Part shown: positions 1 to 64,000 of the stretch, piece after piece
Layout of the letters: each line of letters opens with the position of its first letter
How positions within the stretch are numbered: position 1 is the first letter of the stretch
Assembly (NCBI GenBank): GCA_000165345.1
Contig: CM000430.1
Coordinates: forward strand, 512,001-576,000
Reading direction: 5' to 3'
Length of the DNA stretch: 64,000 bases
Position numbers and translations under genes: made by a program
Notes under the pieces: model-generated
The model's input: the letters and a program-made list of their open reading frames with translations, nothing else
Databases searched by the model: none
Told to the model about the DNA's origin: nothing

Positions 1-11200: not shown

Positions 11201-14200
11201 TTACATGGCCTCCCCAAATTCCTAATAAATAAGGCCCGTTATATTCAGGCATATTTTATTAATGCTTTTGACAGAGTTCTTCAATTTGATCTTTCACTCC
11301 GCCTTGCAGATATTGTTTATTCACTCACAAACTGCGCAGGAGATGACAAAAAATTAGTAGAATTGCTTAGAGAACGAATTTCTATTCAAAATGGTCAGGA
11401 CTTCGTTAATGACAATGTAGTAAGCGAGATTTATAATTCTTGCATGTCCTTCAGTTTTTATAAGTATCTCCTAAAAGGTGCATTATCAGAAGAACAAGCA
11501 TTTGCAGCGCCGAGAGTGTTTTACAAACCTAAATTTGGGTGGAGATTCTTTCCTCCAAATGTACCAGACTTTTCAAGGCTTTTGGTGTTGAGTAAAGCTT
11601 TCAAAGTTGAAAGTGGAAATAATGAATTTGATCGAGATCCACATAAATTATTAGATGAAACAAATTCTAATGAAATAGTTGTTAGACCATATACATGGAA
11701 AACTTTAAAAGGGATTTATGAACAGAAAAAACTGGAAATTTGGCAACTTAATAGGGCAATATCTATGTGCGCATATTTTAATCATTGGATTTCATATAAA
11801 TTCTCAACAAAGAATTCGAGAGATCTTCAAGTATCAAATTGTATAAATGCAATATATCGTTTGAAAAGCATAAATAAGAGTCAATCACAATCAGAAATAT
11901 CGCAAGTTTTTTTAAGGTACTTAGGAGTACCTTTTATTAAGGAAAATGATTTTAATGAGATGCTTTCAGCATTCACTTCATTCGAATGCGTGGGTAAACC
12001 GAACAGTATGAGCACTAGACAATGGCTAATGAACTTATATAGGATTCCTCAAATTCAAGAAAATAATAAAAATTCTCTTTCAGAAGAATTTGAATCACTA
12101 AGATTTCACATACCACCTGTCTTTGGTGAGCAAAAAACTATTTTTGAGCATGGACAGCCCCAGATCACCAGTATTAATGCGGATATTCCGGAAATATATA
12201 TTCCAATGGATCTAGATTCTGATTCGCTTAATAATTTGAGGGAGTTATTTGAAAAGTTTACTTATCGTTATTTAAGTAGGGTTGGGATAATGGTTGAAAC
12301 TGAACTTGAAGCTCTAAACTTTTCAATGGTAGATGTGTTTAAGATTGCAAGAGATAGAAAATTATCATTTTCTGAGGCACTACAGCAACATGTTTCTGAT
12401 ATTGGGGGTAATATTCAAAAGAATGTTTTTAAGAAACTCTCAGCAGCATTCTTTAGATTTATTCTTTTAAAGTTTGCAAGTAGCAACGAAGAACCATTTG
12501 TACAGATACTGAGACGAATTTCCATAAGTAGAGTAATTACTGATGTAGGAAAGCTCCCATTTGATATTCCCTTGGGTATAGTTTCGGGGAAACTCGATCT
12601 AGATCTTCCATACAATTCCCACTCTTTTGGAGAAGTAAATTTTGCAAGATTGGTAGTTGCATATATGAATGAATATTTGATAGAACTTTTTGATCTTAGA
12701 AATAAAATTTTATCCGATGGAACCGTCGAAAAAAATGTTCTTAAAGAATTTCCAGGGTTTGTTAAAGAGAATTGTGTTGCAAAAAGTATGGATGTCATTA
12801 GAAAAGGGGGGATTGATCTTCAGAATGCATTAGATCAGTCTTGTTCATCCGAATTATCTTGGATGAGTATGAAAGTTCTGAGAATGTTGGTATCTGGGCT
12901 AATGACGTACTGTAAACTTAATTTTAGAGGATTTCCAATTGAGAAAAATGGAAGAAGCATTTTAGATTTTTCCAGGGAAAATTTAAATTCCCCTATAGTA
13001 TTGTTTGACAAATACTTCAAAACTTGGACAATGCAAAATGCAAGGAAAAATACAAGAGAAGGCGAAGATTTTGGGTCTAAATTTTCTACATTGGAATCCA
13101 TAGGGATTGTGGATCAAATGACAGGAACAATTATTTCCTCAAATTTCAATTTCTGTAGTGAAATGAATACATCCCAGATAAATAGACTACTGATTAAGCT
13201 TCAATATTACAAACATTGTATTTCTGAGAATGCAATTTCAAATATTGAAGTTGATCGACTATTGGATTTGAATATTTGGTGTCTTGCTTTACGACAAAAA
13301 GTACCAGATATGAAAAAAACATATTCGAATATGTTGTTCACTTATTTTGGAATTCGCGGAGCAGTTAAAGAGAGTTTCGAGATTCTTGAGGACTCATTTG
13401 AATTTGTAGAAGAATCTTTGTTAGGAAAAAACTCTTTGGTATCTATTAGGCAGTGGGCCCAAGATTTTTATTCGTCACATTCTAAACCATTTTCTCAATT
13501 TAACTCACTTGTAAAATCTGATAAGTTATTTTGTCCAAGAGTAATTACTGAAGATGAATTGCACCAATTTCAAATTGTTCAGAAAGATAACATATTTAAT
13601 CGTGTAGAAGCATTTCAAGGATTTTCAGAGATTTTCTTAAGAGAGAAATATGGAATAATTTTTGAATCAAGACCAATAATTGCAGCGCTTTTAGTAGATG
13701 GATTCTCCATTATTAAACCATCCAACTCTAATATAGCATTAATAAGGTCTATGATACCTATTGCGTCTGAAGAAATTGTAAATTCATTAATTGGAGCATT
13801 TAATTCTTTCGAAGCAAATTTATTAAAAGGTGGTTTGACTTCTCTACAAGATTTGTATAAAAATCCAATTTGTGAACGTTCTCAAGGAAATTGGCATTTT
13901 CATGTTGAATTGGAAACAATAAACAGGGCTGATGTGCTAATAAATTCAAAGTTAATCTTTTCCGAATTAGAAATTAACAGATTTCAAAATATTGTAGCTT
14001 TTTTGAATACTGCTTTGAATTTTAAGTATTCAGAAAAAATGTTGGGATCTTATATTTCGTTTAAACATATTGCTACATTATTTAAGGCAGAAATAGACCT
14101 TTCTTCTTTTGCACATATTATTAATTATTTCCATAGAACTTTGCAGGATGATTTAAGTTTTTCACCTTGGCTTACCGTGAAGGCACTAAAAGGTATTTTC

Positions 14201-15208
14201 CAGTCCTTCATTTCTTGGGAAAGGATTGAAATCTTCAAAGTCTCGCCAACGCACTCAAAAAATTTTGGATTAGTGGTTTCTAGTGCTGATATGGCTAAGT
14301 ACAACAATTCTCCAGTGGGATTGATCAATGGAAAATGGCATTGGTATACTTGGTGTAAAAGGCCAGACTTTAATTTAATACATCGTGAAGTTTTAGGAGA
14401 CGAAGTTGTACATGTTTTGACACCCCAAGAAAGAAGTTTATATGGGATTCCCAGAATTAAACATAAATTTGAGATTGCTACTTTATTTATTCAATATTTT
14501 CTACAAGATGTATTGAATATTCTTATACCATTTAAACCGGATGTTACAATGAAGATATTTAAGGGGGAAACAAACTTATCACCTGATTCAGTTGAGTTTT
14601 TAAGAAAAATATGGGAACATTATAAAAACTCTTTTATTTATAAAGGTTCCTTACCTAAGCACGATTTATTCCACAACCCAATAATCAATGTTGTAAATAA
14701 ACAAAGATTCTTCCCAGCTGCTGCAATTCCTCGATTTGATAATTTTGATACAACTCTTATTCCACCTTCCCTAATAGAAATAGAAAATCTCTATCCTGGA
14801 ATTGTTCTTGGTTCAAAGTTTGAAATAAACAGACTGATTACTATTTGCGCATTCATAAATCTAAGCTTTGAAATTTTTATTGATGATTCAACAGAAAAAG
14901 ATGATATTATTACGCCAATAGGTTTATATGATATATTAAAGGACAAGATGAATATTTTAATTATTGAAAAACAAGACGAAATTACAGGTTTGTTTAGGCA
15001 ATGGCAATTTTATTCAGGTAGTCAAGAAAAAGCATCGCATTTAAAGATTACATTACTTAATTATAATAATTTTGAAAAGTCTATGTTGGACAGAGGATGG
15101 GATTTTTCGAAATTATATCGAAAACCTATAGTTTTTTCAGTCCAAAATGGTTATAAGATGAACTTTAATTTGAAAAGTTATATACCTAAAGTTAAGAACA
15201 GAATGTAA
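8249..15208 (+). CDS. Giant hypothetical protein of 2319 aa with an N-terminal hydrophobic signal-like segment and no recognisable domains.
   Basis: It is an uninterrupted 6.96 kb ORF with an ATG start. The N-terminus reads MKFKCKKDYLSIIFLWICFFS. A random ORF of this length is impossible at 70% AT. Confidence 0.75.
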   Translation: MKFKCKKDYLSIIFLWICFFSRNEIFVRSNNYYLGENYDSPFTKDEPNPLINHLNYVPFYGMTGISPGYENPAMIPMDPNQFNQPVTSLGKQLASELKSIQLGNGHLVPDINVNLESRASLGQDILKVKKINPKKKIKSKSKSETSERKPLINSSSLISYREYFLPVPEEVGKGVKLNESCLFSPTPMKISKKDSYWRKTDDSKAVNRFEVSSPVFTDENPFRTSSECLNLFDEAFNAYRKKELLISPERFVSLTRQVAMQLRDSLLNFKYVVSTEDSCLAMRMMLFLPHQLRNTLNCKSAIIASLRDPEEITNFELLDQLDENTESKFKDISFVCKNTFKFNEPNSSLISTQIFKPSEMAKFFRLDLTVKNLQFFHRLSIPHRKAALKVQESYQKHTKDILLYDIAASIIFLLNELHATDQSIEQCSVIVFACVSMQNGETSNLNQMTAEQICKELGIELILKKHNVKYSSLIFFQLLKKQTHDKSIFGRVSTSSYTLPSGKIFLPYSKYGYPKISSNLEIWASVGKVFSDGTVSSFIIPACTGLPASEFNRFIFLNTMIERYLTISGLGQFKLTVEDICMIAKYYLAYKKHLRNEMGNQISTEDTIPLAIFKVAQRLNLDIFTISACREIYREFSEEEEAMLKKTVGNRKEDKLESIYSKPPFSYNSNIILRHQPKINEKQYANTWCLFQKDDACSHLKHFVLNRMVLFVAYVLEFWRKSRTSEKMPFKSITEICIGFSGDYLNFRPKASDFKLFTEDWLFQKDEQTLYSNTLDLLWNNFLIFENSAFPKNSEETESDYLQRIYNNALVPEPLFVHDWKNIELPIRMDIAEFTKLLPHVQKSVEIFSTLDDITLNHVTLVRAFLESFFEETYQFPVIISEKDILLLLERRELEKKPLDELFFEIMSSKSDWSWIKHETSSHAILRLLEYLKTVKKSVEESIKRTPTKSDIYSAPRAVLAHGKWLIKAPYPVFYPSTPLQKRALHGLPKFLINKARYIQAYFINAFDRVLQFDLSLRLADIVYSLTNCAGDDKKLVELLRERISIQNGQDFVNDNVVSEIYNSCMSFSFYKYLLKGALSEEQAFAAPRVFYKPKFGWRFFPPNVPDFSRLLVLSKAFKVESGNNEFDRDPHKLLDETNSNEIVVRPYTWKTLKGIYEQKKLEIWQLNRAISMCAYFNHWISYKFSTKNSRDLQVSNCINAIYRLKSINKSQSQSEISQVFLRYLGVPFIKENDFNEMLSAFTSFECVGKPNSMSTRQWLMNLYRIPQIQENNKNSLSEEFESLRFHIPPVFGEQKTIFEHGQPQITSINADIPEIYIPMDLDSDSLNNLRELFEKFTYRYLSRVGIMVETELEALNFSMVDVFKIARDRKLSFSEALQQHVSDIGGNIQKNVFKKLSAAFFRFILLKFASSNEEPFVQILRRISISRVITDVGKLPFDIPLGIVSGKLDLDLPYNSHSFGEVNFARLVVAYMNEYLIELFDLRNKILSDGTVEKNVLKEFPGFVKENCVAKSMDVIRKGGIDLQNALDQSCSSELSWMSMKVLRMLVSGLMTYCKLNFRGFPIEKNGRSILDFSRENLNSPIVLFDKYFKTWTMQNARKNTREGEDFGSKFSTLESIGIVDQMTGTIISSNFNFCSEMNTSQINRLLIKLQYYKHCISENAISNIEVDRLLDLNIWCLALRQKVPDMKKTYSNMLFTYFGIRGAVKESFEILEDSFEFVEESLLGKNSLVSIRQWAQDFYSSHSKPFSQFNSLVKSDKLFCPRVITEDELHQFQIVQKDNIFNRVEAFQGFSEIFLREKYGIIFESRPIIAALLVDGFSIIKPSNSNIALIRSMIPIASEEIVNSLIGAFNSFEANLLKGGLTSLQDLYKNPICERSQGNWHFHVELETINRADVLINSKLIFSELEINRFQNIVAFLNTALNFKYSEKMLGSYISFKHIATLFKAEIDLSSFAHIINYFHRTLQDDLSFSPWLTVKALKGIFQSFISWERIEIFKVSPTHSKNFGLVVSSADMAKYNNSPVGLINGKWHWYTWCKRPDFNLIHREVLGDEVVHVLTPQERSLYGIPRIKHKFEIATLFIQYFLQDVLNILIPFKPDVTMKIFKGETNLSPDSVEFLRKIWEHYKNSFIYKGSLPKHDLFHNPIINVVNKQRFFPAAAIPRFDNFDTTLIPPSLIEIENLYPGIVLGSKFEINRLITICAFINLSFEIFIDDSTEKDDIITPIGLYDILKDKMNILIIEKQDEITGLFRQWQFYSGSQEKASHLKITLLNYNNFEKSMLDRGWDFSKLYRKPIVFSVQNGYKMNFNLKSYIPKVKNRM

Positions 15209-15434
15209 ATCAACTATAAAACCTTATAAATTTTTTCTCATTGTTTTTTTTTTATCTTAATTTTTTTTTTCGGGGTTGTTCATTTGTTATTTTAGTAATT
15301 TTTTGACCCACTTATTGATAATTTATTTGAAGATACATTTTAGTTATTAAATTCAATAATTTCTGAAATTGAGATAAGAATTGAATAAATATCTTAATAG
15401 CCTGGAATGTAAATTTTTTAGGGAAATGGAAGAT

Positions 15435-16618
15435 TTATTCCACATTAATGCCTGATAATTTTTCCAATTTGTTTCTCAATGAAATTTGATTTGATTTTTT
15501 GATATTTTTTTCCCATTCCTCCCAATTTTTATTTTTTGGGGTGTTTGATTCATCTAAAATTGCAGAATTATTATCCATATAATTAAAATCCGTGGGGGCA
15601 TTCAAAAAAGATTCATTTGTAAACTGAATCATCTAATTTGATTAATAATATGTAAATTAAAAAATACTTTGTGATTAAACTTACCGAAACATTTATATCA
15701 GTATGATTCGTAGTAAGTCCTAAATATTGTTCTCTAGTACTAAAAATTTTTCTAGTTGCATTGACCAAATTTTCTGGATTTCTAGGGATTTCCCAAAGCC
15801 CATAATGTTGGAGATTTATCAAATTTTGTCTCATTCTGGCATAATTCCTTCTTTTTAGAGATAACAAAGGATATTTATCCATAATTGCTAGATAAATCTA
15901 ATGCAATAGTTAAATTAAAAATTATAAATAAATTTACACTTACATCATACGAAAACTTTGCTTCACTAGAATTGGACGTTTTGTTCATATTAATTTCAAA
16001 ATCAACAATTTCAGAACTTTCTGATTCAGTAGTTATTTCAGATGATTCATTAAATTTTCCAAATACCCCAGTTTCATTTTTTATTTTAACAAGTTCATCT
16101 TCACTTAATTCAAATTGGGTACAGCATTTGCAATTCTTTTTAGAATGATTTTTTTTGAATCTTGGAAACGTAAGGCACAAATCATTTGGGGAAAGATTTG
16201 GACAAGAAATAAAAGCACTTGAGTGTAGTTCAAAGCAGGAGGAATTGCAATTTTTTGGGCAAGAATGATTACATAAATTAGAATATGTGCAGGAACTTCC
16301 TTTACACCCTGAACAGGGGCTCAAGTTGTTCGAATAATTACAATTCGGCATGTCCAAATGCTTTCTTTTACTGTAACTTGATTGTTTTGTTGCACAATAA
16401 CATTTTTTTGAACAGCAAGCAATTTTACAGGTTTTTTCTTGATCATATGGTCCAACTGTGATTTTATTTCTATATGGGTTTACAAACCTTCGATGGACTC
16501 CAACCTGCATAAAACAAGAGATATGTTGATTTTCTCTTAAATTTACATAGGGAAAACTCTGAAAGATGTCAATATAAAAGAGAATTATACTTATAAAATT
16601 TTTTATTTTATGTATCAT
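15435..16618 (-). CDS. Spliced 3-exon gene encoding a cysteine-rich protein of about 361 aa. Exons are 16618..15944, 15897..15685 and 15632..15435; introns are 15943..15898 (46 nt) and 15684..15633 (52 nt).
   Basis: Three collinear minus-strand ORFs are joined by two GTAAGT...TTAG introns. Both introns are phase 0, both keep the frame, and each upstream ORF stops inside the intron. Exon 1 carries a Cys cluster (CKIACCSKKCYCATKQ ... CSGCKGSSC ... CNHSCPKNCNSSC). It may be a CXC-like or zinc-binding domain, but the assignment is unsure. Confidence 0.55.
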
Positions 16619-16661
16619 TTTTTATTTTCTTCAAATATTAAATCTAAATGCATGAACAATA

Positions 16662-16667
16662 GGCGCC
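16662..16667. promoter_or_regulatory. GGCGCC core about 45 bp upstream of the minus-strand ATG at 16618.
   Basis: Read directly from the sequence (aataGGCGCCtct). Confidence 0.3.
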
Positions 16668-16823
16668 TCTTTAAACAAAATCTTTAATATTGTAAATACA
16701 ATATTACTTAGTGTCAATCTGGTACATTAATACAAATAACAGTATAGAAAAATGAATTATATATTTATAATTATGCTATCTATAGGTTGAGACTAATACG
16801 GTCATTTGTTTGATAAATACCTT

Positions 16824-19800
16824 TTAAATGATTATTATAGTCGAGTTTTGAGAATAATTTCCTTGGTTAAACCCATCGTGAACTATGCTAGATCCTTCAA
16901 TATCAACATTATACTCCTTTGATCTAAGACTTATTGTGCCAAGAACGCCTTCTTGCCTAAGGGTTAGTTGGGTAACAACATCATAATTGGAATAATTTTT
17001 TAAGGGGAACTGACGCTTCCCTACAGTAACTCTATCTGGATAAATGGTAATTATTTCATTAGAAATAATATCAAATACTTGGTTATTATAGTAGAATTTA
17101 CCATTATTAACTTTGTATATAATACCATTAATGTTAACTTCTTGTATTGATCCTGGATTGTGAGATAACTTTACTACAACTTCTGTGAGAGAGGACTGAT
17201 AAGTTGTAATTAATCCGTATTCTCCAATAGAATTACAGCTACAAACTATTTTTCCCTGTTTGAATTTAGTTTCACAGCCATTTTGATACCAAGAACCATC
17301 TTTTCCCTTATATGTGCATTGGTAGCTTAAACGCTTACCCAAAACAACACTAGGAGTGTATTCTGGGCTAACAATAAAACTGATTTTGTTCTCAATCCCG
17401 TAAAGACGATATTCATAGCCGCATTTAGATATAAATACGTCATACACTTTTTGAAATACTCCATTAAAGCTTTTATCTTGCTGAATTTTATTGGCTAATT
17501 CAAAAAGATAATTATACAATGGAGGTTTAATAATAGTAAGGCCATATCTAGGATCATGGCAGTTAACGAATAAATTTCTTCCCCAAAATTCTTGGTAGTC
17601 AACATTCTCATGATGTAACTTAAAGTATATGTTCTTTATCAACGAAATATCAATATTTTCAAGTTTTTCATTACTAAGGTCAAGAGTAGGAATAACTAGT
17701 TCATTTCCAATAGCTGCACCGCTATGTAAATCTAAATTAGAAAATATTGAACTTTGAATTGATAATTTTGTCATTTTCCCCTTAATTTCTATCTGGCTAC
17801 CAAAGTCATTATTCATTGCCCATTGGTTAACTGAAAATGCTCCGAACAAATTAGTATCAGCTTCAATATTATTAAGTAGTCTTAATTCAACCAAGAAATC
17901 TAAAATATCTACAATAAGATTTTTAAAACCTTCAAAATATCCACATTCAGCCTTTAGTGCAATTCTAAATAACCTTTCAGGGTCAAACGAATGATCTGGT
18001 AATGTTTTATCAAAATTCATATAGCTAAATTCAAATAATCTCCAAAAAATGTATAGAATCATTGCTGAATTTCCTCCTGTTGTATCTTTATTATTAGGAT
18101 CTATTTCAATTAGTTTCTCTTGAAATTTTTTAATCTGATCTATCGTTAGGAAATCTAATTTCGCGGATAAGATCGATGCAATCATAAGTCTATCATTTAA
18201 AGTGCCAATTTTTTGATAGTTCAAAAAATATTCTAATAAATTAGAGTACTCTTCTTTAAGTTCATCTTCTTTCAGAAAAGCTTGCCCTACTTCCAAGATT
18301 TTCTTTGACTTTTGAAAAACGAAATAATTGCATTTTGAACTTGAGTTTTTTACGCAAAACATATTTCTTAAGTGTTTGTCAATCGCATCATTACTGAATT
18401 CTGAACAGTCTATCCCACAAAGTAACTCATTATCTTGGTTATGAATAATTAGATGTATTTTCCAAGATTCATAATTTGTGGGTAATCTTAAATATTGTGG
18501 AATATTTGATGTTAAAAAGGATAGTAGTAGCGCATTACTTTTGAATTTGTTATTTTGCTCATTATCTAAGCCATTTTCACTAACTGTTGCCAGTATTGAA
18601 TATTTCCAATTACTCATCCCAGCCAAGTTTGAAATCTTAAAGTTAATGGGAATTATTTCTCTAGGTCCTTTATTCTCAGTTGTCCCTTTAATTTTTATTA
18701 ACGAAAAATCGTGTTCAAAGAATAGATCCTCCCATACGTATGACACATAATCTCCAGAAGAAGCTAGATTATGAATATTGCTTCTTTTTACAATAATGTT
18801 CAATTTATTTTGATTTATTATTTCGTTAGAATTTTGCTTTATAACTAAAAGTATAACAGAAAGCCTGCCATCTCTTGGGTTGACATCGGTTTCAGTAATA
18901 TTTAATTTAATTGAAACAGCTATTAGATCATTTTGAATTGCTTGATCTTTTAAATTGTAAACACTGGGAGTAGTTTTTAATTGAACATATCCTGTGTTTT
19001 CAAAATAAGCGAAGGAAAGGAATTTAAGTCCTTGTACATTATCCCATTCATTCCCTCCAATGAATTTTATCTTTGCCAAGAGCAAACTCTCAGAGGCTTT
19101 AGAAATTATACTTGGAATCTTGTGCGGAATAATTTGTAGTGGTAATTCTTTATTAACCATAGAAAGATAGAAGTGCTTACACTCTATTGCATCTATAATT
19201 TTACTCTTTATTCCCACTGCAATGACCATATGGGTTAAACTTTCTTGTGGTATTAGACTAAGCTCAGTGTGGGTGGCATTACCTGAAAGTGTCGCATTTG
19301 ACTGTTGAAATGAACATGCTTGACCCCAATAGGATCCATCTGTTCTACATGCTGCTAATAGCCCTGTTGTAAGATCCTCAATTTGATTTTCATCTGAAGT
19401 TGCAGAGCAGTAGTATCGGATTTCTTGATCTTGAAATTGGAAATCAGCCTGATAACTTCTTGAAGCTCTACAAGAGGAACAACCCGTTTTGATAGAATCA
19501 CAATATCCACTCTGAGAAACAATCTGGTCGATAGTTTTAGAAGTACCAGTTTCAATTGTTATTTTTGGATGATTTTTTGAAACTATCGATGAAAAATAAG
19601 CATTAATACTTGGTTGGATTGTTTCGTTATGAAAAATTACCTTATCTTTCGAAGAAGCAAATGAGTTTTTAGTGGATACTTTGGTAACATTTATCATTGA
19701 TATTGGTTGTTCTAAGATATTTATGTCTAAGTTTTTTCTTGAAGTAGATTTTATGCAATCAAATGACCCACCTTTAATATATTCTTCATTCGTAATTGAA

Positions 19801-22800
19801 ATCCTACAGCTACCAATTGATGACAGTAATTCTGGGTTGAAGAAACTATCTTTACTAATTCCAAGGCCTTCGCTCATTTCGAATTCAATGCTTTTTAAAT
19901 AATTACTTGAGAAATAGTTATTCAAAAATGGAGGACAGTTTTCTAAAGAATTATATGGTATAGAATATGGAATAACGTGCTCAATAATAGATGATACTGG
20001 AACTTTTGATTTAGTTAATGCTCCAGGAAAATTGATTAGTTTGCTGGGAATATATGTTGTAGATAACTCCCCCATTTCAGAGGCTTGTTCCTTTGTGCTA
20101 GTTTCTATTGATGTAATAATATCAAAAGTAGAATATCCAAATAAATCAGGCAAATTGTTTCCTAGCCCTAATCTACTTAATTCGAGAGTTACGTTCAATA
20201 AAACTGTTACTCCAGCTACTCCATTTATTTGAGGAAGTTCATCTTGTTGATTTAGCGGTCTCCAAAATGATTGTTTTGTTGGAAGAACTGTTCTTTGAAT
20301 AATATTCGGCTTTACATAATATGTTAAATTTATGTTTTGTCCTAGTCTTGAAAAAGAGTAATCCATATATTGAAGTTCATTTTCAAATTTCGTACAAAAT
20401 TCTAAGCTTGAGTATGCAGAGTTTGGAATTATACATTTGAAATTCAGAGATAAGCTTTCATCTGGAACAAAATCAGGAATGTTTTTTAGCTGAATAATAA
20501 TTGGAAGGAAGTCATTACAATAGGTGGATAATTTAGGATTTGAAATTAACATATATGGTTGAAGTATATTGGGCCTAGATTTAGAAAATAATGGCTTAAG
20601 GTCTTTATCTGATAAAGTTGGGATATATGGAATTGGCTTTCCTTTTAAGCCGTAATATGTAATTGCAGAACAACCACACTTGAACTCAATTGTTTGGTTT
20701 GTGAAATGTTTAACCCTCTCTGTAGTGCATAGTTCATCTGAAAGTTCGGATTGATCTTGTTTCATTGCTGTACATTTTACTTCTGAATAATCCAGTTCTT
20801 CTTTATATTCTGCAAAGAAAGAAAGTTCAACATTATTTTCTAAATTCCAAATTTCATATTCCAAAGTGCATAATACGAAAGAAGTAAATGCCAGAGGAAA
20901 TTCTTCAATGTTTTCTAGGCTTTTTGTCACCAAGTAGTTACTAAGGTATCCGCCTGTTCTTATCACAGTTATTGTGTTAAAACTTTTCGCACAAAAATTA
21001 AAACCTTCAATTGCCAAGTTATTTTCATATAGTTTTTTGTTAACTCTGTAGTAAACTCCGTTATGGAATAGTATATCTTCGGGTTTGATACTTTTCATGT
21101 CAATTTTTGGGAAAGATATCCCACCTACTTTGACGCCTTTGTTCATATCGACTTGATTAAAGGTACTACTAAATACAATATTACCAGTCTTTTCAGTAAT
21201 TATGGAGTAGGTATCTTGAACTCCATGAGTATAGCTCTTTCTAGAAGCTACACCTTGGTAAATACTTAACAAAATTTTCAAATTTTCAGGGGATAACTCT
21301 GGAAGTGGGTTTGTAGCACCAATTAGATCTGTAGAATTTAAAACAAGGTTATCAAGTCCGTTAACTAAAAAGCACTCAACCAAAGTGTATATCCTTTGTA
21401 TTGAATTGAATGGTAGTGAAGTTTTAATATCAAGCCTTTCTCTATAGTAATGCTTGCTCAAGATTCTGTTTATTACAGCTAATGTTGTTGGTTGTGCAAA
21501 CGGATAGTCTTGGTTGAAAGATATATTATGTGAATCTATTGCAGTTTCATATATTAGCTGAAAATATTTTCCCCATACAAGTTCAAAAGTGGCTGGAAGA
21601 GAAAAAATGGCATTAACAAGGCTCATTGTATCGACATAAGAAAGATAAGAAATTGGATTTGTAACAACAGCTATTGCATCTTCTATTTGCGATTCAGAAA
21701 TGTCTGGTGATGTGGTCACAACTGTGTAGTTGCAAAGATTATAATCAAAAGGGTTATTTTCGACGAATTTGGGTAAACACCATTCGGCATAAGGACTTCT
21801 ACTCATATCTCCTTCACATTCCACAAAACAGCCCTGATCCCACTTATCCGCAGTTCTAGTAAATACGTACCATTTTGAATGGGTAGGGGGCAACCTAAGA
21901 CCAAATCTATTATGCTGGCCAGACAATACCATTTCAAAAATCTGGCTATCTGGGCTAAATACAGGTTTATTCAAAGCGATAGCAGAAAATAAAAATGGTG
22001 TTATTGTGAAGTTGTAATGATGGGTTACATTCACAGGGGTGTATAACGCATCAGATATTGATGTTTTACCAGGATGTGGTTCCAGAATATTCGAACTCTT
22101 AGCTAGAAATCCATTATTTACAAAGATCCATTGCGCATATTCATGCATACCTTCATCTGACCTATATACTCTGGGGTTTAGTTTCTCATATTCGTTCAAA
22201 CTTACAGCTTTTAATAGTTCAATGTTATTCTTCTCTACAATATCATTCACAAATATGAATGCCCTTAATACACAGTAAGTTGGACTTCCATAAAACTTAG
22301 ATAATACAAATGGAGGAATTTTCACAGATCCCCCAACTTTTCCACCAGAAATAAGCACATCTCCAAGCAATACACTTTCTGGCATTACTATCAAATCAAT
22401 ATTCTCAATTTCAGGGCACATTAGCCAAGATCGCAGTTTTAGTTGGGAGTTTTCAGTCCAAGTGTTATCGGGATAAACATCCATATAAAACTGATAAGAA
22501 AAGTTTCTGCTCATAAAAATCCCTGGGAGGATTCCTCCTGCATATGGGTCTGTATATGGTGTGATTTGGGTTAGTTGAATGGGCTGATAAATATCGGTGA
22601 CGATTGTGTAATAGTGCTGGAAATAATAATAAGTATTCATTGGAGAGCAACATGTATCATTTGAAAGAGTATTGTATATGAACATAGTATTGGTGTGATA
22701 TTCTCCTGCTTTAAACGTAAACTCTGTTGTATTCAATCCAACAGGAATCCATCTATCTGGAACAGATTTTAAGCATGATTGGAACCCACTGGCAATTTGA

Positions 22801-24662
22801 GCAGGAATATCTTCTTCAAAATTACCATAATAAAATTTTAGTGCAATCATTCTTGAATTAGGGATTACTGTTAAATTTGAAGCACAGAATTCTGTAAAAT
22901 TCATTTGATCAATGATTTCTGTCTTCCAGGGAATCACCCTAGGGTTTGAGCAAATCCAACAACCATTTGGTTCCGAGCAATGGCCAAATCTATCTTGCAT
23001 ATATTGAAAATTAAAATTAAAGAAAGGGTCTCCTGCTTTTAGATCTCTGCCAGAGTATTGTACAAAAGGAACGTTAAGCCTTGGAGAAGGAGATGTTAGT
23101 TGTAATCCAGGGGTTGCCCCAAATATGTGAAATGATGGATATGCCCCCAAAAATTCAACATTTGAATTGAAATCAAAAATTGAAGATGAATCTGAAGAAC
23201 TTTGTACGCCGTATTGAAGTATTGACGTAATCATAGTTTGCATATTACTAACACCATATTGAAGAAATTCCAGTGGGGGAGGATAAAATGCAGTCTTATA
23301 TACATCTGAAATGCTTGCAGATTGAGTTGAACAGATTGTATTTGCGAATCCCGAGTTTGTTGAGCTCGGAACAAGTGGGAAGGTTCCATTAAAATAACAA
23401 CCGCCATAGTAGTTACCTGTTTCTATCCATTGCGAATTTGGAGATCCAACAGGAAAACCCTGCTCATACCAATTTGCGCCAAATGGGATCTTATTCCAGT
23501 AAGATTGGACAGCTACAGTATTTCTAAATATTTTTGATGAGTCTTTGTTAAACAAAGATTCAAGATTCCTAGGATAATTTTTGATGGAACCATCTGGTTC
23601 TTCATTGGTTGGATAGTAAAAGTCATAGTTACTTGTGCAAACGATTTCGGAGCCAGGTATTCTAGAAGGAGGCACTATTCTTACAAAGGGGCTCGTAATT
23701 GGGATATTTATATTGCCCCAGGCAACAAATCCAGCATGCTTACCTGGCTCTGTATATGTAGTATACAAAACGCCATTTGAAAACTTATCATTAGGAACTA
23801 ACATGGGGAAAAACCCTCCGAATCCAGCGGGGGGCGTCCAGAAAGATGACAATCCTGAGCTCTGCTTTGAAAATTCATAGCTTAGGGTGATATTTGCAGA
23901 GAATTCAATTACAGGAATGTCGGTTCCATGAGAATTTGTGCCAGGAACAACTTCAGAATAATCTACACTAATTTTAAATGGGAATGATGTTGCCTTAAAT
24001 AAATATGTAGAAATTCCAACTTTATCCATAACGTCTTCTCCAAATATTGTGGGATCAAACTGGTACTTAACATCCCTATCCATTATTTGGGGAATCTTAT
24101 CTGGAAGTTGTTCATTAAATTCTTTAACAATATTCACGAGTTTCGATCCTTCTAACCAAATTGTAATATTGTTTGCTCCATTAAATATTGTATACGTAGT
24201 TTCACTTTCCATCAGAGCTTGTGCAATATCAGTACAAGCCTTGACAACTTTTACTGTATCTACACCTAATTGGAACTTCTGTAAGCTTTTTTGTAATGAA
24301 ACTGAATCACAAATAATATTTTTAATTGGAGTCATGCCACTTTTTGGATAAGACCCAATAAACTGTATTGTTATTGGATGCATAAATTGGCATGGGCTTA
24401 CAAAATTGGTTACTTGACTATCTATAGAAAGAAAGTTACCTACTCCCGGCCCAATGAATAGAGATGCCAAATTAAATCCGATAGGGTAGTAGTAAACTCT
24501 GTCAGGCGGACCGTTCATATCTATGTTTGCATTGGCCATACCAAACATAAATATTTTAAAGCTTACGAATGAAAGCAGAAGTAAAATGAACTGCAAACAC
24601 TTTAGTCGTCTTATCTTCATCTTAAAAAACGAGGGCATCAAAAAGAATCCTATATTGTCCAT
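16824..24662 (-). CDS. Giant secreted hypothetical protein of about 2610 aa. The ORF-track start at 24689 is a GTG. The first ATG is at 24662, and the signal peptide probably begins at the ATG at 24620 (MKIRRLKCLQFILLLLSFVSFKIFMFGMANA).
   Basis: It is an uninterrupted 7.8 kb ORF with a canonical signal peptide ending in ANA. Cys is scattered. I see no TM segment or known domain. Confidence 0.75.
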   Translation of the reverse strand: MDNIGFFLMPSFFKMKIRRLKCLQFILLLLSFVSFKIFMFGMANANIDMNGPPDRVYYYPIGFNLASLFIGPGVGNFLSIDSQVTNFVSPCQFMHPITIQFIGSYPKSGMTPIKNIICDSVSLQKSLQKFQLGVDTVKVVKACTDIAQALMESETTYTIFNGANNITIWLEGSKLVNIVKEFNEQLPDKIPQIMDRDVKYQFDPTIFGEDVMDKVGISTYLFKATSFPFKISVDYSEVVPGTNSHGTDIPVIEFSANITLSYEFSKQSSGLSSFWTPPAGFGGFFPMLVPNDKFSNGVLYTTYTEPGKHAGFVAWGNINIPITSPFVRIVPPSRIPGSEIVCTSNYDFYYPTNEEPDGSIKNYPRNLESLFNKDSSKIFRNTVAVQSYWNKIPFGANWYEQGFPVGSPNSQWIETGNYYGGCYFNGTFPLVPSSTNSGFANTICSTQSASISDVYKTAFYPPPLEFLQYGVSNMQTMITSILQYGVQSSSDSSSIFDFNSNVEFLGAYPSFHIFGATPGLQLTSPSPRLNVPFVQYSGRDLKAGDPFFNFNFQYMQDRFGHCSEPNGCWICSNPRVIPWKTEIIDQMNFTEFCASNLTVIPNSRMIALKFYYGNFEEDIPAQIASGFQSCLKSVPDRWIPVGLNTTEFTFKAGEYHTNTMFIYNTLSNDTCCSPMNTYYYFQHYYTIVTDIYQPIQLTQITPYTDPYAGGILPGIFMSRNFSYQFYMDVYPDNTWTENSQLKLRSWLMCPEIENIDLIVMPESVLLGDVLISGGKVGGSVKIPPFVLSKFYGSPTYCVLRAFIFVNDIVEKNNIELLKAVSLNEYEKLNPRVYRSDEGMHEYAQWIFVNNGFLAKSSNILEPHPGKTSISDALYTPVNVTHHYNFTITPFLFSAIALNKPVFSPDSQIFEMVLSGQHNRFGLRLPPTHSKWYVFTRTADKWDQGCFVECEGDMSRSPYAEWCLPKFVENNPFDYNLCNYTVVTTSPDISESQIEDAIAVVTNPISYLSYVDTMSLVNAIFSLPATFELVWGKYFQLIYETAIDSHNISFNQDYPFAQPTTLAVINRILSKHYYRERLDIKTSLPFNSIQRIYTLVECFLVNGLDNLVLNSTDLIGATNPLPELSPENLKILLSIYQGVASRKSYTHGVQDTYSIITEKTGNIVFSSTFNQVDMNKGVKVGGISFPKIDMKSIKPEDILFHNGVYYRVNKKLYENNLAIEGFNFCAKSFNTITVIRTGGYLSNYLVTKSLENIEEFPLAFTSFVLCTLEYEIWNLENNVELSFFAEYKEELDYSEVKCTAMKQDQSELSDELCTTERVKHFTNQTIEFKCGCSAITYYGLKGKPIPYIPTLSDKDLKPLFSKSRPNILQPYMLISNPKLSTYCNDFLPIIIQLKNIPDFVPDESLSLNFKCIIPNSAYSSLEFCTKFENELQYMDYSFSRLGQNINLTYYVKPNIIQRTVLPTKQSFWRPLNQQDELPQINGVAGVTVLLNVTLELSRLGLGNNLPDLFGYSTFDIITSIETSTKEQASEMGELSTTYIPSKLINFPGALTKSKVPVSSIIEHVIPYSIPYNSLENCPPFLNNYFSSNYLKSIEFEMSEGLGISKDSFFNPELLSSIGSCRISITNEEYIKGGSFDCIKSTSRKNLDINILEQPISMINVTKVSTKNSFASSKDKVIFHNETIQPSINAYFSSIVSKNHPKITIETGTSKTIDQIVSQSGYCDSIKTGCSSCRASRSYQADFQFQDQEIRYYCSATSDENQIEDLTTGLLAACRTDGSYWGQACSFQQSNATLSGNATHTELSLIPQESLTHMVIAVGIKSKIIDAIECKHFYLSMVNKELPLQIIPHKIPSIISKASESLLLAKIKFIGGNEWDNVQGLKFLSFAYFENTGYVQLKTTPSVYNLKDQAIQNDLIAVSIKLNITETDVNPRDGRLSVILLVIKQNSNEIINQNKLNIIVKRSNIHNLASSGDYVSYVWEDLFFEHDFSLIKIKGTTENKGPREIIPINFKISNLAGMSNWKYSILATVSENGLDNEQNNKFKSNALLLSFLTSNIPQYLRLPTNYESWKIHLIIHNQDNELLCGIDCSEFSNDAIDKHLRNMFCVKNSSSKCNYFVFQKSKKILEVGQAFLKEDELKEEYSNLLEYFLNYQKIGTLNDRLMIASILSAKLDFLTIDQIKKFQEKLIEIDPNNKDTTGGNSAMILYIFWRLFEFSYMNFDKTLPDHSFDPERLFRIALKAECGYFEGFKNLIVDILDFLVELRLLNNIEADTNLFGAFSVNQWAMNNDFGSQIEIKGKMTKLSIQSSIFSNLDLHSGAAIGNELVIPTLDLSNEKLENIDISLIKNIYFKLHHENVDYQEFWGRNLFVNCHDPRYGLTIIKPPLYNYLFELANKIQQDKSFNGVFQKVYDVFISKCGYEYRLYGIENKISFIVSPEYTPSVVLGKRLSYQCTYKGKDGSWYQNGCETKFKQGKIVCSCNSIGEYGLITTYQSSLTEVVVKLSHNPGSIQEVNINGIIYKVNNGKFYYNNQVFDIISNEIITIYPDRVTVGKRQFPLKNYSNYDVVTQLTLRQEGVLGTISLRSKEYNVDIEGSSIVHDGFNQGNYSQNSTIIII

Positions 24663-25083
24663 ATTACTGGAATTATTCTCCAAAATCACCAGTATTTTAC
24701 CCCTCTATCAAGAAAGAATACCTTTAATCTCCACCACACATTTTTACACAATTATGCTACTTGACACAATAGCTGATTTTAAATAACTAAGGAAAGTTAT
24801 GGAGCCATATTAATCAATGTAAAATATGTTTGGCTAAAAAAAAATAATATGTTTATTACAATTTGAGGTGCAATATCACAATTACAATAAATTGAAGGTA
24901 AATAAAAGTTAAAATACAATAGTTTTTATAGGAACAGTGTTTCGTTATCATTATTGAAATAAGCAATGGGAATTTTTGTTATTTGTAAAAATTACGCATA
25001 TGTTTATTCTAACCTGATTTCTAAAATTATTAAGTAAAGGTAAACAATTATTTTGTTCTATAAAGAAAAATTTGATTTATGTT

Positions 25084-25092
25084 GCGCCAAAA
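25084..25092. promoter_or_regulatory. GCGCCAAAA E2F-like motif about 45 bp upstream of the ATG at 25132.
   Basis: Read directly from the sequence. Confidence 0.4.
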
Positions 25093-25131
25093 TAATTTTT
25101 TATAAACGGTTGTTTTAAAAATCGATATGAA

Positions 25132-26931
25132 ATGAAACATTTTTTTTCAATTAATAGGATATTTCCAAATATATCTATTGAACTAAAGTTCAGTTTAAAT
25201 CATATCTTTGATTTTATACAAGATAAACATACTCACTACAGAATATTAAATGCTATTTATATTTTAAGTATTGATCTTAAAGATGATAATACATTGGATC
25301 CCGGAGCAGTAATAAACAATTTTATTAAATTGATTGGAAGGTTATTGGAATTGGAAAAATATGAAAATCATGATGAGCTTGATTTAAATATTAGTTTAGT
25401 TGAAATATTTTTAGATACATTCTTTCTTATTAAGTTTCCAAAGAATTGCAACTTAATTGAATTAATTAATTCAAAAATGAACGAACTAAGGGTATATAAT
25501 TTTTGGATTTTAGGACAATTGATTAACGAACTCTATAGAAACTCTAGAGAAAGCAATTATAAATTTCAAGAATCAATTTTAACTGAAAATAGAAATATTG
25601 AGAACAACTCAGATGAAAAGAAAGATATAATTATCGAATGGGATACTTTAAATGCTAAGTTTGAAAGTATTGTTAAAGATTTTGAAGACATTGACCAAAT
25701 ATTCGAATATAAAGATTCTATAAAAATAGGCATTCCTTCATATTTGGATTTTGATTACGACTTAAACAATAGCAAAAGAATAAATTTCTTTTATTTGGAT
25801 GAAGGTGAAGTGGATGTGGTATATAGAATAGCAGCTTTTTCAATTAGCTTAAGAAACCAGATATTGGAAAATTTATTTAAATCATTGAAAAATTTTCAAA
25901 ACAAGTATCAATGTAACTCTTTGTCAATTTTAATATGCAGATTAATTATTTACAGGCATACCGAATTTGAAAATAACATAATTGAAATACTAAACCAATT
26001 GATTGAAAACTCGAGATCTGAAATTCTTGTAGCTTCTTTATTCGAATGTTCTTTATTAATTAAAGACAAAGAGTTATGCGATATTTTTGACTTTTATAGT
26101 GAACTAGAAAATTCCTGTGATTTTTTGGATGTGGTCATAACGATCAACAACCTTATTAGACTTCATATGGAAAGCTATTCATCTTCTTTAAGTAAATTTT
26201 TACCCTGGATAAAAACAAAAAGGAATGATCAGATACTGAAGTTAGATAAAAAACTTATAAATATGAGTTTTTCAGATACATTCGAAATGGTAAATTTTTA
26301 TCTAGACCGCTTCAAAAGCGAATTTAATTTAATTTCAAAAAACCTTGATATTTTGATATCTATTATCAGAGAAAACATTGATGAGTATTGCTACGACTAT
26401 ACTGAGTTAGTTATAAATGAAATAAAAGGTTTAATTTTCTCAACTCCAATTTTTGACAGAAATGACCTTTTGGAAATTCTTTGTAAATTTTTTTCAATGA
26501 ACTCTGACGCGTATTTAGGTTCTACTTCATATACTAATTATGATTTTGCAAGTAAAAAGCCAGTTGAAGAAACTAAATATTGCTCAAATAATGAATCGTC
26601 AGTTGCCTCTGCCTTATATAGTACCAAACTCTCTCGGAACAATTATTCTAAATCATTACTTTGCAATCTTTGGTTCCGTTCAATAAAAATAATACAAGAA
26701 ATTCAAAATTACAATTTTCAGAAGGAATTGTTAATTGTATTAAAGACTATATCAAAAAGACAACAATTTATTTTTTGGTGGTATATTACTTCTAATAATG
26801 CTCACTACAATTTTGAATTTGTTTCCAAATTATTTACGGAAAGAAGAAGAATAGGTACATTACAGTGCTATTTAACCTGCATGGAGATCGAGTTTAAGAG
26901 TGCATTTATTAACAATGCTCTAAAAGCTTGA
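25132..26931 (+). CDS. Hypothetical Leu/Ile-rich helical protein of 599 aa.
   Basis: It is a 1.8 kb ORF with an ATG start. I see no signal peptide or motif. Confidence 0.6.
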   Translation: MKHFFSINRIFPNISIELKFSLNHIFDFIQDKHTHYRILNAIYILSIDLKDDNTLDPGAVINNFIKLIGRLLELEKYENHDELDLNISLVEIFLDTFFLIKFPKNCNLIELINSKMNELRVYNFWILGQLINELYRNSRESNYKFQESILTENRNIENNSDEKKDIIIEWDTLNAKFESIVKDFEDIDQIFEYKDSIKIGIPSYLDFDYDLNNSKRINFFYLDEGEVDVVYRIAAFSISLRNQILENLFKSLKNFQNKYQCNSLSILICRLIIYRHTEFENNIIEILNQLIENSRSEILVASLFECSLLIKDKELCDIFDFYSELENSCDFLDVVITINNLIRLHMESYSSSLSKFLPWIKTKRNDQILKLDKKLINMSFSDTFEMVNFYLDRFKSEFNLISKNLDILISIIRENIDEYCYDYTELVINEIKGLIFSTPIFDRNDLLEILCKFFSMNSDAYLGSTSYTNYDFASKKPVEETKYCSNNESSVASALYSTKLSRNNYSKSLLCNLWFRSIKIIQEIQNYNFQKELLIVLKTISKRQQFIFWWYITSNNAHYNFEFVSKLFTERRRIGTLQCYLTCMEIEFKSAFINNALKA

Positions 26932-27193
26932 TCTAAAGTAGATATGTATAATAAGCCGTTAAACATTGAAATTAAAGTTTGCATATGCTTGCGGAATATA
27001 TATTAATTCTTCGAGTTTATATTTGCATTACAAAAAATTAAGAAAGTTGTTAGCTATTTTCAGTATTCCGGACTTAAATTCTGATTTATTAATAAATAAC
27101 TTCAATTTATTTTGAAATAATAGCGTTTGCTGCATTGCTTGATTATTCATCTTAATCAACATACAGGTTTTCAGCCAGTCTCCCTTTGCATGC

Positions 27194-29164
27194 ATGGCGC
27201 TAAACATATTTTATTATTTTAGTAAAATTATGAATACCCTTTATACATCGAAATTCATATTTTTTGGAGTTTTCACAGTTCTTTGCTCTTGGTTCCCATT
27301 TACATCATTACTTGCTGCTCCTGGAGTTTGTTCTAGCAGCTTTGAAGGGCTGATTAAGCAGACAAATGGGGGCATAAATTTAATATTAGTATGCGCAGTA
27401 ATCTTAATTGGACTTTATTTATTTTTTTCTGGTGTTGGATTGATTAATTTGTCAGGCTGTCTGTTGAGATTAGGAATGCCATCAGACTATCCAAACGCTG
27501 TAATGAGGGCATTTATGTACTCACAGTTCAGGAGCGATTCAAATTATTCAAAGTCTGAAATTAGAGAGGCAAATGTACATCTTACTGTAAATTCAATATA
27601 TAGCAGCAGTAATGCGAATAGGAGTGTTGAATCAAAGCAAAATACTGATGGATATTATAATAATCACATTTTGACGTTAGACGGTGAGTTTAAAAAGAGG
27701 TTAAAGAGAGCAATGCAAACTGCTAAAGCAAGATTAATCTTAGCAATTGTAAGTGTAATGGTAGTGATATGCGTTTCTTATGCTTCATTTGCTGTCTTTG
27801 AAGGGTCTCAAATTTTTTTGGAACCAAATAGCATAATATTGAATCATAATGGAGTTGATTTGTTAGGACCTGAATCAAAATTTGGAAATACATGTTTACT
27901 TTTAATAATTACAGCAATTTCAATAGTCATTCTGAACATGAATAAGTGCGGCTCATTTATTTTGTGTATTGTTTCTTGCATACATTTTTTTGGATTATTA
28001 CTTTTCTTCACTCTTTATTTTATAAACTTTCCTAATGAAGCTGGCCTATCTTTCATTAGTTTTGAAAGCGAAAGCATTCAATTTGATTGGGATGTACATA
28101 TCTGGGGCTTTGTTGGAGGAATTTTGGAGATGGGAGCCTTTGTGATTTCTGCTGTGTCATTTCATATAATCTTGCCTGGGGCATTTAAACTCTTTCCCGA
28201 TTATGAAGTAAAGTCTTCAAGAATTTGGAGAATTACAATATCTTTGATTTTGTTTATTTTTTTCTGCGGGATATCAATAATTTTGGGTACAGTCCCTTCA
28301 TTTCCAATTTTACCTTATGGGCTTGAGCCTAGCAGTGAAGGAATTGGTCTGGCATGGAGGATTTTGGAATCAAAAATTAGTTCAAATAGTTTTTTTTCAA
28401 TAAAATTATTAAAGCGTGTTTTTCTTCTGGGTAACTTTATCACTTGGATTCTTTTCGTCTCAGTTGTTATGAAATGCATAGATAATATCGTTAGAAGTAT
28501 TTCAAACCAAGTTGAATGTAATTTTGAGTCGTTCTCTCCAAACAAAAATTCTTTAAGTAAAAGGTATTTTTTAAGATCTGCAAAACAGCAAATTTATGGG
28601 AATGAAACAAATAATACAGGAGGGACATATGAGTATTTATCAAACGACAAAATTGAAGCAAACAGAGTGTTTTTTTGGACAGTATTCAAAAATTTAAAAG
28701 CGTTAGTAAACAGAAATAGAATTCTAGACTTTGCAAGATATTCTGCGAGCTCTGCTTCAGCAATTGGAATAATCTTTTTTGTTCATCACAAGCTAATTTC
28801 TGAGCCATATCTGATTCCTATTTTTAGATCGTTATCTGCCTCAATATTTTCTATTATTGTCCTGATTTTACCCTGTGCAATATTTTGGTTTGTATTTTAT
28901 TCTGAAATGGTTCCACAATCAAGTTCTAATTATCAGATTTTGAATTTAATATTTCTTGGCAGAGTATCCTCAAGAATTGATAGAAGTTATGAGAAACATA
29001 GAGATAAACTTTCCATATACAATGATAATTGCAATTTCTCATGTAATCCCCTCACTTTCGGGTTTTTTTCAATCACTTTTCCAATTATCTTAGGGTGCAC
29101 AATTTTGGTTTATGAGATTTCGAAGTTTGCTTCGTTATGCCTAGGTTTAAGGTTTAACAGTTAG
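27194..29164 (+). CDS. Hypothetical polytopic membrane protein of 656 aa with at least 10 hydrophobic segments.
   Basis: It has an ATG start and many ~20-residue hydrophobic stretches along its whole length. Confidence 0.6.
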   Translation: MALNIFYYFSKIMNTLYTSKFIFFGVFTVLCSWFPFTSLLAAPGVCSSSFEGLIKQTNGGINLILVCAVILIGLYLFFSGVGLINLSGCLLRLGMPSDYPNAVMRAFMYSQFRSDSNYSKSEIREANVHLTVNSIYSSSNANRSVESKQNTDGYYNNHILTLDGEFKKRLKRAMQTAKARLILAIVSVMVVICVSYASFAVFEGSQIFLEPNSIILNHNGVDLLGPESKFGNTCLLLIITAISIVILNMNKCGSFILCIVSCIHFFGLLLFFTLYFINFPNEAGLSFISFESESIQFDWDVHIWGFVGGILEMGAFVISAVSFHIILPGAFKLFPDYEVKSSRIWRITISLILFIFFCGISIILGTVPSFPILPYGLEPSSEGIGLAWRILESKISSNSFFSIKLLKRVFLLGNFITWILFVSVVMKCIDNIVRSISNQVECNFESFSPNKNSLSKRYFLRSAKQQIYGNETNNTGGTYEYLSNDKIEANRVFFWTVFKNLKALVNRNRILDFARYSASSASAIGIIFFVHHKLISEPYLIPIFRSLSASIFSIIVLILPCAIFWFVFYSEMVPQSSSNYQILNLIFLGRVSSRIDRSYEKHRDKLSIYNDNCNFSCNPLTFGFFSITFPIILGCTILVYEISKFASLCLGLRFNS

Positions 29165-29443
29165 TTTTAGATATTGCAGAGTCAAAATTATGAATTTGAT
29201 CTATTTTTATTTACTACGGATCGTACAACATGTTCTTTAAAAACAAGTATATAGCTAATTCGCTTTTGTAAGAGTGCTATGGGCGTTTGAATAGACGCTA
29301 TTCGTAGATTATTACAATAAGAGGATGATCAGTTTAACAATTTATTAAGGAGCCAATCAATCACAATATTTTGAGGAAGTTTTTGAATAATTATTGCAGC
29401 ATTGCATTGCTCTAAAAATGGAGTACAGCAATAAAGGGGTGTT

Positions 29444-29457
29444 GGGCGCCAAAAAAA
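29444..29457. promoter_or_regulatory. GGGCGCCAAAAAAA E2F-like motif about 110 bp upstream of the ATG at 29558.
   Basis: Read directly from the sequence. Confidence 0.4.
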
Positions 29458-29557
29458 CATGCACCCTTCGAATGTTTTTGCTAATAAAAGAAGAGGCTTT
29501 AGAGAATTAAAGATCATAGCTTCTTAACAGTCAATGCTGAAGTTTTAGTTTGAAAGT

Positions 29558-30115
29558 ATGTATGAATGCACAGACATATGTTCACAGAGGGAAGTAAGAC
29601 TTTCAATCTTCCCAGAAAAATATCCAGAGAAGAGGAAAATTTCTGAGGAAATACAAACTGAAAATATAGAACTTCAAACAGATTGGAGCACGAAATGTTG
29701 TTGTACTTCAAGAGTAAAGTTTTCAGATACGGACATTCAGGAGGATGCCACTATAGAGGGTGAGGGTAACTCAGGGGGACAAATAATCGATGAGATAGCA
29801 AACGTTATTTCAAATTATAGAAGAGATAGTGTCTTGAATACCATCTCAGAATTTGAAAAAAAATTGTTAACAATTGGAATGGCTGAAGAATTAAGCCCAG
29901 AAAACAGTGATACTGAAGGTAGTGAATATGGAGAGTTAAATATAAGAAGGCATTCTGAGCTGGCTTTTAAACCTTTGGTTTTAAGTGCCGTGGAAAATAG
30001 AAGAGCTACAGCTCCTGATAATATGAAAAGAAAAATTATTGATCAACTAAAAATACAAATAAATGAAGATAATACTGAAGAGTTAAGATCTAACCAAATA
30101 CCACCAAATAACTAA
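29558..30115 (+). CDS. Small acidic hypothetical protein of 185 aa.
   Basis: It has an ATG start, is rich in E/D/S, and has no motifs. It could belong to a larger unmodelled gene. Confidence 0.35.
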   Translation: MYECTDICSQREVRLSIFPEKYPEKRKISEEIQTENIELQTDWSTKCCCTSRVKFSDTDIQEDATIEGEGNSGGQIIDEIANVISNYRRDSVLNTISEFEKKLLTIGMAEELSPENSDTEGSEYGELNIRRHSELAFKPLVLSAVENRRATAPDNMKRKIIDQLKIQINEDNTEELRSNQIPPNN

Positions 30116-30688
30116 ATTAAATGTAAATTTTTTAAAATCATTAACTTCGAACAAAAAAAAAATCATCGTGGTATTGATGGAATTTCTTGAAGAATTTTGA
30201 GAACAGTGAGCTCCGGGTATATTTTTTCAGTTGTAATACATCTAAGTGCGTTCAAATAAAAACATAGATTGATTAGGAAACACGAAGAATAGAATATTCC
30301 TTGTTTTTTTTCAAAAATTATTAATTGTGAAATTTGGATTATTTTTGTCTTTGAAAACTCATAAAATATGAACTTAAATAAATAGATTTCTGAGTATTTT
30401 GTCGATTATTTTCGAGATTGGAACTTAGTTTTTAATATTTAAGCGAAATAAATTTTGGCAATAAATAGTATTTAAAGACTATTAAGGTTCAAAGTTTCAT
30501 TTTGGCTATTTACTTTTTATATTTTATGATAGAAAGTAGGTCTAAGGAGTTAATATGGGACATTTTCTTCTTTTTTAATGCAAAGTAAAAATATTCCGTA
30601 TCTGTTTTTTTTATTACATTTTCAAAATATATTTACATATAGGCGCCGGTTAACTGCATTGCATTTAAGGTTTAAACAAAAAAAATTA

Positions 30689-31834
30689 ATGAAAATTAGA
30701 AAGTTATCATTAATACTAACTCTTAGTTTTATGAAGTTTTTTTATGTTTTTTGCTTCGATGAATCTTCAAACTCGATTAAAGAATCATTGCTGAACTGTT
30801 TGCCTCTGAAAAAGGAAAAACTGGGGAAAATAATTAATGGTAAAGAAATATACCCATTAGTCAGCCTAGAAATTAAAACTCAACAGCTTAAACTTGAAGG
30901 TGAAATTATTCCTTCTAAGATAGTTTCACGTCGTATACTTATTGCAAAAGGAGTGGTTCAATCCAGATTATTACCAAATGATGTTTTATATTTCAATACA
31001 AATACGAATAGTAATCAAGCAGTAAAAGCAAAACAATTAGTCGGGGTAGTGACTTATGGCAAAAATAATAGAAAAGAAGAGCTCTATTCTTCTTGCGATG
31101 GAATAATAAAAGAGGTTTTGCCGCAGGGTTTTCATGATTTTGAGGCTACTTTTTTCGTAATTTACTGTGATTTAAAAAATCCAGTGCTAAGTACATATTT
31201 TGGATACTCAATCGTTCCTATTACTGAGAAAAACACAGTTTTTGGAAAATTTGAAAATGCACCAGCTAAAAAAGAGATGAATATAAAAAAAGACAAGTTA
31301 AATGATCGTAATACTCGACTTATATCAAATAAAGAACACAAAAAATTATATTTTGAGCAAAGCACACATCACAAATATAACTCAAGTTTGGAGTATCAAA
31401 ATAGACAATCAACACATTGTGCTGGTAAATTTCAATTAAACTCGATTTGCATGAATGAAGGGGATTCAGCATCATCAGATAATTCGGAGAATCCTAGTAA
31501 CGTGAAAAGAGTTGAATTTCTCTACAAAAAATGTGTACCAAATAAAAGTAAGCCAGCAGATAGTTCATTAACAGTTAAGTTGAAAGCATACAGAAAAAGC
31601 TTAGAAGCTCTAAAACAATCAGTAGCAAACATTACAGACTTTTCTCGCGTAGGAAATATAAAATTGGAGGATGAAAAGCAACTAGACTTTGATAAACAAA
31701 AGAATTTAGCTTCAAAAATGTCTACTTTGTCCATTAAATATAGGATATGGATATCGTTTGCATTCACGATAATAATTCTAACACTTATAGCTTTGCTTAG
31801 AATATCTAGGTATTCTTTCACACATAGTACTTAG
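30689..31834 (+). CDS. Type I membrane protein with a signal peptide and a single C-terminal TM segment, about 381 aa. The ORF track begins at 30578; I think the ATG at 30689 giving MKIRKLSLILTLSFMKFFYVFCF is the more likely start.
   Basis: The internal Met begins a canonical signal peptide. The C-terminus has IWISFAFTIIILTLIALL followed by a short basic tail. Confidence 0.5.
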   Translation: MKIRKLSLILTLSFMKFFYVFCFDESSNSIKESLLNCLPLKKEKLGKIINGKEIYPLVSLEIKTQQLKLEGEIIPSKIVSRRILIAKGVVQSRLLPNDVLYFNTNTNSNQAVKAKQLVGVVTYGKNNRKEELYSSCDGIIKEVLPQGFHDFEATFFVIYCDLKNPVLSTYFGYSIVPITEKNTVFGKFENAPAKKEMNIKKDKLNDRNTRLISNKEHKKLYFEQSTHHKYNSSLEYQNRQSTHCAGKFQLNSICMNEGDSASSDNSENPSNVKRVEFLYKKCVPNKSKPADSSLTVKLKAYRKSLEALKQSVANITDFSRVGNIKLEDEKQLDFDKQKNLASKMSTLSIKYRIWISFAFTIIILTLIALLRISRYSFTHST

Positions 31835-31969
31835 TTTACTATCAAACTTGTCCTTGCGGCTCTGTTATTCTCGAGCGAGTTATGCATATTATTAGAGAAT
31901 AGATGTTAGCTTAGTATTGTTATAGTAATAATTTGACCAATTAGTATTTGTTTATAAAGCAATATTAAT

Positions 31970-32045
31970 GGATAGGCGAGGCGGGAAATACGTCGTCAAC
32001 GCATACTGCTTTTCAGTGGAACTGTCTAGATGGGATTAGTTGTTA
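31970..32045. other. Short GC-rich island (GGCGAGGCGGG...) immediately upstream of the first nucleotide-sugar transporter gene.
   Basis: It is compositionally anomalous against the ~75-80% AT intergenic background. It is not tRNA-like. Confidence 0.3.
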
Positions 32046-32066
32046 AAAAAAAAAGAAAACAAATAA

Positions 32067-33359
32067 ATGAGATCGAAAGGTAGTTCTATTAAAGAGAAAA
32101 ATTCCGAATATACACCCAAGGATGATGGTGTATTGCTTCCAGAGAAAAGAAGCTTATTTAAAATATCTGATAATGGCGTTACAGTCCCTAGATTGGAGTT
32201 GTTTTATGGGTATCTGAATATTCCATTGAGGTATATTTCACTTTTACTTCTTGCTTTGAAGGCAGTATGTGTAGTATTGTGTACAAGACTTAGTTTTAGA
32301 TTTCCTGCAAAAGATGGACGTAATTATATTCCTTCAGTGGCAGTTGTTTGTTCAGAATTTATCAAACTAACAGTCTCGTTAGCCATGATTTTTATTACAA
32401 CCGCAAAAAAAGATATTAGGGCTTTTCCAAAAGCACTATATTTGGAATTTGTGTCGGATAAGTTTGGTAACTTAATAGTTTTGATACCGGGGGTTCTATT
32501 CCTTTTCCAAAATAACTTACTATATATTTCATTGAAAAGGCTTCCTGCAGCTCTTTATCAGGTCATGTATCAGCTGAAAATTCTTACAACTACATATTTT
32601 AGCGTTCTAATTCTGAAGCGAAAACTTAGTTTAACTCGTTGGTTCGCATGTTTTTTGCTCATTTTTGGAGTTATAATGATCCCAAAGAAATCAAAACACT
32701 CTTCTACAGAGCGTACTTCGGGGTTATCAGAGTTTATCATTGGTCTTTTTGCTGCTTTTACTTCTTCATTTACATCTGGGCTAGGGGCCGTAGTGCTTGA
32801 AAAAGTACTTAAGGATACCGATGAACGCATTCACACAGGAAATGGTGAATTCCAGACTACAGTTTGGGGAAGAAATGTAATTCTTGCTTTAGTTGGAATA
32901 ATTGGGGGAGTTCCATTAGCCTACTTTAGCTCCAAGGACCAAATAGCACAGTATGGAGTTTTTCAGGGTTTCTCTCCGTTCGTATTGTTGGTTATATGTT
33001 TGAATGCAGGAACAGGTTTCGTAGTAGTTGCAGTTTTAAAATACGCAGATGGAATCTTAAAGTGCTTCTGTAATGCACTTTCAATTGTATTAATTACGCT
33101 AATATCATGGCTATTTTTGGGAGACACAAAAATGACTCCTAGATTCGCGTTTGCAGCAACTATTGTTGTTTGCGCAGTGACAATTTACTCTTTAGACAAA
33201 GTAATTCCTCGGAAGTTTTATTCAACGGAATTGTTTAGTTCTAAACTTTCATCTAATAATACCGATACCTTTGATTCAGCTGAGAAAACTGAACAATTTA
33301 AAGGTCTAGAGAAAGATCCAGAAAATTCACTCTTAATTCAGCGAGATACGAAGACTTAA
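32067..33359 (+). CDS. Nucleotide-sugar transporter of 430 aa, SLC35A/UDP-Gal/UDP-GlcNAc transporter family.
   Basis: It has about 10 TM segments and family-signature stretches: LFLFQNNLLYISL, YQLKILTTTYFSVLILKRKLSLTRWFACFLLIFGV (compare human SLC35A2 KILTTALFSVLML..LS..QWASLLLL), and LKYADGILKCF. Confidence 0.8.
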   Translation: MRSKGSSIKEKNSEYTPKDDGVLLPEKRSLFKISDNGVTVPRLELFYGYLNIPLRYISLLLLALKAVCVVLCTRLSFRFPAKDGRNYIPSVAVVCSEFIKLTVSLAMIFITTAKKDIRAFPKALYLEFVSDKFGNLIVLIPGVLFLFQNNLLYISLKRLPAALYQVMYQLKILTTTYFSVLILKRKLSLTRWFACFLLIFGVIMIPKKSKHSSTERTSGLSEFIIGLFAAFTSSFTSGLGAVVLEKVLKDTDERIHTGNGEFQTTVWGRNVILALVGIIGGVPLAYFSSKDQIAQYGVFQGFSPFVLLVICLNAGTGFVVVAVLKYADGILKCFCNALSIVLITLISWLFLGDTKMTPRFAFAATIVVCAVTIYSLDKVIPRKFYSTELFSSKLSSNNTDTFDSAEKTEQFKGLEKDPENSLLIQRDTKT

Positions 33360-33893
33360 ATATTTGACGGCCACTTACTTTCGTATATTTTTGACATTTT
33401 TCCAAGCCTAAATTATTAATATATGTATTTTTGTGAGATCGTAATGCCTAAAAACTACTTATTAGTAATTTGATAAGTTTCGTGATAATTTACGAATAAT
33501 TCATGCGTAATTAACATTGATGTTTGTAATTATTAAATAAGTCCTAGGCTCTACTGAAAGTATCTCTTATAAAAATTGATATATTTTCAAGTATTATTTT
33601 TCTCTTTAGAAAAATTCGATCTAGAATCCTGTGATTAATTGCTCAGATTCGTTTTGAATGCGCAATGATTTTAGTATAAACTATTTCGAAGAATATTTAA
33701 GTTGTAGTATTAAGATGTAACCTATCTACTTTATTAGCGCGTTAGTTGGAAATTCGAGTTGATTATTTTATGGTGCTTTAATTGGCGCAATAATGCGGCC
33801 TCGATGTGGGTAGTCTCATTTGAAGGTAACTAGATTTTACGTACAGGAATGGATAGAATTGGTGGACAAGTTGGGCCATCTTGAAGCTTTAGA

Positions 33894-35138
33894 ATGAAGG
33901 TTGAACAAAATGTGATAACAACTGAAGCAACCCGATTGCTAGAATGCGAAGCATTCAAAGAGAGAAAAATGTTTGAAATTTACTATTCCAACGGCCTTTA
34001 TTATTTGGCAATTTTCAAGGGAAGATATAACATTCAAATGAGATTTCTCACTCTAATTTTAATGTCGGTTCAGTGTATTTGCGTTGTATTATGCATGAAG
34101 TTGAGCGTTACTTATCCAGCAAGCGATGGAAAACAATACTTAACTCCAGTTGCTGTAGTTATGGTCGAAATTTTGAAATTACTTACTTCTCTGTTCATGA
34201 TTTTCCAGATTTCTGGTGGAAATTCGTTCAAGGAGTTTATTTATGCTTTAAAGTGCGAGTTTCTACATGATGTACGAGGAAATCTTCTAGTAGTTGTTCC
34301 AGGAATTTTATTCTTGTTCCAAAACAACCTTACATATATTGCAATTGAGAATCTCCCTGCTTCTATATACCAAGTAACTGCACAATTAAAGGTACTTACT
34401 ACTGCATTGTTCAGCGTTGTATTATTAAAAAGAAGTCTTAGCACTACTAGATGGTTTGCTTGTTTTTTGCTATTTGTTGGAGTATTATTGGTCCAAAAAA
34501 CCAATATTAGAAATAAAGGGAGTATTAATTCTTTCCAGCTCATGATTGGCTTTTTAGCATCAGTCACGTGCTCTATCACATCTGGTCTTGGATCTGTAAT
34601 TATCGAAAAGGTAGTAAAAGACCCGGATGACTCTAAGATTGTCTCTTCTGATATCGAAAACTCTACAAAACTAGATAATCTAATTGATGAAAGACCTAAC
34701 GATAGAGTTCAATATAAGTCTTCAGTTTGGGGTAGAAACGTCATTCTATCCCTTATTGGAATATTTGGAGGCACTCCTATCGCTTGGATTACATGTAAAG
34801 AAAAAATAATCAGAGATGGAGTTTTCCAGGGTTTCTCTTGGCTAACTATTTTAGTTATTTTTCTGAATGCGTACGGAGGTTTCATTGTAGTCGGCGTTCT
34901 TAAATACTCGGACAGTATTATGAAATGTTTTTTCAATGCTTTAACTATCGTTATCATTACCATATTGTCTTGGGCATTTATGGGTGATAATACGCCTTCG
35001 ATCAAGTTCTTCATTGCATCCACGATCGTAATTATAGCTATAAGCGTATACACTTTTAATAAAGTTTTCCCAGATTCGTTCTACACAAAGTTTTCAAGGC
35101 TCTTTAAATTCAAGAATAGAAATACAGAATCTCATTAA
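33894..35138 (+). CDS. Second nucleotide-sugar transporter of 414 aa, a tandem paralogue of the upstream gene.
   Basis: It shares the same signatures (LFLFQNNLTYIAI, AQLKVLTTALFSVVLLKRSLSTTRWFACFLLFVGV, LKYSDSIMKCF). I estimate ~50-55% identity to the neighbour. It carries an extra acidic loop (DPDDSKIVSSDIENSTKLDNLIDERPND). Confidence 0.8.
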   Translation: MKVEQNVITTEATRLLECEAFKERKMFEIYYSNGLYYLAIFKGRYNIQMRFLTLILMSVQCICVVLCMKLSVTYPASDGKQYLTPVAVVMVEILKLLTSLFMIFQISGGNSFKEFIYALKCEFLHDVRGNLLVVVPGILFLFQNNLTYIAIENLPASIYQVTAQLKVLTTALFSVVLLKRSLSTTRWFACFLLFVGVLLVQKTNIRNKGSINSFQLMIGFLASVTCSITSGLGSVIIEKVVKDPDDSKIVSSDIENSTKLDNLIDERPNDRVQYKSSVWGRNVILSLIGIFGGTPIAWITCKEKIIRDGVFQGFSWLTILVIFLNAYGGFIVVGVLKYSDSIMKCFFNALTIVIITILSWAFMGDNTPSIKFFIASTIVIIAISVYTFNKVFPDSFYTKFSRLFKFKNRNTESH

Positions 35139-35347
35139 CAGTTTTTCTTCGAATTTTCAATTATTCACATGTCTATTGCATTATTGCTAAAAGTGAAATA
35201 GTAAAACTTCTATCGAGACCTAGATGTTAATTTCATAAAACTTATAGTAATTGCCTATTTTTATGAATAATCTCACGTAAATATGAGAATAGACAACTTT
35301 TTTACAAAACAAATACGGAATTGATTAATTTAGTTTAACTAGGGCTT

Positions 35348-38300
35348 TTACGTCCCAACATTTTCGTTGAGAGAGGATTCGGTTCTATTGGATGTAGTCT
35401 TCGAGGGATTAGGAGCCTTAATTTGCTCAAAATCTCTAAATTTGAAAATCACGGTTCTCAATGCTATGGAAATGATGACATTAAGCATTAAGAAAAAAAC
35501 ACACCAAAAGGTAAGTTCAATTTTCCAAAATTTAGGGAAAATATTGTTATTGTATTGCCCGTAAAATGGTGAAGAAAGTTTAATCCAGTTATCTGGGAGC
35601 GATCTTGAAGTTTGATCGTCACAGTTAATTCTCAGAATACAACCTAATCGAGACGGCTCCATCCAGATGCAAAACAAAATGAAAAAATTCATAGTAATAT
35701 TCCATATAATTAGAAGAATATTGGTTTTCATTGGAATAAGAGAAGATGAACGTAGCCAAATTGGCCATACTTGGTTGACTAATTGGAAAGAAATGTAACA
35801 CCAGGACGAAGCGGCTTCAATATTATCTTGTCTAATGTGCCAAAGGTAAACCGGAATAGTTAAATTGTACCTGAAACAACGTTCGATTCCATGCTTTGGG
35901 AGAACGAAGTGAACTAGTCTGTTAGAAATGACAAAAAAACCTAGTAAAGAAATGAGCAGAGATAGAAAACTTGCAGTATAAAAAGTGTGGAATCCAACAT
36001 GGCTCTTAATGTTATATATCTGTTTATTAATCAGTGCTGATGGGCTTTCATTGTCAACCAATAACATATATTTATCGGAATTCACATCAATAGCATAAGT
36101 ATTTAGGTTTTTAATTCTTGTATTGACGCAATCTGAGTTACAAGTCTCAGGATAATGGCTGCTCGTAATATCATGCGAAGGATGATTTATAGTCGTATTC
36201 ACATTCTTTATTTTATATTCTTTTGGTCTGGAAAATGAAAACAACAATAGTGGAAGTAAAGTACAAAAAATATCAATGAAAAGCCATGCCATAGCAGGTA
36301 TCATTGCTTGAGATTGCCATAAGAGAAAGGTTTTGCATGTAACGAAGAATATTCCAAGCAAAACTATATGTTGATACATTGATACAAATGCAAAAACAAC
36401 GCCTCGAGACTCTATTACTAGTCTACAAACAGAATGTAAACCATATGGGAAAATCTCTGAAATAAATGGAGCAACAAGGCCATTACATTTAATTGTTTCT
36501 GTTATTAAAAGACCTGAGTTTGCTTTCTGTAGTGCAATAATGTCATTTGGACCATCACCAACCATAAGTACAGTCATTCCTAGCCTTTCAAGTAGTTCAA
36601 CCGCCATAGATTTCAGTTCAGGAGTAAATCTGGCAAAAATGGCAGTATTATAAATGATTTTTGAAAATATAGATAATTCAATTAGCTCATCTGGAGCTTT
36701 GCGTTTGTAGCCAGCATACGTTTCCAAATTAAGGATATTAATAAATAGTTTGAAAGCATCCGATGATAGTGCAATTTGAAATTTATCTTGAATAATTTGT
36801 TGAGGTATAATGCCCGATAATGCACGAATTTTGTTTTTATTTTTCAAAGAAAATTTGACTTTTCTTTTTGAATTTTCAATTTCCCAAACTAAATTATTCT
36901 CCAGGTCAATGTAACAGGAAGCAAATCTATTAAAAATCATACCAAGTTCTTTTGCAACAACGATTGCTGAATTAATATTGTCTCCCGTAATAATAGGGCA
37001 GTGAAAATTACCATTCTTCAGCAGCTTGAGAACTAATTTTGCTTCTGGCCTTATAGGAGAATGTAGCTGGGCTAACCCAAGAGGAATAAAAGATGAGCTT
37101 AAGTGCTTATAGGAAAGAGTATTATTGCTAGAATTAGCTTGATCATTTACCACTTTATAACAGTATCCAAGGATGTATGAACCTGCGACTTGGTTCTCGA
37201 GTATATCATTAGACCAGTCTCTGAAACTAGTTCCATCACTACAATCGTCATAATTGGTTGTTAATTCCACAATCTTCTCTGCTGCACCTTTCATAAAGAG
37301 CATAGATGTAGAGCGAATACAATACAAGTTTGAAGAAAGTTCAGATTCAATCGAATACTTCTTTATAGCTACACTTTGAGATCTTAGTGTTTCATCAAAC
37401 GGATATCTTTTCGTTATCTCGACTGCATCACAAACAGCAGAAATATATTCAAGTGAATTTTTTGGGTAAACATTGTCAAGCTGTTGAATGTCAAAGCTTG
37501 CCCCGTAGTCTAAAATTAGATGAGATTCAAGTTCTATAACCCTCTCAAGGAAAGTCTTTCTATTACATAAGGGAATAATAAAAAGCCTTTCAGAGCTAAA
37601 AGTAAATACTTTATAGCCACAAAAACCTGAGTAGTTATACAAACATTGTTCTAGTTTAGACCCAGAAGGGCAGCTGAAGGAGTTCTTTCTTGTTAACTGT
37701 AGTGGCCCTGCCTTTTCAAATATTAAATTATTACATGTAGCCATTGCCAAATGCATTAGATGGTCTCTTGTATTATTTCTAATTGGGTAGATATGTACAT
37801 TATTAATTGAAAACGTAGGGACAGTTAAAGTACCTGTCTTATCAAAACATATTGTATCTACAAGGAGCAGCTGATTTAATTTTTTGGGATTTGTTGTTAG
37901 AATATGTTCACTGTTTAGATACTTGATTGCATTGTTAAAGTACAAAGACATGGAAGAAGTAGACCAAAAAGGAATGATATAAATTATCGTCGAAACAATG
38001 AAAAATATCGAGCCGATCTCAAAAGATAAAGTATATGAATCGGTTAAAGCAATAAAAGTTCCGTATATGAAACACAAAATCCAAAGAGGTTCTGGAGTAA
38101 AATTCCAATTTCTTTTAATGCTTTTGTAAAGATCGCAATGCCTACCTAATGATGAGATTGATTCTGAAGTAAAGTCACGTCTTGAGTTCGATGTTAAGAG
38201 AGGAGGCAATCCTTCAGTAAATCCATGTTCGTCATTGGCGTTAGAATGGCCTGAGGTAAATGTTCCATGAAGTGTAGCTGATCCTGTTCTTGTTACCATA

Positions 38301-39652
38301 GCTAGCGTTATGCCAGTTGATGAAACTTCCAAAACTTGGCTGCCAGCATAAAGATGCCTAGAATTAGATAGCACGTCGCAGGCTAAGGAAAATTCAGAGG
38401 GAGCAATTTGAATTCCACCTGTCTTACATTGTGGAGTCGCTTCACCAGTAAGACATGATTCATCTACCACAACATTCCCATTAAGCAGTAATAAGTCAGC
38501 AGGGATCCGCATGGCCTTGTCTATGAAAATGACTGTACCAGGAAAAAGTTCTTTTGACAAAACAAAGGAGCTACCGGCATTTGAATATGAATGGGGCTTG
38601 TATGGCCCTGTAAGATATCTATAAATATCCCAGTCATGTTGAGTAAGCACTTTTTCTGTTTCAATATAATTACGTCTGGACTTAATAATTGACCAAGAAA
38701 TTGTATAAAATGTAATTATGGACCAACAAAGAGGCCAGACAATAAATGAATAAAAAAGCGCATCTAATAATGTCATAATACGAATAATGTTTAAAACTGA
38801 GGTAAACTCAGAAAAAATGAGTTTCCATAGTGAAAGAGGGTATGAGCCTAAGCTGTTAGTTCCAACAAATTCAAGAATTTTATCTTTATCATGGTTTCCA
38901 AAGGATTCAATAACTTGGTCCCTTACCTTTAGAAAGTCGGTATTTTCTACAGGAAAACTTTCAGCGGCTTTTCTGGACAAAATTTCTCTGGACCAAGTGA
39001 ATTCATTTTCATACCACCAGTATTTCTCTCTACGGTATTCAAAGTATCTATCAGTCTCTGTACCAAAAAAGTTGATTGGCTCGCTTCTTTTAATGATACG
39101 ACAGAGCTTAGTAACTGGAAATTTTTCCAAAACACGAATATAATAATTACCAAATAATTTGCACCATATGTTATTTTTTGAAAATCTACAAGATCCTGGG
39201 AAGCTGATAGAGATAAATTCGCAGTCAGAAAGATCCTCAGGTACTAGGAATATTTGTTCAAAAGATCCATATTTTGCTTTCAGTAATTTTAAAAAGACAA
39301 TACAAAATATAACAGTCAATAAACTTCTAGCATAAATTTTCACAGCTTCATGCCAATTAAACGAAGACTCAAATGTTTGTGTATACGATTTGTAAAACAT
39401 AATTGCTACTACAGAAACATGAAAAACGAATGGGTAAAAAATCAAAAAAAATATCTCAATTTGTCTGAGGAATTCTCCAAAAAAAGATTTTTTTAAACCA
39501 ACTATTTGGAATAACCCTGTTTTACCTTTGTTTACATGCTTTGTTCTAATTTGATAACAAATAGCCAACATTAAGTGAAACAACAAAACAGTTGAAATGA
39601 TAAAAAATCCACATTTTTGTAGATATAGTAACCACTCAAAGATATTATCCAT
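35348..39652 (-). CDS. P-type ATPase of 1434 aa, most like P5-type (ATP13A/Spf1-like).
   Basis: It has the phosphorylation motif ICFDKTGTLT (the CFDKTGTLT form typical of P5), LLLLNGNVVVDESCLTGEATPQ (P5-like A-domain region, but TGEA rather than TGES), the hinge motif MVGDGPNDIIALQKANSGL, and extra N-terminal TM helices. Confidence 0.75.
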   Translation of the reverse strand: MDNIFEWLLYLQKCGFFIISTVLLFHLMLAICYQIRTKHVNKGKTGLFQIVGLKKSFFGEFLRQIEIFFLIFYPFVFHVSVVAIMFYKSYTQTFESSFNWHEAVKIYARSLLTVIFCIVFLKLLKAKYGSFEQIFLVPEDLSDCEFISISFPGSCRFSKNNIWCKLFGNYYIRVLEKFPVTKLCRIIKRSEPINFFGTETDRYFEYRREKYWWYENEFTWSREILSRKAAESFPVENTDFLKVRDQVIESFGNHDKDKILEFVGTNSLGSYPLSLWKLIFSEFTSVLNIIRIMTLLDALFYSFIVWPLCWSIITFYTISWSIIKSRRNYIETEKVLTQHDWDIYRYLTGPYKPHSYSNAGSSFVLSKELFPGTVIFIDKAMRIPADLLLLNGNVVVDESCLTGEATPQCKTGGIQIAPSEFSLACDVLSNSRHLYAGSQVLEVSSTGITLAMVTRTGSATLHGTFTSGHSNANDEHGFTEGLPPLLTSNSRRDFTSESISSLGRHCDLYKSIKRNWNFTPEPLWILCFIYGTFIALTDSYTLSFEIGSIFFIVSTIIYIIPFWSTSSMSLYFNNAIKYLNSEHILTTNPKKLNQLLLVDTICFDKTGTLTVPTFSINNVHIYPIRNNTRDHLMHLAMATCNNLIFEKAGPLQLTRKNSFSCPSGSKLEQCLYNYSGFCGYKVFTFSSERLFIIPLCNRKTFLERVIELESHLILDYGASFDIQQLDNVYPKNSLEYISAVCDAVEITKRYPFDETLRSQSVAIKKYSIESELSSNLYCIRSTSMLFMKGAAEKIVELTTNYDDCSDGTSFRDWSNDILENQVAGSYILGYCYKVVNDQANSSNNTLSYKHLSSSFIPLGLAQLHSPIRPEAKLVLKLLKNGNFHCPIITGDNINSAIVVAKELGMIFNRFASCYIDLENNLVWEIENSKRKVKFSLKNKNKIRALSGIIPQQIIQDKFQIALSSDAFKLFINILNLETYAGYKRKAPDELIELSIFSKIIYNTAIFARFTPELKSMAVELLERLGMTVLMVGDGPNDIIALQKANSGLLITETIKCNGLVAPFISEIFPYGLHSVCRLVIESRGVVFAFVSMYQHIVLLGIFFVTCKTFLLWQSQAMIPAMAWLFIDIFCTLLPLLLFSFSRPKEYKIKNVNTTINHPSHDITSSHYPETCNSDCVNTRIKNLNTYAIDVNSDKYMLLVDNESPSALINKQIYNIKSHVGFHTFYTASFLSLLISLLGFFVISNRLVHFVLPKHGIERCFRYNLTIPVYLWHIRQDNIEAASSWCYISFQLVNQVWPIWLRSSSLIPMKTNILLIIWNITMNFFILFCIWMEPSRLGCILRINCDDQTSRSLPDNWIKLSSPFYGQYNNNIFPKFWKIELTFWCVFFLMLNVIISIALRTVIFKFRDFEQIKAPNPSKTTSNRTESSLNENVGT

Positions 39653-39958
39653 TTGTTATAAAACTACTCCCATAGTTAAAATATCTTGAAGGGGTTTTTG
39701 AACTTATACTATGTCTTAAGTAGTGTAAGCCGTTTCCAATAATTGAATAAAACTTGATATCGTTAAATAAAAAATAAGTATTCTTTAAAAATTATGGACA
39801 GAACTTTTTTTAAATAATAAAAGTATAATATTGAATATTAAAAAGTCAAAATTTCCATCTAATTTACTCTTAAGATGAATGATATTAATTAAAAGTTGTT
39901 CTAAATACAAGTATTTTCCAATTTGTATAAAAAATTGCGATTGCAACGATAATAAAGC

Positions 39959-39968
39959 TGGCGCCAAG
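39959..39968. promoter_or_regulatory. TGGCGCCAAG E2F-like palindrome in the divergent promoter between the ATPase gene and the bromodomain gene.
   Basis: Read directly from the sequence. Confidence 0.4.
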
Positions 39969-40240
39969 CTGCTTATCCATAAAAAATTATTAAATGTAAA
40001 TATTGATACATAAGTTACCAGTTTAATGCTATTTTAAGTAAAACTTTTACATATTTGTAATTCTAAAGGTTTTTCTAAAAGAAAATTTGGTTTCAGAGAT
40101 TTGTCTGGACAGCTATTTATGTATTCTCATAGATATTTGCGCAGCTAAATACATATTACTTAATTTAGGTTAAGTAAATTAGAATACCATCATATTTAAG
40201 ATCTAACTAGAAAGTGGTTTTCGAGTCTTCTACACTGATT

Positions 40241-40852
40241 ATGGAGGACTATTCACGCGAATATAGTGAAGTTTTATTACAGTTGAAAGAATTACAAGAT
40301 TCAGAGGCATTTTTAGAACCAGTAAATTGGAAGAAGCTAGGACTTGATGATTATCCGGATATTGTAAAAAATCCAATGGATTTAAAAACTATTGGAAAGA
40401 AAATTAAGGCGAACTTTTATACAAAAGCTGAACAATTCTGGGCAGATATAGATTTAATTTGGCACAATTGTCAACTTTATAATCACGAATCTTCGGAAGT
40501 TTACCAACAGAGTATTAGGATGCAGGATGCGGCGAATAATCTAAGAGATATGTTATTTCCCTCAATTTCTAAGAAAATTAACAAGAGAAAGTACGAGTAC
40601 GATTCTCATACTGAATCAGAAGATGAAGACTCATCAAATATCTTAAAAAAAACATTATTATGCCAGAGGATGTCTAGACTTTCTCCAGAGCTTCTCGCTT
40701 TAGTAGTTAGGCATATTTATTCTCAAGATCAACAAATAATTCAGCATAGTGGCGAACATAAATTTTCGATAGACATAGATTTCATGAACAACCAGTTATT
40801 CTCTACTACTTCAGCGCTCACTAAGAGACTCTTAAGATTGCAATTATCCTAA
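40241..40852 (+). CDS. BET-like bromodomain protein with a single bromodomain and a C-terminal ET-like domain, 203 aa. The ORF-track start at 40214 is a GTG; the first ATG is at 40241.
   Basis: The bromodomain signature is FLEPVNWKKLGLDDYPDIVKNPMDLKTI...FWADIDLIWHNCQLYNHESSEVY. The ET-like segment is LSPELLALVVRHIYSQDQQIIQHSGEHKFSIDIDFMNNQLF. Confidence 0.75.
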   Translation: MEDYSREYSEVLLQLKELQDSEAFLEPVNWKKLGLDDYPDIVKNPMDLKTIGKKIKANFYTKAEQFWADIDLIWHNCQLYNHESSEVYQQSIRMQDAANNLRDMLFPSISKKINKRKYEYDSHTESEDEDSSNILKKTLLCQRMSRLSPELLALVVRHIYSQDQQIIQHSGEHKFSIDIDFMNNQLFSTTSALTKRLLRLQLS

Positions 40853-41405
40853 TATCTAAAGATGCAGAGTTCAAATGAAAATATATGCCAGAAACAATTA
40901 TTTATAGAATTTGAAAACAATTGTTTTGCATTTGCATTAAGGGATTGCACTTTATCCTGTTTGAAATTCCATATACACAAACCTAATTTAGAAAAGAAAC
41001 AATTAATTAAAATCTTAGACATTTTTTTTTTATTTTTAGTTCAAACTTGACAACTGAGCCTGCTGATATTGCATTTTCAACTTGAATCCCCATTTTTAGT
41101 CGATCGGTTTGTATGAGTTTTCTCTCTCGAAAGCGGTATTGAACTAGACAGTGGCGCAATACTTGTGTTATGTTTAGCAAATACCAGAATGTTGAAAAGT
41201 TAGACGGGAGTAAACGTACACTTTCACAGAAATTAGTGTCAAAGATATAGGCAAACAAAAGAAATTTATTTGCGAGGGGCAAATGGCTCCAAATCTTGGG
41301 TGGGGTAAGGCTGGCTAGGAATTCTCAAATTATATTTCTGTAAATTTAGAAAAAAAAGCTTCAAAAAGTACAAATATCAGTTTTATATTCAAGTAATAGC
41401 TAGAA

Positions 41406-42893
41406 ATGGTAGCTGTTGTATCAAGCGACTCTCACAAAGAGAGGCAGTCAAATCGTCCCAGGTTTATTACTCCTGTCTCAGCGGCTGAAAAAAGTATTCC
41501 TGTAGTTCCAGCTCCTGATGAAAAAACTTACAAAGAGACGACAGAGGCGATTCGACAAGTCCTCAATGAATGGAATATAAAGATAAGAGGACTAACAAAG
41601 ATGATAAATGATAGAAGCGTGGGGAGGGAAGCTTTCGATAGAAAAAAAAGTGAGTTCCAGGCAAAGCTAGATGAATATCAGAAATGTATTGAGAACCTTG
41701 AGGAGGAAAGGAAACTATGTATGGCTAAGATAAATGAAAAGTCTAAGGAGGGCCGTGAGATGAAGGCTAACCTTCAAAGCCTTAAAAAATCTGTAGGGTA
41801 TAAGTCAGAGGAGGAGATTGAGGCAAAAATTAAAGAGATTGAATATCAGTTGGTTACTTCCACGTTATCTCTCAAGGATGAGAAGAAGTTACTCTCACAA
41901 ATTTCTCAACTTAAACAAAGCCGTCCAATAGTTGGGAGGTTTGCACATATGGATGCAAGTGCCTCATCATTTGAGGAAAACTCAATCATCCCATTAAGAG
42001 CCAAGATTAGTTCAATTATAGAAGATCTCAACAAATTTCGCAAGCAAAAGAAGGAGGTATTTGATAAATTGCGTGCCCTTACAGCAGACAGACAAAAGGC
42101 TTTAGAACCACTTAGATCGCTTTATGATGAAAGGAGCGCAATGCAAAGTAAGGTAGAGGAACAACATACGAAACTTCGTCAATTGAGAGAGGAATACGAT
42201 CGTGAAATGAAGTTGTTTATGGAGTATCAAAGTAAATTGAGAGCTTTAAGATCAGAAAGAGTTAAAGAGGAAAAAATCTTAAGAGACCTCTATAGACAAC
42301 GTGATGATTTAAGGCTAGCATTAGAGCAAGAGGACGATCCTCCAATTTCTACTGAAATGCAACTTGTTCAACAGTCTCTAAGCTATATCCAGAAGCTTAT
42401 GGAATCCCATGGCGTTATTGACAAGACTTCACAATCCACAAAGGACAAAGCTACCTTAAGTGATGAGAGTAAGAATCTCTCTGCTTCTGCTATCAAAGGA
42501 CGTGACAAAGATGAGTCAGTACTCTTGCCAAAGAATCAGAGGAACGAAGAATATCTAATTCCTCCTAAGGGAAAGAAAAATAAGAGAAGACAGAACTCAT
42601 CTTCAAATAACTCTAGCTCAGCTCACAAGTCTCTAGTTGTAGACTTTGCCACAATTTCAACCTTTGAGAAAGTTGACTTGGATGTACCTATGACTACTGA
42701 TGACCTTCCTAAAGCTTATTCACTTTTATTGGAAAAACATCTTAAACTTAAAAGTGAATTTGACGAGAAATTTGCAAATCGCGAGAAGAGGAAGGAGGAG
42801 ATACTCAAGAAACTCGGTGATATAGAATTAAAAATCACTGAGGCTGGAGGGATTCTTGAAGACGCAGTTTCCTCTCCAAAGATTGAAGAATAA
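41406..42893 (+). CDS. Coiled-coil K/E/R-rich hypothetical protein of 495 aa.
   Basis: It has an ATG start, long heptad-like charged stretches, and a basic KKNKRRQNSSSNNSSS segment that may be an NLS. Confidence 0.6.
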   Translation: MVAVVSSDSHKERQSNRPRFITPVSAAEKSIPVVPAPDEKTYKETTEAIRQVLNEWNIKIRGLTKMINDRSVGREAFDRKKSEFQAKLDEYQKCIENLEEERKLCMAKINEKSKEGREMKANLQSLKKSVGYKSEEEIEAKIKEIEYQLVTSTLSLKDEKKLLSQISQLKQSRPIVGRFAHMDASASSFEENSIIPLRAKISSIIEDLNKFRKQKKEVFDKLRALTADRQKALEPLRSLYDERSAMQSKVEEQHTKLRQLREEYDREMKLFMEYQSKLRALRSERVKEEKILRDLYRQRDDLRLALEQEDDPPISTEMQLVQQSLSYIQKLMESHGVIDKTSQSTKDKATLSDESKNLSASAIKGRDKDESVLLPKNQRNEEYLIPPKGKKNKRRQNSSSNNSSSAHKSLVVDFATISTFEKVDLDVPMTTDDLPKAYSLLLEKHLKLKSEFDEKFANREKRKEEILKKLGDIELKITEAGGILEDAVSSPKIEE

Positions 42894-43032
42894 AGGGAGT
42901 GAGCTGTTTTCCATATTATGGAAAGACGGCCCTGTAGATGAGAAGACAAAACCTGCCAGTCCATAGTTTTAATTAAGGGTTTTGATATTCTCTAGCAGCA
43001 GTTTGATCTTAGGCAACTAATTTTAAGTATTT

Positions 43033-44673
43033 CTACCTAGCTAGTAGCGGGTTATTGCTAATGTTATCTGTTATTTTGCTTTTTGAAACTACTGATGAAT
43101 TGGGATTATTTACATATCTTTTTAAGTATAAGATAGTCTCAACGTGTTTCGTAAAAGGAAACATGTCTACGGGGACTGCGCATTCTGGAAAAAACACGGG
43201 AAAATATTCTTGCTGATCGGTATGTGGGTCATATGATGAGCATAATTCTATGCAATTCTTAACAAGCGACTCAACATTACAGCTTACATAAATTAAATAC
43301 TCTATTTTTGCCATCTTTCTCAGTGACTTAACAACGCTTGAATGTAGCCCACTTCTAGGAGGGTCAACAATAGCAATTACCAAATTATTGGATGGTAAAT
43401 TTTCTAAAAAGCCTGGTAATATGCTTTCTGCTGTACCTGTATAGTATTTTGCATTTTCAACTCCAATATTTTCAGCGTTTTTCTTAGCAGAATTTATTGC
43501 TTCTCTCGAACAATCTATTCCAATAAGTTCAACATCTTTAAAATTCCTTCCCAAATCACGAAAAATATCTAGTAACGTTAGCCCAATTGCTCCTACCCCA
43601 CAACAAATATCCAAAATGATTAATTTCTTTTTTTTAAGATTTTCATTTTTTTTAAGATTTTCCAAGAGCTTTATCTCGATAACTTTTCTTATCTCGTTGT
43701 ATAAGGTTTCACACCCTTTTGTGTTTGTTTGAAAAAAAGACAATGGGCCAATAAATAGTTCAGTATTTCTTATTTTAAACGAAATCTGGGGGCTTCCATG
43801 AAGCAAATCTAACTTTCCAATATCAAATGTATCTACAATAGAATCGGACTGATGAAGATACAAACTTTTTATTTTATATCCTATAAGGTCCATTTCAAAG
43901 CTTTTATCAATAAACTCTTCTATCAATAAATCAACTATTTTATTCTTAACTCCAATCCTTTCTACATTTGTGGTCTGAATAGTAACCATTATTTCTTTAT
44001 TTGTTTCTGACAACCTAATTAATAGTAATCGCCAAATTCCGCTCCTATTCCTCCTCGAATAAACCTTAAAATCACTCTCTCTAGAACTCATCTTAACCAT
44101 TTTTTCGGTTTTTTTAATAATTGGAATAATACAAGGATTTATGATTTCTAATGTTTTAGTATCTTGGATGTCATTCGAATTATCTACTTCATTTGAATTG
44201 TCTAAAACACCAATTGTAATAGGCTCAAACCTATCTATATAAGCTACAAATCCTACTGAAATATCAGAATCTGCATCCAAAATTTCGTTATTTGTATAGC
44301 CAATAGTGAATTCATATTTGTTTCTGTAAGAATACGGTATCGTTCCCTTATCCTCATCTTTTATACTAACTATTGGAAAAGCTTGAATTAATCCTTCAAA
44401 ATCTACAAGACTGAAACTATTCGTCATCCTCTCTTTCTTTTCAACCTTACACCATTTGGGTGGTATTAAGCCTTTGCTGGTTGCGCTCTTCCAAATGCTT
44501 TTAGAAAGTAAACCTAAATTTCTTCTCACTAGATTGTTTTTAAAGTCTAGTTGATTAATGTAGGAATCATTGTATAAAGGAGTAACTTTCTTTCTAAGAT
44601 ATTCAAAGCCACAATTTTTTGTACTACCTTCGTTCTTGTCAAGCTTAGCTCTTTTTTTTGCTGGGTTCTTCAT
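43033..44673 (-). CDS. TRM2: tRNA (uracil-5)-methyltransferase of 546 aa, TRM2/TrmA/RumA family.
   Basis: SAM motif I is LDICCGVGAIGLTL, motif IV is VDPPRSGL, and the catalytic-Cys region is YVSCNVESL. Confidence 0.8.
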   Translation of the reverse strand: MKNPAKKRAKLDKNEGSTKNCGFEYLRKKVTPLYNDSYINQLDFKNNLVRRNLGLLSKSIWKSATSKGLIPPKWCKVEKKERMTNSFSLVDFEGLIQAFPIVSIKDEDKGTIPYSYRNKYEFTIGYTNNEILDADSDISVGFVAYIDRFEPITIGVLDNSNEVDNSNDIQDTKTLEIINPCIIPIIKKTEKMVKMSSRESDFKVYSRRNRSGIWRLLLIRLSETNKEIMVTIQTTNVERIGVKNKIVDLLIEEFIDKSFEMDLIGYKIKSLYLHQSDSIVDTFDIGKLDLLHGSPQISFKIRNTELFIGPLSFFQTNTKGCETLYNEIRKVIEIKLLENLKKNENLKKKKLIILDICCGVGAIGLTLLDIFRDLGRNFKDVELIGIDCSREAINSAKKNAENIGVENAKYYTGTAESILPGFLENLPSNNLVIAIVDPPRSGLHSSVVKSLRKMAKIEYLIYVSCNVESLVKNCIELCSSYDPHTDQQEYFPVFFPECAVPVDMFPFTKHVETILYLKRYVNNPNSSVVSKSKITDNISNNPLLAR

Positions 44674-45112
44674 CTCAGTACGAATTTATTATTGGTAATA
44701 GTTGACAATATTTTAGCATAGTGATTTTGGCGGGAGCTATAAATTAATTTTGAAAAATGAAAAATCATTTTCTTCAGTAGTTTAAGCGTTTAGGTAAATG
44801 AGGAGGAGAAGAGAAAGAGCCTCAATTGAAGTTATTAAAAATTTAATAAATAATTACTTTAAGCTGGTATTAAGTCTCTTACAGCAATATCTAAGTTCAT
44901 ATTTTTGTAACTTTTGGTTAATTATATCTATAAATTACCGCCAGTATTATTAATACGATATTGAGATCAAGAAACACATTTTGATTATTAAATAAAAATA
45001 ACTATATCAATATTATTATTGTTTATTTATGGGAAAGACAAATTATATTAATTTATGAGCTATTTTTGGTTTACGAGTTTAAGGAACTCATTTAAATTAA
45101 AGAGTTTTCACA

Positions 45113-48100
45113 ATGTCAAACGTACTGACATGCAAAGCATTAAAGATATTATGCGGAGAAGATATACGTTACTTTGAGCTTGCAGAAGTTGCATACTTGG
45201 CTCGAATGAAGAAACTTTACGTATGCTTAGGAAGACATTCGATATATTTACTGAAAAGGAATTTAAGGAAAGTAATTACTGGAGGAAAGCTAAAGTATTC
45301 TCAAATTGAGGGGATTTATGAAGATATAAGCAAAGATACCCGGTTTTTAATTCTTCTTGATAATGAAAGGGATGAGAGATGGGTAGATGACAAACTTATT
45401 ATCAACTGTTTAAATAGGCACGTGCTTTGTAATTTTCTAGAGATGGCCTGGAAAGCTGATCATGCATTTAGAACAGGAAAGTATTATGACTTTCCTAGGT
45501 TCGGAATCAACTTGAATGAAATTAGAAATGAATTAAATATTTCTAAGAGTAAAAATTCGAGTATTGATAAAATTAAATCAATTGCAGTTTGGGGAATGAA
45601 TTCAAGACAAAAAAACATTAAGGGACGGTATGAAAAGTGCAAATTTACAGGGATATTGGACGAAAAAACACTGCTAGCAATTCAAAAACAATTAAATTTA
45701 TTAGAAGAAGGATACACGACTACAATATTTCCATTTGCTAAAATAGAAGAGTTTCAAGACTATAGAAAATATATCTTCGATGGCTATTACTTCTTTGCAA
45801 AGCAAGGTTTTGAAAATAAAGCAACTCAATCACACAACTCACAAACAGGTTCATATGTATCATATAACGGCGTTGAAATTAATATTAATGTACATCCACA
45901 GATATTTTTAAACCAAAAGAAACCAAATACTAATGATACTCAAACCAGAGAAAATAAAGGGGCAGAAACAAAAGGTTACTCAAATATTGGAAGCAACCTG
46001 TATAATGTTGCTCAAGAATATGTTAGGTTTCTCTCCAATATGTCAACCGATAAAACTTACTCTGTATATCTTAATGGCCAATACAACAAAAAAATGAACC
46101 TCTCTGATGACATTTCAACCTGGTCTTGTTGGGAGATTTTTATTAAAACATCAAGAATGAGCATTGTATGCATAATCATGAGGAGATGCTATATCCCTCC
46201 AACTTTAGACTCATATCAAGATATTTCAGTAACTTATACTTGCTCATATAAGGATATGAAGTATTTCAATTTAACTGATAGAGATTTGTTGAGAGAGTGT
46301 AGACTTTCGGCGGATTCGATTTCACCAATTTCTCAACATCACACTTTATACACAGAATTTATTCAGTCCCAATTGGATACTTTGCTATTCGACGAATTTT
46401 CATATAGTTGGATATCTACAAATATAAAGTTACATCCAGCATTCAAGGTAGGAGCAAGATCTTTTCTCAAGTCAATCCTTAAAATGTTGGATAAAGCAAA
46501 TATTCTAGCAGATAGTGAACTAATAGAAGAAATTGATCTATTGGAAAAAAGCGGTTCAAGTAGATACGACCAAGAGAACGAAACAAAAGTTGAAGTATTT
46601 GAAGATCCTATGGCATGCATTCATGAAATGCTTTCACAAATTTCAGGGGTAGACAAATTCTCTAGAAGTATTATTGAAAGACAAAAATTACATTTTTTTG
46701 AGCTTAGGCTTGCTAGGTATTTATCTTACTGCGTTGATGGAGGCCTACTTGGAGCAAAATTTATTATCGAAGACCTTGTATCCTCTGTTGGGATGGCAAA
46801 TAGGAATGTTGATAGTAAAATAAGGCAAGTTTTGGATTATTTGTTACATGTCAGATCGAAAGATATGTCTACGGATTATTGTCAATTAAAGCTTGTAAAT
46901 CTCCTTCAGAATCCGAGATTTGTAAGAGATTATTGCTTTGTGCCTTCTGTAATGGCAAGATTTGTAAATAGCGGATATTGTGCAAGACTTATCCCGGCTG
47001 GGAAGGAAACATTATATATAGAATTTCTAATGAATCTTTTAACGCTACCTATAAAAAATAACTTTGGGCAAAGATCGCAATTAAGAATATCTATTCTTCA
47101 ACAAGTGTTGCACGCAACAGGAGACTCTAAAAAAAGGGATTATTATATTCAGATGGTCCCTCTACTTGTTGAGATTTTTTCTGGAAATGAGTTGGACGGC
47201 GATAACACTGGTTCAAAGTATGCTGGGGCTGCTCTACTTAATCTATGCTTCTCAAACGATATATTAAAAAGTGAGCTTGTAAAAGCAGGGATATCTAGCG
47301 CAATAGTTAAGAAGCTTCAGAAAAGAGACGACCTTCAACTGACAAAAATATGCCTCTCCCTCGTGGTAAATATTTCTAAAGACCCTTCACATCGACAAAC
47401 CTTGATAGCGGAGGGGATATTACCAATCATTGCTGACTCTCTCCATGAGATTCTTGAAGATTTTAGGCCATATAATCAAGATTTAGTTTTGCAGAAGAAC
47501 AAAATCCATGGACAATTTGGAATTCATTCAAAACAAAATAGCGACTGGGATGTGCTACCTATTATTTTAGGCGTAATTGGCCAATTGAGCAATGAAAACG
47601 ATATAAAACACATGTTCATTTCTAATTGGTGCGTGCTTGACTATATTTTGTACCTTTTCCACAACCTTGAAGTTTATGTGGGAAGTAATAACGACATAAT
47701 TTGTAAAATAATTTTTTGTATAAAACAGCTTTGTAATTCGAGTTGGATTGTGCAACTTCGTGTTGGTAAACATTGTATTCCAACTCTTATTGAAATAATT
47801 TCCACACCATTAAATAAAAAAGAAAGGAGAGAGGCTTCAACTATGAAATTTATTCAGTACTATTCTTATTGGGTCCCTTTTCATACTATATCAGAAAATA
47901 GGGATTCTTCTATTTTTCTTAGCGGAATAAATGGAGATGTAATTTTTCATTCGTTATTATTGCTAGAGACTCTTTCTTATTATCATCCAAACTGTTTGGA
48001 AATGATTTCATTCGGTATTGAAAATGCACTTGATCTGTGCTTGGAGTCTTATTGCATAGACACTATAGTAATAAAACTAAACTACCTAAAAGACGTAGTA

Positions 48101-48124
48101 AAGAAAGTATCGCTCAGGATTTAG
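45113..48124 (+). CDS. Hypothetical protein of 1003 aa with armadillo-like repeats in its C-terminal half.
   Basis: It has an ATG start. The segment AALLNLCFSNDILKSELVKAGISSAIVKKL...LSLVVNISKDPSHRQTLIAEGILPIIADSL resembles ARM repeats. Confidence 0.55.
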   Translation: MSNVLTCKALKILCGEDIRYFELAEVAYLARMKKLYVCLGRHSIYLLKRNLRKVITGGKLKYSQIEGIYEDISKDTRFLILLDNERDERWVDDKLIINCLNRHVLCNFLEMAWKADHAFRTGKYYDFPRFGINLNEIRNELNISKSKNSSIDKIKSIAVWGMNSRQKNIKGRYEKCKFTGILDEKTLLAIQKQLNLLEEGYTTTIFPFAKIEEFQDYRKYIFDGYYFFAKQGFENKATQSHNSQTGSYVSYNGVEININVHPQIFLNQKKPNTNDTQTRENKGAETKGYSNIGSNLYNVAQEYVRFLSNMSTDKTYSVYLNGQYNKKMNLSDDISTWSCWEIFIKTSRMSIVCIIMRRCYIPPTLDSYQDISVTYTCSYKDMKYFNLTDRDLLRECRLSADSISPISQHHTLYTEFIQSQLDTLLFDEFSYSWISTNIKLHPAFKVGARSFLKSILKMLDKANILADSELIEEIDLLEKSGSSRYDQENETKVEVFEDPMACIHEMLSQISGVDKFSRSIIERQKLHFFELRLARYLSYCVDGGLLGAKFIIEDLVSSVGMANRNVDSKIRQVLDYLLHVRSKDMSTDYCQLKLVNLLQNPRFVRDYCFVPSVMARFVNSGYCARLIPAGKETLYIEFLMNLLTLPIKNNFGQRSQLRISILQQVLHATGDSKKRDYYIQMVPLLVEIFSGNELDGDNTGSKYAGAALLNLCFSNDILKSELVKAGISSAIVKKLQKRDDLQLTKICLSLVVNISKDPSHRQTLIAEGILPIIADSLHEILEDFRPYNQDLVLQKNKIHGQFGIHSKQNSDWDVLPIILGVIGQLSNENDIKHMFISNWCVLDYILYLFHNLEVYVGSNNDIICKIIFCIKQLCNSSWIVQLRVGKHCIPTLIEIISTPLNKKERREASTMKFIQYYSYWVPFHTISENRDSSIFLSGINGDVIFHSLLLLETLSYYHPNCLEMISFGIENALDLCLESYCIDTIVIKLNYLKDVVKKVSLRI

Positions 48125-48921
48125 TCACTCCACAACGATTTTAGAACATAATTATAGTATTCTAATTGCGTATTAAAGACTTTGAACTACTAATTCTGAA
48201 TTAATTGAAACATTGTATTTAACTTTGAAATAATATAACATTTACTTATCAGGAAAATGTGAAATATTTGGTATGAAAATTAATTATCAGATAATCTGCG
48301 AGTGTTAATTATTGTAATCATTATTATTTAGAGATTAAATATCTATAGTACATTTAATTCCATACTTCAAATAGGAATATTCCGCTACTTGATATTACAA
48401 CGCTTTTAGTATAAATGAATAAGATATCCACCCCTGAAAATATATTCTAGTCTGACCCGCAACAACTATATATTAATTTGCAAATCCAAATCAAAAAGAT
48501 GACCTAAGTTTATCAAGTTAAACCAAACCTGTTAACTAATTGAATATTGTAACGAATCCAATTGTTATATGAAAACAAGAATAGAAGTATAAAATTTAAC
48601 GAAAATAAACCAGAATATTATTTAGAATAACACTCCATACGTACTTTCTCGTTGCTAATTACTTGTTCATTAGTTTAAACGGCATTCCAAATAGAAAACT
48701 AATTTCGTGAAAATTATAAAAAAAAGGTATCTTTCCAAATTCAAAAAAACTTAGTCTTGAAAAGTTTAGCATTAATCTTACAACTGGTTCCATATATCAA
48801 GACAATTTATATACAATTCTGATAATAAAGAATAGAATGATCTATACTCCTCAAAGTATCTTTAAGATATACTGATCTGAGATTTAAAATATTTATAATG
48901 ATCTTAATTTCCCAGTATTTA

Positions 48922-51900
48922 TTAAGTTGAGTTAGCGTGTTTGATACTTTCGAATGAATTTCCTCTAATTACCCCTAATATTGATGATGACTGCTTAATT
49001 TTTGGAGGAGGTGGTGGCGGTGGAGGAGGTATATGTAGGGGAGTAGAAACAGAAGGGAGTATCAAATGCGGCGGAGAGTCAGTGTATAAATTTGCAACTG
49101 GAACTTGGCCAGGAAATATAGTATTACTATTATTCTGGTCGCAGCCGCTAATAACTGGATTGTACCCAATAATATGTAAAGGAGGAGCTTCAAAGGGACC
49201 AAAGTACTGATTAGAGGGGATTCTCTGCTTCGCAGCATTAACATTAGAAGGAGATAGAGGTAATCCAAGGCCAACTCCTAATATACCGCTTCCTATTCCT
49301 GAAGTACCCGTAAAAGGTCCCTTTGAACATTCAGCAGATATATTGAGATACCCTCCACAAATACTAGAATAATCACCAAACGGGGATTGGATAATTTGAA
49401 TAGCTCTTTGAATTTCATTCCGAAGGTGCTTTTTATTATTCTCATCAAAAATAGGTCTACATGCAGGTGGGCCCGGAAAAGGATTTCTTATATCACAACA
49501 AATACCCGGAATAGTAGTATTAATAATGTCTGGAGAGCTGATATCAATGACTGTAGTCCAAAGATGAGTTTCAATAAATTTAAGAAACCTGTAAAATAAT
49601 GTGTGGCTTTGAGAAAACTTGAGGAACTTAGATTCTTCAAAAATTTTTACATTGTTAATTAATGTAGGAGGGTCGCTAAATAATTCATCAATATCAAAAA
49701 TATCTCTCACAGAATTTGGACCGCATTCCTCATTTTTTTCTTTATCGCTGGTTACTTTCCCGTTCGAGTGTGTATTATAACCCTTAATATCAGCTAAAAA
49801 GCAATTGCCATATTCTTTATTGGCATTTGACTCTGATTGCTTAGTACCATTCTTGTAGCCAGTATCAATGGAATATCCGACGCTTGCAACCGACGCCATA
49901 TTAGATTCAGAACAAGCACAAGAGTATTTTGAATCGGAACAGTTAATGCATATATTATCTGAACTTAATATTCCAGGAGAAAGAGAATACGTACATGCGG
50001 TGCTTCCTATTGAGGACCTGCTTGATTCACCAAACGCTTCATGTTCCTCTGGTGGCTTATCTAAATTTAAGTTCTTTACATTCAGAAGTGTTTTTTCGGA
50101 ATGAACATCCTTGCTGATAGAATACCTGTTTTTTACGGAAAGTTTGGCAGCGCGACCGCCCTTTACTTCATCTAAATCTGATTTATATTGAAATTTACTA
50201 CCCTTTACAACATCAAGGTATAGCATTTTATATCCAACACCATCTTTTTCAATTGAACCTTTATCCGGCTCAGAATCAAAACTTGAATCGCTTGAGCTGG
50301 CTTGTTCAGCTACTCCAGCGCTTCCAGATGCCGTTTCTGTGTCGTAACTAACATTAGTTACATCTTCTATATCATCTTTGTAATTCACTGTCTCCTCTTG
50401 ATCTAATTCAGAAACCAAAGAAGGAAAATTCCCATCTAAATAGCTTTCTTCTGGAATTCCCTCAATTTTTTCAATTCCATTTTGCAAATAAATGTCACCT
50501 TTCCCTTTTTTGTAATTGCCCTTAATTGAAGTAAGTGTCAAGTTGTTCTCACTGGATTTGCATCTGCTTTGGATGTGATCAGAATTTAAATCTTCTAGTA
50601 TATCCTTAAATATTATTTTTGATGCATTGTGTGACTTTATAAAGAACTCATTTGCATCAATAACTGGAAGAATGCCAATTTTTTGGAAAAAGTATATAAC
50701 ACAAATTGTCCAGGCGTATCCGCCAGGGAATCCATTTAAGGTATTCCTAAGCCCACGAAACCTTGTCCATACTTTCGTTAGCACAACAACGTGGACAACT
50801 CGAGGATCCATTCTTGCATACCATGTAAGGATTCCAAGTCTGCTTTGAATAATAGGTAATGAATTGGCCTTTTGAATCTTGCATAAAGAGCCCGAAGTTT
50901 GCCCATCCTTAACTTCTTCTTGGTTGTTAGTTGATGGTAGAGCAATTGAAATATCTAAAACTATATCTGTATGAATATGAAGCATTCTGATAATTGGTAT
51001 GTGAGCACTGGTTATATCCTGTATACACGTGAATGGATTACGAAGCTTTCGTACCTCTGCCGATTGGTCTAACGGTACAGCGCCCTTCCCTTTCAATTTA
51101 TTTTCATTATTCAATGAGTTCATGCAATCGAAAGAGTCAGTTGATTTATTCTTACTCAATGCATCTAAAACATCTAATGAGTCACTTTGTAGCAGGCCTA
51201 GAAGTTCCTGTAAAATTAGGCCAGGTGGCTTAGTAAAAATATCAGATATGGGCGCATCTCCATATTTAGCTTTGTCAAACGAATCCTTTTTTGGAATCAA
51301 TGCAATATCAACATCAGAAAATTGATCAGCGAACCCTGTACTCGTTGAACCGTATGGAAATACTAATAAAGGAATTTTAGATTGCTCAAGCCAATTTCTA
51401 AGGTCACTAACCACGCTTGAAACTTTCAGACGAAATTCTTTATTTGGGATAAGATAATTTATTACATTTAATGTAGAAATTTCATAGCTTCTTAATGAAT
51501 ATGGCTGGAAATAAGGGATCTGATAATTGAATATAGCCGGTGCGCATGCCCCTAAATTATTACCTATAATACCAGTTGAATTAACACTTTGTTGAGGATG
51601 AGAGGAAATATTCCCTGGTAAGATTAAATCTTGTTTTTGGGTATTTAAAGATATTTTTGAATCGGGAAAGTAGTCTGGAGGAGGGGGAACAATATGACCA
51701 AAGTTGCATTGAGGGATCAAATGATTGTACCAAAACTGGTGGGGTATTGGGGATATTAAAGGAATGTGTACTTGACCATATTGCTGAACTTCTGATATGG
51801 TATTATTTTGAGCAATTCCCTGTGAAAAGCTGCCTTTAGATTGCTGATTTGAATCGTTTAAACTATTACTTCCAATATTTAAATGGTTTGTAGTATTTTC

Positions 51901-52410
51901 GATTATTACGCTGTTTCTGTTCTTGTTATTATTATTAACACTTGCCTTTGATATTTTTGTACAATCGGAAGCTGATGTAGATAACGACTTTTGGGTAAAT
52001 GTTACAGCTGATACAGAGGTTGGGGAACACGATGTGGAAAGCGGAGGTAAGTTAGAAGCTAAATTTTGTATACTATTAAAATTGGAACGGATTTCCCCAC
52101 AGTTTGATTTATCTGGTTTCTTTTTCCGGTGTTGTGCATGATTTGGAGCCAAAGACGTATGACCAAGTTTGTTTGGAGATTGACCAGAAGAAATCTCAAT
52201 TCCGCATGAACTACCTATGTTGCTGCTATCCGTTTGCGTACTCTTAGCAGAATTTGAGTTGATTTTTTTGCTAGAGTGAGCTGTCCTACGCCCAGATTTT
52301 CCTGAAGCGTCTTTTTTTTCAGATATAGGGTCTAGAACTTTATCCACACTAACTAGAACAGAGCGTCTTCTCTGGTCAGCTTCTGCATTTCTTTTCCCCG
52401 TAGCTGTCAT
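48922..52410 (-). CDS. Non-canonical poly(A) polymerase or terminal nucleotidyltransferase (Cid1/Trf4/Gld2 family) of 1162 aa. It has long low-complexity flanks and a C-terminal poly-Pro tract.
   Basis: The Pol-beta NTase core is LLVFPYGSTSTGFADQFSDVDIAL (GS...DxD intact). The PAP-associated domain is VVHVVVLTKVWTRFRGLRNTLNGFPGGYAWTICVIYFFQ. The N-terminus is S/N-rich and there is a PPPPPPPPPP tract near the C-terminus. Confidence 0.75.
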   Translation of the reverse strand: MTATGKRNAEADQRRRSVLVSVDKVLDPISEKKDASGKSGRRTAHSSKKINSNSAKSTQTDSSNIGSSCGIEISSGQSPNKLGHTSLAPNHAQHRKKKPDKSNCGEIRSNFNSIQNLASNLPPLSTSCSPTSVSAVTFTQKSLSTSASDCTKISKASVNNNNKNRNSVIIENTTNHLNIGSNSLNDSNQQSKGSFSQGIAQNNTISEVQQYGQVHIPLISPIPHQFWYNHLIPQCNFGHIVPPPPDYFPDSKISLNTQKQDLILPGNISSHPQQSVNSTGIIGNNLGACAPAIFNYQIPYFQPYSLRSYEISTLNVINYLIPNKEFRLKVSSVVSDLRNWLEQSKIPLLVFPYGSTSTGFADQFSDVDIALIPKKDSFDKAKYGDAPISDIFTKPPGLILQELLGLLQSDSLDVLDALSKNKSTDSFDCMNSLNNENKLKGKGAVPLDQSAEVRKLRNPFTCIQDITSAHIPIIRMLHIHTDIVLDISIALPSTNNQEEVKDGQTSGSLCKIQKANSLPIIQSRLGILTWYARMDPRVVHVVVLTKVWTRFRGLRNTLNGFPGGYAWTICVIYFFQKIGILPVIDANEFFIKSHNASKIIFKDILEDLNSDHIQSRCKSSENNLTLTSIKGNYKKGKGDIYLQNGIEKIEGIPEESYLDGNFPSLVSELDQEETVNYKDDIEDVTNVSYDTETASGSAGVAEQASSSDSSFDSEPDKGSIEKDGVGYKMLYLDVVKGSKFQYKSDLDEVKGGRAAKLSVKNRYSISKDVHSEKTLLNVKNLNLDKPPEEHEAFGESSRSSIGSTACTYSLSPGILSSDNICINCSDSKYSCACSESNMASVASVGYSIDTGYKNGTKQSESNANKEYGNCFLADIKGYNTHSNGKVTSDKEKNEECGPNSVRDIFDIDELFSDPPTLINNVKIFEESKFLKFSQSHTLFYRFLKFIETHLWTTVIDISSPDIINTTIPGICCDIRNPFPGPPACRPIFDENNKKHLRNEIQRAIQIIQSPFGDYSSICGGYLNISAECSKGPFTGTSGIGSGILGVGLGLPLSPSNVNAAKQRIPSNQYFGPFEAPPLHIIGYNPVISGCDQNNSNTIFPGQVPVANLYTDSPPHLILPSVSTPLHIPPPPPPPPPKIKQSSSILGVIRGNSFESIKHANST

Positions 52411-52800
52411 TGACTCCCCGACCGACCGTCAAAGAATTAACAAAGGCTAAACTAGGGTATTAAAAGAGTTGAATACCTTTGTCAGTGCCCGTCTCTAGCC
52501 ACAACAGTTAGGAATCCAACTTACTCAATTTATATTGCTCCGTGTCTACGTTTTGAGAGACAAACACTCTCTCGAACTTTAGTCAACTCTAACTCTCAAG
52601 TAGCTTCTGACTGTTCTTTTCTTATTGCAACAGCCACTGCATTATTCGAGGGCCTATGCACTTCTTTTCGTGCTTAAAAATTTGAATATACTTGCAAATT
52701 TTAGTTCGCAAAATTAGACTCAAGGTTTACCGCCATCGACGCGCCTTCAGTGCCTAGACCCGCCTTGATTTGAATTAACACGTAAATGTTGATATTAATT
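52411..52800. other. GC-enriched non-coding island of ~40-45% GC and about 390 bp in the divergent promoter. It is a candidate 5' UTR or a ncRNA.
   Basis: It contains no ORF. Its composition is clearly above the AT-rich intergenic norm. It carries a GACGCGCC motif at ~52738. No snRNA or tRNA signatures were recognised. Confidence 0.3.
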
Positions 52801-53147
52801 TCAAATTGTTAATACCGCAATAGACGCAAATAGAAGATGGACATTAATTTCTCGAGAATAAATATGAGTCAACTTAGCTAGAATAATAGTACTTAAGCAC
52901 ACTAGGAGGTGAGGTATTCACAGCTTAATACGAGCTATTTTTCATTGCAATTATTTGGGAATTTTATTCTGGAAAGTATTGCATGCATACAATACCTTTA
53001 ATGGTGCAAGAATTTTTTTACTAGATGATATTCAATGTTTGGATTCTGTCGATATTTTTGTGAGAATAATTCTTGTTAAGCTATCCAAATTAATATATGC
53101 GAACATATTAATTCGTATTAATTACTTGCCTTGTTAGACGACTGAAT

Positions 53148-54669
53148 ATGCGTAAAATAGCTATTTTCAACCCTTCGAGATTCTTTGACTTGGAAAATAC
53201 AGTTTCTGTTTTTAAATATGGCTCTACTATACGCTCTAATGTTGTAAGTTTTGAACCTTTTATATCTTGATTTTGTCATTTATTGTAAAATCCACTCCAA
53301 TCAGGCTTTTAACACAAGAATGCATGACTTCATTGTAGTGATTGATGGAGGTTTAGAAAAAGCTATAAAATGGCACCAAATGATGATGACTGATTATCCA
53401 TATCACTATTCTAGGATTTCCATATTTGGCCCTAAATATATATCAAAATTTCAGAGGTTCTCAAAACTGTGTCCCATATTTTACAATTCGTGCGTTATCG
53501 CCAACGAAAAAAAGGCAAGTTAATTTTAAGTAAATATGATCGTTAAATATATTTAACTATATTAATTTAGGTAATTAAATACGGCGTAATTTCAAAGGAC
53601 GATTTGGCCAATGCACTCACTAATTGGACGTCACCATTTGTTTTGAATAGATTTCAAAAAATGGTAAGTTAATATTATCATGACCCATGTTTGATAGGCT
53701 GTTTTCAAAGCAATTCGACTCTAGATTTTCCCAGTAGGAGTCATAGATACCTATTTACAGTCATTAATTTTACAATGCGATGCACAAACAGCAAGGCTTT
53801 TTTTACTAAGTTTATGTGAAGATGATATATTTGACAGAATTGAATGCGACCATAATCTAGAAAATTCATCAATCAATTTTAAAAATCAGGAAAGAAAAGT
53901 TTCACTGCTAGAATTTCTACGTAAAATTGTAAACTCTTCATACGCAGGTGACATACGCTTCTTATTTAATGACAACAGTATAAAATTATCTGAAAATGAA
54001 TTATATGATTCATTACCTTTTTTAACGGCTAGATACCTCCCCTTTATTATTAATTACTTCCAGAATAATAAATCCGGATTTGCAATAGAAGGTGCTAACT
54101 TAAGTACTTTAAATGAACTTTACAAATTAGCAAAATCAATTACCGACAGAATGGCATTCAATTTAATGAAAAACCCGATGTCTGGAATGAATAGCGAGTT
54201 TTGTGTTTCTGAAGATTGGAACTTGTTTATAAAATTATTTTTCAATGAAAAGATAACGCTTAAGGTACGTGTAATGAAATTTTTATTACTATTTATTGCC
54301 TTTAGATAAATCCAAGCAGAGAATGGAGAGCTAATGAATTTTTACAGCTTCCAAACGAGTTTAAAAGTAGAGCAAGCAGAATAGCTGCAAGAAAAAGACT
54401 TTTGAAACTACTACCAATTAATATATTATTTAGTAAATACATTTATTCTTTACACCATTCCGCCTTGCCTTGGAGCCCTAATGTTATTGATGAAACTATA
54501 AGAAGATATAATTTTAAGTGTTCTTTGTTGAGCGTCTTAAAAAATATATTATCTAATTTTGGAAGAATCGTAAGTTACTCATTACTTTGAAAATGATTTT
54601 TTAATTTCTAATATTTAGACCTTCTATATTAAATATAAGCTAAACCAAACAGTAAAACATCTAGATTAA
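53148..54669 (+). CDS. Previously unmodelled 6-exon gene encoding a hypothetical helical protein of about 417 aa. Exons are 53148..53243, 53305..53514, 53571..53663, 53725..54264, 54306..54569 and 54619..54669. Introns are 61, 56 (GC-AG), 61, 41 and 49 nt.
   Basis: Every exon is a multiple of 3 and every intron is phase 0. Donors are GTAAGT, GCAAGT, GTAAGT, GTACGT and GTAAGT; acceptors are CAG or TAG. Each exon frame hits a stop inside the next intron, and the frame reopens immediately after the acceptor. The ORF-track fragments 53251-53523 and 54402-54590 are exons 2 and 5. The join of exons 1-2 to exons 3-6 rests on a non-canonical GC donor and is the weakest link. Confidence 0.5.
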
Positions 54670-54715
54670 TGATTGAAGGGATAATATTACTTCATTTAAC
54701 TAATAATTTAATTGC

Positions 54716-57700
54716 TTAATCGACTGAAATATTCTGACCCTTGCCAATATCCTGATCAAATTCTTTTTCAAAGAAATTGGCGCCTGCTAGAGAGCTGCCT
54801 TCATGTGAGTCATATTCGACACTTCTGGAATATGCAGAGTTATATCCCAAATTTTCTTTTTGCGCATTTAATATTACGGTAGCTGGCTGAGAATATCTCC
54901 GCAAGTCTAGAGTCATAGTAGAACTTGTCTGCATTTCTCTATTTTTGTAAACGCCAATAAGTGTATCTGCCTGGGAAAAAAGTCTATCTTTAAGAGAAAT
55001 AACAATTGATTGAAATGAAGCTTTTTTCAGGAATTTGGCTATGGACTGTACATTACGAGGATCAAGAGCCGCATCCACTTCATCTAGTACGAAAAAAGGA
55101 GATGGATGATAACTTTGCATTGCAAAAAGTAGTGCTAACGCAGCCATTGTTTTCTCGCCTCCGCTAAGTTGCTGTATGTCTCGGAAACGTTTAGATGGAG
55201 GCATTGCATGAAAAATGACACCACATGAAAAAGGCTCTTCCAAGTTAGTATCGTCCAAATCTAAAAATGCTTGACCGCCAATATTAGAGTCATCGCATGT
55301 CAGTCTTGAATAAAAATCTCCGACTGCCTCTTTTACAGCTTCGAAGCATTTCATGAATGATTCTGTCCGTCTTTTACGAAGTGATTTATACGACTTATCA
55401 ATTTCCATTGACTTTTTTCTTATATCTCTTTGATCTTCTAAGAGTGCTTCCAATTGTGCATCTATTTCTTTAAGCTTCCCTTTGGACTTCATGTTTGGGT
55501 TCAAAGACTCTAGCTTATGTGAAATGTCAGAAATATTCTTTTTAAGTCTCGAGACTTCACTTTCTATTTGTTTTAGTGATTTAGAAGAATTTTTCTGCCC
55601 TTCCGTCAATGCACTGTAGTCTATTTGAATCATTGGGGGCTCAAGATATTCAAGGTGGTTTTCACTCTTGCTTTTACCACTTGTCTCAAAAAATTCCCAA
55701 TACTTTCTAATGTCATCATATTCTCCAGAGATTAAAGGAATTTTAATGTTCTCAAATACAATATTTTTCAGTAATATAATCAGTTCACCATTAAGAGCTT
55801 CTAATTCTTCATTTTTGGAACTTCTCTCAAGCTCTTTACTTGTGCAAAGCCCTTGGAGTTCTAATAAAGCTTTCTTTTTTGCCTCTAGTTCTTTTTGGAT
55901 TTCTTTCTTAAATGATGTAATTGATTTTATTGAATTTTTAAGATTAGTTTGTTTAAATTCAATTTGTGAAACTTCTTCGTTCAATTTCTCGATTTGTTTG
56001 CATTCTTCAATAATCAAATTTTCAATACGAGCTAAGTTGGCTTCTTTTTCCTTAAATTTTTCCTTTAGTGTATTGTCTCTTTTCTTAATACTATCATATT
56101 CTTCTATGATAATATTCAGCCTGCTGGAAAGTTTCTTTCTCTTCTGTAGTTGTTCTTCATGTTTTTTTCTTGATTCGTGTTCGAGCGAAGCAATATCCTC
56201 TATATTTAGTTTTTTTGAAAGTTGTTTAAAATGCCTCTGATCAGAATCATGAATCTCGTTTCGTATATTTTCCAATTTTATGCACAAACTTTCGTATTCT
56301 GAACGGTGTTTCAATATTTCCTCCTCTCTCTCTTTGAATTGTTTTTCTAAAAGGCTTATTCCTGTACTTTTCTCATTTTTGTTTTTTTTATAAATTTCAA
56401 TTTTTAACTCTATAGCATTTTTATCAATTTTCAGTCTCTTTAAATTTTCTTTCAATCTATATAATCTTCTCTGCCCATCAGATTCTGCTTCTTCAAGCTT
56501 ACAAATTTCTTCATTTAGTGTTTCGATTTTGCTCAGTAAATTTGCATATTCCTTTGCAAAAACTTTGTTGCTCATCTGATTTCTAGAAGAGTCAGCGGAG
56601 ATATTGCCATTCTTAAGTATTTTTTCACCATCGAAAGTCATCACTTTAGGTATTATTCCCAATCTTGGAGCTTCAGTGTAAAATATTTTCTTAGCATCTT
56701 CCAGGCTTTGCGTGAAAATCACTCCAAAGAGACAAAATTCTAATACGGGAAGTATCCTTTCATCTGATGAGTGTAAATTGTCCTTAGCTAAAGACCTCAT
56801 TGATTTGTTATTATTGCATATAGCTCTTAAGTTAGCCTCCATAACTGTTGAATTGCCTCTCTTATCTAATTTGATAGAGTTCAAAGGTAGAAAATTCATT
56901 GGTTGTTTTCTATGTTGTTTTAGCCAGCAAATGCAGCTTTTAGCAGTTTCCCAAGTACTAACCACTATATATTCGCCATACTTCCCAAGTGCGGAGTCTA
57001 TAACTGAATTATATTGTTTATTATTTGAATGACACATGTCAGAAAGCCTCCCAAAAACAATGTTTTCTTCTTTCCCAATTATCATTCCAGTATTTATGTA
57101 ATTCTTCATATCTTCAATTAATTTCCTTGATTCAATTTCTTTTTGAACTTCTCCTTTTCTTGCATCTATATCCTTAATTCTTTCGTTAAATGCATATCTT
57201 TGCTCTGAAAGCTTTGCTATATTATCTGTAAAGCCATTAAAATTGGATTCCAATTCAAATATTTGAGAATTTAGCTCTAATTCAGTTTCTTTTGAGTGGC
57301 TTAGCTTTTCTTCCTGTTCATTAATTTTTGCCGAAATTGAATCTAACAAACTCCTACTAGTAGTTGATTGAATTTGAATTTCTTCATTTTCTTTTTCTAA
57401 AATTTCAATTAAACCAAGTTTATTTGCAATTTCTCGTTCTATTTGAAGTGATTGTTCTCTTAATTTAGAAGATGCTATATCTGCTTTCTTTTTGCATTCA
57501 ATGTATTCTTGTAAATCAAAAGACATTGCATCTATGAATTCAGAGGATTCTTGTATCTTCAAATCTCTCAACTCATTATTAATTGACTGCGTCTTTACCT
57601 CGTATTCTTCTATTAATTTTTTGTTTTTCTGTTCGTATGTTAGCATACTTTCCATTTGTTTTTGTAATTTTTTTAGTTCTAATTTATTGCGTTTAATACT

Positions 57701-58765
57701 ATTTTCGTATTTGATTATTTCATTTTTCTTTGAAGATTCATCCTGTTCCAGTTTTTCGAGATCATTACACTGTTTGCTCCATTCTAGATTATCCTTGGCA
57801 AGCTTAGATTCACTATCCCTAATTTTTTGTTTTTCACTTTCAATATTTTGGCATATTAATGTAATTTCATTATCTATAGCTTGTCGCTCATCAAAATACT
57901 TTCCCCCCATATTTTCATTGCAGTAAAGTTGAAAAAGTACCAGCTCCAATCGATTATTTGCCTTTTGTTCTTCTAATCTCTCATATTCATTCACTTCCTC
58001 AATTTGCTTCTGCAGTTCTCGTCTTTCTGCTTCGAGGAGTTTTCTCCTATTGAAACTATTATGTGATACGATTTGATTTAAGCTCTGTTCATTAGATAAA
58101 CGATCATATTCTTCAATAAGTTCATCGCTGCCAGAAATTTGTTCAAAGAGTTTTGTCAGTTCTTTTGGTGCTCTTTGCGCCACATCCTCTACGTCGCCTT
58201 GAAAGACAAGAAAATTTCTCGCTTTAACTAAAATGTTATAATCTGCCAGCTTGTTTATATATGTTTCCTGCGAGACAACATTTTTATCAATTAAATACCT
58301 TGATGCTCCGCTTGATAAAATTCTCCTTGAAAATACTATTTCTTGATTATTTTCAAACTGTAATGTGAAAACAAGAGAAACCTCAGCATTATTTGACAAG
58401 TTTGATTGAGAACCTTTCTGAGAGAGTCCTACAGTATTGTTTGGCTGCGATATATCAACTGGCCCTCCTTCCTGCTCTGGTCGGTAGATTAAATCTTTCA
58501 AATTTGTGCTTCTCATGTCATTTGATGATAATCCAAGAGCAAAAGATAGGGCATCCATTAGGTTTGATTTTCCTGAGCCATTTGGGCCTACAATACATGT
58601 TAGACCTTCAGAAAATGGTCCAATAATATGCCTCCCATTGTAGCTTTTAAAATTCTCAATAATTAATTTCTTTATGAAACATTTCAGGGTTCTTTCTTTT
58701 CTTTTTTCACAAAAACCTTCAATTTGTACCATACTGTCAGTATTATAGCTAATTTTTGAGTGCAT
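54716..58765 (-). CDS. SMC1: SMC1 cohesin ATPase of 1349 aa.
   Basis: The N-terminus LIIENFKSYNGRHIIGPF...IVGPNGSGKSNLMDALSFALG and IKARNFLVFQGDVE match SMC1. There is a central coiled coil and hinge. The C-terminus LSGGEKTMAALALLFAMQSYHPSPFFVLDEVDAALD matches the SMC1 signature and Walker B motif. Confidence 0.85.
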   Translation of the reverse strand: MHSKISYNTDSMVQIEGFCEKRKERTLKCFIKKLIIENFKSYNGRHIIGPFSEGLTCIVGPNGSGKSNLMDALSFALGLSSNDMRSTNLKDLIYRPEQEGGPVDISQPNNTVGLSQKGSQSNLSNNAEVSLVFTLQFENNQEIVFSRRILSSGASRYLIDKNVVSQETYINKLADYNILVKARNFLVFQGDVEDVAQRAPKELTKLFEQISGSDELIEEYDRLSNEQSLNQIVSHNSFNRRKLLEAERRELQKQIEEVNEYERLEEQKANNRLELVLFQLYCNENMGGKYFDERQAIDNEITLICQNIESEKQKIRDSESKLAKDNLEWSKQCNDLEKLEQDESSKKNEIIKYENSIKRNKLELKKLQKQMESMLTYEQKNKKLIEEYEVKTQSINNELRDLKIQESSEFIDAMSFDLQEYIECKKKADIASSKLREQSLQIEREIANKLGLIEILEKENEEIQIQSTTSRSLLDSISAKINEQEEKLSHSKETELELNSQIFELESNFNGFTDNIAKLSEQRYAFNERIKDIDARKGEVQKEIESRKLIEDMKNYINTGMIIGKEENIVFGRLSDMCHSNNKQYNSVIDSALGKYGEYIVVSTWETAKSCICWLKQHRKQPMNFLPLNSIKLDKRGNSTVMEANLRAICNNNKSMRSLAKDNLHSSDERILPVLEFCLFGVIFTQSLEDAKKIFYTEAPRLGIIPKVMTFDGEKILKNGNISADSSRNQMSNKVFAKEYANLLSKIETLNEEICKLEEAESDGQRRLYRLKENLKRLKIDKNAIELKIEIYKKNKNEKSTGISLLEKQFKEREEEILKHRSEYESLCIKLENIRNEIHDSDQRHFKQLSKKLNIEDIASLEHESRKKHEEQLQKRKKLSSRLNIIIEEYDSIKKRDNTLKEKFKEKEANLARIENLIIEECKQIEKLNEEVSQIEFKQTNLKNSIKSITSFKKEIQKELEAKKKALLELQGLCTSKELERSSKNEELEALNGELIILLKNIVFENIKIPLISGEYDDIRKYWEFFETSGKSKSENHLEYLEPPMIQIDYSALTEGQKNSSKSLKQIESEVSRLKKNISDISHKLESLNPNMKSKGKLKEIDAQLEALLEDQRDIRKKSMEIDKSYKSLRKRRTESFMKCFEAVKEAVGDFYSRLTCDDSNIGGQAFLDLDDTNLEEPFSCGVIFHAMPPSKRFRDIQQLSGGEKTMAALALLFAMQSYHPSPFFVLDEVDAALDPRNVQSIAKFLKKASFQSIVISLKDRLFSQADTLIGVYKNREMQTSSTMTLDLRRYSQPATVILNAQKENLGYNSAYSRSVEYDSHEGSSLAGANFFEKEFDQDIGKGQNISVD

Positions 58766-58961
58766 AATTCATCATTCAATCATTCGGTAAAAGAATAACA
58801 TTCAAAAAATAATTTGAATTTTCTGTCCGAATTTTTTTATGAATTCTACTTGTGTTATTGCCTTATTCCTATTTTGTCCTATACCGGTCAATTTGCATGC
58901 AGGCTTAAACCCCACATTTGGGCGGTATGTGATCGTGCGCGTTTTTGCTTTATTTCATGCA

Positions 58962-58974
58962 TTGCGCCAAAAAA
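58962..58974. promoter_or_regulatory. TTGCGCCAAAAAA E2F-like motif in the divergent promoter between SMC1 and the M16-like gene.
   Basis: Read directly from the sequence. Coordinates are ±1 nt. Confidence 0.4.
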
Positions 58975-59214
58975 GAATGATATATTTTTTTCTAAGGGAC
59001 AGGAATTATTTAAACGAAATTAGATTTATGAGGAGAGAATAAGAATTCAATTGTGAAGTTGACAACTCATCAACTAGTTTCACCATTTGATTGAGCAATT
59101 TCTTAAAAGAATACCTTCAAGGTTCAAGAATAAAAGTATATTTCTAATTGGCATCTGTTTAAAATAGCGTTTAATGTAGGATTATATTTGGTATTGACAT
59201 TCTGAGAATAAACT

Positions 59215-61260
59215 ATGACAGCTAATGGGAATGATTTAGAGCTTATCACAAGCATTCTATCTAAGAATCCACTAATTCATAGGCCAGACATTGTATTTGG
59301 AAAATTGAGTGACGGCCTAGATTATTGTATATTTAACAGTGAATCGCAAAGAAACAGTTTCCACTTGAATCTTGTCTTAAATACGGGCAGTATTCATGAA
59401 GAAGAGTTTGAAAAAGGATTTGCGAATTTTGTCCAACAATTAATTTTAACCGAATTAAATAAAGAGCTGTTGAGAATTCGTACAGAGCATTTAACAAACA
59501 TAACATCATCAACTGATTTTCACTGTACAATTTTCAACATATACAACGAAGTTGAAAATACCAAGCTTAATGACTCAGAACTTAGAGCAACTTTCTTCGA
59601 TGTATTAGAAATTTTTTTGCTAACTATTTACAAATTCCGGGAGAAACTATCTTCGTCTCCAGATGTATTTTCAGACAGAATAGAAGAAATAAAAAATAAA
59701 ACATTTGATATCATTGAAAAATCTGATAAATCTGTAGCAAACTATATCGAAAAGCAAATTTTCTTGCAATTTCATAGAAATACTCTATTACCTAAGAGAT
59801 GGCCAATAGGAGAAAAGTCGAGTATTGAAAATATCACAGTAACAGGTTTATTAAAGTTTATTAATAAATGGTATCTTCCGAATAATATGTGTCTGTTTAT
59901 TGTAGGAGACATTCCTGCTTCTAATGAACTTTTGGCAAACCACTTATCTAGTTTTGTTTCTGGAATTAAAAGTTTAAATCTTGAAAAACGAGCCTCTGGT
60001 ATTAATTTATATGAAACTTCTAGTTCCCACAATATTTTTTCTGTGAAAGAGCGTATTGGACACAAAACTATAAATAACGCACTAAATATTATTGGCAAAT
60101 ACACAGGTTCAGATTTTCAAAGGGAAGTTGTCATTCAGCATCCAAATATTGATCAGGTCTCAATTTCTATTGGAGTAAAACTAGAGATTTGCCCATTAGT
60201 AGATGAAGGTGAGATTTTTATGAATGCAGTTGACACAATAATATCTAACGCTATACATACAAAGTTATTGAATTCACTATCTCAATTGGCATTTGATGAA
60301 GAATCAACATCTATATCTTGGGACTTTTACAATTCTTCTCGTGAAAATTGTGGTTGGAATACATTTTCCATTGTTAGCGATGAAAAGAACTGGAGAGCAG
60401 TTTTTAGATTAGGCATTCAACAGATTGTATCTATATGCAATAAAAAAATGTCTATGGAGGAGTTTGAAGAGATAGTATTAATTACTATCTCTGACTACAA
60501 AAAATCGGCAGAAGAAGAATTAGGAGATGACCCAAAGTTAGTTCTTGATGGTTTGATTGATGATTGGCTTTGCGGAAGCATCCCATTGAGTAAAAAGCAA
60601 GAATATCAACTATTTTGTAAAGTTGTAGACCGGATCAATCCCGAAATGATACAATGCAGGTGCAAAGCTTTATTTAGCCACATCATTTACTACTTTGACG
60701 AAAATGATCATTATAATAAAGAATCTTCCTCTACAGGATGTATTTTTGTGAGTAAGCCATTACATAATTCTTATCAGAATTCAGAAATTGATCAAGAAAA
60801 CTCTATAAATACTTCGAACAACATCAGCAAAGCTCCAGAATCAGAGTCAGAATTTATCAAGTCACTACTTGAGGAATACAAGACATGTGTTTGTAAAGAT
60901 CTTAAATTATCTGTTGAATCAGCTAAAAGTTATTCTAATGAAGTTTTTTTTGAGAAAAATAGCTACAAAATTGAGAGAATGTCAGAAAGCTTTGAATTTG
61001 GAATTTGGGATGCGCTCAAGGCATCTACATATATTACTATAGATAAGATTTTTGACTCTATAAGAACTAACTTTAATTCGCTTGTTGGCGGCTTAGTAAA
61101 TTCGGATGAAAGCATTGAAAATTTGAATGGCAAATATTCCATAAAAGAGCTTGATTCACTTGCTGAAAGAATCAAATTTTATTCAGATAATTTTCAAAAT
61201 GATTCATGCGAGCAAGGAAGCCATAGCTTACCAAATGACATTTGCGACTTAGGTCTTTAA
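59215..61260 (+). CDS. Insulinase-like (M16 family) protein of 681 aa with a degenerate active site; probably a pseudoprotease.
   Basis: The N-terminus LSDGLDYCIF...LNLVLNTGSIHEEEFEKGFANFVQQL aligns with the M16 L.NGL...V..GS..E....G.AHFLEH region. The HxxEH zinc motif is replaced by NFVQQ. Confidence 0.5.
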   Translation: MTANGNDLELITSILSKNPLIHRPDIVFGKLSDGLDYCIFNSESQRNSFHLNLVLNTGSIHEEEFEKGFANFVQQLILTELNKELLRIRTEHLTNITSSTDFHCTIFNIYNEVENTKLNDSELRATFFDVLEIFLLTIYKFREKLSSSPDVFSDRIEEIKNKTFDIIEKSDKSVANYIEKQIFLQFHRNTLLPKRWPIGEKSSIENITVTGLLKFINKWYLPNNMCLFIVGDIPASNELLANHLSSFVSGIKSLNLEKRASGINLYETSSSHNIFSVKERIGHKTINNALNIIGKYTGSDFQREVVIQHPNIDQVSISIGVKLEICPLVDEGEIFMNAVDTIISNAIHTKLLNSLSQLAFDEESTSISWDFYNSSRENCGWNTFSIVSDEKNWRAVFRLGIQQIVSICNKKMSMEEFEEIVLITISDYKKSAEEELGDDPKLVLDGLIDDWLCGSIPLSKKQEYQLFCKVVDRINPEMIQCRCKALFSHIIYYFDENDHYNKESSSTGCIFVSKPLHNSYQNSEIDQENSINTSNNISKAPESESEFIKSLLEEYKTCVCKDLKLSVESAKSYSNEVFFEKNSYKIERMSESFEFGIWDALKASTYITIDKIFDSIRTNFNSLVGGLVNSDESIENLNGKYSIKELDSLAERIKFYSDNFQNDSCEQGSHSLPNDICDLGL

Positions 61261-61429
61261 TATGTAAACAAAAAAATCTAGGAAATTATAATCTTTGAAA
61301 TTATTAATCTCAAAAGCATAGTGTTTAAATTTTTTTTAAAAAGGTTCATATATATGAGACGAGAAACAATAATTAGTTAAATAATTAATAACAATTAATG
61401 TACTGGACTTAGAAAGCAATATTTTATAT

Positions 61430-64000: not shown

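Follow-up and report, generated by a model that had tools for sequence, protein, structure and literature searches.

Three collinear open reading frames (ORFs) on the minus strand of the 64-kb stretch of DNA analysed here (the window) are parts of one gene, cgd2_2600 of Cryptosporidium parvum, located on chromosome 2. Judged from its own sequence and from that of its relatives, cgd2_2600 is spliced at exactly two GTAAGT...TTAG introns and yields a product of 361 amino acids (aa). The predicted features of this product indicate that it is most likely a secreted, disulfide-bonded and N-glycosylated glycoprotein of the sporozoite/oocyst. We place high confidence in the overall explanation, i.e., a spliced cgd2_2600 that encodes a putative secretory glycoprotein and is expressed at a high level in sporozoites. 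The gene model itself is already known; it has been public since the reannotations of 2015 and 2022, and the exact protein is present in GenBank.

In the six-frame list, the three ORFs span positions 15875-16618 (247 aa), 15613-15882 (89 aa), and 15435-15632 (65 aa). Joining exon 1 (15944..16618, minus strand, 675 nt, codons 1-225, ATG at 16618), exon 2 (15685..15897, minus strand, 213 nt, codons 226-296), and exon 3 (15435..15632, minus strand, 198 nt, codons 297-361 and the TAA stop at 15437-15435) gives a coding sequence (CDS) of 1086 nt, read as one continuous ORF of 361 codons. All three exon lengths are divisible by 3; therefore, both introns are phase 0. Intron 1 (15898..15943, minus strand, 46 nt) extends from a GTAAGT donor at 15943..15938 to a TTAG ending at 15898 and contains a putative branch point, TTAAC, 13 nt upstream of the AG. 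Intron 2 (15633..15684, minus strand, 52 nt) extends from GTAAGT at 15684..15679 to a TTAG ending at 15633, and an alternative in-frame CAG acceptor lies 9 nt beyond that TTAG, ending at 15624. As in spliceosomal introns of the U2 type, both have a GT donor and an AG acceptor, and the excision of each restores the reading frame. The junction of exons 1 and 2 reads FSYD/IYLAIMDKYP (junction peptide AKFSYDIYLAIMDK), and that of exons 2 and 3 reads TDINVS/MIQFTNESF (junction peptide HTDINVSMIQFTNESF). When the donors are ignored, the C. parvum frame continues as VS... and reaches a stop after 22 codons in intron 1 and after 23 codons in intron 2. The G+C content is 15% in the introns and 27%–30% in the exons. 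With their GT-AG ends, strong GTAAGT donor, and AT-richness, the cgd2_2600 introns resemble typical Cryptosporidium introns; the mean intron G+C content genome-wide is 22%, about 11% of genes contain introns, and an intron-containing gene has 2.6 exons on average (Isaza 2015, Table 1, PMC4637869). Their lengths are around half of the published mean of 99 nt (PMC4637869), which makes them short but not exceptional.

An exact-sequence look-up showed that QOY42971.1 (cpbgf_2002600) and WRK31050.1 (CPATCC_0028190), both deposited under the name "uncharacterized protein" from C. parvum, are identical to the spliced 361-aa translation at every residue. Since the identity covers all 361 residues, the deposited model must have the same two introns, start, and stop; cgd2_2600 and CPATCC_0028190/cpbgf_2002600 are the same gene of the same species and do not differ. 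The earlier note, made from the letters of the window, had already joined the three ORFs into one spliced gene, and its coordinates proved exact; the product spliced at them is identical to both GenBank entries. Its intron lengths, donor and acceptor positions, phases, and frame-restoring junctions were likewise all found in the sequence, as was the over-reading of the ORFs through GTAAGT as VS before a stop is reached. A protein search with the spliced product returned matches from Cryptosporidium exclusively; CUV04618.1 of C. hominis is 92% identical to it.

The assignment of the locus to cgd2_2600 on chromosome 2 is based on this sequence identity and on the mapped primers of the flanking genes. 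The qPCR primers for cgd2_2610 and cgd2_2590 (Mauzy 2012 supplement) have one match each, inside the flanking ORFs of 2621 aa and 2319 aa, respectively. Both neighbours are giant and intronless. Upstream, cgd2_2610 is encoded on the same strand and ends 205 nt ahead of the cgd2_2600 ATG, while the downstream cgd2_2590 is convergent with cgd2_2600 over a 226-nt gap. In this convergent gap before cgd2_2590, an AATAAA hexamer (15434..15439, minus strand) that overlaps the cgd2_2600 stop codon is a possible polyadenylation signal. A Pfam scan of the two giant neighbours gave no domains. Flanks of approximately 2600 aa and 2320 aa are present at the orthologous loci of four species; at the C. canis locus the upstream giant flank is present, and the contig stops just past the gene. 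The window has a G+C content of around 30% and is crowded with long ORFs without introns; no tRNAs were found in it. A full-text literature search found no paper naming cgd2_2600 or CPATCC_0028190, and the gene is absent from the Mauzy 2012 qPCR set, the Dumaine 2021 supplements, and the Tandel 2023 AP2-F supplements.

The comparison with orthologues in related species, which the earlier note had proposed, bore out the splicing. The orthologous DNA of C. ubiquitum, C. canis, C. meleagridis, chipmunk genotype I, and C. hominis UdeA01 was compared with that of C. parvum, and all five loci lie between the same two giant genes, as far as the contigs reach. The donor of intron 1 is GTAAGT, placed right after the SYD codons, in all six species, and the donor of intron 2 is GTAAGT or GTGAGT at exon-2 offset 213, again in six of six. 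Exon 2 accordingly measures 213 nt in each of them. Intron 1 is 46 nt long in C. parvum, C. ubiquitum, C. meleagridis, and C. hominis, 47 nt in chipmunk genotype I, and 48 nt in C. canis; intron 2 is 52 nt long in C. parvum, C. ubiquitum, and C. hominis, 50 nt in C. canis and C. meleagridis, and 57 nt in chipmunk genotype I. The lengths thus drift by non-multiples of three (46–48 nt and 50–57 nt), so that splicing alone can bring the conserved peptides encoded further downstream into the frame of exon 1. Read-through meets a stop in 11 of the 12 introns of the six species, including intron 2 in every case; the exception is the 48-nt intron 1 of C. canis, which is open. The reconstructed orthologues are identical to the independently annotated proteins of C. 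hominis, C. ubiquitum, and C. canis. Nucleotide identity between C. parvum and C. ubiquitum reaches 82% in exon 2 compared with 64% in exon 1. In an alignment of eight Cryptosporidium species, which also took in C. felis, C. ryanae, and C. bovis, 14 of the 18 invariant columns fall in exon 2 and 16 in exons 2 and 3 taken together.

The donor hexamer carries little weight by itself. The window contains 26 copies of GTAAGT, where 25 would be expected; with the hexamer at chance level, its frequency was rejected as a significance test. A context filter was applied that demanded at least 50 open codons upstream of the site, at least 50 after the excision of a 35–89 nt intron ending in YAG, and a read-through stop within 40 codons. 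Two of the 26 GTAAGT sites passed it, namely the two cgd2_2600 donors. Block-shuffled sequence yielded 0.08 passing sites per window, but this control is weak, as long ORFs are scarce in shuffled sequence. Unlike shuffling, the cross-species comparison provides what we consider, at the level of sequence, a strong and decisive control for the introns.

The splicing of cgd2_2600 at these two introns hence relies on the coordinates and reading frames, on the six-species comparison, and on the identity of the product to published evidence-based models, and two other readings of the locus have to be weighed against it. The gene might not be spliced at all, in which case the product would be the 247-aa read-through protein XP_626462.1, and the downstream ORFs would be chance occurrences or separate small genes. 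C. parvum Iowa II, C. hominis TU502 (249 aa), and chipmunk genotype I (246 aa) are still represented in the databases by unspliced models, and gene calls on Logan assemblies list the 247-aa and 65-aa ORFs separately, although this is what is expected of unspliced ORF calling on genomic contigs. However, the peptides read from the introns (VSVNLFIIF...) show no conservation between species and terminate at different points. Across the eight species, protein conservation is highest in exons 2 and 3. Intron 1 lengths of 46, 47, and 48 nt shift the frame of exon 2 from species to species, and yet its peptide is conserved. The evidence-based reannotations, moreover, are all spliced, so that an unspliced gene is scarcely credible. 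It is also conceivable that cgd2_2600 is spliced with regulated alternatives, i.e., by intron retention, giving products of 247 aa or 319 aa, or by the use of the +9 CAG, which would remove Met-Ile-Gln. Of the six species, four (C. parvum, C. hominis, C. meleagridis, and C. ubiquitum) have this CAG and two (C. canis and chipmunk genotype I) do not, and the first AG is used in all curated models. Retention of the stop-free 48-nt intron 1 would be tolerable in C. canis. Alternative splicing in Cryptosporidium is very limited, although it exists, with three putative alternatively spliced genes genome-wide (Baptista 2022, PMC8744675), and we regard such regulated products of cgd2_2600 as improbable.

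The annotation history is consistent with the spliced structure. The 2004 Iowa II model (XP_626462.1/EAK88743.1, 247 aa) has the same start and an exon 1 identical through residue 225 but reads through intron 1 (tail VSVNLFIIFNLTIALDLSSNYG) and so loses what is conserved in the protein, namely the segments encoded by exons 2 and 3. C. parvum Iowa was subsequently reannotated by RNA-seq, with models altered only where read mapping supported the change, and the improved annotation was moved to C. hominis UdeA01 by RATT (Isaza 2015, PMC4637869). The UdeA01 model at the locus has three exons and 363 aa, and its span of 1190 nt is made up of 1092 nt of CDS and 98 nt of intron. The IOWA-ATCC annotation includes CPATCC_0028190 as a three-exon model; its introns are described as 100% supported by RNA-seq, a statement made for the annotation as a whole and not a record for each gene (Baptista 2022, PMC8744675). 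The reading of the raw sequence thus recovered, to the base, a model that was wrong in 2004 and was corrected by the RNA-seq-based reannotations of 2015 and 2022.

The start of the protein also differs between annotations. Some recent ones (325–326 aa, e.g., CPHLJ_2g2600) begin at Met37 and are devoid of the leader. Met37 is replaced by Thr, Ala, or Ile in other species, and this lack of conservation points to Met1 as the start. Residues 1-36 are free of stops and conserved in C. hominis, C. ubiquitum, C. canis, chipmunk genotype I, and C. meleagridis. Unspliced or 5'-truncated models nevertheless persist in Iowa II, TU502, chipmunk genotype I, C. meleagridis UKMEL1, and some assemblies from 2023–24, and the users of outdated proteomes lose either the one well-conserved part of the cgd2_2600 protein or its leader.

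Exon 1 (15944..16618, minus strand) encodes the hydrophobic leader, an FVNPYRNK motif, a variable Cys-rich region, and an acidic Ser/Thr-rich stretch (FNESSEITTESESSE). The predicted signal peptide (16553..16618, minus strand) comprises codons 1-22, MIHKIKNFISIILFYIDIFQSF, with a putative cleavage site after them. Its hydrophobic h-region includes an Asp. Kyte-Doolittle hydropathy peaks at 1.84 over residues 8-22, and no other window of the protein exceeds 1.6; the N-terminus is hence the sole strongly hydrophobic segment, and a segment of this kind is conserved in the seven orthologue models that retain the N-terminus. The product contains 15 N-x-S/T sequons, against approximately 6.5 expected from its composition, and none of 2000 shuffles reached 15. 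Three of the sequons (N190, N271, and N289) are retained in all of five species compared. All 19 Cys residues of the spliced product fall within residues 35-166 (132 residues), in CC, CxC, and CxxC spacings, and 18 of them belong to a Ser/Asn-rich low-complexity region at residues 63-167 (16118..16432, minus strand). Across five species, only six Cys residues (C68, C69, C102, C163, C165, and C166) never vary, and across eight this holds for just two (C102 and C166); in C. ubiquitum, a stretch of 34 residues is missing from the region.

Protein conservation peaks in exon 2, which encodes IYLAIMDKYPLLSLKRRNYARMR...YGLWEIP...REQYLGLTTNHT, and the conserved core can be written as DKY-x6-R-x-N-x2-R ... 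L-x-E-I ... F-x2-RE-x-Y-L-G-L-T. Exon 3 carries a conserved NWEEWEK motif and a predicted C-terminal helix; W333 and W336 of the W-x2-W motif, at the start of this helix, are invariant in eight species. AlphaFold2 (AF2), run twice with 5 and 8 orthologues, gave mean pLDDT values of 29 and 33, i.e., no confident fold. It placed helices at residues 2-20 and 333-356, the latter being the only segment with a pLDDT of around 50.

Homologue searches point to cgd2_2600 as a genus-restricted orphan. In a Pfam-A scan at E<=10, the only match was Erv26 (E=0.02, below its cut-off), which lies over the leader and is at chance level. A sequence-profile search of the PDB gave nothing significant, the best hit being a homing endonuclease (E=0.099) attributable to chance. 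The profile search of 1.84 billion representative proteins returned Cryptosporidium orthologues and none from outside the genus; none was reported from the gastric C. muris and C. andersoni. The orthologues comprise those of C. hominis (CHUDEA2_2600, 363 aa), C. tyzzeri (362 aa), C. ubiquitum (cubi_00639, 359 aa), C. meleagridis, chipmunk genotype I, C. canis (414 aa), C. felis (376 aa), C. ryanae (397 aa), and C. bovis (512 aa). Those for which DNA was examined share the three exons, the synteny with the giant genes, the leader, the Cys-rich region, the core, and the W..W motif. UniRef names C. hominis PPS95091.1 TNFR-Cys; this label was rejected, as there is no hit to TNFR_c6 or a related Pfam family at E<=10 and no PDB relative with E<0.09.

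What kind of protein the Cys-rich exon 1 belongs to may be read in more than one way. The earlier note had suggested a zinc-binding or CXC-like module, which would make it an intracellular zinc-binding or CXC/Tesmin-like DNA-binding protein. The density of 19 Cys in 132 residues and their CC/CxC/CxxC spacings agree with that suggestion; however, the search that it called for, with the 361-aa product against the CXC/Tesmin and zf-* families of Pfam, gave no match at E<=10, neither to CXC/TCR (PF03638) nor to a zinc finger, and the PDB profile search provided no support either. A Cys pattern that keeps 6 of its 19 positions across five species and 2 across eight, and that has lost a block in C. 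ubiquitum, is not a conserved one, and the region is almost without His. The leader and the excess of sequons, furthermore, point to an ER-lumenal or extracellular location. The two features assign the Cys region to the secretory pathway, an environment in which Cys residues can be expected to pair as disulfides and not to bind zinc, and a zinc or CXC module appears highly improbable. A more reasonable analogy is that to the oocyst-wall proteins COWP1-9, according to which the product would be a secreted, Cys-rich protein made by the female gamete and deposited in the wall. Like the COWPs, which carry a signal peptide, cgd2_2600 has many Cys and no transmembrane domain, and its leader is a putative signal peptide. 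It also shares with them the presence in oocyst preparations, having been detected in excysted oocyst material, walls included. The analogy fails on homology and on expression. The profile search returned neither a COWP nor any other non-orthologous Cryptosporidium protein, so no homology is detectable, and the Cys residues are not arranged in conserved periodic repeats. The cgd2_2600 mRNA is sporozoite-high and not female-high: it is low at 48 h, when sexual stages dominate cultures, and the gene falls in a sporozoite-only partition and not in the female sets; its absence from the AP2-F supplement (Tandel 2023) also speaks against such a role. A COWP-like wall protein is, on balance, unlikely, and a secretory glycoprotein of the sporozoite/oocyst remains the preferred reading.

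Published expression data agree with the assignment of this putative glycoprotein to the sporozoite. In the study of Tandel 2019 (PMC6877471), which used the old Iowa II transcript models, the log2 CPM values of cgd2_2600 were 7.9, 7.8, and 7.9 in sporozoites, 2.9, 2.7, and 2.9 at 24 h, and 3.6, 4.0, and 3.6 at 48 h. These values correspond to an approximately 30-fold higher mRNA level in sporozoites than in the 24 h culture. The same study lists the gene in its sporozoite-only partition (sheet "SporoVSinvivo-Sporo"). At the protein level, cgd2_2600-RA-p1 was quantified by TMT in excysted oocysts, at low abundance and in one batch only (PMC12548878, S7 Table).

The proposed course of events starts with a minus-strand transcript, from which the spliceosome would excise the two AT-rich phase-0 introns of 46 and 52 nt to leave the 361-aa CDS. 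The N-terminal hydrophobic leader would direct the product to the ER, where the 15 sequons may be glycosylated and the fast-evolving Cys region would form disulfides and not zinc sites. Exon 2 and the W-x-x-W motif of exon 3 probably carry the genus-specific function. The mRNA would be stored or expressed mainly in sporozoites, with the protein appearing in excysted oocyst material. The product may thus be a secreted or surface glycoprotein of the sporozoite/oocyst interior that acts around excystation and invasion; the sporozoite-high mRNA and the protein in excysted oocysts make this the most likely role. A more speculative reading, which we put forward tentatively and hold to be rather doubtful, is that the conserved C-terminal half (exon 2 and the W-x-x-W helix) could represent a novel domain, confined to the genus, in a protein secreted by sporozoites. 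The same reading, taken jointly and with the same reserve, would give the domain a role in excystation, attachment, or invasion and would put the Cys-rich, glycosylated N-terminal half under host or immune pressure. C. parvum is an important pathogen causing diarrhoea, and cgd2_2600 is one of its many sporozoite proteins that are uncharacterised, restricted to the genus, and probably secreted; the question of its function is common to hundreds of other Cryptosporidium genes. Interest in it would grow only with its localisation to a secretory organelle or with evidence of its importance for invasion.

The protein varies considerably within the genus. Identity between orthologues declines from 92% to around 22%, and the Cys region differs in length and in Cys count. 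The proteins of C. bovis and C. ryanae have long acidic C-terminal extensions. Between C. parvum and C. hominis, cgd2_2600 is more divergent than its neighbours, with 92% identity compared with 94%–98% (Isaza 2015, PMC4637869), and the supplement of that study gives an identity of 0.92 and a dN/dS of 0.28 for the CHUDEA2_2600/cgd2_2600 pair.

Several of the models deposited in public databases for cgd2_2600, a minus-strand gene of three exons, and for its orthologues are still wrong. Intron 1 is read through in the models of C. parvum Iowa II (XP_626462.1, 247 aa, window 15875-16618, minus strand), C. hominis TU502 (XP_667235.1, 249 aa) and chipmunk genotype I (246 aa, positions 2001-2741 of its orthologous locus, L004); once the last locus is spliced, the protein has 364 aa. 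The C. meleagridis UKMEL1 model (328 aa, positions 2001-3083 of its locus, L003) and the CPHLJ/CPCDC/CHM models (325-326 aa) start at the non-conserved Met37, and the N-terminal hydrophobic leader, a predicted signal peptide, is lost. The ORF upstream of this Met is intact in the C. meleagridis locus and gives a 365-aa protein.

Between C. parvum and C. hominis the protein is only 92% identical, against 94-98% for the neighbouring genes, and a dN/dS of 0.28 has been reported for cgd2_2600 between the two species (PMC4637869). There are many gains and losses of cysteines between the two proteins, e.g., C73F, Y83C, Y95C and C116S. The Cys-rich region (residues 63-167, within window 15944-16618, minus strand) is quick to evolve, and this speaks against an unchanging scaffold of metal-binding sites or disulfides.

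Intron 1 of the C. canis orthologue is 48 nt long, a multiple of three without a stop, and its retention would add 16 residues in frame, which is not so in the other five species compared. An in-frame CAG lies 9 nt past the TTAG acceptor of intron 2 (window 15624-15632, minus strand), also in C. hominis, C. meleagridis and C. ubiquitum; this candidate alternative acceptor could, if used, drop Met-Ile-Gln.

At the 3' end of cgd2_2600, an AATAAA (window 15434-15439, minus strand) shares bases with the TAA stop codon. The stops of cgd2_2600 and the convergent cgd2_2590 are just 226 nt apart; therefore, their 3' UTRs must overlap or be very short. Both flanking genes, cgd2_2590 (window 8249-15208, plus strand, ~2319 aa) and the upstream cgd2_2610 (window 16824-24689, minus strand, ~2612 aa), are giant intronless ORFs, syntenic around the orthologue in every species examined; their products have hydrophobic N-termini, and a Pfam scan of the two proteins found no domain at all. 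The GTG start of the 2621-aa cgd2_2610 ORF is an artefact, because a bacterial start rule was used for the ORF listing; from the ATG at codon 10 the protein has 2612 aa, the same length as its C. hominis and C. meleagridis orthologues.

Follow-up and report, generated by a model that had tools for sequence, protein, structure and literature searches.

Two adjacent genes for related nucleotide-sugar transporters (NSTs) in Cryptosporidium parvum raise the question of what each protein carries, and whether the two share a single task. They lie in a window of 64,000 nucleotides, which is the whole stretch of DNA that was analysed (GenBank assembly GCA_000165345.1, contig CM000430.1, positions 512,001 to 576,000), and all coordinates below are positions within it. 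Glycoproteins that Cryptosporidium displays on its surface or secretes, such as gp40/15, gp900 and other mucins, require O-GalNAc glycosylation and are both adhesion factors and vaccine candidates, and the parasite has no de novo synthesis of UDP-GlcNAc or UDP-GalNAc. Thus, carriers of these sugars are potential choke points. There are roughly 12 NST-like proteins in the parasite, and assigning roles to them is a practical question.

Identity, fold and age of the pair

The two genes are arranged head to tail on C. parvum chromosome 2, and each has an uninterrupted reading frame:

32067..33359, + strand: copy 1 coding sequence, an ORF (stop codon included) for an SLC35A-type nucleotide-sugar transporter of 430 amino acids
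33360..33893, + strand: 534-bp spacer, with sequence 3' of copy 1 followed by the region upstream of copy 2
33894..35138, + strand: copy 2 coding sequence, an ORF (stop codon included) for a paralogous SLC35A-type transporter of 414 amino acids

A preliminary description, made from the letters of the window, had reported two undisrupted head-to-tail ORFs 534 bp apart in a compact parasite genome. This agrees with the two plus-strand ORFs that occupy exactly these coordinates, with their open frames and with the C. parvum source. Copy 1 is cgd2_2660 (EAK88735.1, an exact protein match) and copy 2 is cgd2_2670 (100% identity with P0016/EAK88736.1), and both have reportedly been annotated since the 2004 C. 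parvum genome. A 2022 review names them "UDP-GlcNAc transporter-like" and "arranged in tandem in chromosome 2" (PMC9713705), and the pair is therefore already known. A search of the literature on cgd2_2660 and cgd2_2670 found a single paper that names the gene IDs, and no experiments on transport, localisation, expression or knockout.

The proteins are identical at 183/398 positions in BLASTP (46%, with 68% positives and an E value of 6e-120), close to the ~50% estimated beforehand, and 107 alignment columns are invariant over both paralogue clades. Three signature strings that had been singled out earlier are found in both, namely LFLFQNNL[LT]YI, QLK[IV]LTT..FSV..LKR.LS.TRWFACFLL and LKY[AS]D[GS]I[LM]KCF. 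The proposed SLC35-type family can be narrowed to the SLC35A type by strong matches to PF04142 (Nuc_sug_transp, of the drug/metabolite transporter superfamily) in Pfam, which are 248.5 bits for copy 1 and 234.5 bits for copy 2 with a curated gathering cut-off of 27. The closest solved relative by sequence is the mouse CMP-Sia transporter (E value of 4e-30), and this protein is also the best PDB match in Foldseek for the AF2 models of copy 1 (pTM 0.70; TM 0.76-0.78) and copy 2 (pTM 0.76; TM 0.74-0.78), each of which has ten long helices. The top matches, 6xbo, 6oh2 and 6oh3, have E values of about 1e-13 to 3e-12 and target-normalised TM scores of 0.74-0.78.

Synteny of the pair is maintained in all intestinal Cryptosporidium species sampled. 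Its tandem layout and flanking genes are kept in C. meleagridis, C. ubiquitum and C. xiaoi, and both paralogue types are also found in canis, felis, ryanae, the chipmunk genotype and further assemblies. This distribution across the genus and the saturation of synonymous sites between the paralogues indicate that the copies are ancient, and the saturation rules out a recent duplication. Values of dN/dS are 0.11-0.14 for copy 1 and 0.12-0.14 for copy 2, indicative of purifying selection on both. A copy that is decaying or non-functional would match the general fate of duplicates and the single-copy state of the gastric lineage. However, ORFs that are intact in every species examined, these dN/dS values and the 107 invariant columns make such decay exceedingly improbable, and a pseudogene is effectively refuted by the dN/dS values. 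The copies are thus neither the recent identical duplicates nor the pseudogene that the preliminary description had set against its own reading, and they also differ in the cavity, as detailed below.

The gastric species C. muris and C. andersoni have a single gene between the same neighbours, and tblastn with both copies against these two loci, run to detect any remains of a second copy, recovered that gene alone. The C. andersoni contig begins only 1.2 kb upstream, and therefore the absence of a second copy was decided at the C. muris locus. In NJ trees, the gastric gene joins the copy 2 clade (bootstrap of 92% and 100%). Under a home-made BLOSUM62-derived ML model with fixed subtrees, the topology that joins the gastric gene to copy 2 has an lnL of -11380.2 and the alternatives have -11385.6 and -11386.8 (RELL 0.80/0.15/0.05, the last value being that of duplication after the split). 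Parsimony with polarised characters gives 2, 3 and 1 characters for the three topologies, and the gastric gene matches each paralogue at 17/36 of the sites that are fixed differently between them. These results are not decisive, and the duplication probably predates the gastric/intestinal split, with subsequent loss of the upstream, 2660-type copy in gastric species. A mosaic or gene-conversion history is unsupported, as segment-wise likelihoods differ by at most 3.6 lnL units and reveal no strong conflict.

Substrate cavity and predicted cytosolic segments

Nucleotide-binding residues in SLC35A1 and SLC35A2 have been listed previously (PMC8411240, PMC6508934). Nine cavity residues of SLC35A1 (E52, K55, Q101, N102, K124, T128, S188, N210 and K272 in mouse numbering) are shared without change by the two copies, every orthologue examined and the single gene of the gastric species. 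At the position of SLC35A1 Tyr214 (Gly239 in SLC35A2), both copies have a small residue as in the UDP-sugar type (Ala274 in copy 1 and Ser286 in copy 2), and outgroup UDP carriers have G, A or S.

Other positions depart from the UDP type. UDP-type carriers have Ala in place of SLC35A1 Ser261, which leaves Asn210 free to read uracil O4, and every other UDP-type sequence in the comparison follows this pattern. The two copies instead have Val there, and the gastric gene has Leu. Similarly, SLC35A2 position 278 is Asn throughout the clade of the pair, whereas Gln is found in almost every other UDP-type sequence, that of the other Cryptosporidium NST among them. In the three-pocket model, Gln278 of SLC35A2 is a beta-phosphate contact (PMC8411240). 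The replacement of Q278 by N is a conservative, amide-to-amide change. Further cavity changes across the whole clade are N269 to G or S, G192 to A or S and Y98 to F. Since several canonical UDP-carrier positions have changed clade-wide, a UDP-sugar is a likely substrate but not an assured one.

There are 36 sites that are fixed within each paralogue clade yet different between the clades, with at least nine species in each. Those in the cavity region (copy 1/copy 2) are L/T at 152/147, Y/A at 168/163, I/V at 172/167 and A/S at 274/286. Relative to the outgroup consensus, copy 2 is derived at the first three. At the last it differs from copy 1 and from the gastric gene, and the wider family varies (G, A or S). 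The sugar carried by each copy is not readable from sequence.

Divergent N-terminal tails and an extra acidic loop in copy 2 had been pointed out previously, and both are seen in the alignments. The first reading had missed the C-terminal tail of copy 1, which at 51 residues is about 28 longer than that of copy 2 (23 residues). The segments that distinguish the copies are as follows:

32067..32225, + strand: copy 1 N-terminal extension (residues 1-53, before TM1), with the [DE]xxxL[LI] motif DDGVLL and a predicted three-strand beta meander
33204..33356, + strand: copy 1 long C-terminal tail (residues 380-430), with a conserved D.E and a [DE]xxxL[LI]-like motif (DPENSLLI) near its end
33782..33794, + strand: conserved TTGGCGCAATAAT block that precedes the copy 2 ATG by 112 bp and has no counterpart upstream of copy 1
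33894..34037, + strand: copy 2 N-terminal extension (residues 1-48), with the [DE]xxxL[LI] motif EATRLL and a predicted three-strand beta meander
34620..34724, + strand: copy 2 enlarged acidic TM6-TM7 loop (residues 243-277), with D[IV][ED] in 9/9 orthologues

Sorting-like motifs of this kind are short and may be fortuitous. The [DE]xxxL[LI] motif is present at the N-terminus of copy 2 in 8/9 orthologues. In the C-terminal tail of copy 1 it is present in 9/11, where about 0.1 per tail would be expected by chance. In the AF2 models, the N-terminal strands have pLDDT values of about 61-63 in copy 1 (residues 31-34, 42-45 and 50-53) and 72-83 in copy 2 (residues 27-32, 35-40 and 45-48). The C-terminal tail of copy 1, whose motif may have a sorting function, is disordered. 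Between EKV.K and VWGRN, the TM6-TM7 loop has 35 residues in copy 2 versus 16 in copy 1, and the copy 2 loop is modelled at low confidence with a single short helix. This loop is predicted to be cytosolic, because the established topology of SLC35A1 has ten TM helices and both termini on the cytosolic side.

The spacer measures 521-563 bp in C. meleagridis and C. ubiquitum; that of C. xiaoi has 940 bp. In parvum, meleagridis and ubiquitum, the proximal ~150 bp of the spacer are conserved. The TTGGCGCAATAAT block is conserved at -112/-113/-121 in three species and is a putative E2F-like half site, a type of motif described in the literature on Cryptosporidium promoters.

Place in the family and possible roles

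Word-indexed protein searches gave mostly Cryptosporidium proteins along with a few animal, fungal and other entries with automatic names, but not human SLC35A1/2/3, TgNST1 or PfUGT. Proxies therefore stood in for characterised transporters in the phylogeny that had been recommended at the outset, namely SLC35A3 from platypus, lungfish and cod, a bee 'UDP-galactose translocator', and residues 26-317 of mouse SLC35A1 (from the PDB alignment). In this tree, the pair forms a long-branched, genus-specific Cryptosporidium clade that, together with P0066, a third NST of the genus, falls inside an alveolate grouping (74% NJ bootstrap). The pair lies apart from animal SLC35A3 and has no specific grouping with A3 or A2. 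Its similarity to SLC35A3 is not clearly higher than to other members, with identities of 30-31% to platypus SLC35A3, 33-35% to the bee translocator and 31% to mouse SLC35A1.

Like the pair, P0066 (C. andersoni/muris/serpentis) is a PF04142 protein, and its gene, presumably of the cgd2_590 type, is unlinked to the pair locus. It is closer to gregarine, Chromera and SLC35A3 proteins, with identities of 44-45% to the Gregarina and Chromera proteins and only 34-36% to the pair. Unlike the pair, it keeps Q at Q278, A at 261, N at 269 and G at 192. These canonical UDP-sugar residues and closer relatives make P0066 at least an equal candidate for the housekeeping UDP-HexNAc carrier.

The preliminary description had connected the pair with giant secreted proteins and a repeat antigen nearby, and thereby with the supply of glycosylation substrates to the Golgi or ER, for example for mucin-type O-glycans. 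Its account of the neighbours is only loosely checkable: ORFs of 2319 and 2621 amino acids have signal-like N-termini, and the ORF at 4453..6714 contains a 318-bp repeat in three copies. However, the two large proteins have no Pfam match and are not mucin-like (S+T of 13-15%), and the same flanks surround the single-copy gene in C. muris. The neighbourhood was therefore dropped as functional evidence. Cryptosporidium genes are not known to be organised in functional operons. A specific supply of mucin-type O-glycans is likewise not borne out, since the pair is a divergent, genus-specific branch with a non-canonical cavity and it is P0066 that is canonical.

The explanation that we favour, and consider likely as a whole, is that one old tandem duplication within the Cryptosporidium lineage gave rise to both genes, and that the copies then divided labour. 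Both genes, intact and selectively maintained, would encode ten-helix SLC35A-type antiporters that exchange UDP-sugars for UMP in the secretory pathway and that differ in substrate, compartment or both. Copy 1 has kept an ancestral-looking substrate cavity, but it has TM1-TM2 changes of its own, as well as the long, predicted cytosolic tail with its sorting-like motif. Copy 2 combines derived cavity substitutions with the enlarged acidic loop, likewise predicted to be cytosolic. A division of labour by substrate or by compartment is plausible from these differences.

It is rather unlikely that the copies are redundant, with the same substrate and compartment, and are kept only for capacity or robustness. 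The fold, the core binding residues and the level of constraint are the same in both, gastric species live with one copy, and there is a tandem NST-like array elsewhere in the genome (cgd3_490-510; PMC9713705). However, a pair maintained for dosage would be hard to reconcile with an identity of only 46%, with synonymous saturation and no gene conversion seen, with the fixed differences that extend to cavity positions, or with cytosolic tails, loop and upstream sequence that differ between the copies. Fully redundant genes are also unlikely to persist for long in a streamlined genome of 9 Mb. Another possibility, which we regard as unlikely, is that one or both proteins reside at the plasma membrane or the feeder organelle and import host UDP-GlcNAc, UDP-GalNAc or other nucleotide-sugars rather than load the Golgi or ER. 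Acidic-dileucine-like motifs serve post-Golgi sorting in other eukaryotes, and the pair has such conserved motifs, a genus-specific long branch and a remodelled cavity, while the canonical P0066 would be free for the Golgi job. Scavenging of this kind is raised explicitly in PMC9713705, and some NSTs may be located at the feeder organelle (PMC10774378). On the other hand, the sorting-like motifs are short, characterised family members are ER/Golgi proteins, and gastric species with the same biosynthetic gaps manage with one copy. Moreover, SLC35A carriers are obligate exchangers, and thus net import would need a counter-substrate gradient. Equally doubtful is the broader proposal that the pair clade is a fast-evolved SLC35A offshoot whose remodelled cavity and sorting-like motifs reflect a non-Golgi job, handling host-derived UDP-HexNAc or other nucleotide exchange at the feeder organelle or plasma membrane. 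Each paralogue would then have its own membrane or substrate, and the Golgi would be left to the third NST.

A shift to a substrate other than a UDP-sugar, such as purine nucleotides, by which the pair might contribute to C. parvum nucleotide uptake, is very unlikely. SLC35B1 made a shift of this kind, to ATP/ADP. A genetically inferred purine nucleotide importer of C. parvum has no assigned gene (PMC6800313, PMC8744675), the cavity is off the UDP-sugar consensus at about five positions, and SLC35B1 ATP/ADP exchangers are among the fold matches. However, SLC35B1 is only 11-13% identical, the pyrimidine-base and phosphate residues of SLC35A1/A2 (K55, N210, K124, K272 and others) are all kept, and the residue at the Tyr214 position is small, as in UDP carriers. 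In addition, the mCST structure accounts for the exclusion of the larger guanine base from such a pocket (PMC6508934).

The additions made here are modest. They are the conservation of the tandem in intestinal species versus the single gastric copy (probably a loss), a genus-specific clade distinct from the third NST, the derived cavity substitutions of copy 2 and the different conserved cytosolic motifs of each copy. These sharpen the choice of experiments, and the overall picture is the same as before.

Comparison with known systems

Mouse SLC35A1 (PDB 6OH2/6OH3/6XBO) is the best solved relative and has the ten TM helices and the nine cavity residues in common with the pair, but the identity is only about 29-31%. 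Its Tyr214, the reader of cytosine, is Ala or Ser in the pair, and therefore CMP-Sia is unlikely to be the substrate. Sialylation is not known in Cryptosporidium. Both Cryptosporidium proteins begin with an extra stretch of about 45-50 residues that SLC35A1 lacks, and there is also the long C-terminal tail in copy 1 and the enlarged TM6-TM7 loop in copy 2.

SLC35A3 and SLC35A2, which carry UDP-GlcNAc and UDP-Gal/GalNAc in animals, belong to the same Pfam family and have a small residue at the Tyr214 position, as does the pair. Vertebrate SLC35A3 proteins are among the best non-Cryptosporidium matches of the pair-clade profile. Similarity to SLC35A3 is the origin of the database name 'UDP-GlcNAc transporter-like'. 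However, the identity is only 30-35%, a specific grouping is absent from the tree, and the pair has KYADG or KYSDS for KYADN, Asn for Gln278 and Val or Leu at 261.

Another array of the NST superfamily in C. parvum is formed by cgd3_490/500/510, which are tandem GDP-fucose-transporter-like genes (PMC9713705). These differ from the pair in family (sugar-phosphate/GDP-sugar type, TPT-like), in number (three copies) and in location (chromosome 3).

TgNST1 of Toxoplasma gondii is an apicomplexan NST with measured activity, about 90-fold for UDP-GalNAc uptake and about 6-fold for UDP-GlcNAc (PMC3642066), and it feeds O-GalNAc glycosylation, the role that was first proposed for the pair. TgNST1 is known here by this published activity, and its Cryptosporidium counterpart is more likely to be P0066 than the pair, because P0066 groups with the gregarine and Chromera proteins on a short branch.

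Gene pair and its conservation

There are two intact open reading frames (ORFs) at the positions of the window where the preliminary description placed the transporter genes, and the ORF list agrees exactly with it on coordinates, strand and the 534 bp that separate them:

32067-33359, plus strand: copy 1 coding sequence, 430 aa, uninterrupted
33894-35138, plus strand: copy 2 coding sequence, 414 aa, uninterrupted

The surrounding window has ~31% G+C and carries large intronless ORFs. An exact-sequence look-up identifies the products as the Cryptosporidium parvum GenBank entries EAK88735.1 (copy 1) and EAK88736.1 (copy 2). The genes, cgd2_2660 (430 aa) and cgd2_2670 (414 aa), are among the four UDP-sugar transporters listed in a 2022 review of Cryptosporidium glycosylation (PMC9713705), which is the only match in a full-text literature search on either gene ID. 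Thus, both genes and their arrangement in tandem are annotated and published, and the finding as originally described is already known.

Both proteins match Pfam PF04142 (Nuc_sug_transp, an SLC35A-type family), with 248.5 bits for copy 1 and 234.5 bits for copy 2 (gathering score 27). Pairwise BLASTP aligns them over 398 columns with 46% identity and 68% similarity (E 6e-120), and their paralogy is therefore far beyond chance. The earlier assignment to tandem SLC35-type paralogues is correct, its estimate of ~50% identity was fair, and its three signature strings are found in both copies. The N-terminal tails do differ, and the extra acidic loop of copy 2 is real (35 residues versus 16 in copy 1). 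A further difference missing from that account is a C-terminal tail that is ~28 residues longer in copy 1.

Synonymous sites are saturated between the paralogues (pS 0.79), and their comparison gives no sign of gene conversion. Comparison of orthologues gives a dN/dS of 0.11-0.14 for each copy. Judged by these values, both copies are functional and similarly constrained.

The pair is kept with unchanged gene order and orientation in C. meleagridis, C. ubiquitum and C. xiaoi, in each case flanked by an orthologue of the upstream 418-aa ORF and by a minus-strand P-type ATPase gene. Both paralogue types are also present in C. canis, C. felis, C. ryanae and the chipmunk genotype, and two further assemblies carry both on one contig. 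There is only one gene between the same neighbours in C. muris, and tblastn at this locus detects no trace of another copy. C. andersoni and C. serpentis, which are grouped with C. muris as gastric species, yield one protein each of the pair clade.

Family position and age of the duplication

In an exhaustive profile search against 1.84 billion representatives, the Cryptosporidium clade reaches 663 bits and the next protein 243 bits. Outside the clade, the best matches are vertebrate SLC35A3, nematode 'UDP-GlcNAc transporters', proteins from Gregarina, Lankesteria, Siedleckia and Chromera, and a second type of Cryptosporidium PF04142 protein (P0066) present in C. andersoni, C. muris and C. serpentis. 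For P0066, identity is 44-45% to the Gregarina and Chromera proteins versus 34-36% to the pair, and the pair shares 30-35% identity with all proteins outside its clade. In a neighbour-joining (NJ) tree, the pair has a long branch within an alveolate grouping (74% bootstrap) and groups with neither SLC35A3 nor SLC35A2 of animals. By its low identity and long branch, the pair is a divergent, genus-specific lineage. The name 'UDP-GlcNAc transporter-like' is a nearest-name label that implies no orthology. Table 4 of PMC9713705 lists just one further PF04142 protein, C. parvum cgd2_590, of which P0066 is presumably the counterpart.

Three placements of the single gastric gene were compared by NJ bootstrap and by our own likelihood comparison, which uses a BLOSUM62-derived model with gamma rates.

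Table. Support for alternative placements of the gastric gene (lnL, with RELL in brackets)
Placement; NJ bootstrap; 17 taxa; 35 taxa
Gastric with copy 2; 92% and 100% (two trees); -7509.6 (0.73); -11380.2 (0.80)
Gastric with copy 1; 0% (second tree); -7513.9 (0.19); -11385.6 (0.15)
Copy 1 with copy 2 (duplication after the split); 0% (second tree); -7515.0 (0.08); -11386.8 (0.05)

A strict count of polarised characters gives three for gastric with copy 2, one for gastric with copy 1 and two for copy 1 with copy 2. Most likely, the duplication predates the split between gastric and intestinal species and the 2660-type copy (copy 1) was lost in the gastric species, a history that these data favour without proving it.

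The two paralogue clades have 36 sites that are fixed for different residues, and the gastric gene agrees with each clade at 17 of them. TM1-2 and TM9-10 (copy 1 residues 54-90 and 339-375) hold most of its copy 2-like sites, and TM3-7 (residues 152-274) most of its copy 1-like sites. Segment-wise likelihoods show no strong conflict, with differences of at most 3.6 lnL, and complementary divergence therefore fits the pattern better than recombination.

Substrate cavity, tails and upstream region

Ten long helices are predicted by AlphaFold2 for both copy 1 (pLDDT 74.6, pTM 0.70) and copy 2 (pLDDT 77.5, pTM 0.76). The best PDB matches of both models are 6XBO, 6OH2 and 6OH3 (target-normalised TM 0.74-0.78). 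The nearest solved relative by fold is the mouse CMP-sialic acid transporter SLC35A1, in agreement with the sequence search (E 4e-30). Both copies and every orthologue examined retain nine of its residues unchanged (E52, K55, Q101, N102, K124, T128, S188, N210 and K272, mouse numbering). SLC35A1 Tyr214, which reads cytosine, is replaced by Ala (copy 1) or Ser (copy 2), and UDP-sugar carriers likewise have a small residue at this position. The conserved contacts and this small residue support a nucleotide-sugar/NMP exchanger whose head group is likely a uridine nucleotide.

The pair clade departs from residues that are otherwise constant in UDP carriers. Gln278 (SLC35A2) is Asn throughout the clade, Ala at position 261 is Val or Leu, Asn269 is Gly or Ser, Gly192 is Ala or Ser, and Tyr98 is Phe. 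Changes specific to copy 2, at positions where the outgroups and the gastric gene have the copy 1 residue, are L→T at SLC35A1 position 105 (SLC35A2 Q129), Y→A at 121, I→V at 125 and A→S in the KYAD motif. At position 214, copy 1 and the gastric gene share Ala, copy 2 has Ser, and the wider family is variable. The changes specific to copy 1 cluster in TM1-TM2, with an additional G→T at position 256.

SLC35A1 has ten transmembrane helices with both termini in the cytosol, and by this topology the N-terminal tail, the TM6-7 loop and the C-terminal tail of the pair would be cytosolic. These segments and the upstream region carry the following features, of which the tail and loop motifs sit at aligned positions among orthologues:

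N-terminal tail, both paralogues: [DE]xxxL[LI], in 7 of 11 copy 1 and 8 of 9 copy 2 orthologues, absent in C. andersoni (chance ~0.13 per tail)
TM6-7 loop, copy 2: D[IV][ED], in 9 of 9 orthologues
C-terminal tail, copy 1: D.E followed by [DE]xxxL[LI] (DPENSLLI), in 9 of 11 orthologues
32157-32225: beta meander predicted by AlphaFold2, copy 1 residues 31-53
33972-34037: beta meander predicted by AlphaFold2, copy 2 residues 27-48
33782-33794, plus strand: TTGGCGCAATAAT block, 112 bp before the copy 2 start codon

In other eukaryotes, motifs of the di-acidic and acidic-dileucine kinds serve classically as signals for ER export and adaptor binding. Speculatively, the motifs may act as sorting signals here as well, and differences of this sort would be expected if the two copies traffic differently. 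The meander has three strands just before TM1 in both models, and its pLDDT reaches 83 in copy 2. It lies on an N-terminal extension that canonical SLC35A proteins lack and that is kept in the Cryptosporidium clade.

The TTGGCGCAATAAT block is conserved in three species (C. parvum, C. meleagridis and C. ubiquitum) and is similar to a GGCGC motif of E2F type that has been described for promoters of Cryptosporidium. There is no motif of this type upstream of copy 1, which hints that the copies may be differently regulated.

Neighbouring genes and possible roles

Neighbouring features of the window are as follows:

30578-31834, plus strand: 418-aa uncharacterised protein with a C-terminal hydrophobic anchor (upstream neighbour)
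35348-39652, minus strand: 1434-aa P-type ATPase (downstream neighbour)
27194-29164, plus strand: 656-aa ORF, three genes upstream of the pair
4501-5450, minus strand: 318-bp tandem repeat, 3.0 copies, 78% matches, within ORF 4453..6714

The C-terminal anchor is present in all orthologues of the upstream neighbour compared. These are called at 381 aa in C. meleagridis (locus L005, 4623-5768) and C. ubiquitum (locus L006, 4608-5753), which suggests a later start codon, and the C. muris protein (locus L004, 6651-9167) has 838 aa with only ~100 residues recognisably similar. The P-type ATPase gene adjoins the transporter gene or genes in every species examined. Its Pfam matches are weak and partial (E1-E2_ATPase 49 bits, Hydrolase 47 bits), and with its long insertions it resembles a divergent P-type pump. 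An OHA-domain gene (PF14418, ~551-555 aa) lies between the ATPase and a bromodomain gene in C. muris (L004, 15759-17426) and C. andersoni (locus L001, 6999-8654). The bromodomain gene directly follows the ATPase, without the OHA gene, in the C. parvum window (39653-40213 compared) and in C. xiaoi (locus L003). The 656-aa ORF, with about ten hydrophobic segments, matches no Pfam family and may encode an uncharacterised multi-pass membrane protein or transporter.

The preliminary description also drew a functional argument from giant secreted proteins and a repeat antigen nearby. Both giant ORFs (2319 and 2621 aa) begin with a signal-like N-terminus, and they have ordinary Ser+Thr content and no Pfam domain. 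The only sizeable tandem repeat of the window is in ORF 4453..6714 (753 aa, signal-like N-terminus, no Pfam match), presumably the antigen that was meant. The single-copy gene of C. muris has the same neighbours on both sides, and adjacency in the C. parvum genome is functionally uninformative, which leaves the argument from context unsupported.

The proposed sub-functionalisation by substrate or compartment is plausible, and it fits the fixed cavity and motif differences, the equal purifying selection and the great age of the pair. A scavenging role outside the Golgi, at the host interface, has been put forward by others for the NST-like (nucleotide-sugar transporter-like) repertoire in general (PMC9713705, PMC10774378), and a C. 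parvum importer of purine nucleotides has yet to be identified (PMC6800313, PMC8744675). The pyrimidine-nucleotide contacts are nevertheless intact in the pair, and for this reason we consider scavenging by this genus-specific clade improbable and give the possible import of nucleotides such as purines a low rating. Sub-functionalised exchangers of nucleotide sugars remain our preferred reading. If the copy loss occurred, it would be a further glycosylation-related difference between gastric and intestinal species, with no evident mechanistic link to the ALG5, ALG6, ALG8 and ALG11 genes that are also missing in gastric species (PMC9713705).

In Cryptosporidium, the enzymes that use UDP-sugars in the lumen are the polypeptide GalNAc-transferases, for which the sugar is UDP-GalNAc, and a beta-1,3-glucosyltransferase that uses UDP-Glc and acts on O-fucose; UDP-Glc and UDP-Gal are made by the parasite, and UDP-GlcNAc and UDP-GalNAc are not made de novo (PMC9713705). 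Sequence cannot tell which of the three PF04142 proteins carries UDP-GalNAc, and the canonical P0066-type protein is no worse a candidate than the pair. A specific link of the pair to the supply of mucin-type O-glycans, initially suggested as an example, is unsupported. In Toxoplasma, TgNST1 transports UDP-GalNAc and, with lower efficiency, UDP-GlcNAc (PMC3642066), and by analogy it is reasonable that at least one of the three Cryptosporidium proteins supplies UDP-GalNAc.

Follow-up and report, generated by a model that had tools for sequence, protein, structure and literature searches.

Chromosome 2 of Cryptosporidium parvum carries a six-exon gene on the forward strand at positions 53148-54669 of the window (the whole 64,000-nt stretch of DNA that we analyzed), with a predicted product of 417 amino acids (aa). 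We consider it very probable that this is a Tam41/Mmp37 gene with a GC-AG second intron and that its 417-aa product is a predicted CDP-diacylglycerol (CDP-DAG) synthase of the mitosome. Tam41 is a peripheral-membrane CDP-diacylglycerol synthase with a nucleotidyltransferase (NTase) fold, and CDP-diacylglycerol is the precursor of cardiolipin. Public annotation already includes both the gene and its GC-AG intron; what is new is only that the reference model appears to have one wrong splice site. The result is therefore mainly a correction of annotation to a gene that is already known, of modest interest and unlikely to surprise a specialist.

A six-exon gene in an intron-poor locus

A preliminary description, made from the letters of the DNA, had proposed the chain of six exons. 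We checked every coordinate of this chain (53148..54669, 417 aa) and found each to be exact; the peptide quoted in the description is present in the product. All exon lengths are multiples of three, as it had stated (96, 210, 93, 540, 264, and 51 nt), and the five mini-introns (61, 56, 61, 41, and 49 nt), all very short and of the U2 type, are in phase 0 and end in AG. The donors of introns 1 to 5 are GTAAGT, GCAAGT, GTAAGT, GTACGT, and GTAAGT. The description had also placed an in-frame stop codon in every intron. This was right for introns 1, 2, 3, and 5 but not for intron 4, whose 41 nt are not a multiple of three, so that read-through causes a frameshift and meets a stop at 54307-54309, just beyond the intron. 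The surroundings are indeed intron poor: 19 single open reading frames (ORFs) of at least 200 aa occupy most of the 64-kb window.

Exon 4 stays open over 180 codons, for which the chance probability is ~6e-7 (local base composition; P(stop), 0.076 per codon). Because of this openness and the family match of the spliced product (E = 1.4e-25), the six-exon gene is, on these calculations, far beyond chance expectation. We rejected two other kinds of gene in this gap between the poly(A) polymerase (PAP) gene and SMC1. Rfam and tRNA scans of 52300-54800 for an RNA gene gave only sub-threshold chance matches, and on the minus strand, where an antisense gene would lie, the longest ORF is at most 53 aa.

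The gene had been called unmodelled, which proved to be mistaken. At least eight public models of it exist, and they disagree with one another. Some are split in two, some miss exon 1 or exon 6, and some drop 7, 14, or 20 residues of a structured enzyme. Most of them read through intron 5 (54570..54618; 49 nt, GTAAGT..ATTTAG, phase 0) and end in ..GRIVSYSLL and a stop. The curated model CPATCC_000648 (QOY42957.1, C. parvum IOWA-ATCC, named "Mitochondrial matrix Mmp37") already has exon 6 as well as the GC donor. It occupies the same locus and has the same exons 1 to 4 and 6, the same GC donor in intron 2, and the same intron 5; four of its five introns match ours exactly, the GC-AG intron among them. 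However, its intron 4 acceptor lies 42 nt farther downstream, and its protein thus lacks INPSREWRANEFLQ and has 403 aa rather than 417 aa. The exact 417-aa sequence was absent from a collection of 15 billion proteins.

The gene product is related to Tam41/Mmp37

The preliminary description saw no obvious family in the product and proposed a profile search. A search with the 417-aa product placed it in Tam41/Mmp37: it matched Pfam PF09139 at 90.8 bits (cutoff, 24; E = 1.4e-25). When Cryptosporidium sequences were left out of a Tam41 family profile, the product scored 105.0 bits against it. A profile search gave 1,796 family matches. Tam41 of S. pombe (6ig2) matched with an E value of 7e-17 in an alignment that is unbroken over the junctions of introns 1 to 3, and a bacterial Tam41 (7ecd) matched with an E value of 7e-7.

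For the structure, we used an AF2 model of the C. felis orthologue, which is 52% identical and has the same exon structure. The model is a single compact fold of high confidence (pLDDT, 89.7; pTM, 0.89) in which an NTase domain is followed by a winged-helix domain. In Foldseek, its only significant PDB matches were Tam41 structures (7ecd, 6ig4, and 6ig2; probability, 1.00; TM, 0.64 to 0.68, target normalized), and all of the top five were Tam41. The arrangement of NTase and winged-helix domains is the same as in Tam41 of S. pombe (6ig2 and 6ig4) and of a Firmicutes bacterium (7ecd).

The motifs YGS, D, WH, HYS, KYGV, W..R..K, and SYxGDxR are shared with the Tam41 family, and their signature residues are distributed over four exons. 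Y24-G25-S26, the YGS motif of the NTase domain, is in exon 1 (53148..53243; 32 codons with the ATG start, MRKIAIFNPSRFFDLENTVSVFKYGSTIRSNV). Exon 2 (53305..53514; 70 codons) contributes D40, W55-H56, and H66-Y67-S68, and exon 3 (53571..53663; 31 codons, VIKYGVISKDDL...NRFQKM) contributes K105-Y106-G107, W121, R129, and K132. Exon 4 (53725..54264; 180 codons) encodes the winged-helix domain, the SYxGDxR motif (S205-R211, with S205-Y206-G208-D209-R211 kept), and the first part of the helical C-terminal region. Between the winged-helix domain and the C-terminal tail, the product has a longer helical region than Tam41 does (417 aa in total, against a Pfam core of ~320 positions). On sequence and predicted fold, the gene product is the C. 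parvum orthologue of Tam41/Mmp37 (TAMM41), a mitochondrial-type phosphatidate cytidylyltransferase.

Some public records divide the locus. Two genes are annotated in C. ubiquitum (106 aa and 266 aa) and in C. canis (116 aa and 276 aa), and the only models in Iowa II and in one C. hominis record are fragments of 121 and 128 aa. These records would suit a pair of small genes in which exons 1 to 3 encode an NTase fragment and exons 4 to 6 encode an unrelated helical protein, a reading to which we give almost no credence. Tam41 homology runs from exon 3 into exon 4, with its SYxGDxR motif and winged-helix domain, and the GTAAGT and AG sites of intron 3 (53664..53724; 61 nt, GTAAGT..CTAG, phase 0) are conserved and in phase in all species. 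The full-length C. felis protein is modelled as one fold, with the pTM of 0.89 given above, and there is no conserved start codon or promoter-like spacer at exon 4. The preliminary description had named exons 1 and 2 as a possible separate gene; this is contradicted by the NTase and winged-helix domains of Tam41, which span introns 1 to 4. Its main proposal, one gene of six exons with five phase-0 mini-introns of which the second is GC-AG, is borne out by the homology across the junctions, the intron positions in eight species, the divergence by codon position, and the single compact fold.

Exon structure is maintained across the genus

We aligned six intestinal species (C. parvum, C. meleagridis, chipmunk genotype I, C. 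ubiquitum, C. canis, and C. felis) and examined C. muris and C. ryanae besides these, which makes eight species in all. The PAP/Tam41/SMC1 synteny is common to all eight, and so are the positions of all five introns. In each of the six aligned species the chain is open, with identical exon lengths. Divergence within exons is highest at codon position 3, and exonic indels occur only in multiples of three. The introns diverge evenly, carry indels, and vary freely in length, and there is no codon periodicity in introns 1 and 5. Judged by these patterns, the exon-intron architecture is kept across the eight species under purifying selection.

At the 5' end, the start ATG and the 96-nt length of exon 1 are kept in the six intestinal species, and the exon is also found in C. 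ryanae. The ATG has an in-frame stop 13 codons ahead of it (53109-53111), in a region that is weakly conserved (58% identity with gaps). Intron 1 (53244..53304; 61 nt, GTAAGT..CAG, phase 0) has a constant position and a length of 55 to 67 nt in the six species and 82 nt in C. muris; intron 5 ranges from 47 to 56 nt across species. Codon positions 1/2/3 of exon 4 diverge by 0.28/0.21/0.48. This exon ends in 20 codons (VSEDWNLFIKLFFNEKITLK) that are conserved at the protein level in all species, yet they are skipped in models P0002 and P0015. The family profile did not discriminate these 20 codons (difference of at most 2.4 bits), and the basis of our call on them, as of that on the intron 4 acceptor, is conservation within the genus.

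Exon 6 (54619..54669; 16 codons plus TAA, TFYIKYKLNQTVKHLD before the stop) is included in CPATCC_000648 and in the C. felis model. Over its first 9 codons, positions 1/2/3 diverge by 0.12/0.08/0.60. The motif of exon 6, x[FY]Yx[K]YK[LI], is conserved and appears as TFYLKYKL in C. felis, NFYVKYKI in C. ubiquitum, TFYTKYKL in C. canis, NYYLKYKL in C. ryanae, and SYFVYKI in C. muris. Y404 and K408, both encoded by exon 6, align with the conserved C-terminal Y...K of the Tam41 family.

A predicted GC donor between exons 2 and 3

U2-type GC-AG introns are a minor class of spliceosomal introns. Intron 2 (53515..53570; 56 nt, AAG/GCAAGT..TTTAG, phase 0) has the GC-AG ends reported for it in the preliminary description, and we assign it to this class. 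As a U2-type GC-AG intron it has GC at +1/+2, an otherwise perfect donor consensus (AAG/GCAAGT), a normal AG acceptor, and orthologous introns in sister species that are GT-AG. We detected nothing unusual about it, and its 56-nt length fits the short introns of the genus Cryptosporidium. Five species share the GCAAGT donor (C. parvum, C. meleagridis, chipmunk genotype I, C. ubiquitum, and C. canis); the same position has GT in C. felis (GTAGGT), C. muris (GTATGC), and C. ryanae (GTAAGT). Throughout this interchange of GC (five species) and GT (three), the flanking consensus AAG/G.A.G. is retained. Our literature search found no statement on the rarity of GC-AG introns in Cryptosporidium.

Most public models omit VIANEKK, the last seven codons of exon 2 (53494-53514). 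In at least five of the models (C. hominis, C. meleagridis, C. tyzzeri, and CPCDC/CPHLJ C. parvum), intron 2 begins at the GT at 53494 and has canonical GT-AG ends, so that the protein lacks VIANEKK and there is no GC-AG intron. The deletion stays in frame, and gene predictors prefer GT donors by default. Nevertheless, we hold it to be very improbable that this form is the right one. The GT at 53494, 21 nt upstream of the GC donor, is missing in four of the six aligned species (chipmunk genotype I, C. ubiquitum, C. canis, and C. felis), whereas all six have a donor of the form AAG/G[C/T]A.GT at the position of the GC donor, and C. muris and C. ryanae have a GT donor there. The seven codons are conserved at the protein level. 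Deleting them lowered the score against the Tam41 profile without Cryptosporidium sequences from 105.0 to 93.2 bits, a cost of 11.8 bits, and their loss would cut a beta-hairpin of the AF2 model (strands 91-98 and 103-110). The junction ..NEKK/VIKYGV.. made by the GC donor reads through the S. pombe and family alignments without interruption, and it alone restores the frame. Both the curated CPATCC model and the C. felis model retain VIANEKK; since the CPATCC_000648 protein keeps these residues, the GC donor is implied in that annotation, whose introns its authors state to be backed by RNA-seq, and this lends indirect support to the junction.

Cross-species comparison favors a 41-nt fourth intron

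Intron 4 of our chain ends at a proximal acceptor (54265..54305; 41 nt, GTACGT..CCTTTAG, phase 0) and is followed by exon 5 (54306..54569; 88 codons). The first 14 codons of exon 5 (54306-54347) are disputed. In the curated CPATCC model the acceptor is the CAG ending at 54347, which gives an 83-nt intron (54265-54347). Exactly these 14 residues are skipped by P0010 (QOY42957.1) and by the C. tyzzeri and C. hominis 30976 models of the same group, and Baptista et al. state that the introns of the CPATCC annotation have 100% RNA-seq support. In each of the six intestinal species, an AG at the distal acceptor stands ahead of the LP codons, with a branch-like CTAAT motif 13 nt upstream of it in C. 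parvum, and the 403-aa and 417-aa forms are only 2.4 bits apart by the family profile. There is an appreciable, though minor, chance that the 403-aa reference model is right or that both in-frame acceptors are used through alternative splicing.

However, the last 42 nt of the 83-nt intron have a coding signature, with no indels, 79% identity, and codon positions 1/2/3 that diverge by 0.14/0.15/0.34. The segment is also encoded in C. muris (CNNNPVWIKKTFESLP) and C. ryanae (FKPNLEWKINEFEKLP), neither of which has an AG at the distal site. In these two species intron 4 stops at the proximal site and is 63 and 62 nt long, respectively, compared with 41 to 43 nt in the six aligned species; its position is constant. 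In the C. parvum clade, the distal AG just closes a Gln or Lys codon. The proximal AG follows a pyrimidine tract, and several AGs lie between the two sites, all of which would have to be skipped to reach the distal acceptor. The 83-nt intron would also remove a segment that forms an ordered strand and helix in the C. felis AF2 model (pLDDT, 93 to 96).

Cross-species conservation favors the 41-nt intron 4 over the 83-nt intron of the reference model, and the curated C. parvum model probably omits 14 conserved residues. The mature protein is most likely the 417-aa form, with VIANEKK, the 14 codons that open exon 5 behind the 41-nt intron, and exon 6. Public annotation of this gene is unreliable, and we advise the 417-aa form for expressing, tagging, and knocking out. 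A regulatory role for the GC donor of intron 2 and the tandem acceptors of intron 4 strikes us as quite unlikely; through weak or alternative splicing, they would have to yield isoforms lacking 7 or 14 residues and so tune the output of a strongly diverged Tam41, one without several family-invariant residues and a presequence, whose role in the genome-less mitosome might differ from classical CDP-DAG synthesis.

Divergence and the predicted activity and localization

The residues D40, H56, Y67, K105, Y106, W121, R129, and K132 are invariant in our family sample and are retained in the product. K105, R129, and K132 correspond to K109, R133, and K136 of the CTP site of human TAMM41 (PMC8935507); for T199 and N208 of the human CTP site, no reliable counterpart mapped on the Cryptosporidium sequence. 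Among the 61 positions conserved in at least 80% of the family, 36 are kept and 25 are changed from Tam41, and because of these changes the catalytic competence of the protein is uncertain. N59M, G128N, and N151C affect positions that are invariant in the family sample; also changed are Y125F, D117A, and P133M, the last at the position affected by the human disease variant P137L. The changed positions argue for divergence and not against Tam41 homology.

Such divergence might mean that the protein is a relic with the Tam41 fold that makes no CDP-DAG, either a noncatalytic binder of lipid or nucleotide or an enzyme whose substrate has changed, and that has stayed in a reduced mitosome or moved to another part of the cell. 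We regard this as unlikely. It would agree with the replacement of the near-invariant N59, G128, N151, P133, Y125, and D117 across the genus, with the lack of an evident N-terminal presequence, and with the lack of any cardiolipin-remodelling enzymes in Cryptosporidium (PMC3378450). However, the single catalytic Asp and the Lys/Arg/Lys residues of the CTP site are retained, and purifying selection is strong over the eight species. Moreover, the genus has CLS_pld, which depends on a supply of phosphatidylglycerol; PMC3378450 scores it as present in C. parvum, C. hominis, and C. muris.

As a CDP-DAG synthase, the protein would act by analogy with yeast and human Tam41. It would bind CTP between the NTase and winged-helix domains and move CMP onto phosphatidic acid, yielding CDP-DAG and pyrophosphate, while its basic C-terminal helix would hold it on the inner membrane of the mitosome. 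The CDP-DAG may then feed the synthesis of phosphatidylglycerol and of cardiolipin by the PLD-type cardiolipin synthase. The retention of Tam41 under purifying selection in every Cryptosporidium species examined, together with the PLD-type cardiolipin synthase reported for the genus, suggests that the mitosome still makes its own CDP-DAG, phosphatidylglycerol, and cardiolipin. This part of organelle lipid metabolism would be testable and possibly druggable. Our searches of the literature on Tam41 in Cryptosporidium, mitosome cardiolipin, and cgd2_2740 returned nothing specific to this gene, nor any localization or enzyme data for a Cryptosporidium Tam41.

The organelle also differs from that of other Tam41 proteins, being a genome-less mitosome in Cryptosporidium. 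The protein begins only ~8 residues ahead of the first conserved family position, and therefore no cleavable presequence is evident; unlike Tam41, it has no N-terminal extension past the domain. Toward the other end, the 14 disputed codons of exon 5 are followed by the basic stretch LPNEFKSRASRIAARKRLLKLL, which has a net charge of +7 over 33 aa and lies in a region that is helical in the AF2 model. This C-terminal region, basic and predicted to be helical, is a candidate counterpart of the SpTam41 tail that is described as membrane binding.

A six-exon gene encoding a predicted Tam41/Mmp37 family protein

The gap at 52411-54715 is flanked by two minus-strand ORFs, one of 1162 aa that is poly(A)-polymerase-like, with an MTPAP-like central domain in its orthologues, and one of 1349 aa that encodes an SMC protein. 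A mechanical ORF listing of the gap gave fragments of at most 90 aa. We found that the six plus-strand segments named in the preliminary description (53148-53243, 53305-53514, 53571-53663, 53725-54264, 54306-54569, and 54619-54669; 96, 210, 93, 540, 264, and 51 nt) do splice into an open coding sequence of 1254 nt with a 417-aa product. The five plus-strand introns (61, 56, 61, 41, and 49 nt; 16 to 34% G+C) have the donors GTAAGT, GCAAGT, GTAAGT, GTACGT, and GTAAGT, and all five end in AG. From the local base composition, stops are expected about every 13 codons, and the chance probability of the open 180-codon exon 4 alone is about 6e-7. Over 1822 nt, the locus shows 100% identity with Cryptosporidium parvum chromosome 2 (CP029781.1, GCA_031892065.1). 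One detail had to be corrected: an in-frame stop had been ascribed to every intron, but intron 4 (54265-54305) has none, and reading through it changes the frame and reaches a stop at 54307-54309.

The product had been described as having no obvious family. However, it scores 90.8 bits with the Pfam model PF09139 (Tam41_Mmp37, "phosphatidate cytidylyltransferase, mitochondrial"; cut-off 24), and it matches the Schizosaccharomyces pombe Tam41 crystal structures 6ig2/6ig4 (E ~1e-16) and bacterial Tam41 7ecd (E = 7e-7). The S. pombe alignment is unbroken over residues 23-137, crossing the splice junctions of introns 1-3, and a second aligned stretch takes in exon 4's SYxGDxR motif. Searching 1.8 billion representatives with a profile returned 1796 Tam41 family members. 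We also modeled the C. felis orthologue (52% identity, same exon structure) with AlphaFold2 from an 85-sequence alignment, obtaining a mean pLDDT of 89.7 and a pTM of 0.89. Its only significant PDB neighbors were three Tam41 entries (probability 1.00; target-normalized TM 0.64-0.68). These sequence and model comparisons indicate that the predicted product is a Tam41/Mmp37 family member, not an orphan.

The exon-intron structure is kept across Cryptosporidium species

We compared the orthologous loci of seven other species: C. felis, C. meleagridis, chipmunk genotype I, C. ubiquitum, C. canis, C. muris, and C. ryanae. PAP/Tam41/SMC1 synteny was kept in all seven. When the exon boundaries were carried over through DNA alignment, the chain was open in all six intestinal species, with exon lengths of 96, 210, 93, 540 (537 in C. 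felis), and 264 nt (267 in C. felis and C. canis). Intron lengths in these six varied from 41 to 93 nt and were not multiples of three. The five intron positions are shared by C. muris and C. ryanae. The exons diverge in a coding pattern: pairwise differences were 0.17-0.28, 0.07-0.21, and 0.37-0.55 at codon positions 1, 2, and 3, and exon indels occurred only in multiples of three. Intron divergence was even (0.26-0.51), with indels.

A predicted GC donor and a conserved last exon

Five species (C. parvum, C. meleagridis, chipmunk genotype I, C. ubiquitum, and C. canis) share the donor AAG|GCAAGT at intron 2 (53515-53570); at the identical position the donor is AAG|GTAGGT in C. felis, AAG|GTATGC in C. 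muris, and AAG|GTAAGT in C. ryanae. Several public models bypass the GC with a GT donor located 21 nt upstream, at the cost of the seven codons for VIANEKK. However, only two of the six aligned species have that GT, and the seven codons are kept at the protein level. A profile built from 128 non-Cryptosporidium Tam41 sequences scored the protein at 105.0 bits with VIANEKK and 93.2 bits without it, and the C. felis model places these residues in a beta-hairpin (strands 91-98 and 103-110) leading to the invariant KYGV. Because of the donor conservation, the 11.8-bit difference, and the hairpin, the GC-AG intron proposed earlier is well supported as a predicted junction.

Most public models run through intron 5 and end in ..GRIVSYSLL and a stop. 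Exon 6 (54619-54669) encodes TFYIKYKLNQTVKHLD and a stop, and every species keeps the pattern x[FY]Yx[K]YK[LI]; its counterparts are NYYLKYKLSA in C. ryanae and, more loosely, MSYFVYKISR in C. muris, each followed by a stop. Divergence in exon 6 was 0.12/0.08/0.60 by codon position, nearly all at the third, and the Y...K conserved at the C terminus of Tam41 proteins aligns with Y404 and K408. The last nucleotide of the Tam41 stop codon is 54669; the convergent SMC1 stop codon is at 54716-54718 on the minus strand. Because the two coding regions are only 46 nt apart, their 3' UTRs can only be overlapping or extremely short.

Public models of the gene and the acceptor of intron 4

The gene had been called unmodelled, but at least eight different models of it are present in the protein collection. 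These include fragments of 121 and 128 aa (Iowa II XP_001388223.1 and one C. hominis record); 380-aa forms (CPCDC, CPHLJ, and CHM) that lack VIANEKK and 20 exon 4 residues and read through intron 5; 386-aa forms (C. tyzzeri and C. hominis 30976); and 400-aa forms (C. hominis and C. meleagridis). The orthologue is annotated as two genes in C. ubiquitum (L005, 2355-3843) and C. canis (L006, 2461-3936), exon 1 is missing from the C. ryanae annotation (L008, 2314-2411), and exon 6 is missing from that of C. muris (L007, about 4066-4098); the six-exon chain is fully open in all four. The analysis as a whole clearly demonstrates that the majority of public models of the Tam41 gene are wrong. The exact 417-aa sequence is absent from the protein collection. 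The curated C. parvum IOWA-ATCC model CPATCC_000648 (QOY42957.1, 403 aa, "Mitochondrial matrix Mmp37") is identical to it, including VIANEKK and exon 6, except that INPSREWRANEFLQ is absent. CPATCC_000648 carries VIANEKK and therefore uses the GC donor. The gene, the family, and the GC-AG intron are all in public records already.

The remaining difference is the acceptor of intron 4, which is the TAG at 54303-54305 in the 417-aa chain and the CAG at 54345-54347 in CPATCC_000648 (implied intron of 83 nt). Both are in frame. The paper behind the CPATCC_000648 annotation states that its introns are 100% RNA-seq-supported (PMC8744675). The distal acceptor may serve part, or even the majority, of the transcripts. 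Across six species, the 42 nt between the acceptors had no indels, 79% identity, and codon-type divergence (0.14/0.15/0.34). Intron 4 ends at the proximal position in C. muris (63 nt) and C. ryanae (62 nt), where the segment is encoded as NNPVWIKKTFES-LP and KPNLEWKINEFEK-LP and the distal position has no AG; in the C. parvum clade the distal AG just closes a Gln or Lys codon. A pyrimidine tract precedes the proximal AG, and several AGs intervene before the distal one. In the C. felis model, the 14 residues form an ordered strand and helix (pLDDT 93-96). The family profile scarcely discriminates between the 417- and 403-aa forms (2.4 bits apart). The comparative and model evidence favors the proximal acceptor; the 417-aa chain is probably the best available model for the locus, and the curated reference model probably needs correcting by 14 codons.

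A putative role in CDP-DAG supply

Tam41 associates peripherally with the inner membrane on its matrix side and transfers CMP onto phosphatidic acid, yielding CDP-DAG for phosphatidylglycerol and cardiolipin synthesis; its CTP site lies between the NTase and winged-helix domains, and a basic amphipathic C-terminal helix anchors it (PMC7018664, PMC8935507, PMC11646218). The Cryptosporidium protein retains the single NTase Asp (D40), the motifs YGS, WH, HYS, and SYxGDxR, and K105, R129, and K132, equivalent to K109, R133, and K136 of the human CTP site. Exon 5 encodes a basic stretch with a net charge of +7 over 33 residues. Tian et al. (PMC3378450) credited C. parvum, C. hominis, and C. muris with a PLD-type cardiolipin synthase but with none of the cardiolipin-remodelling enzymes. 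From the retained residues, the basic stretch, and the PLD-type synthase, we infer that the gene would supply CDP-DAG for phosphatidylglycerol and cardiolipin in the mitosome. The protein has no N-terminal extension able to act as a cleavable presequence, and literature searches found no experimental data on it.

As a caveat to this role, the protein keeps only 36 of 61 positions conserved in the family, with changes including N59M, G128N, N151C, and P133M. The last falls at the counterpart of human TAMM41 Pro137, where a change to Leu (P137L) is a reported disease variant (PMC8935507). The Cryptosporidium residue there (codon at 53661-53663) is Met, except for Val in C. muris and Thr in C. 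ryanae, and the position is Pro in 99% of the sampled Tam41 family.

Intron content and the rest of the window

Five introns in one small gene had been presented as unusual. In one C. parvum re-annotation, 10.8% of genes have introns, with 2-10 exons (mean 2.6) in those genes and introns averaging 99 nt and 22% G+C (PMC4637869). Six exons with introns of 41-61 nt thus stand at the intron-rich, short-intron extreme, yet within the reported range. The remainder of the window consists of 19 long unbroken ORFs. In this otherwise dense window, three stretches of about 1.4-1.5 kb each (2881-4452, 6715-8248, and 29165-30577) have no ORF of at least 200 aa; they could hold small or intron-containing genes, as the Tam41 gap does. 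The 2621-aa ORF at 16824-24689 on the minus strand is listed with a GTG start; translation presumably begins at an internal ATG or in an upstream exon.
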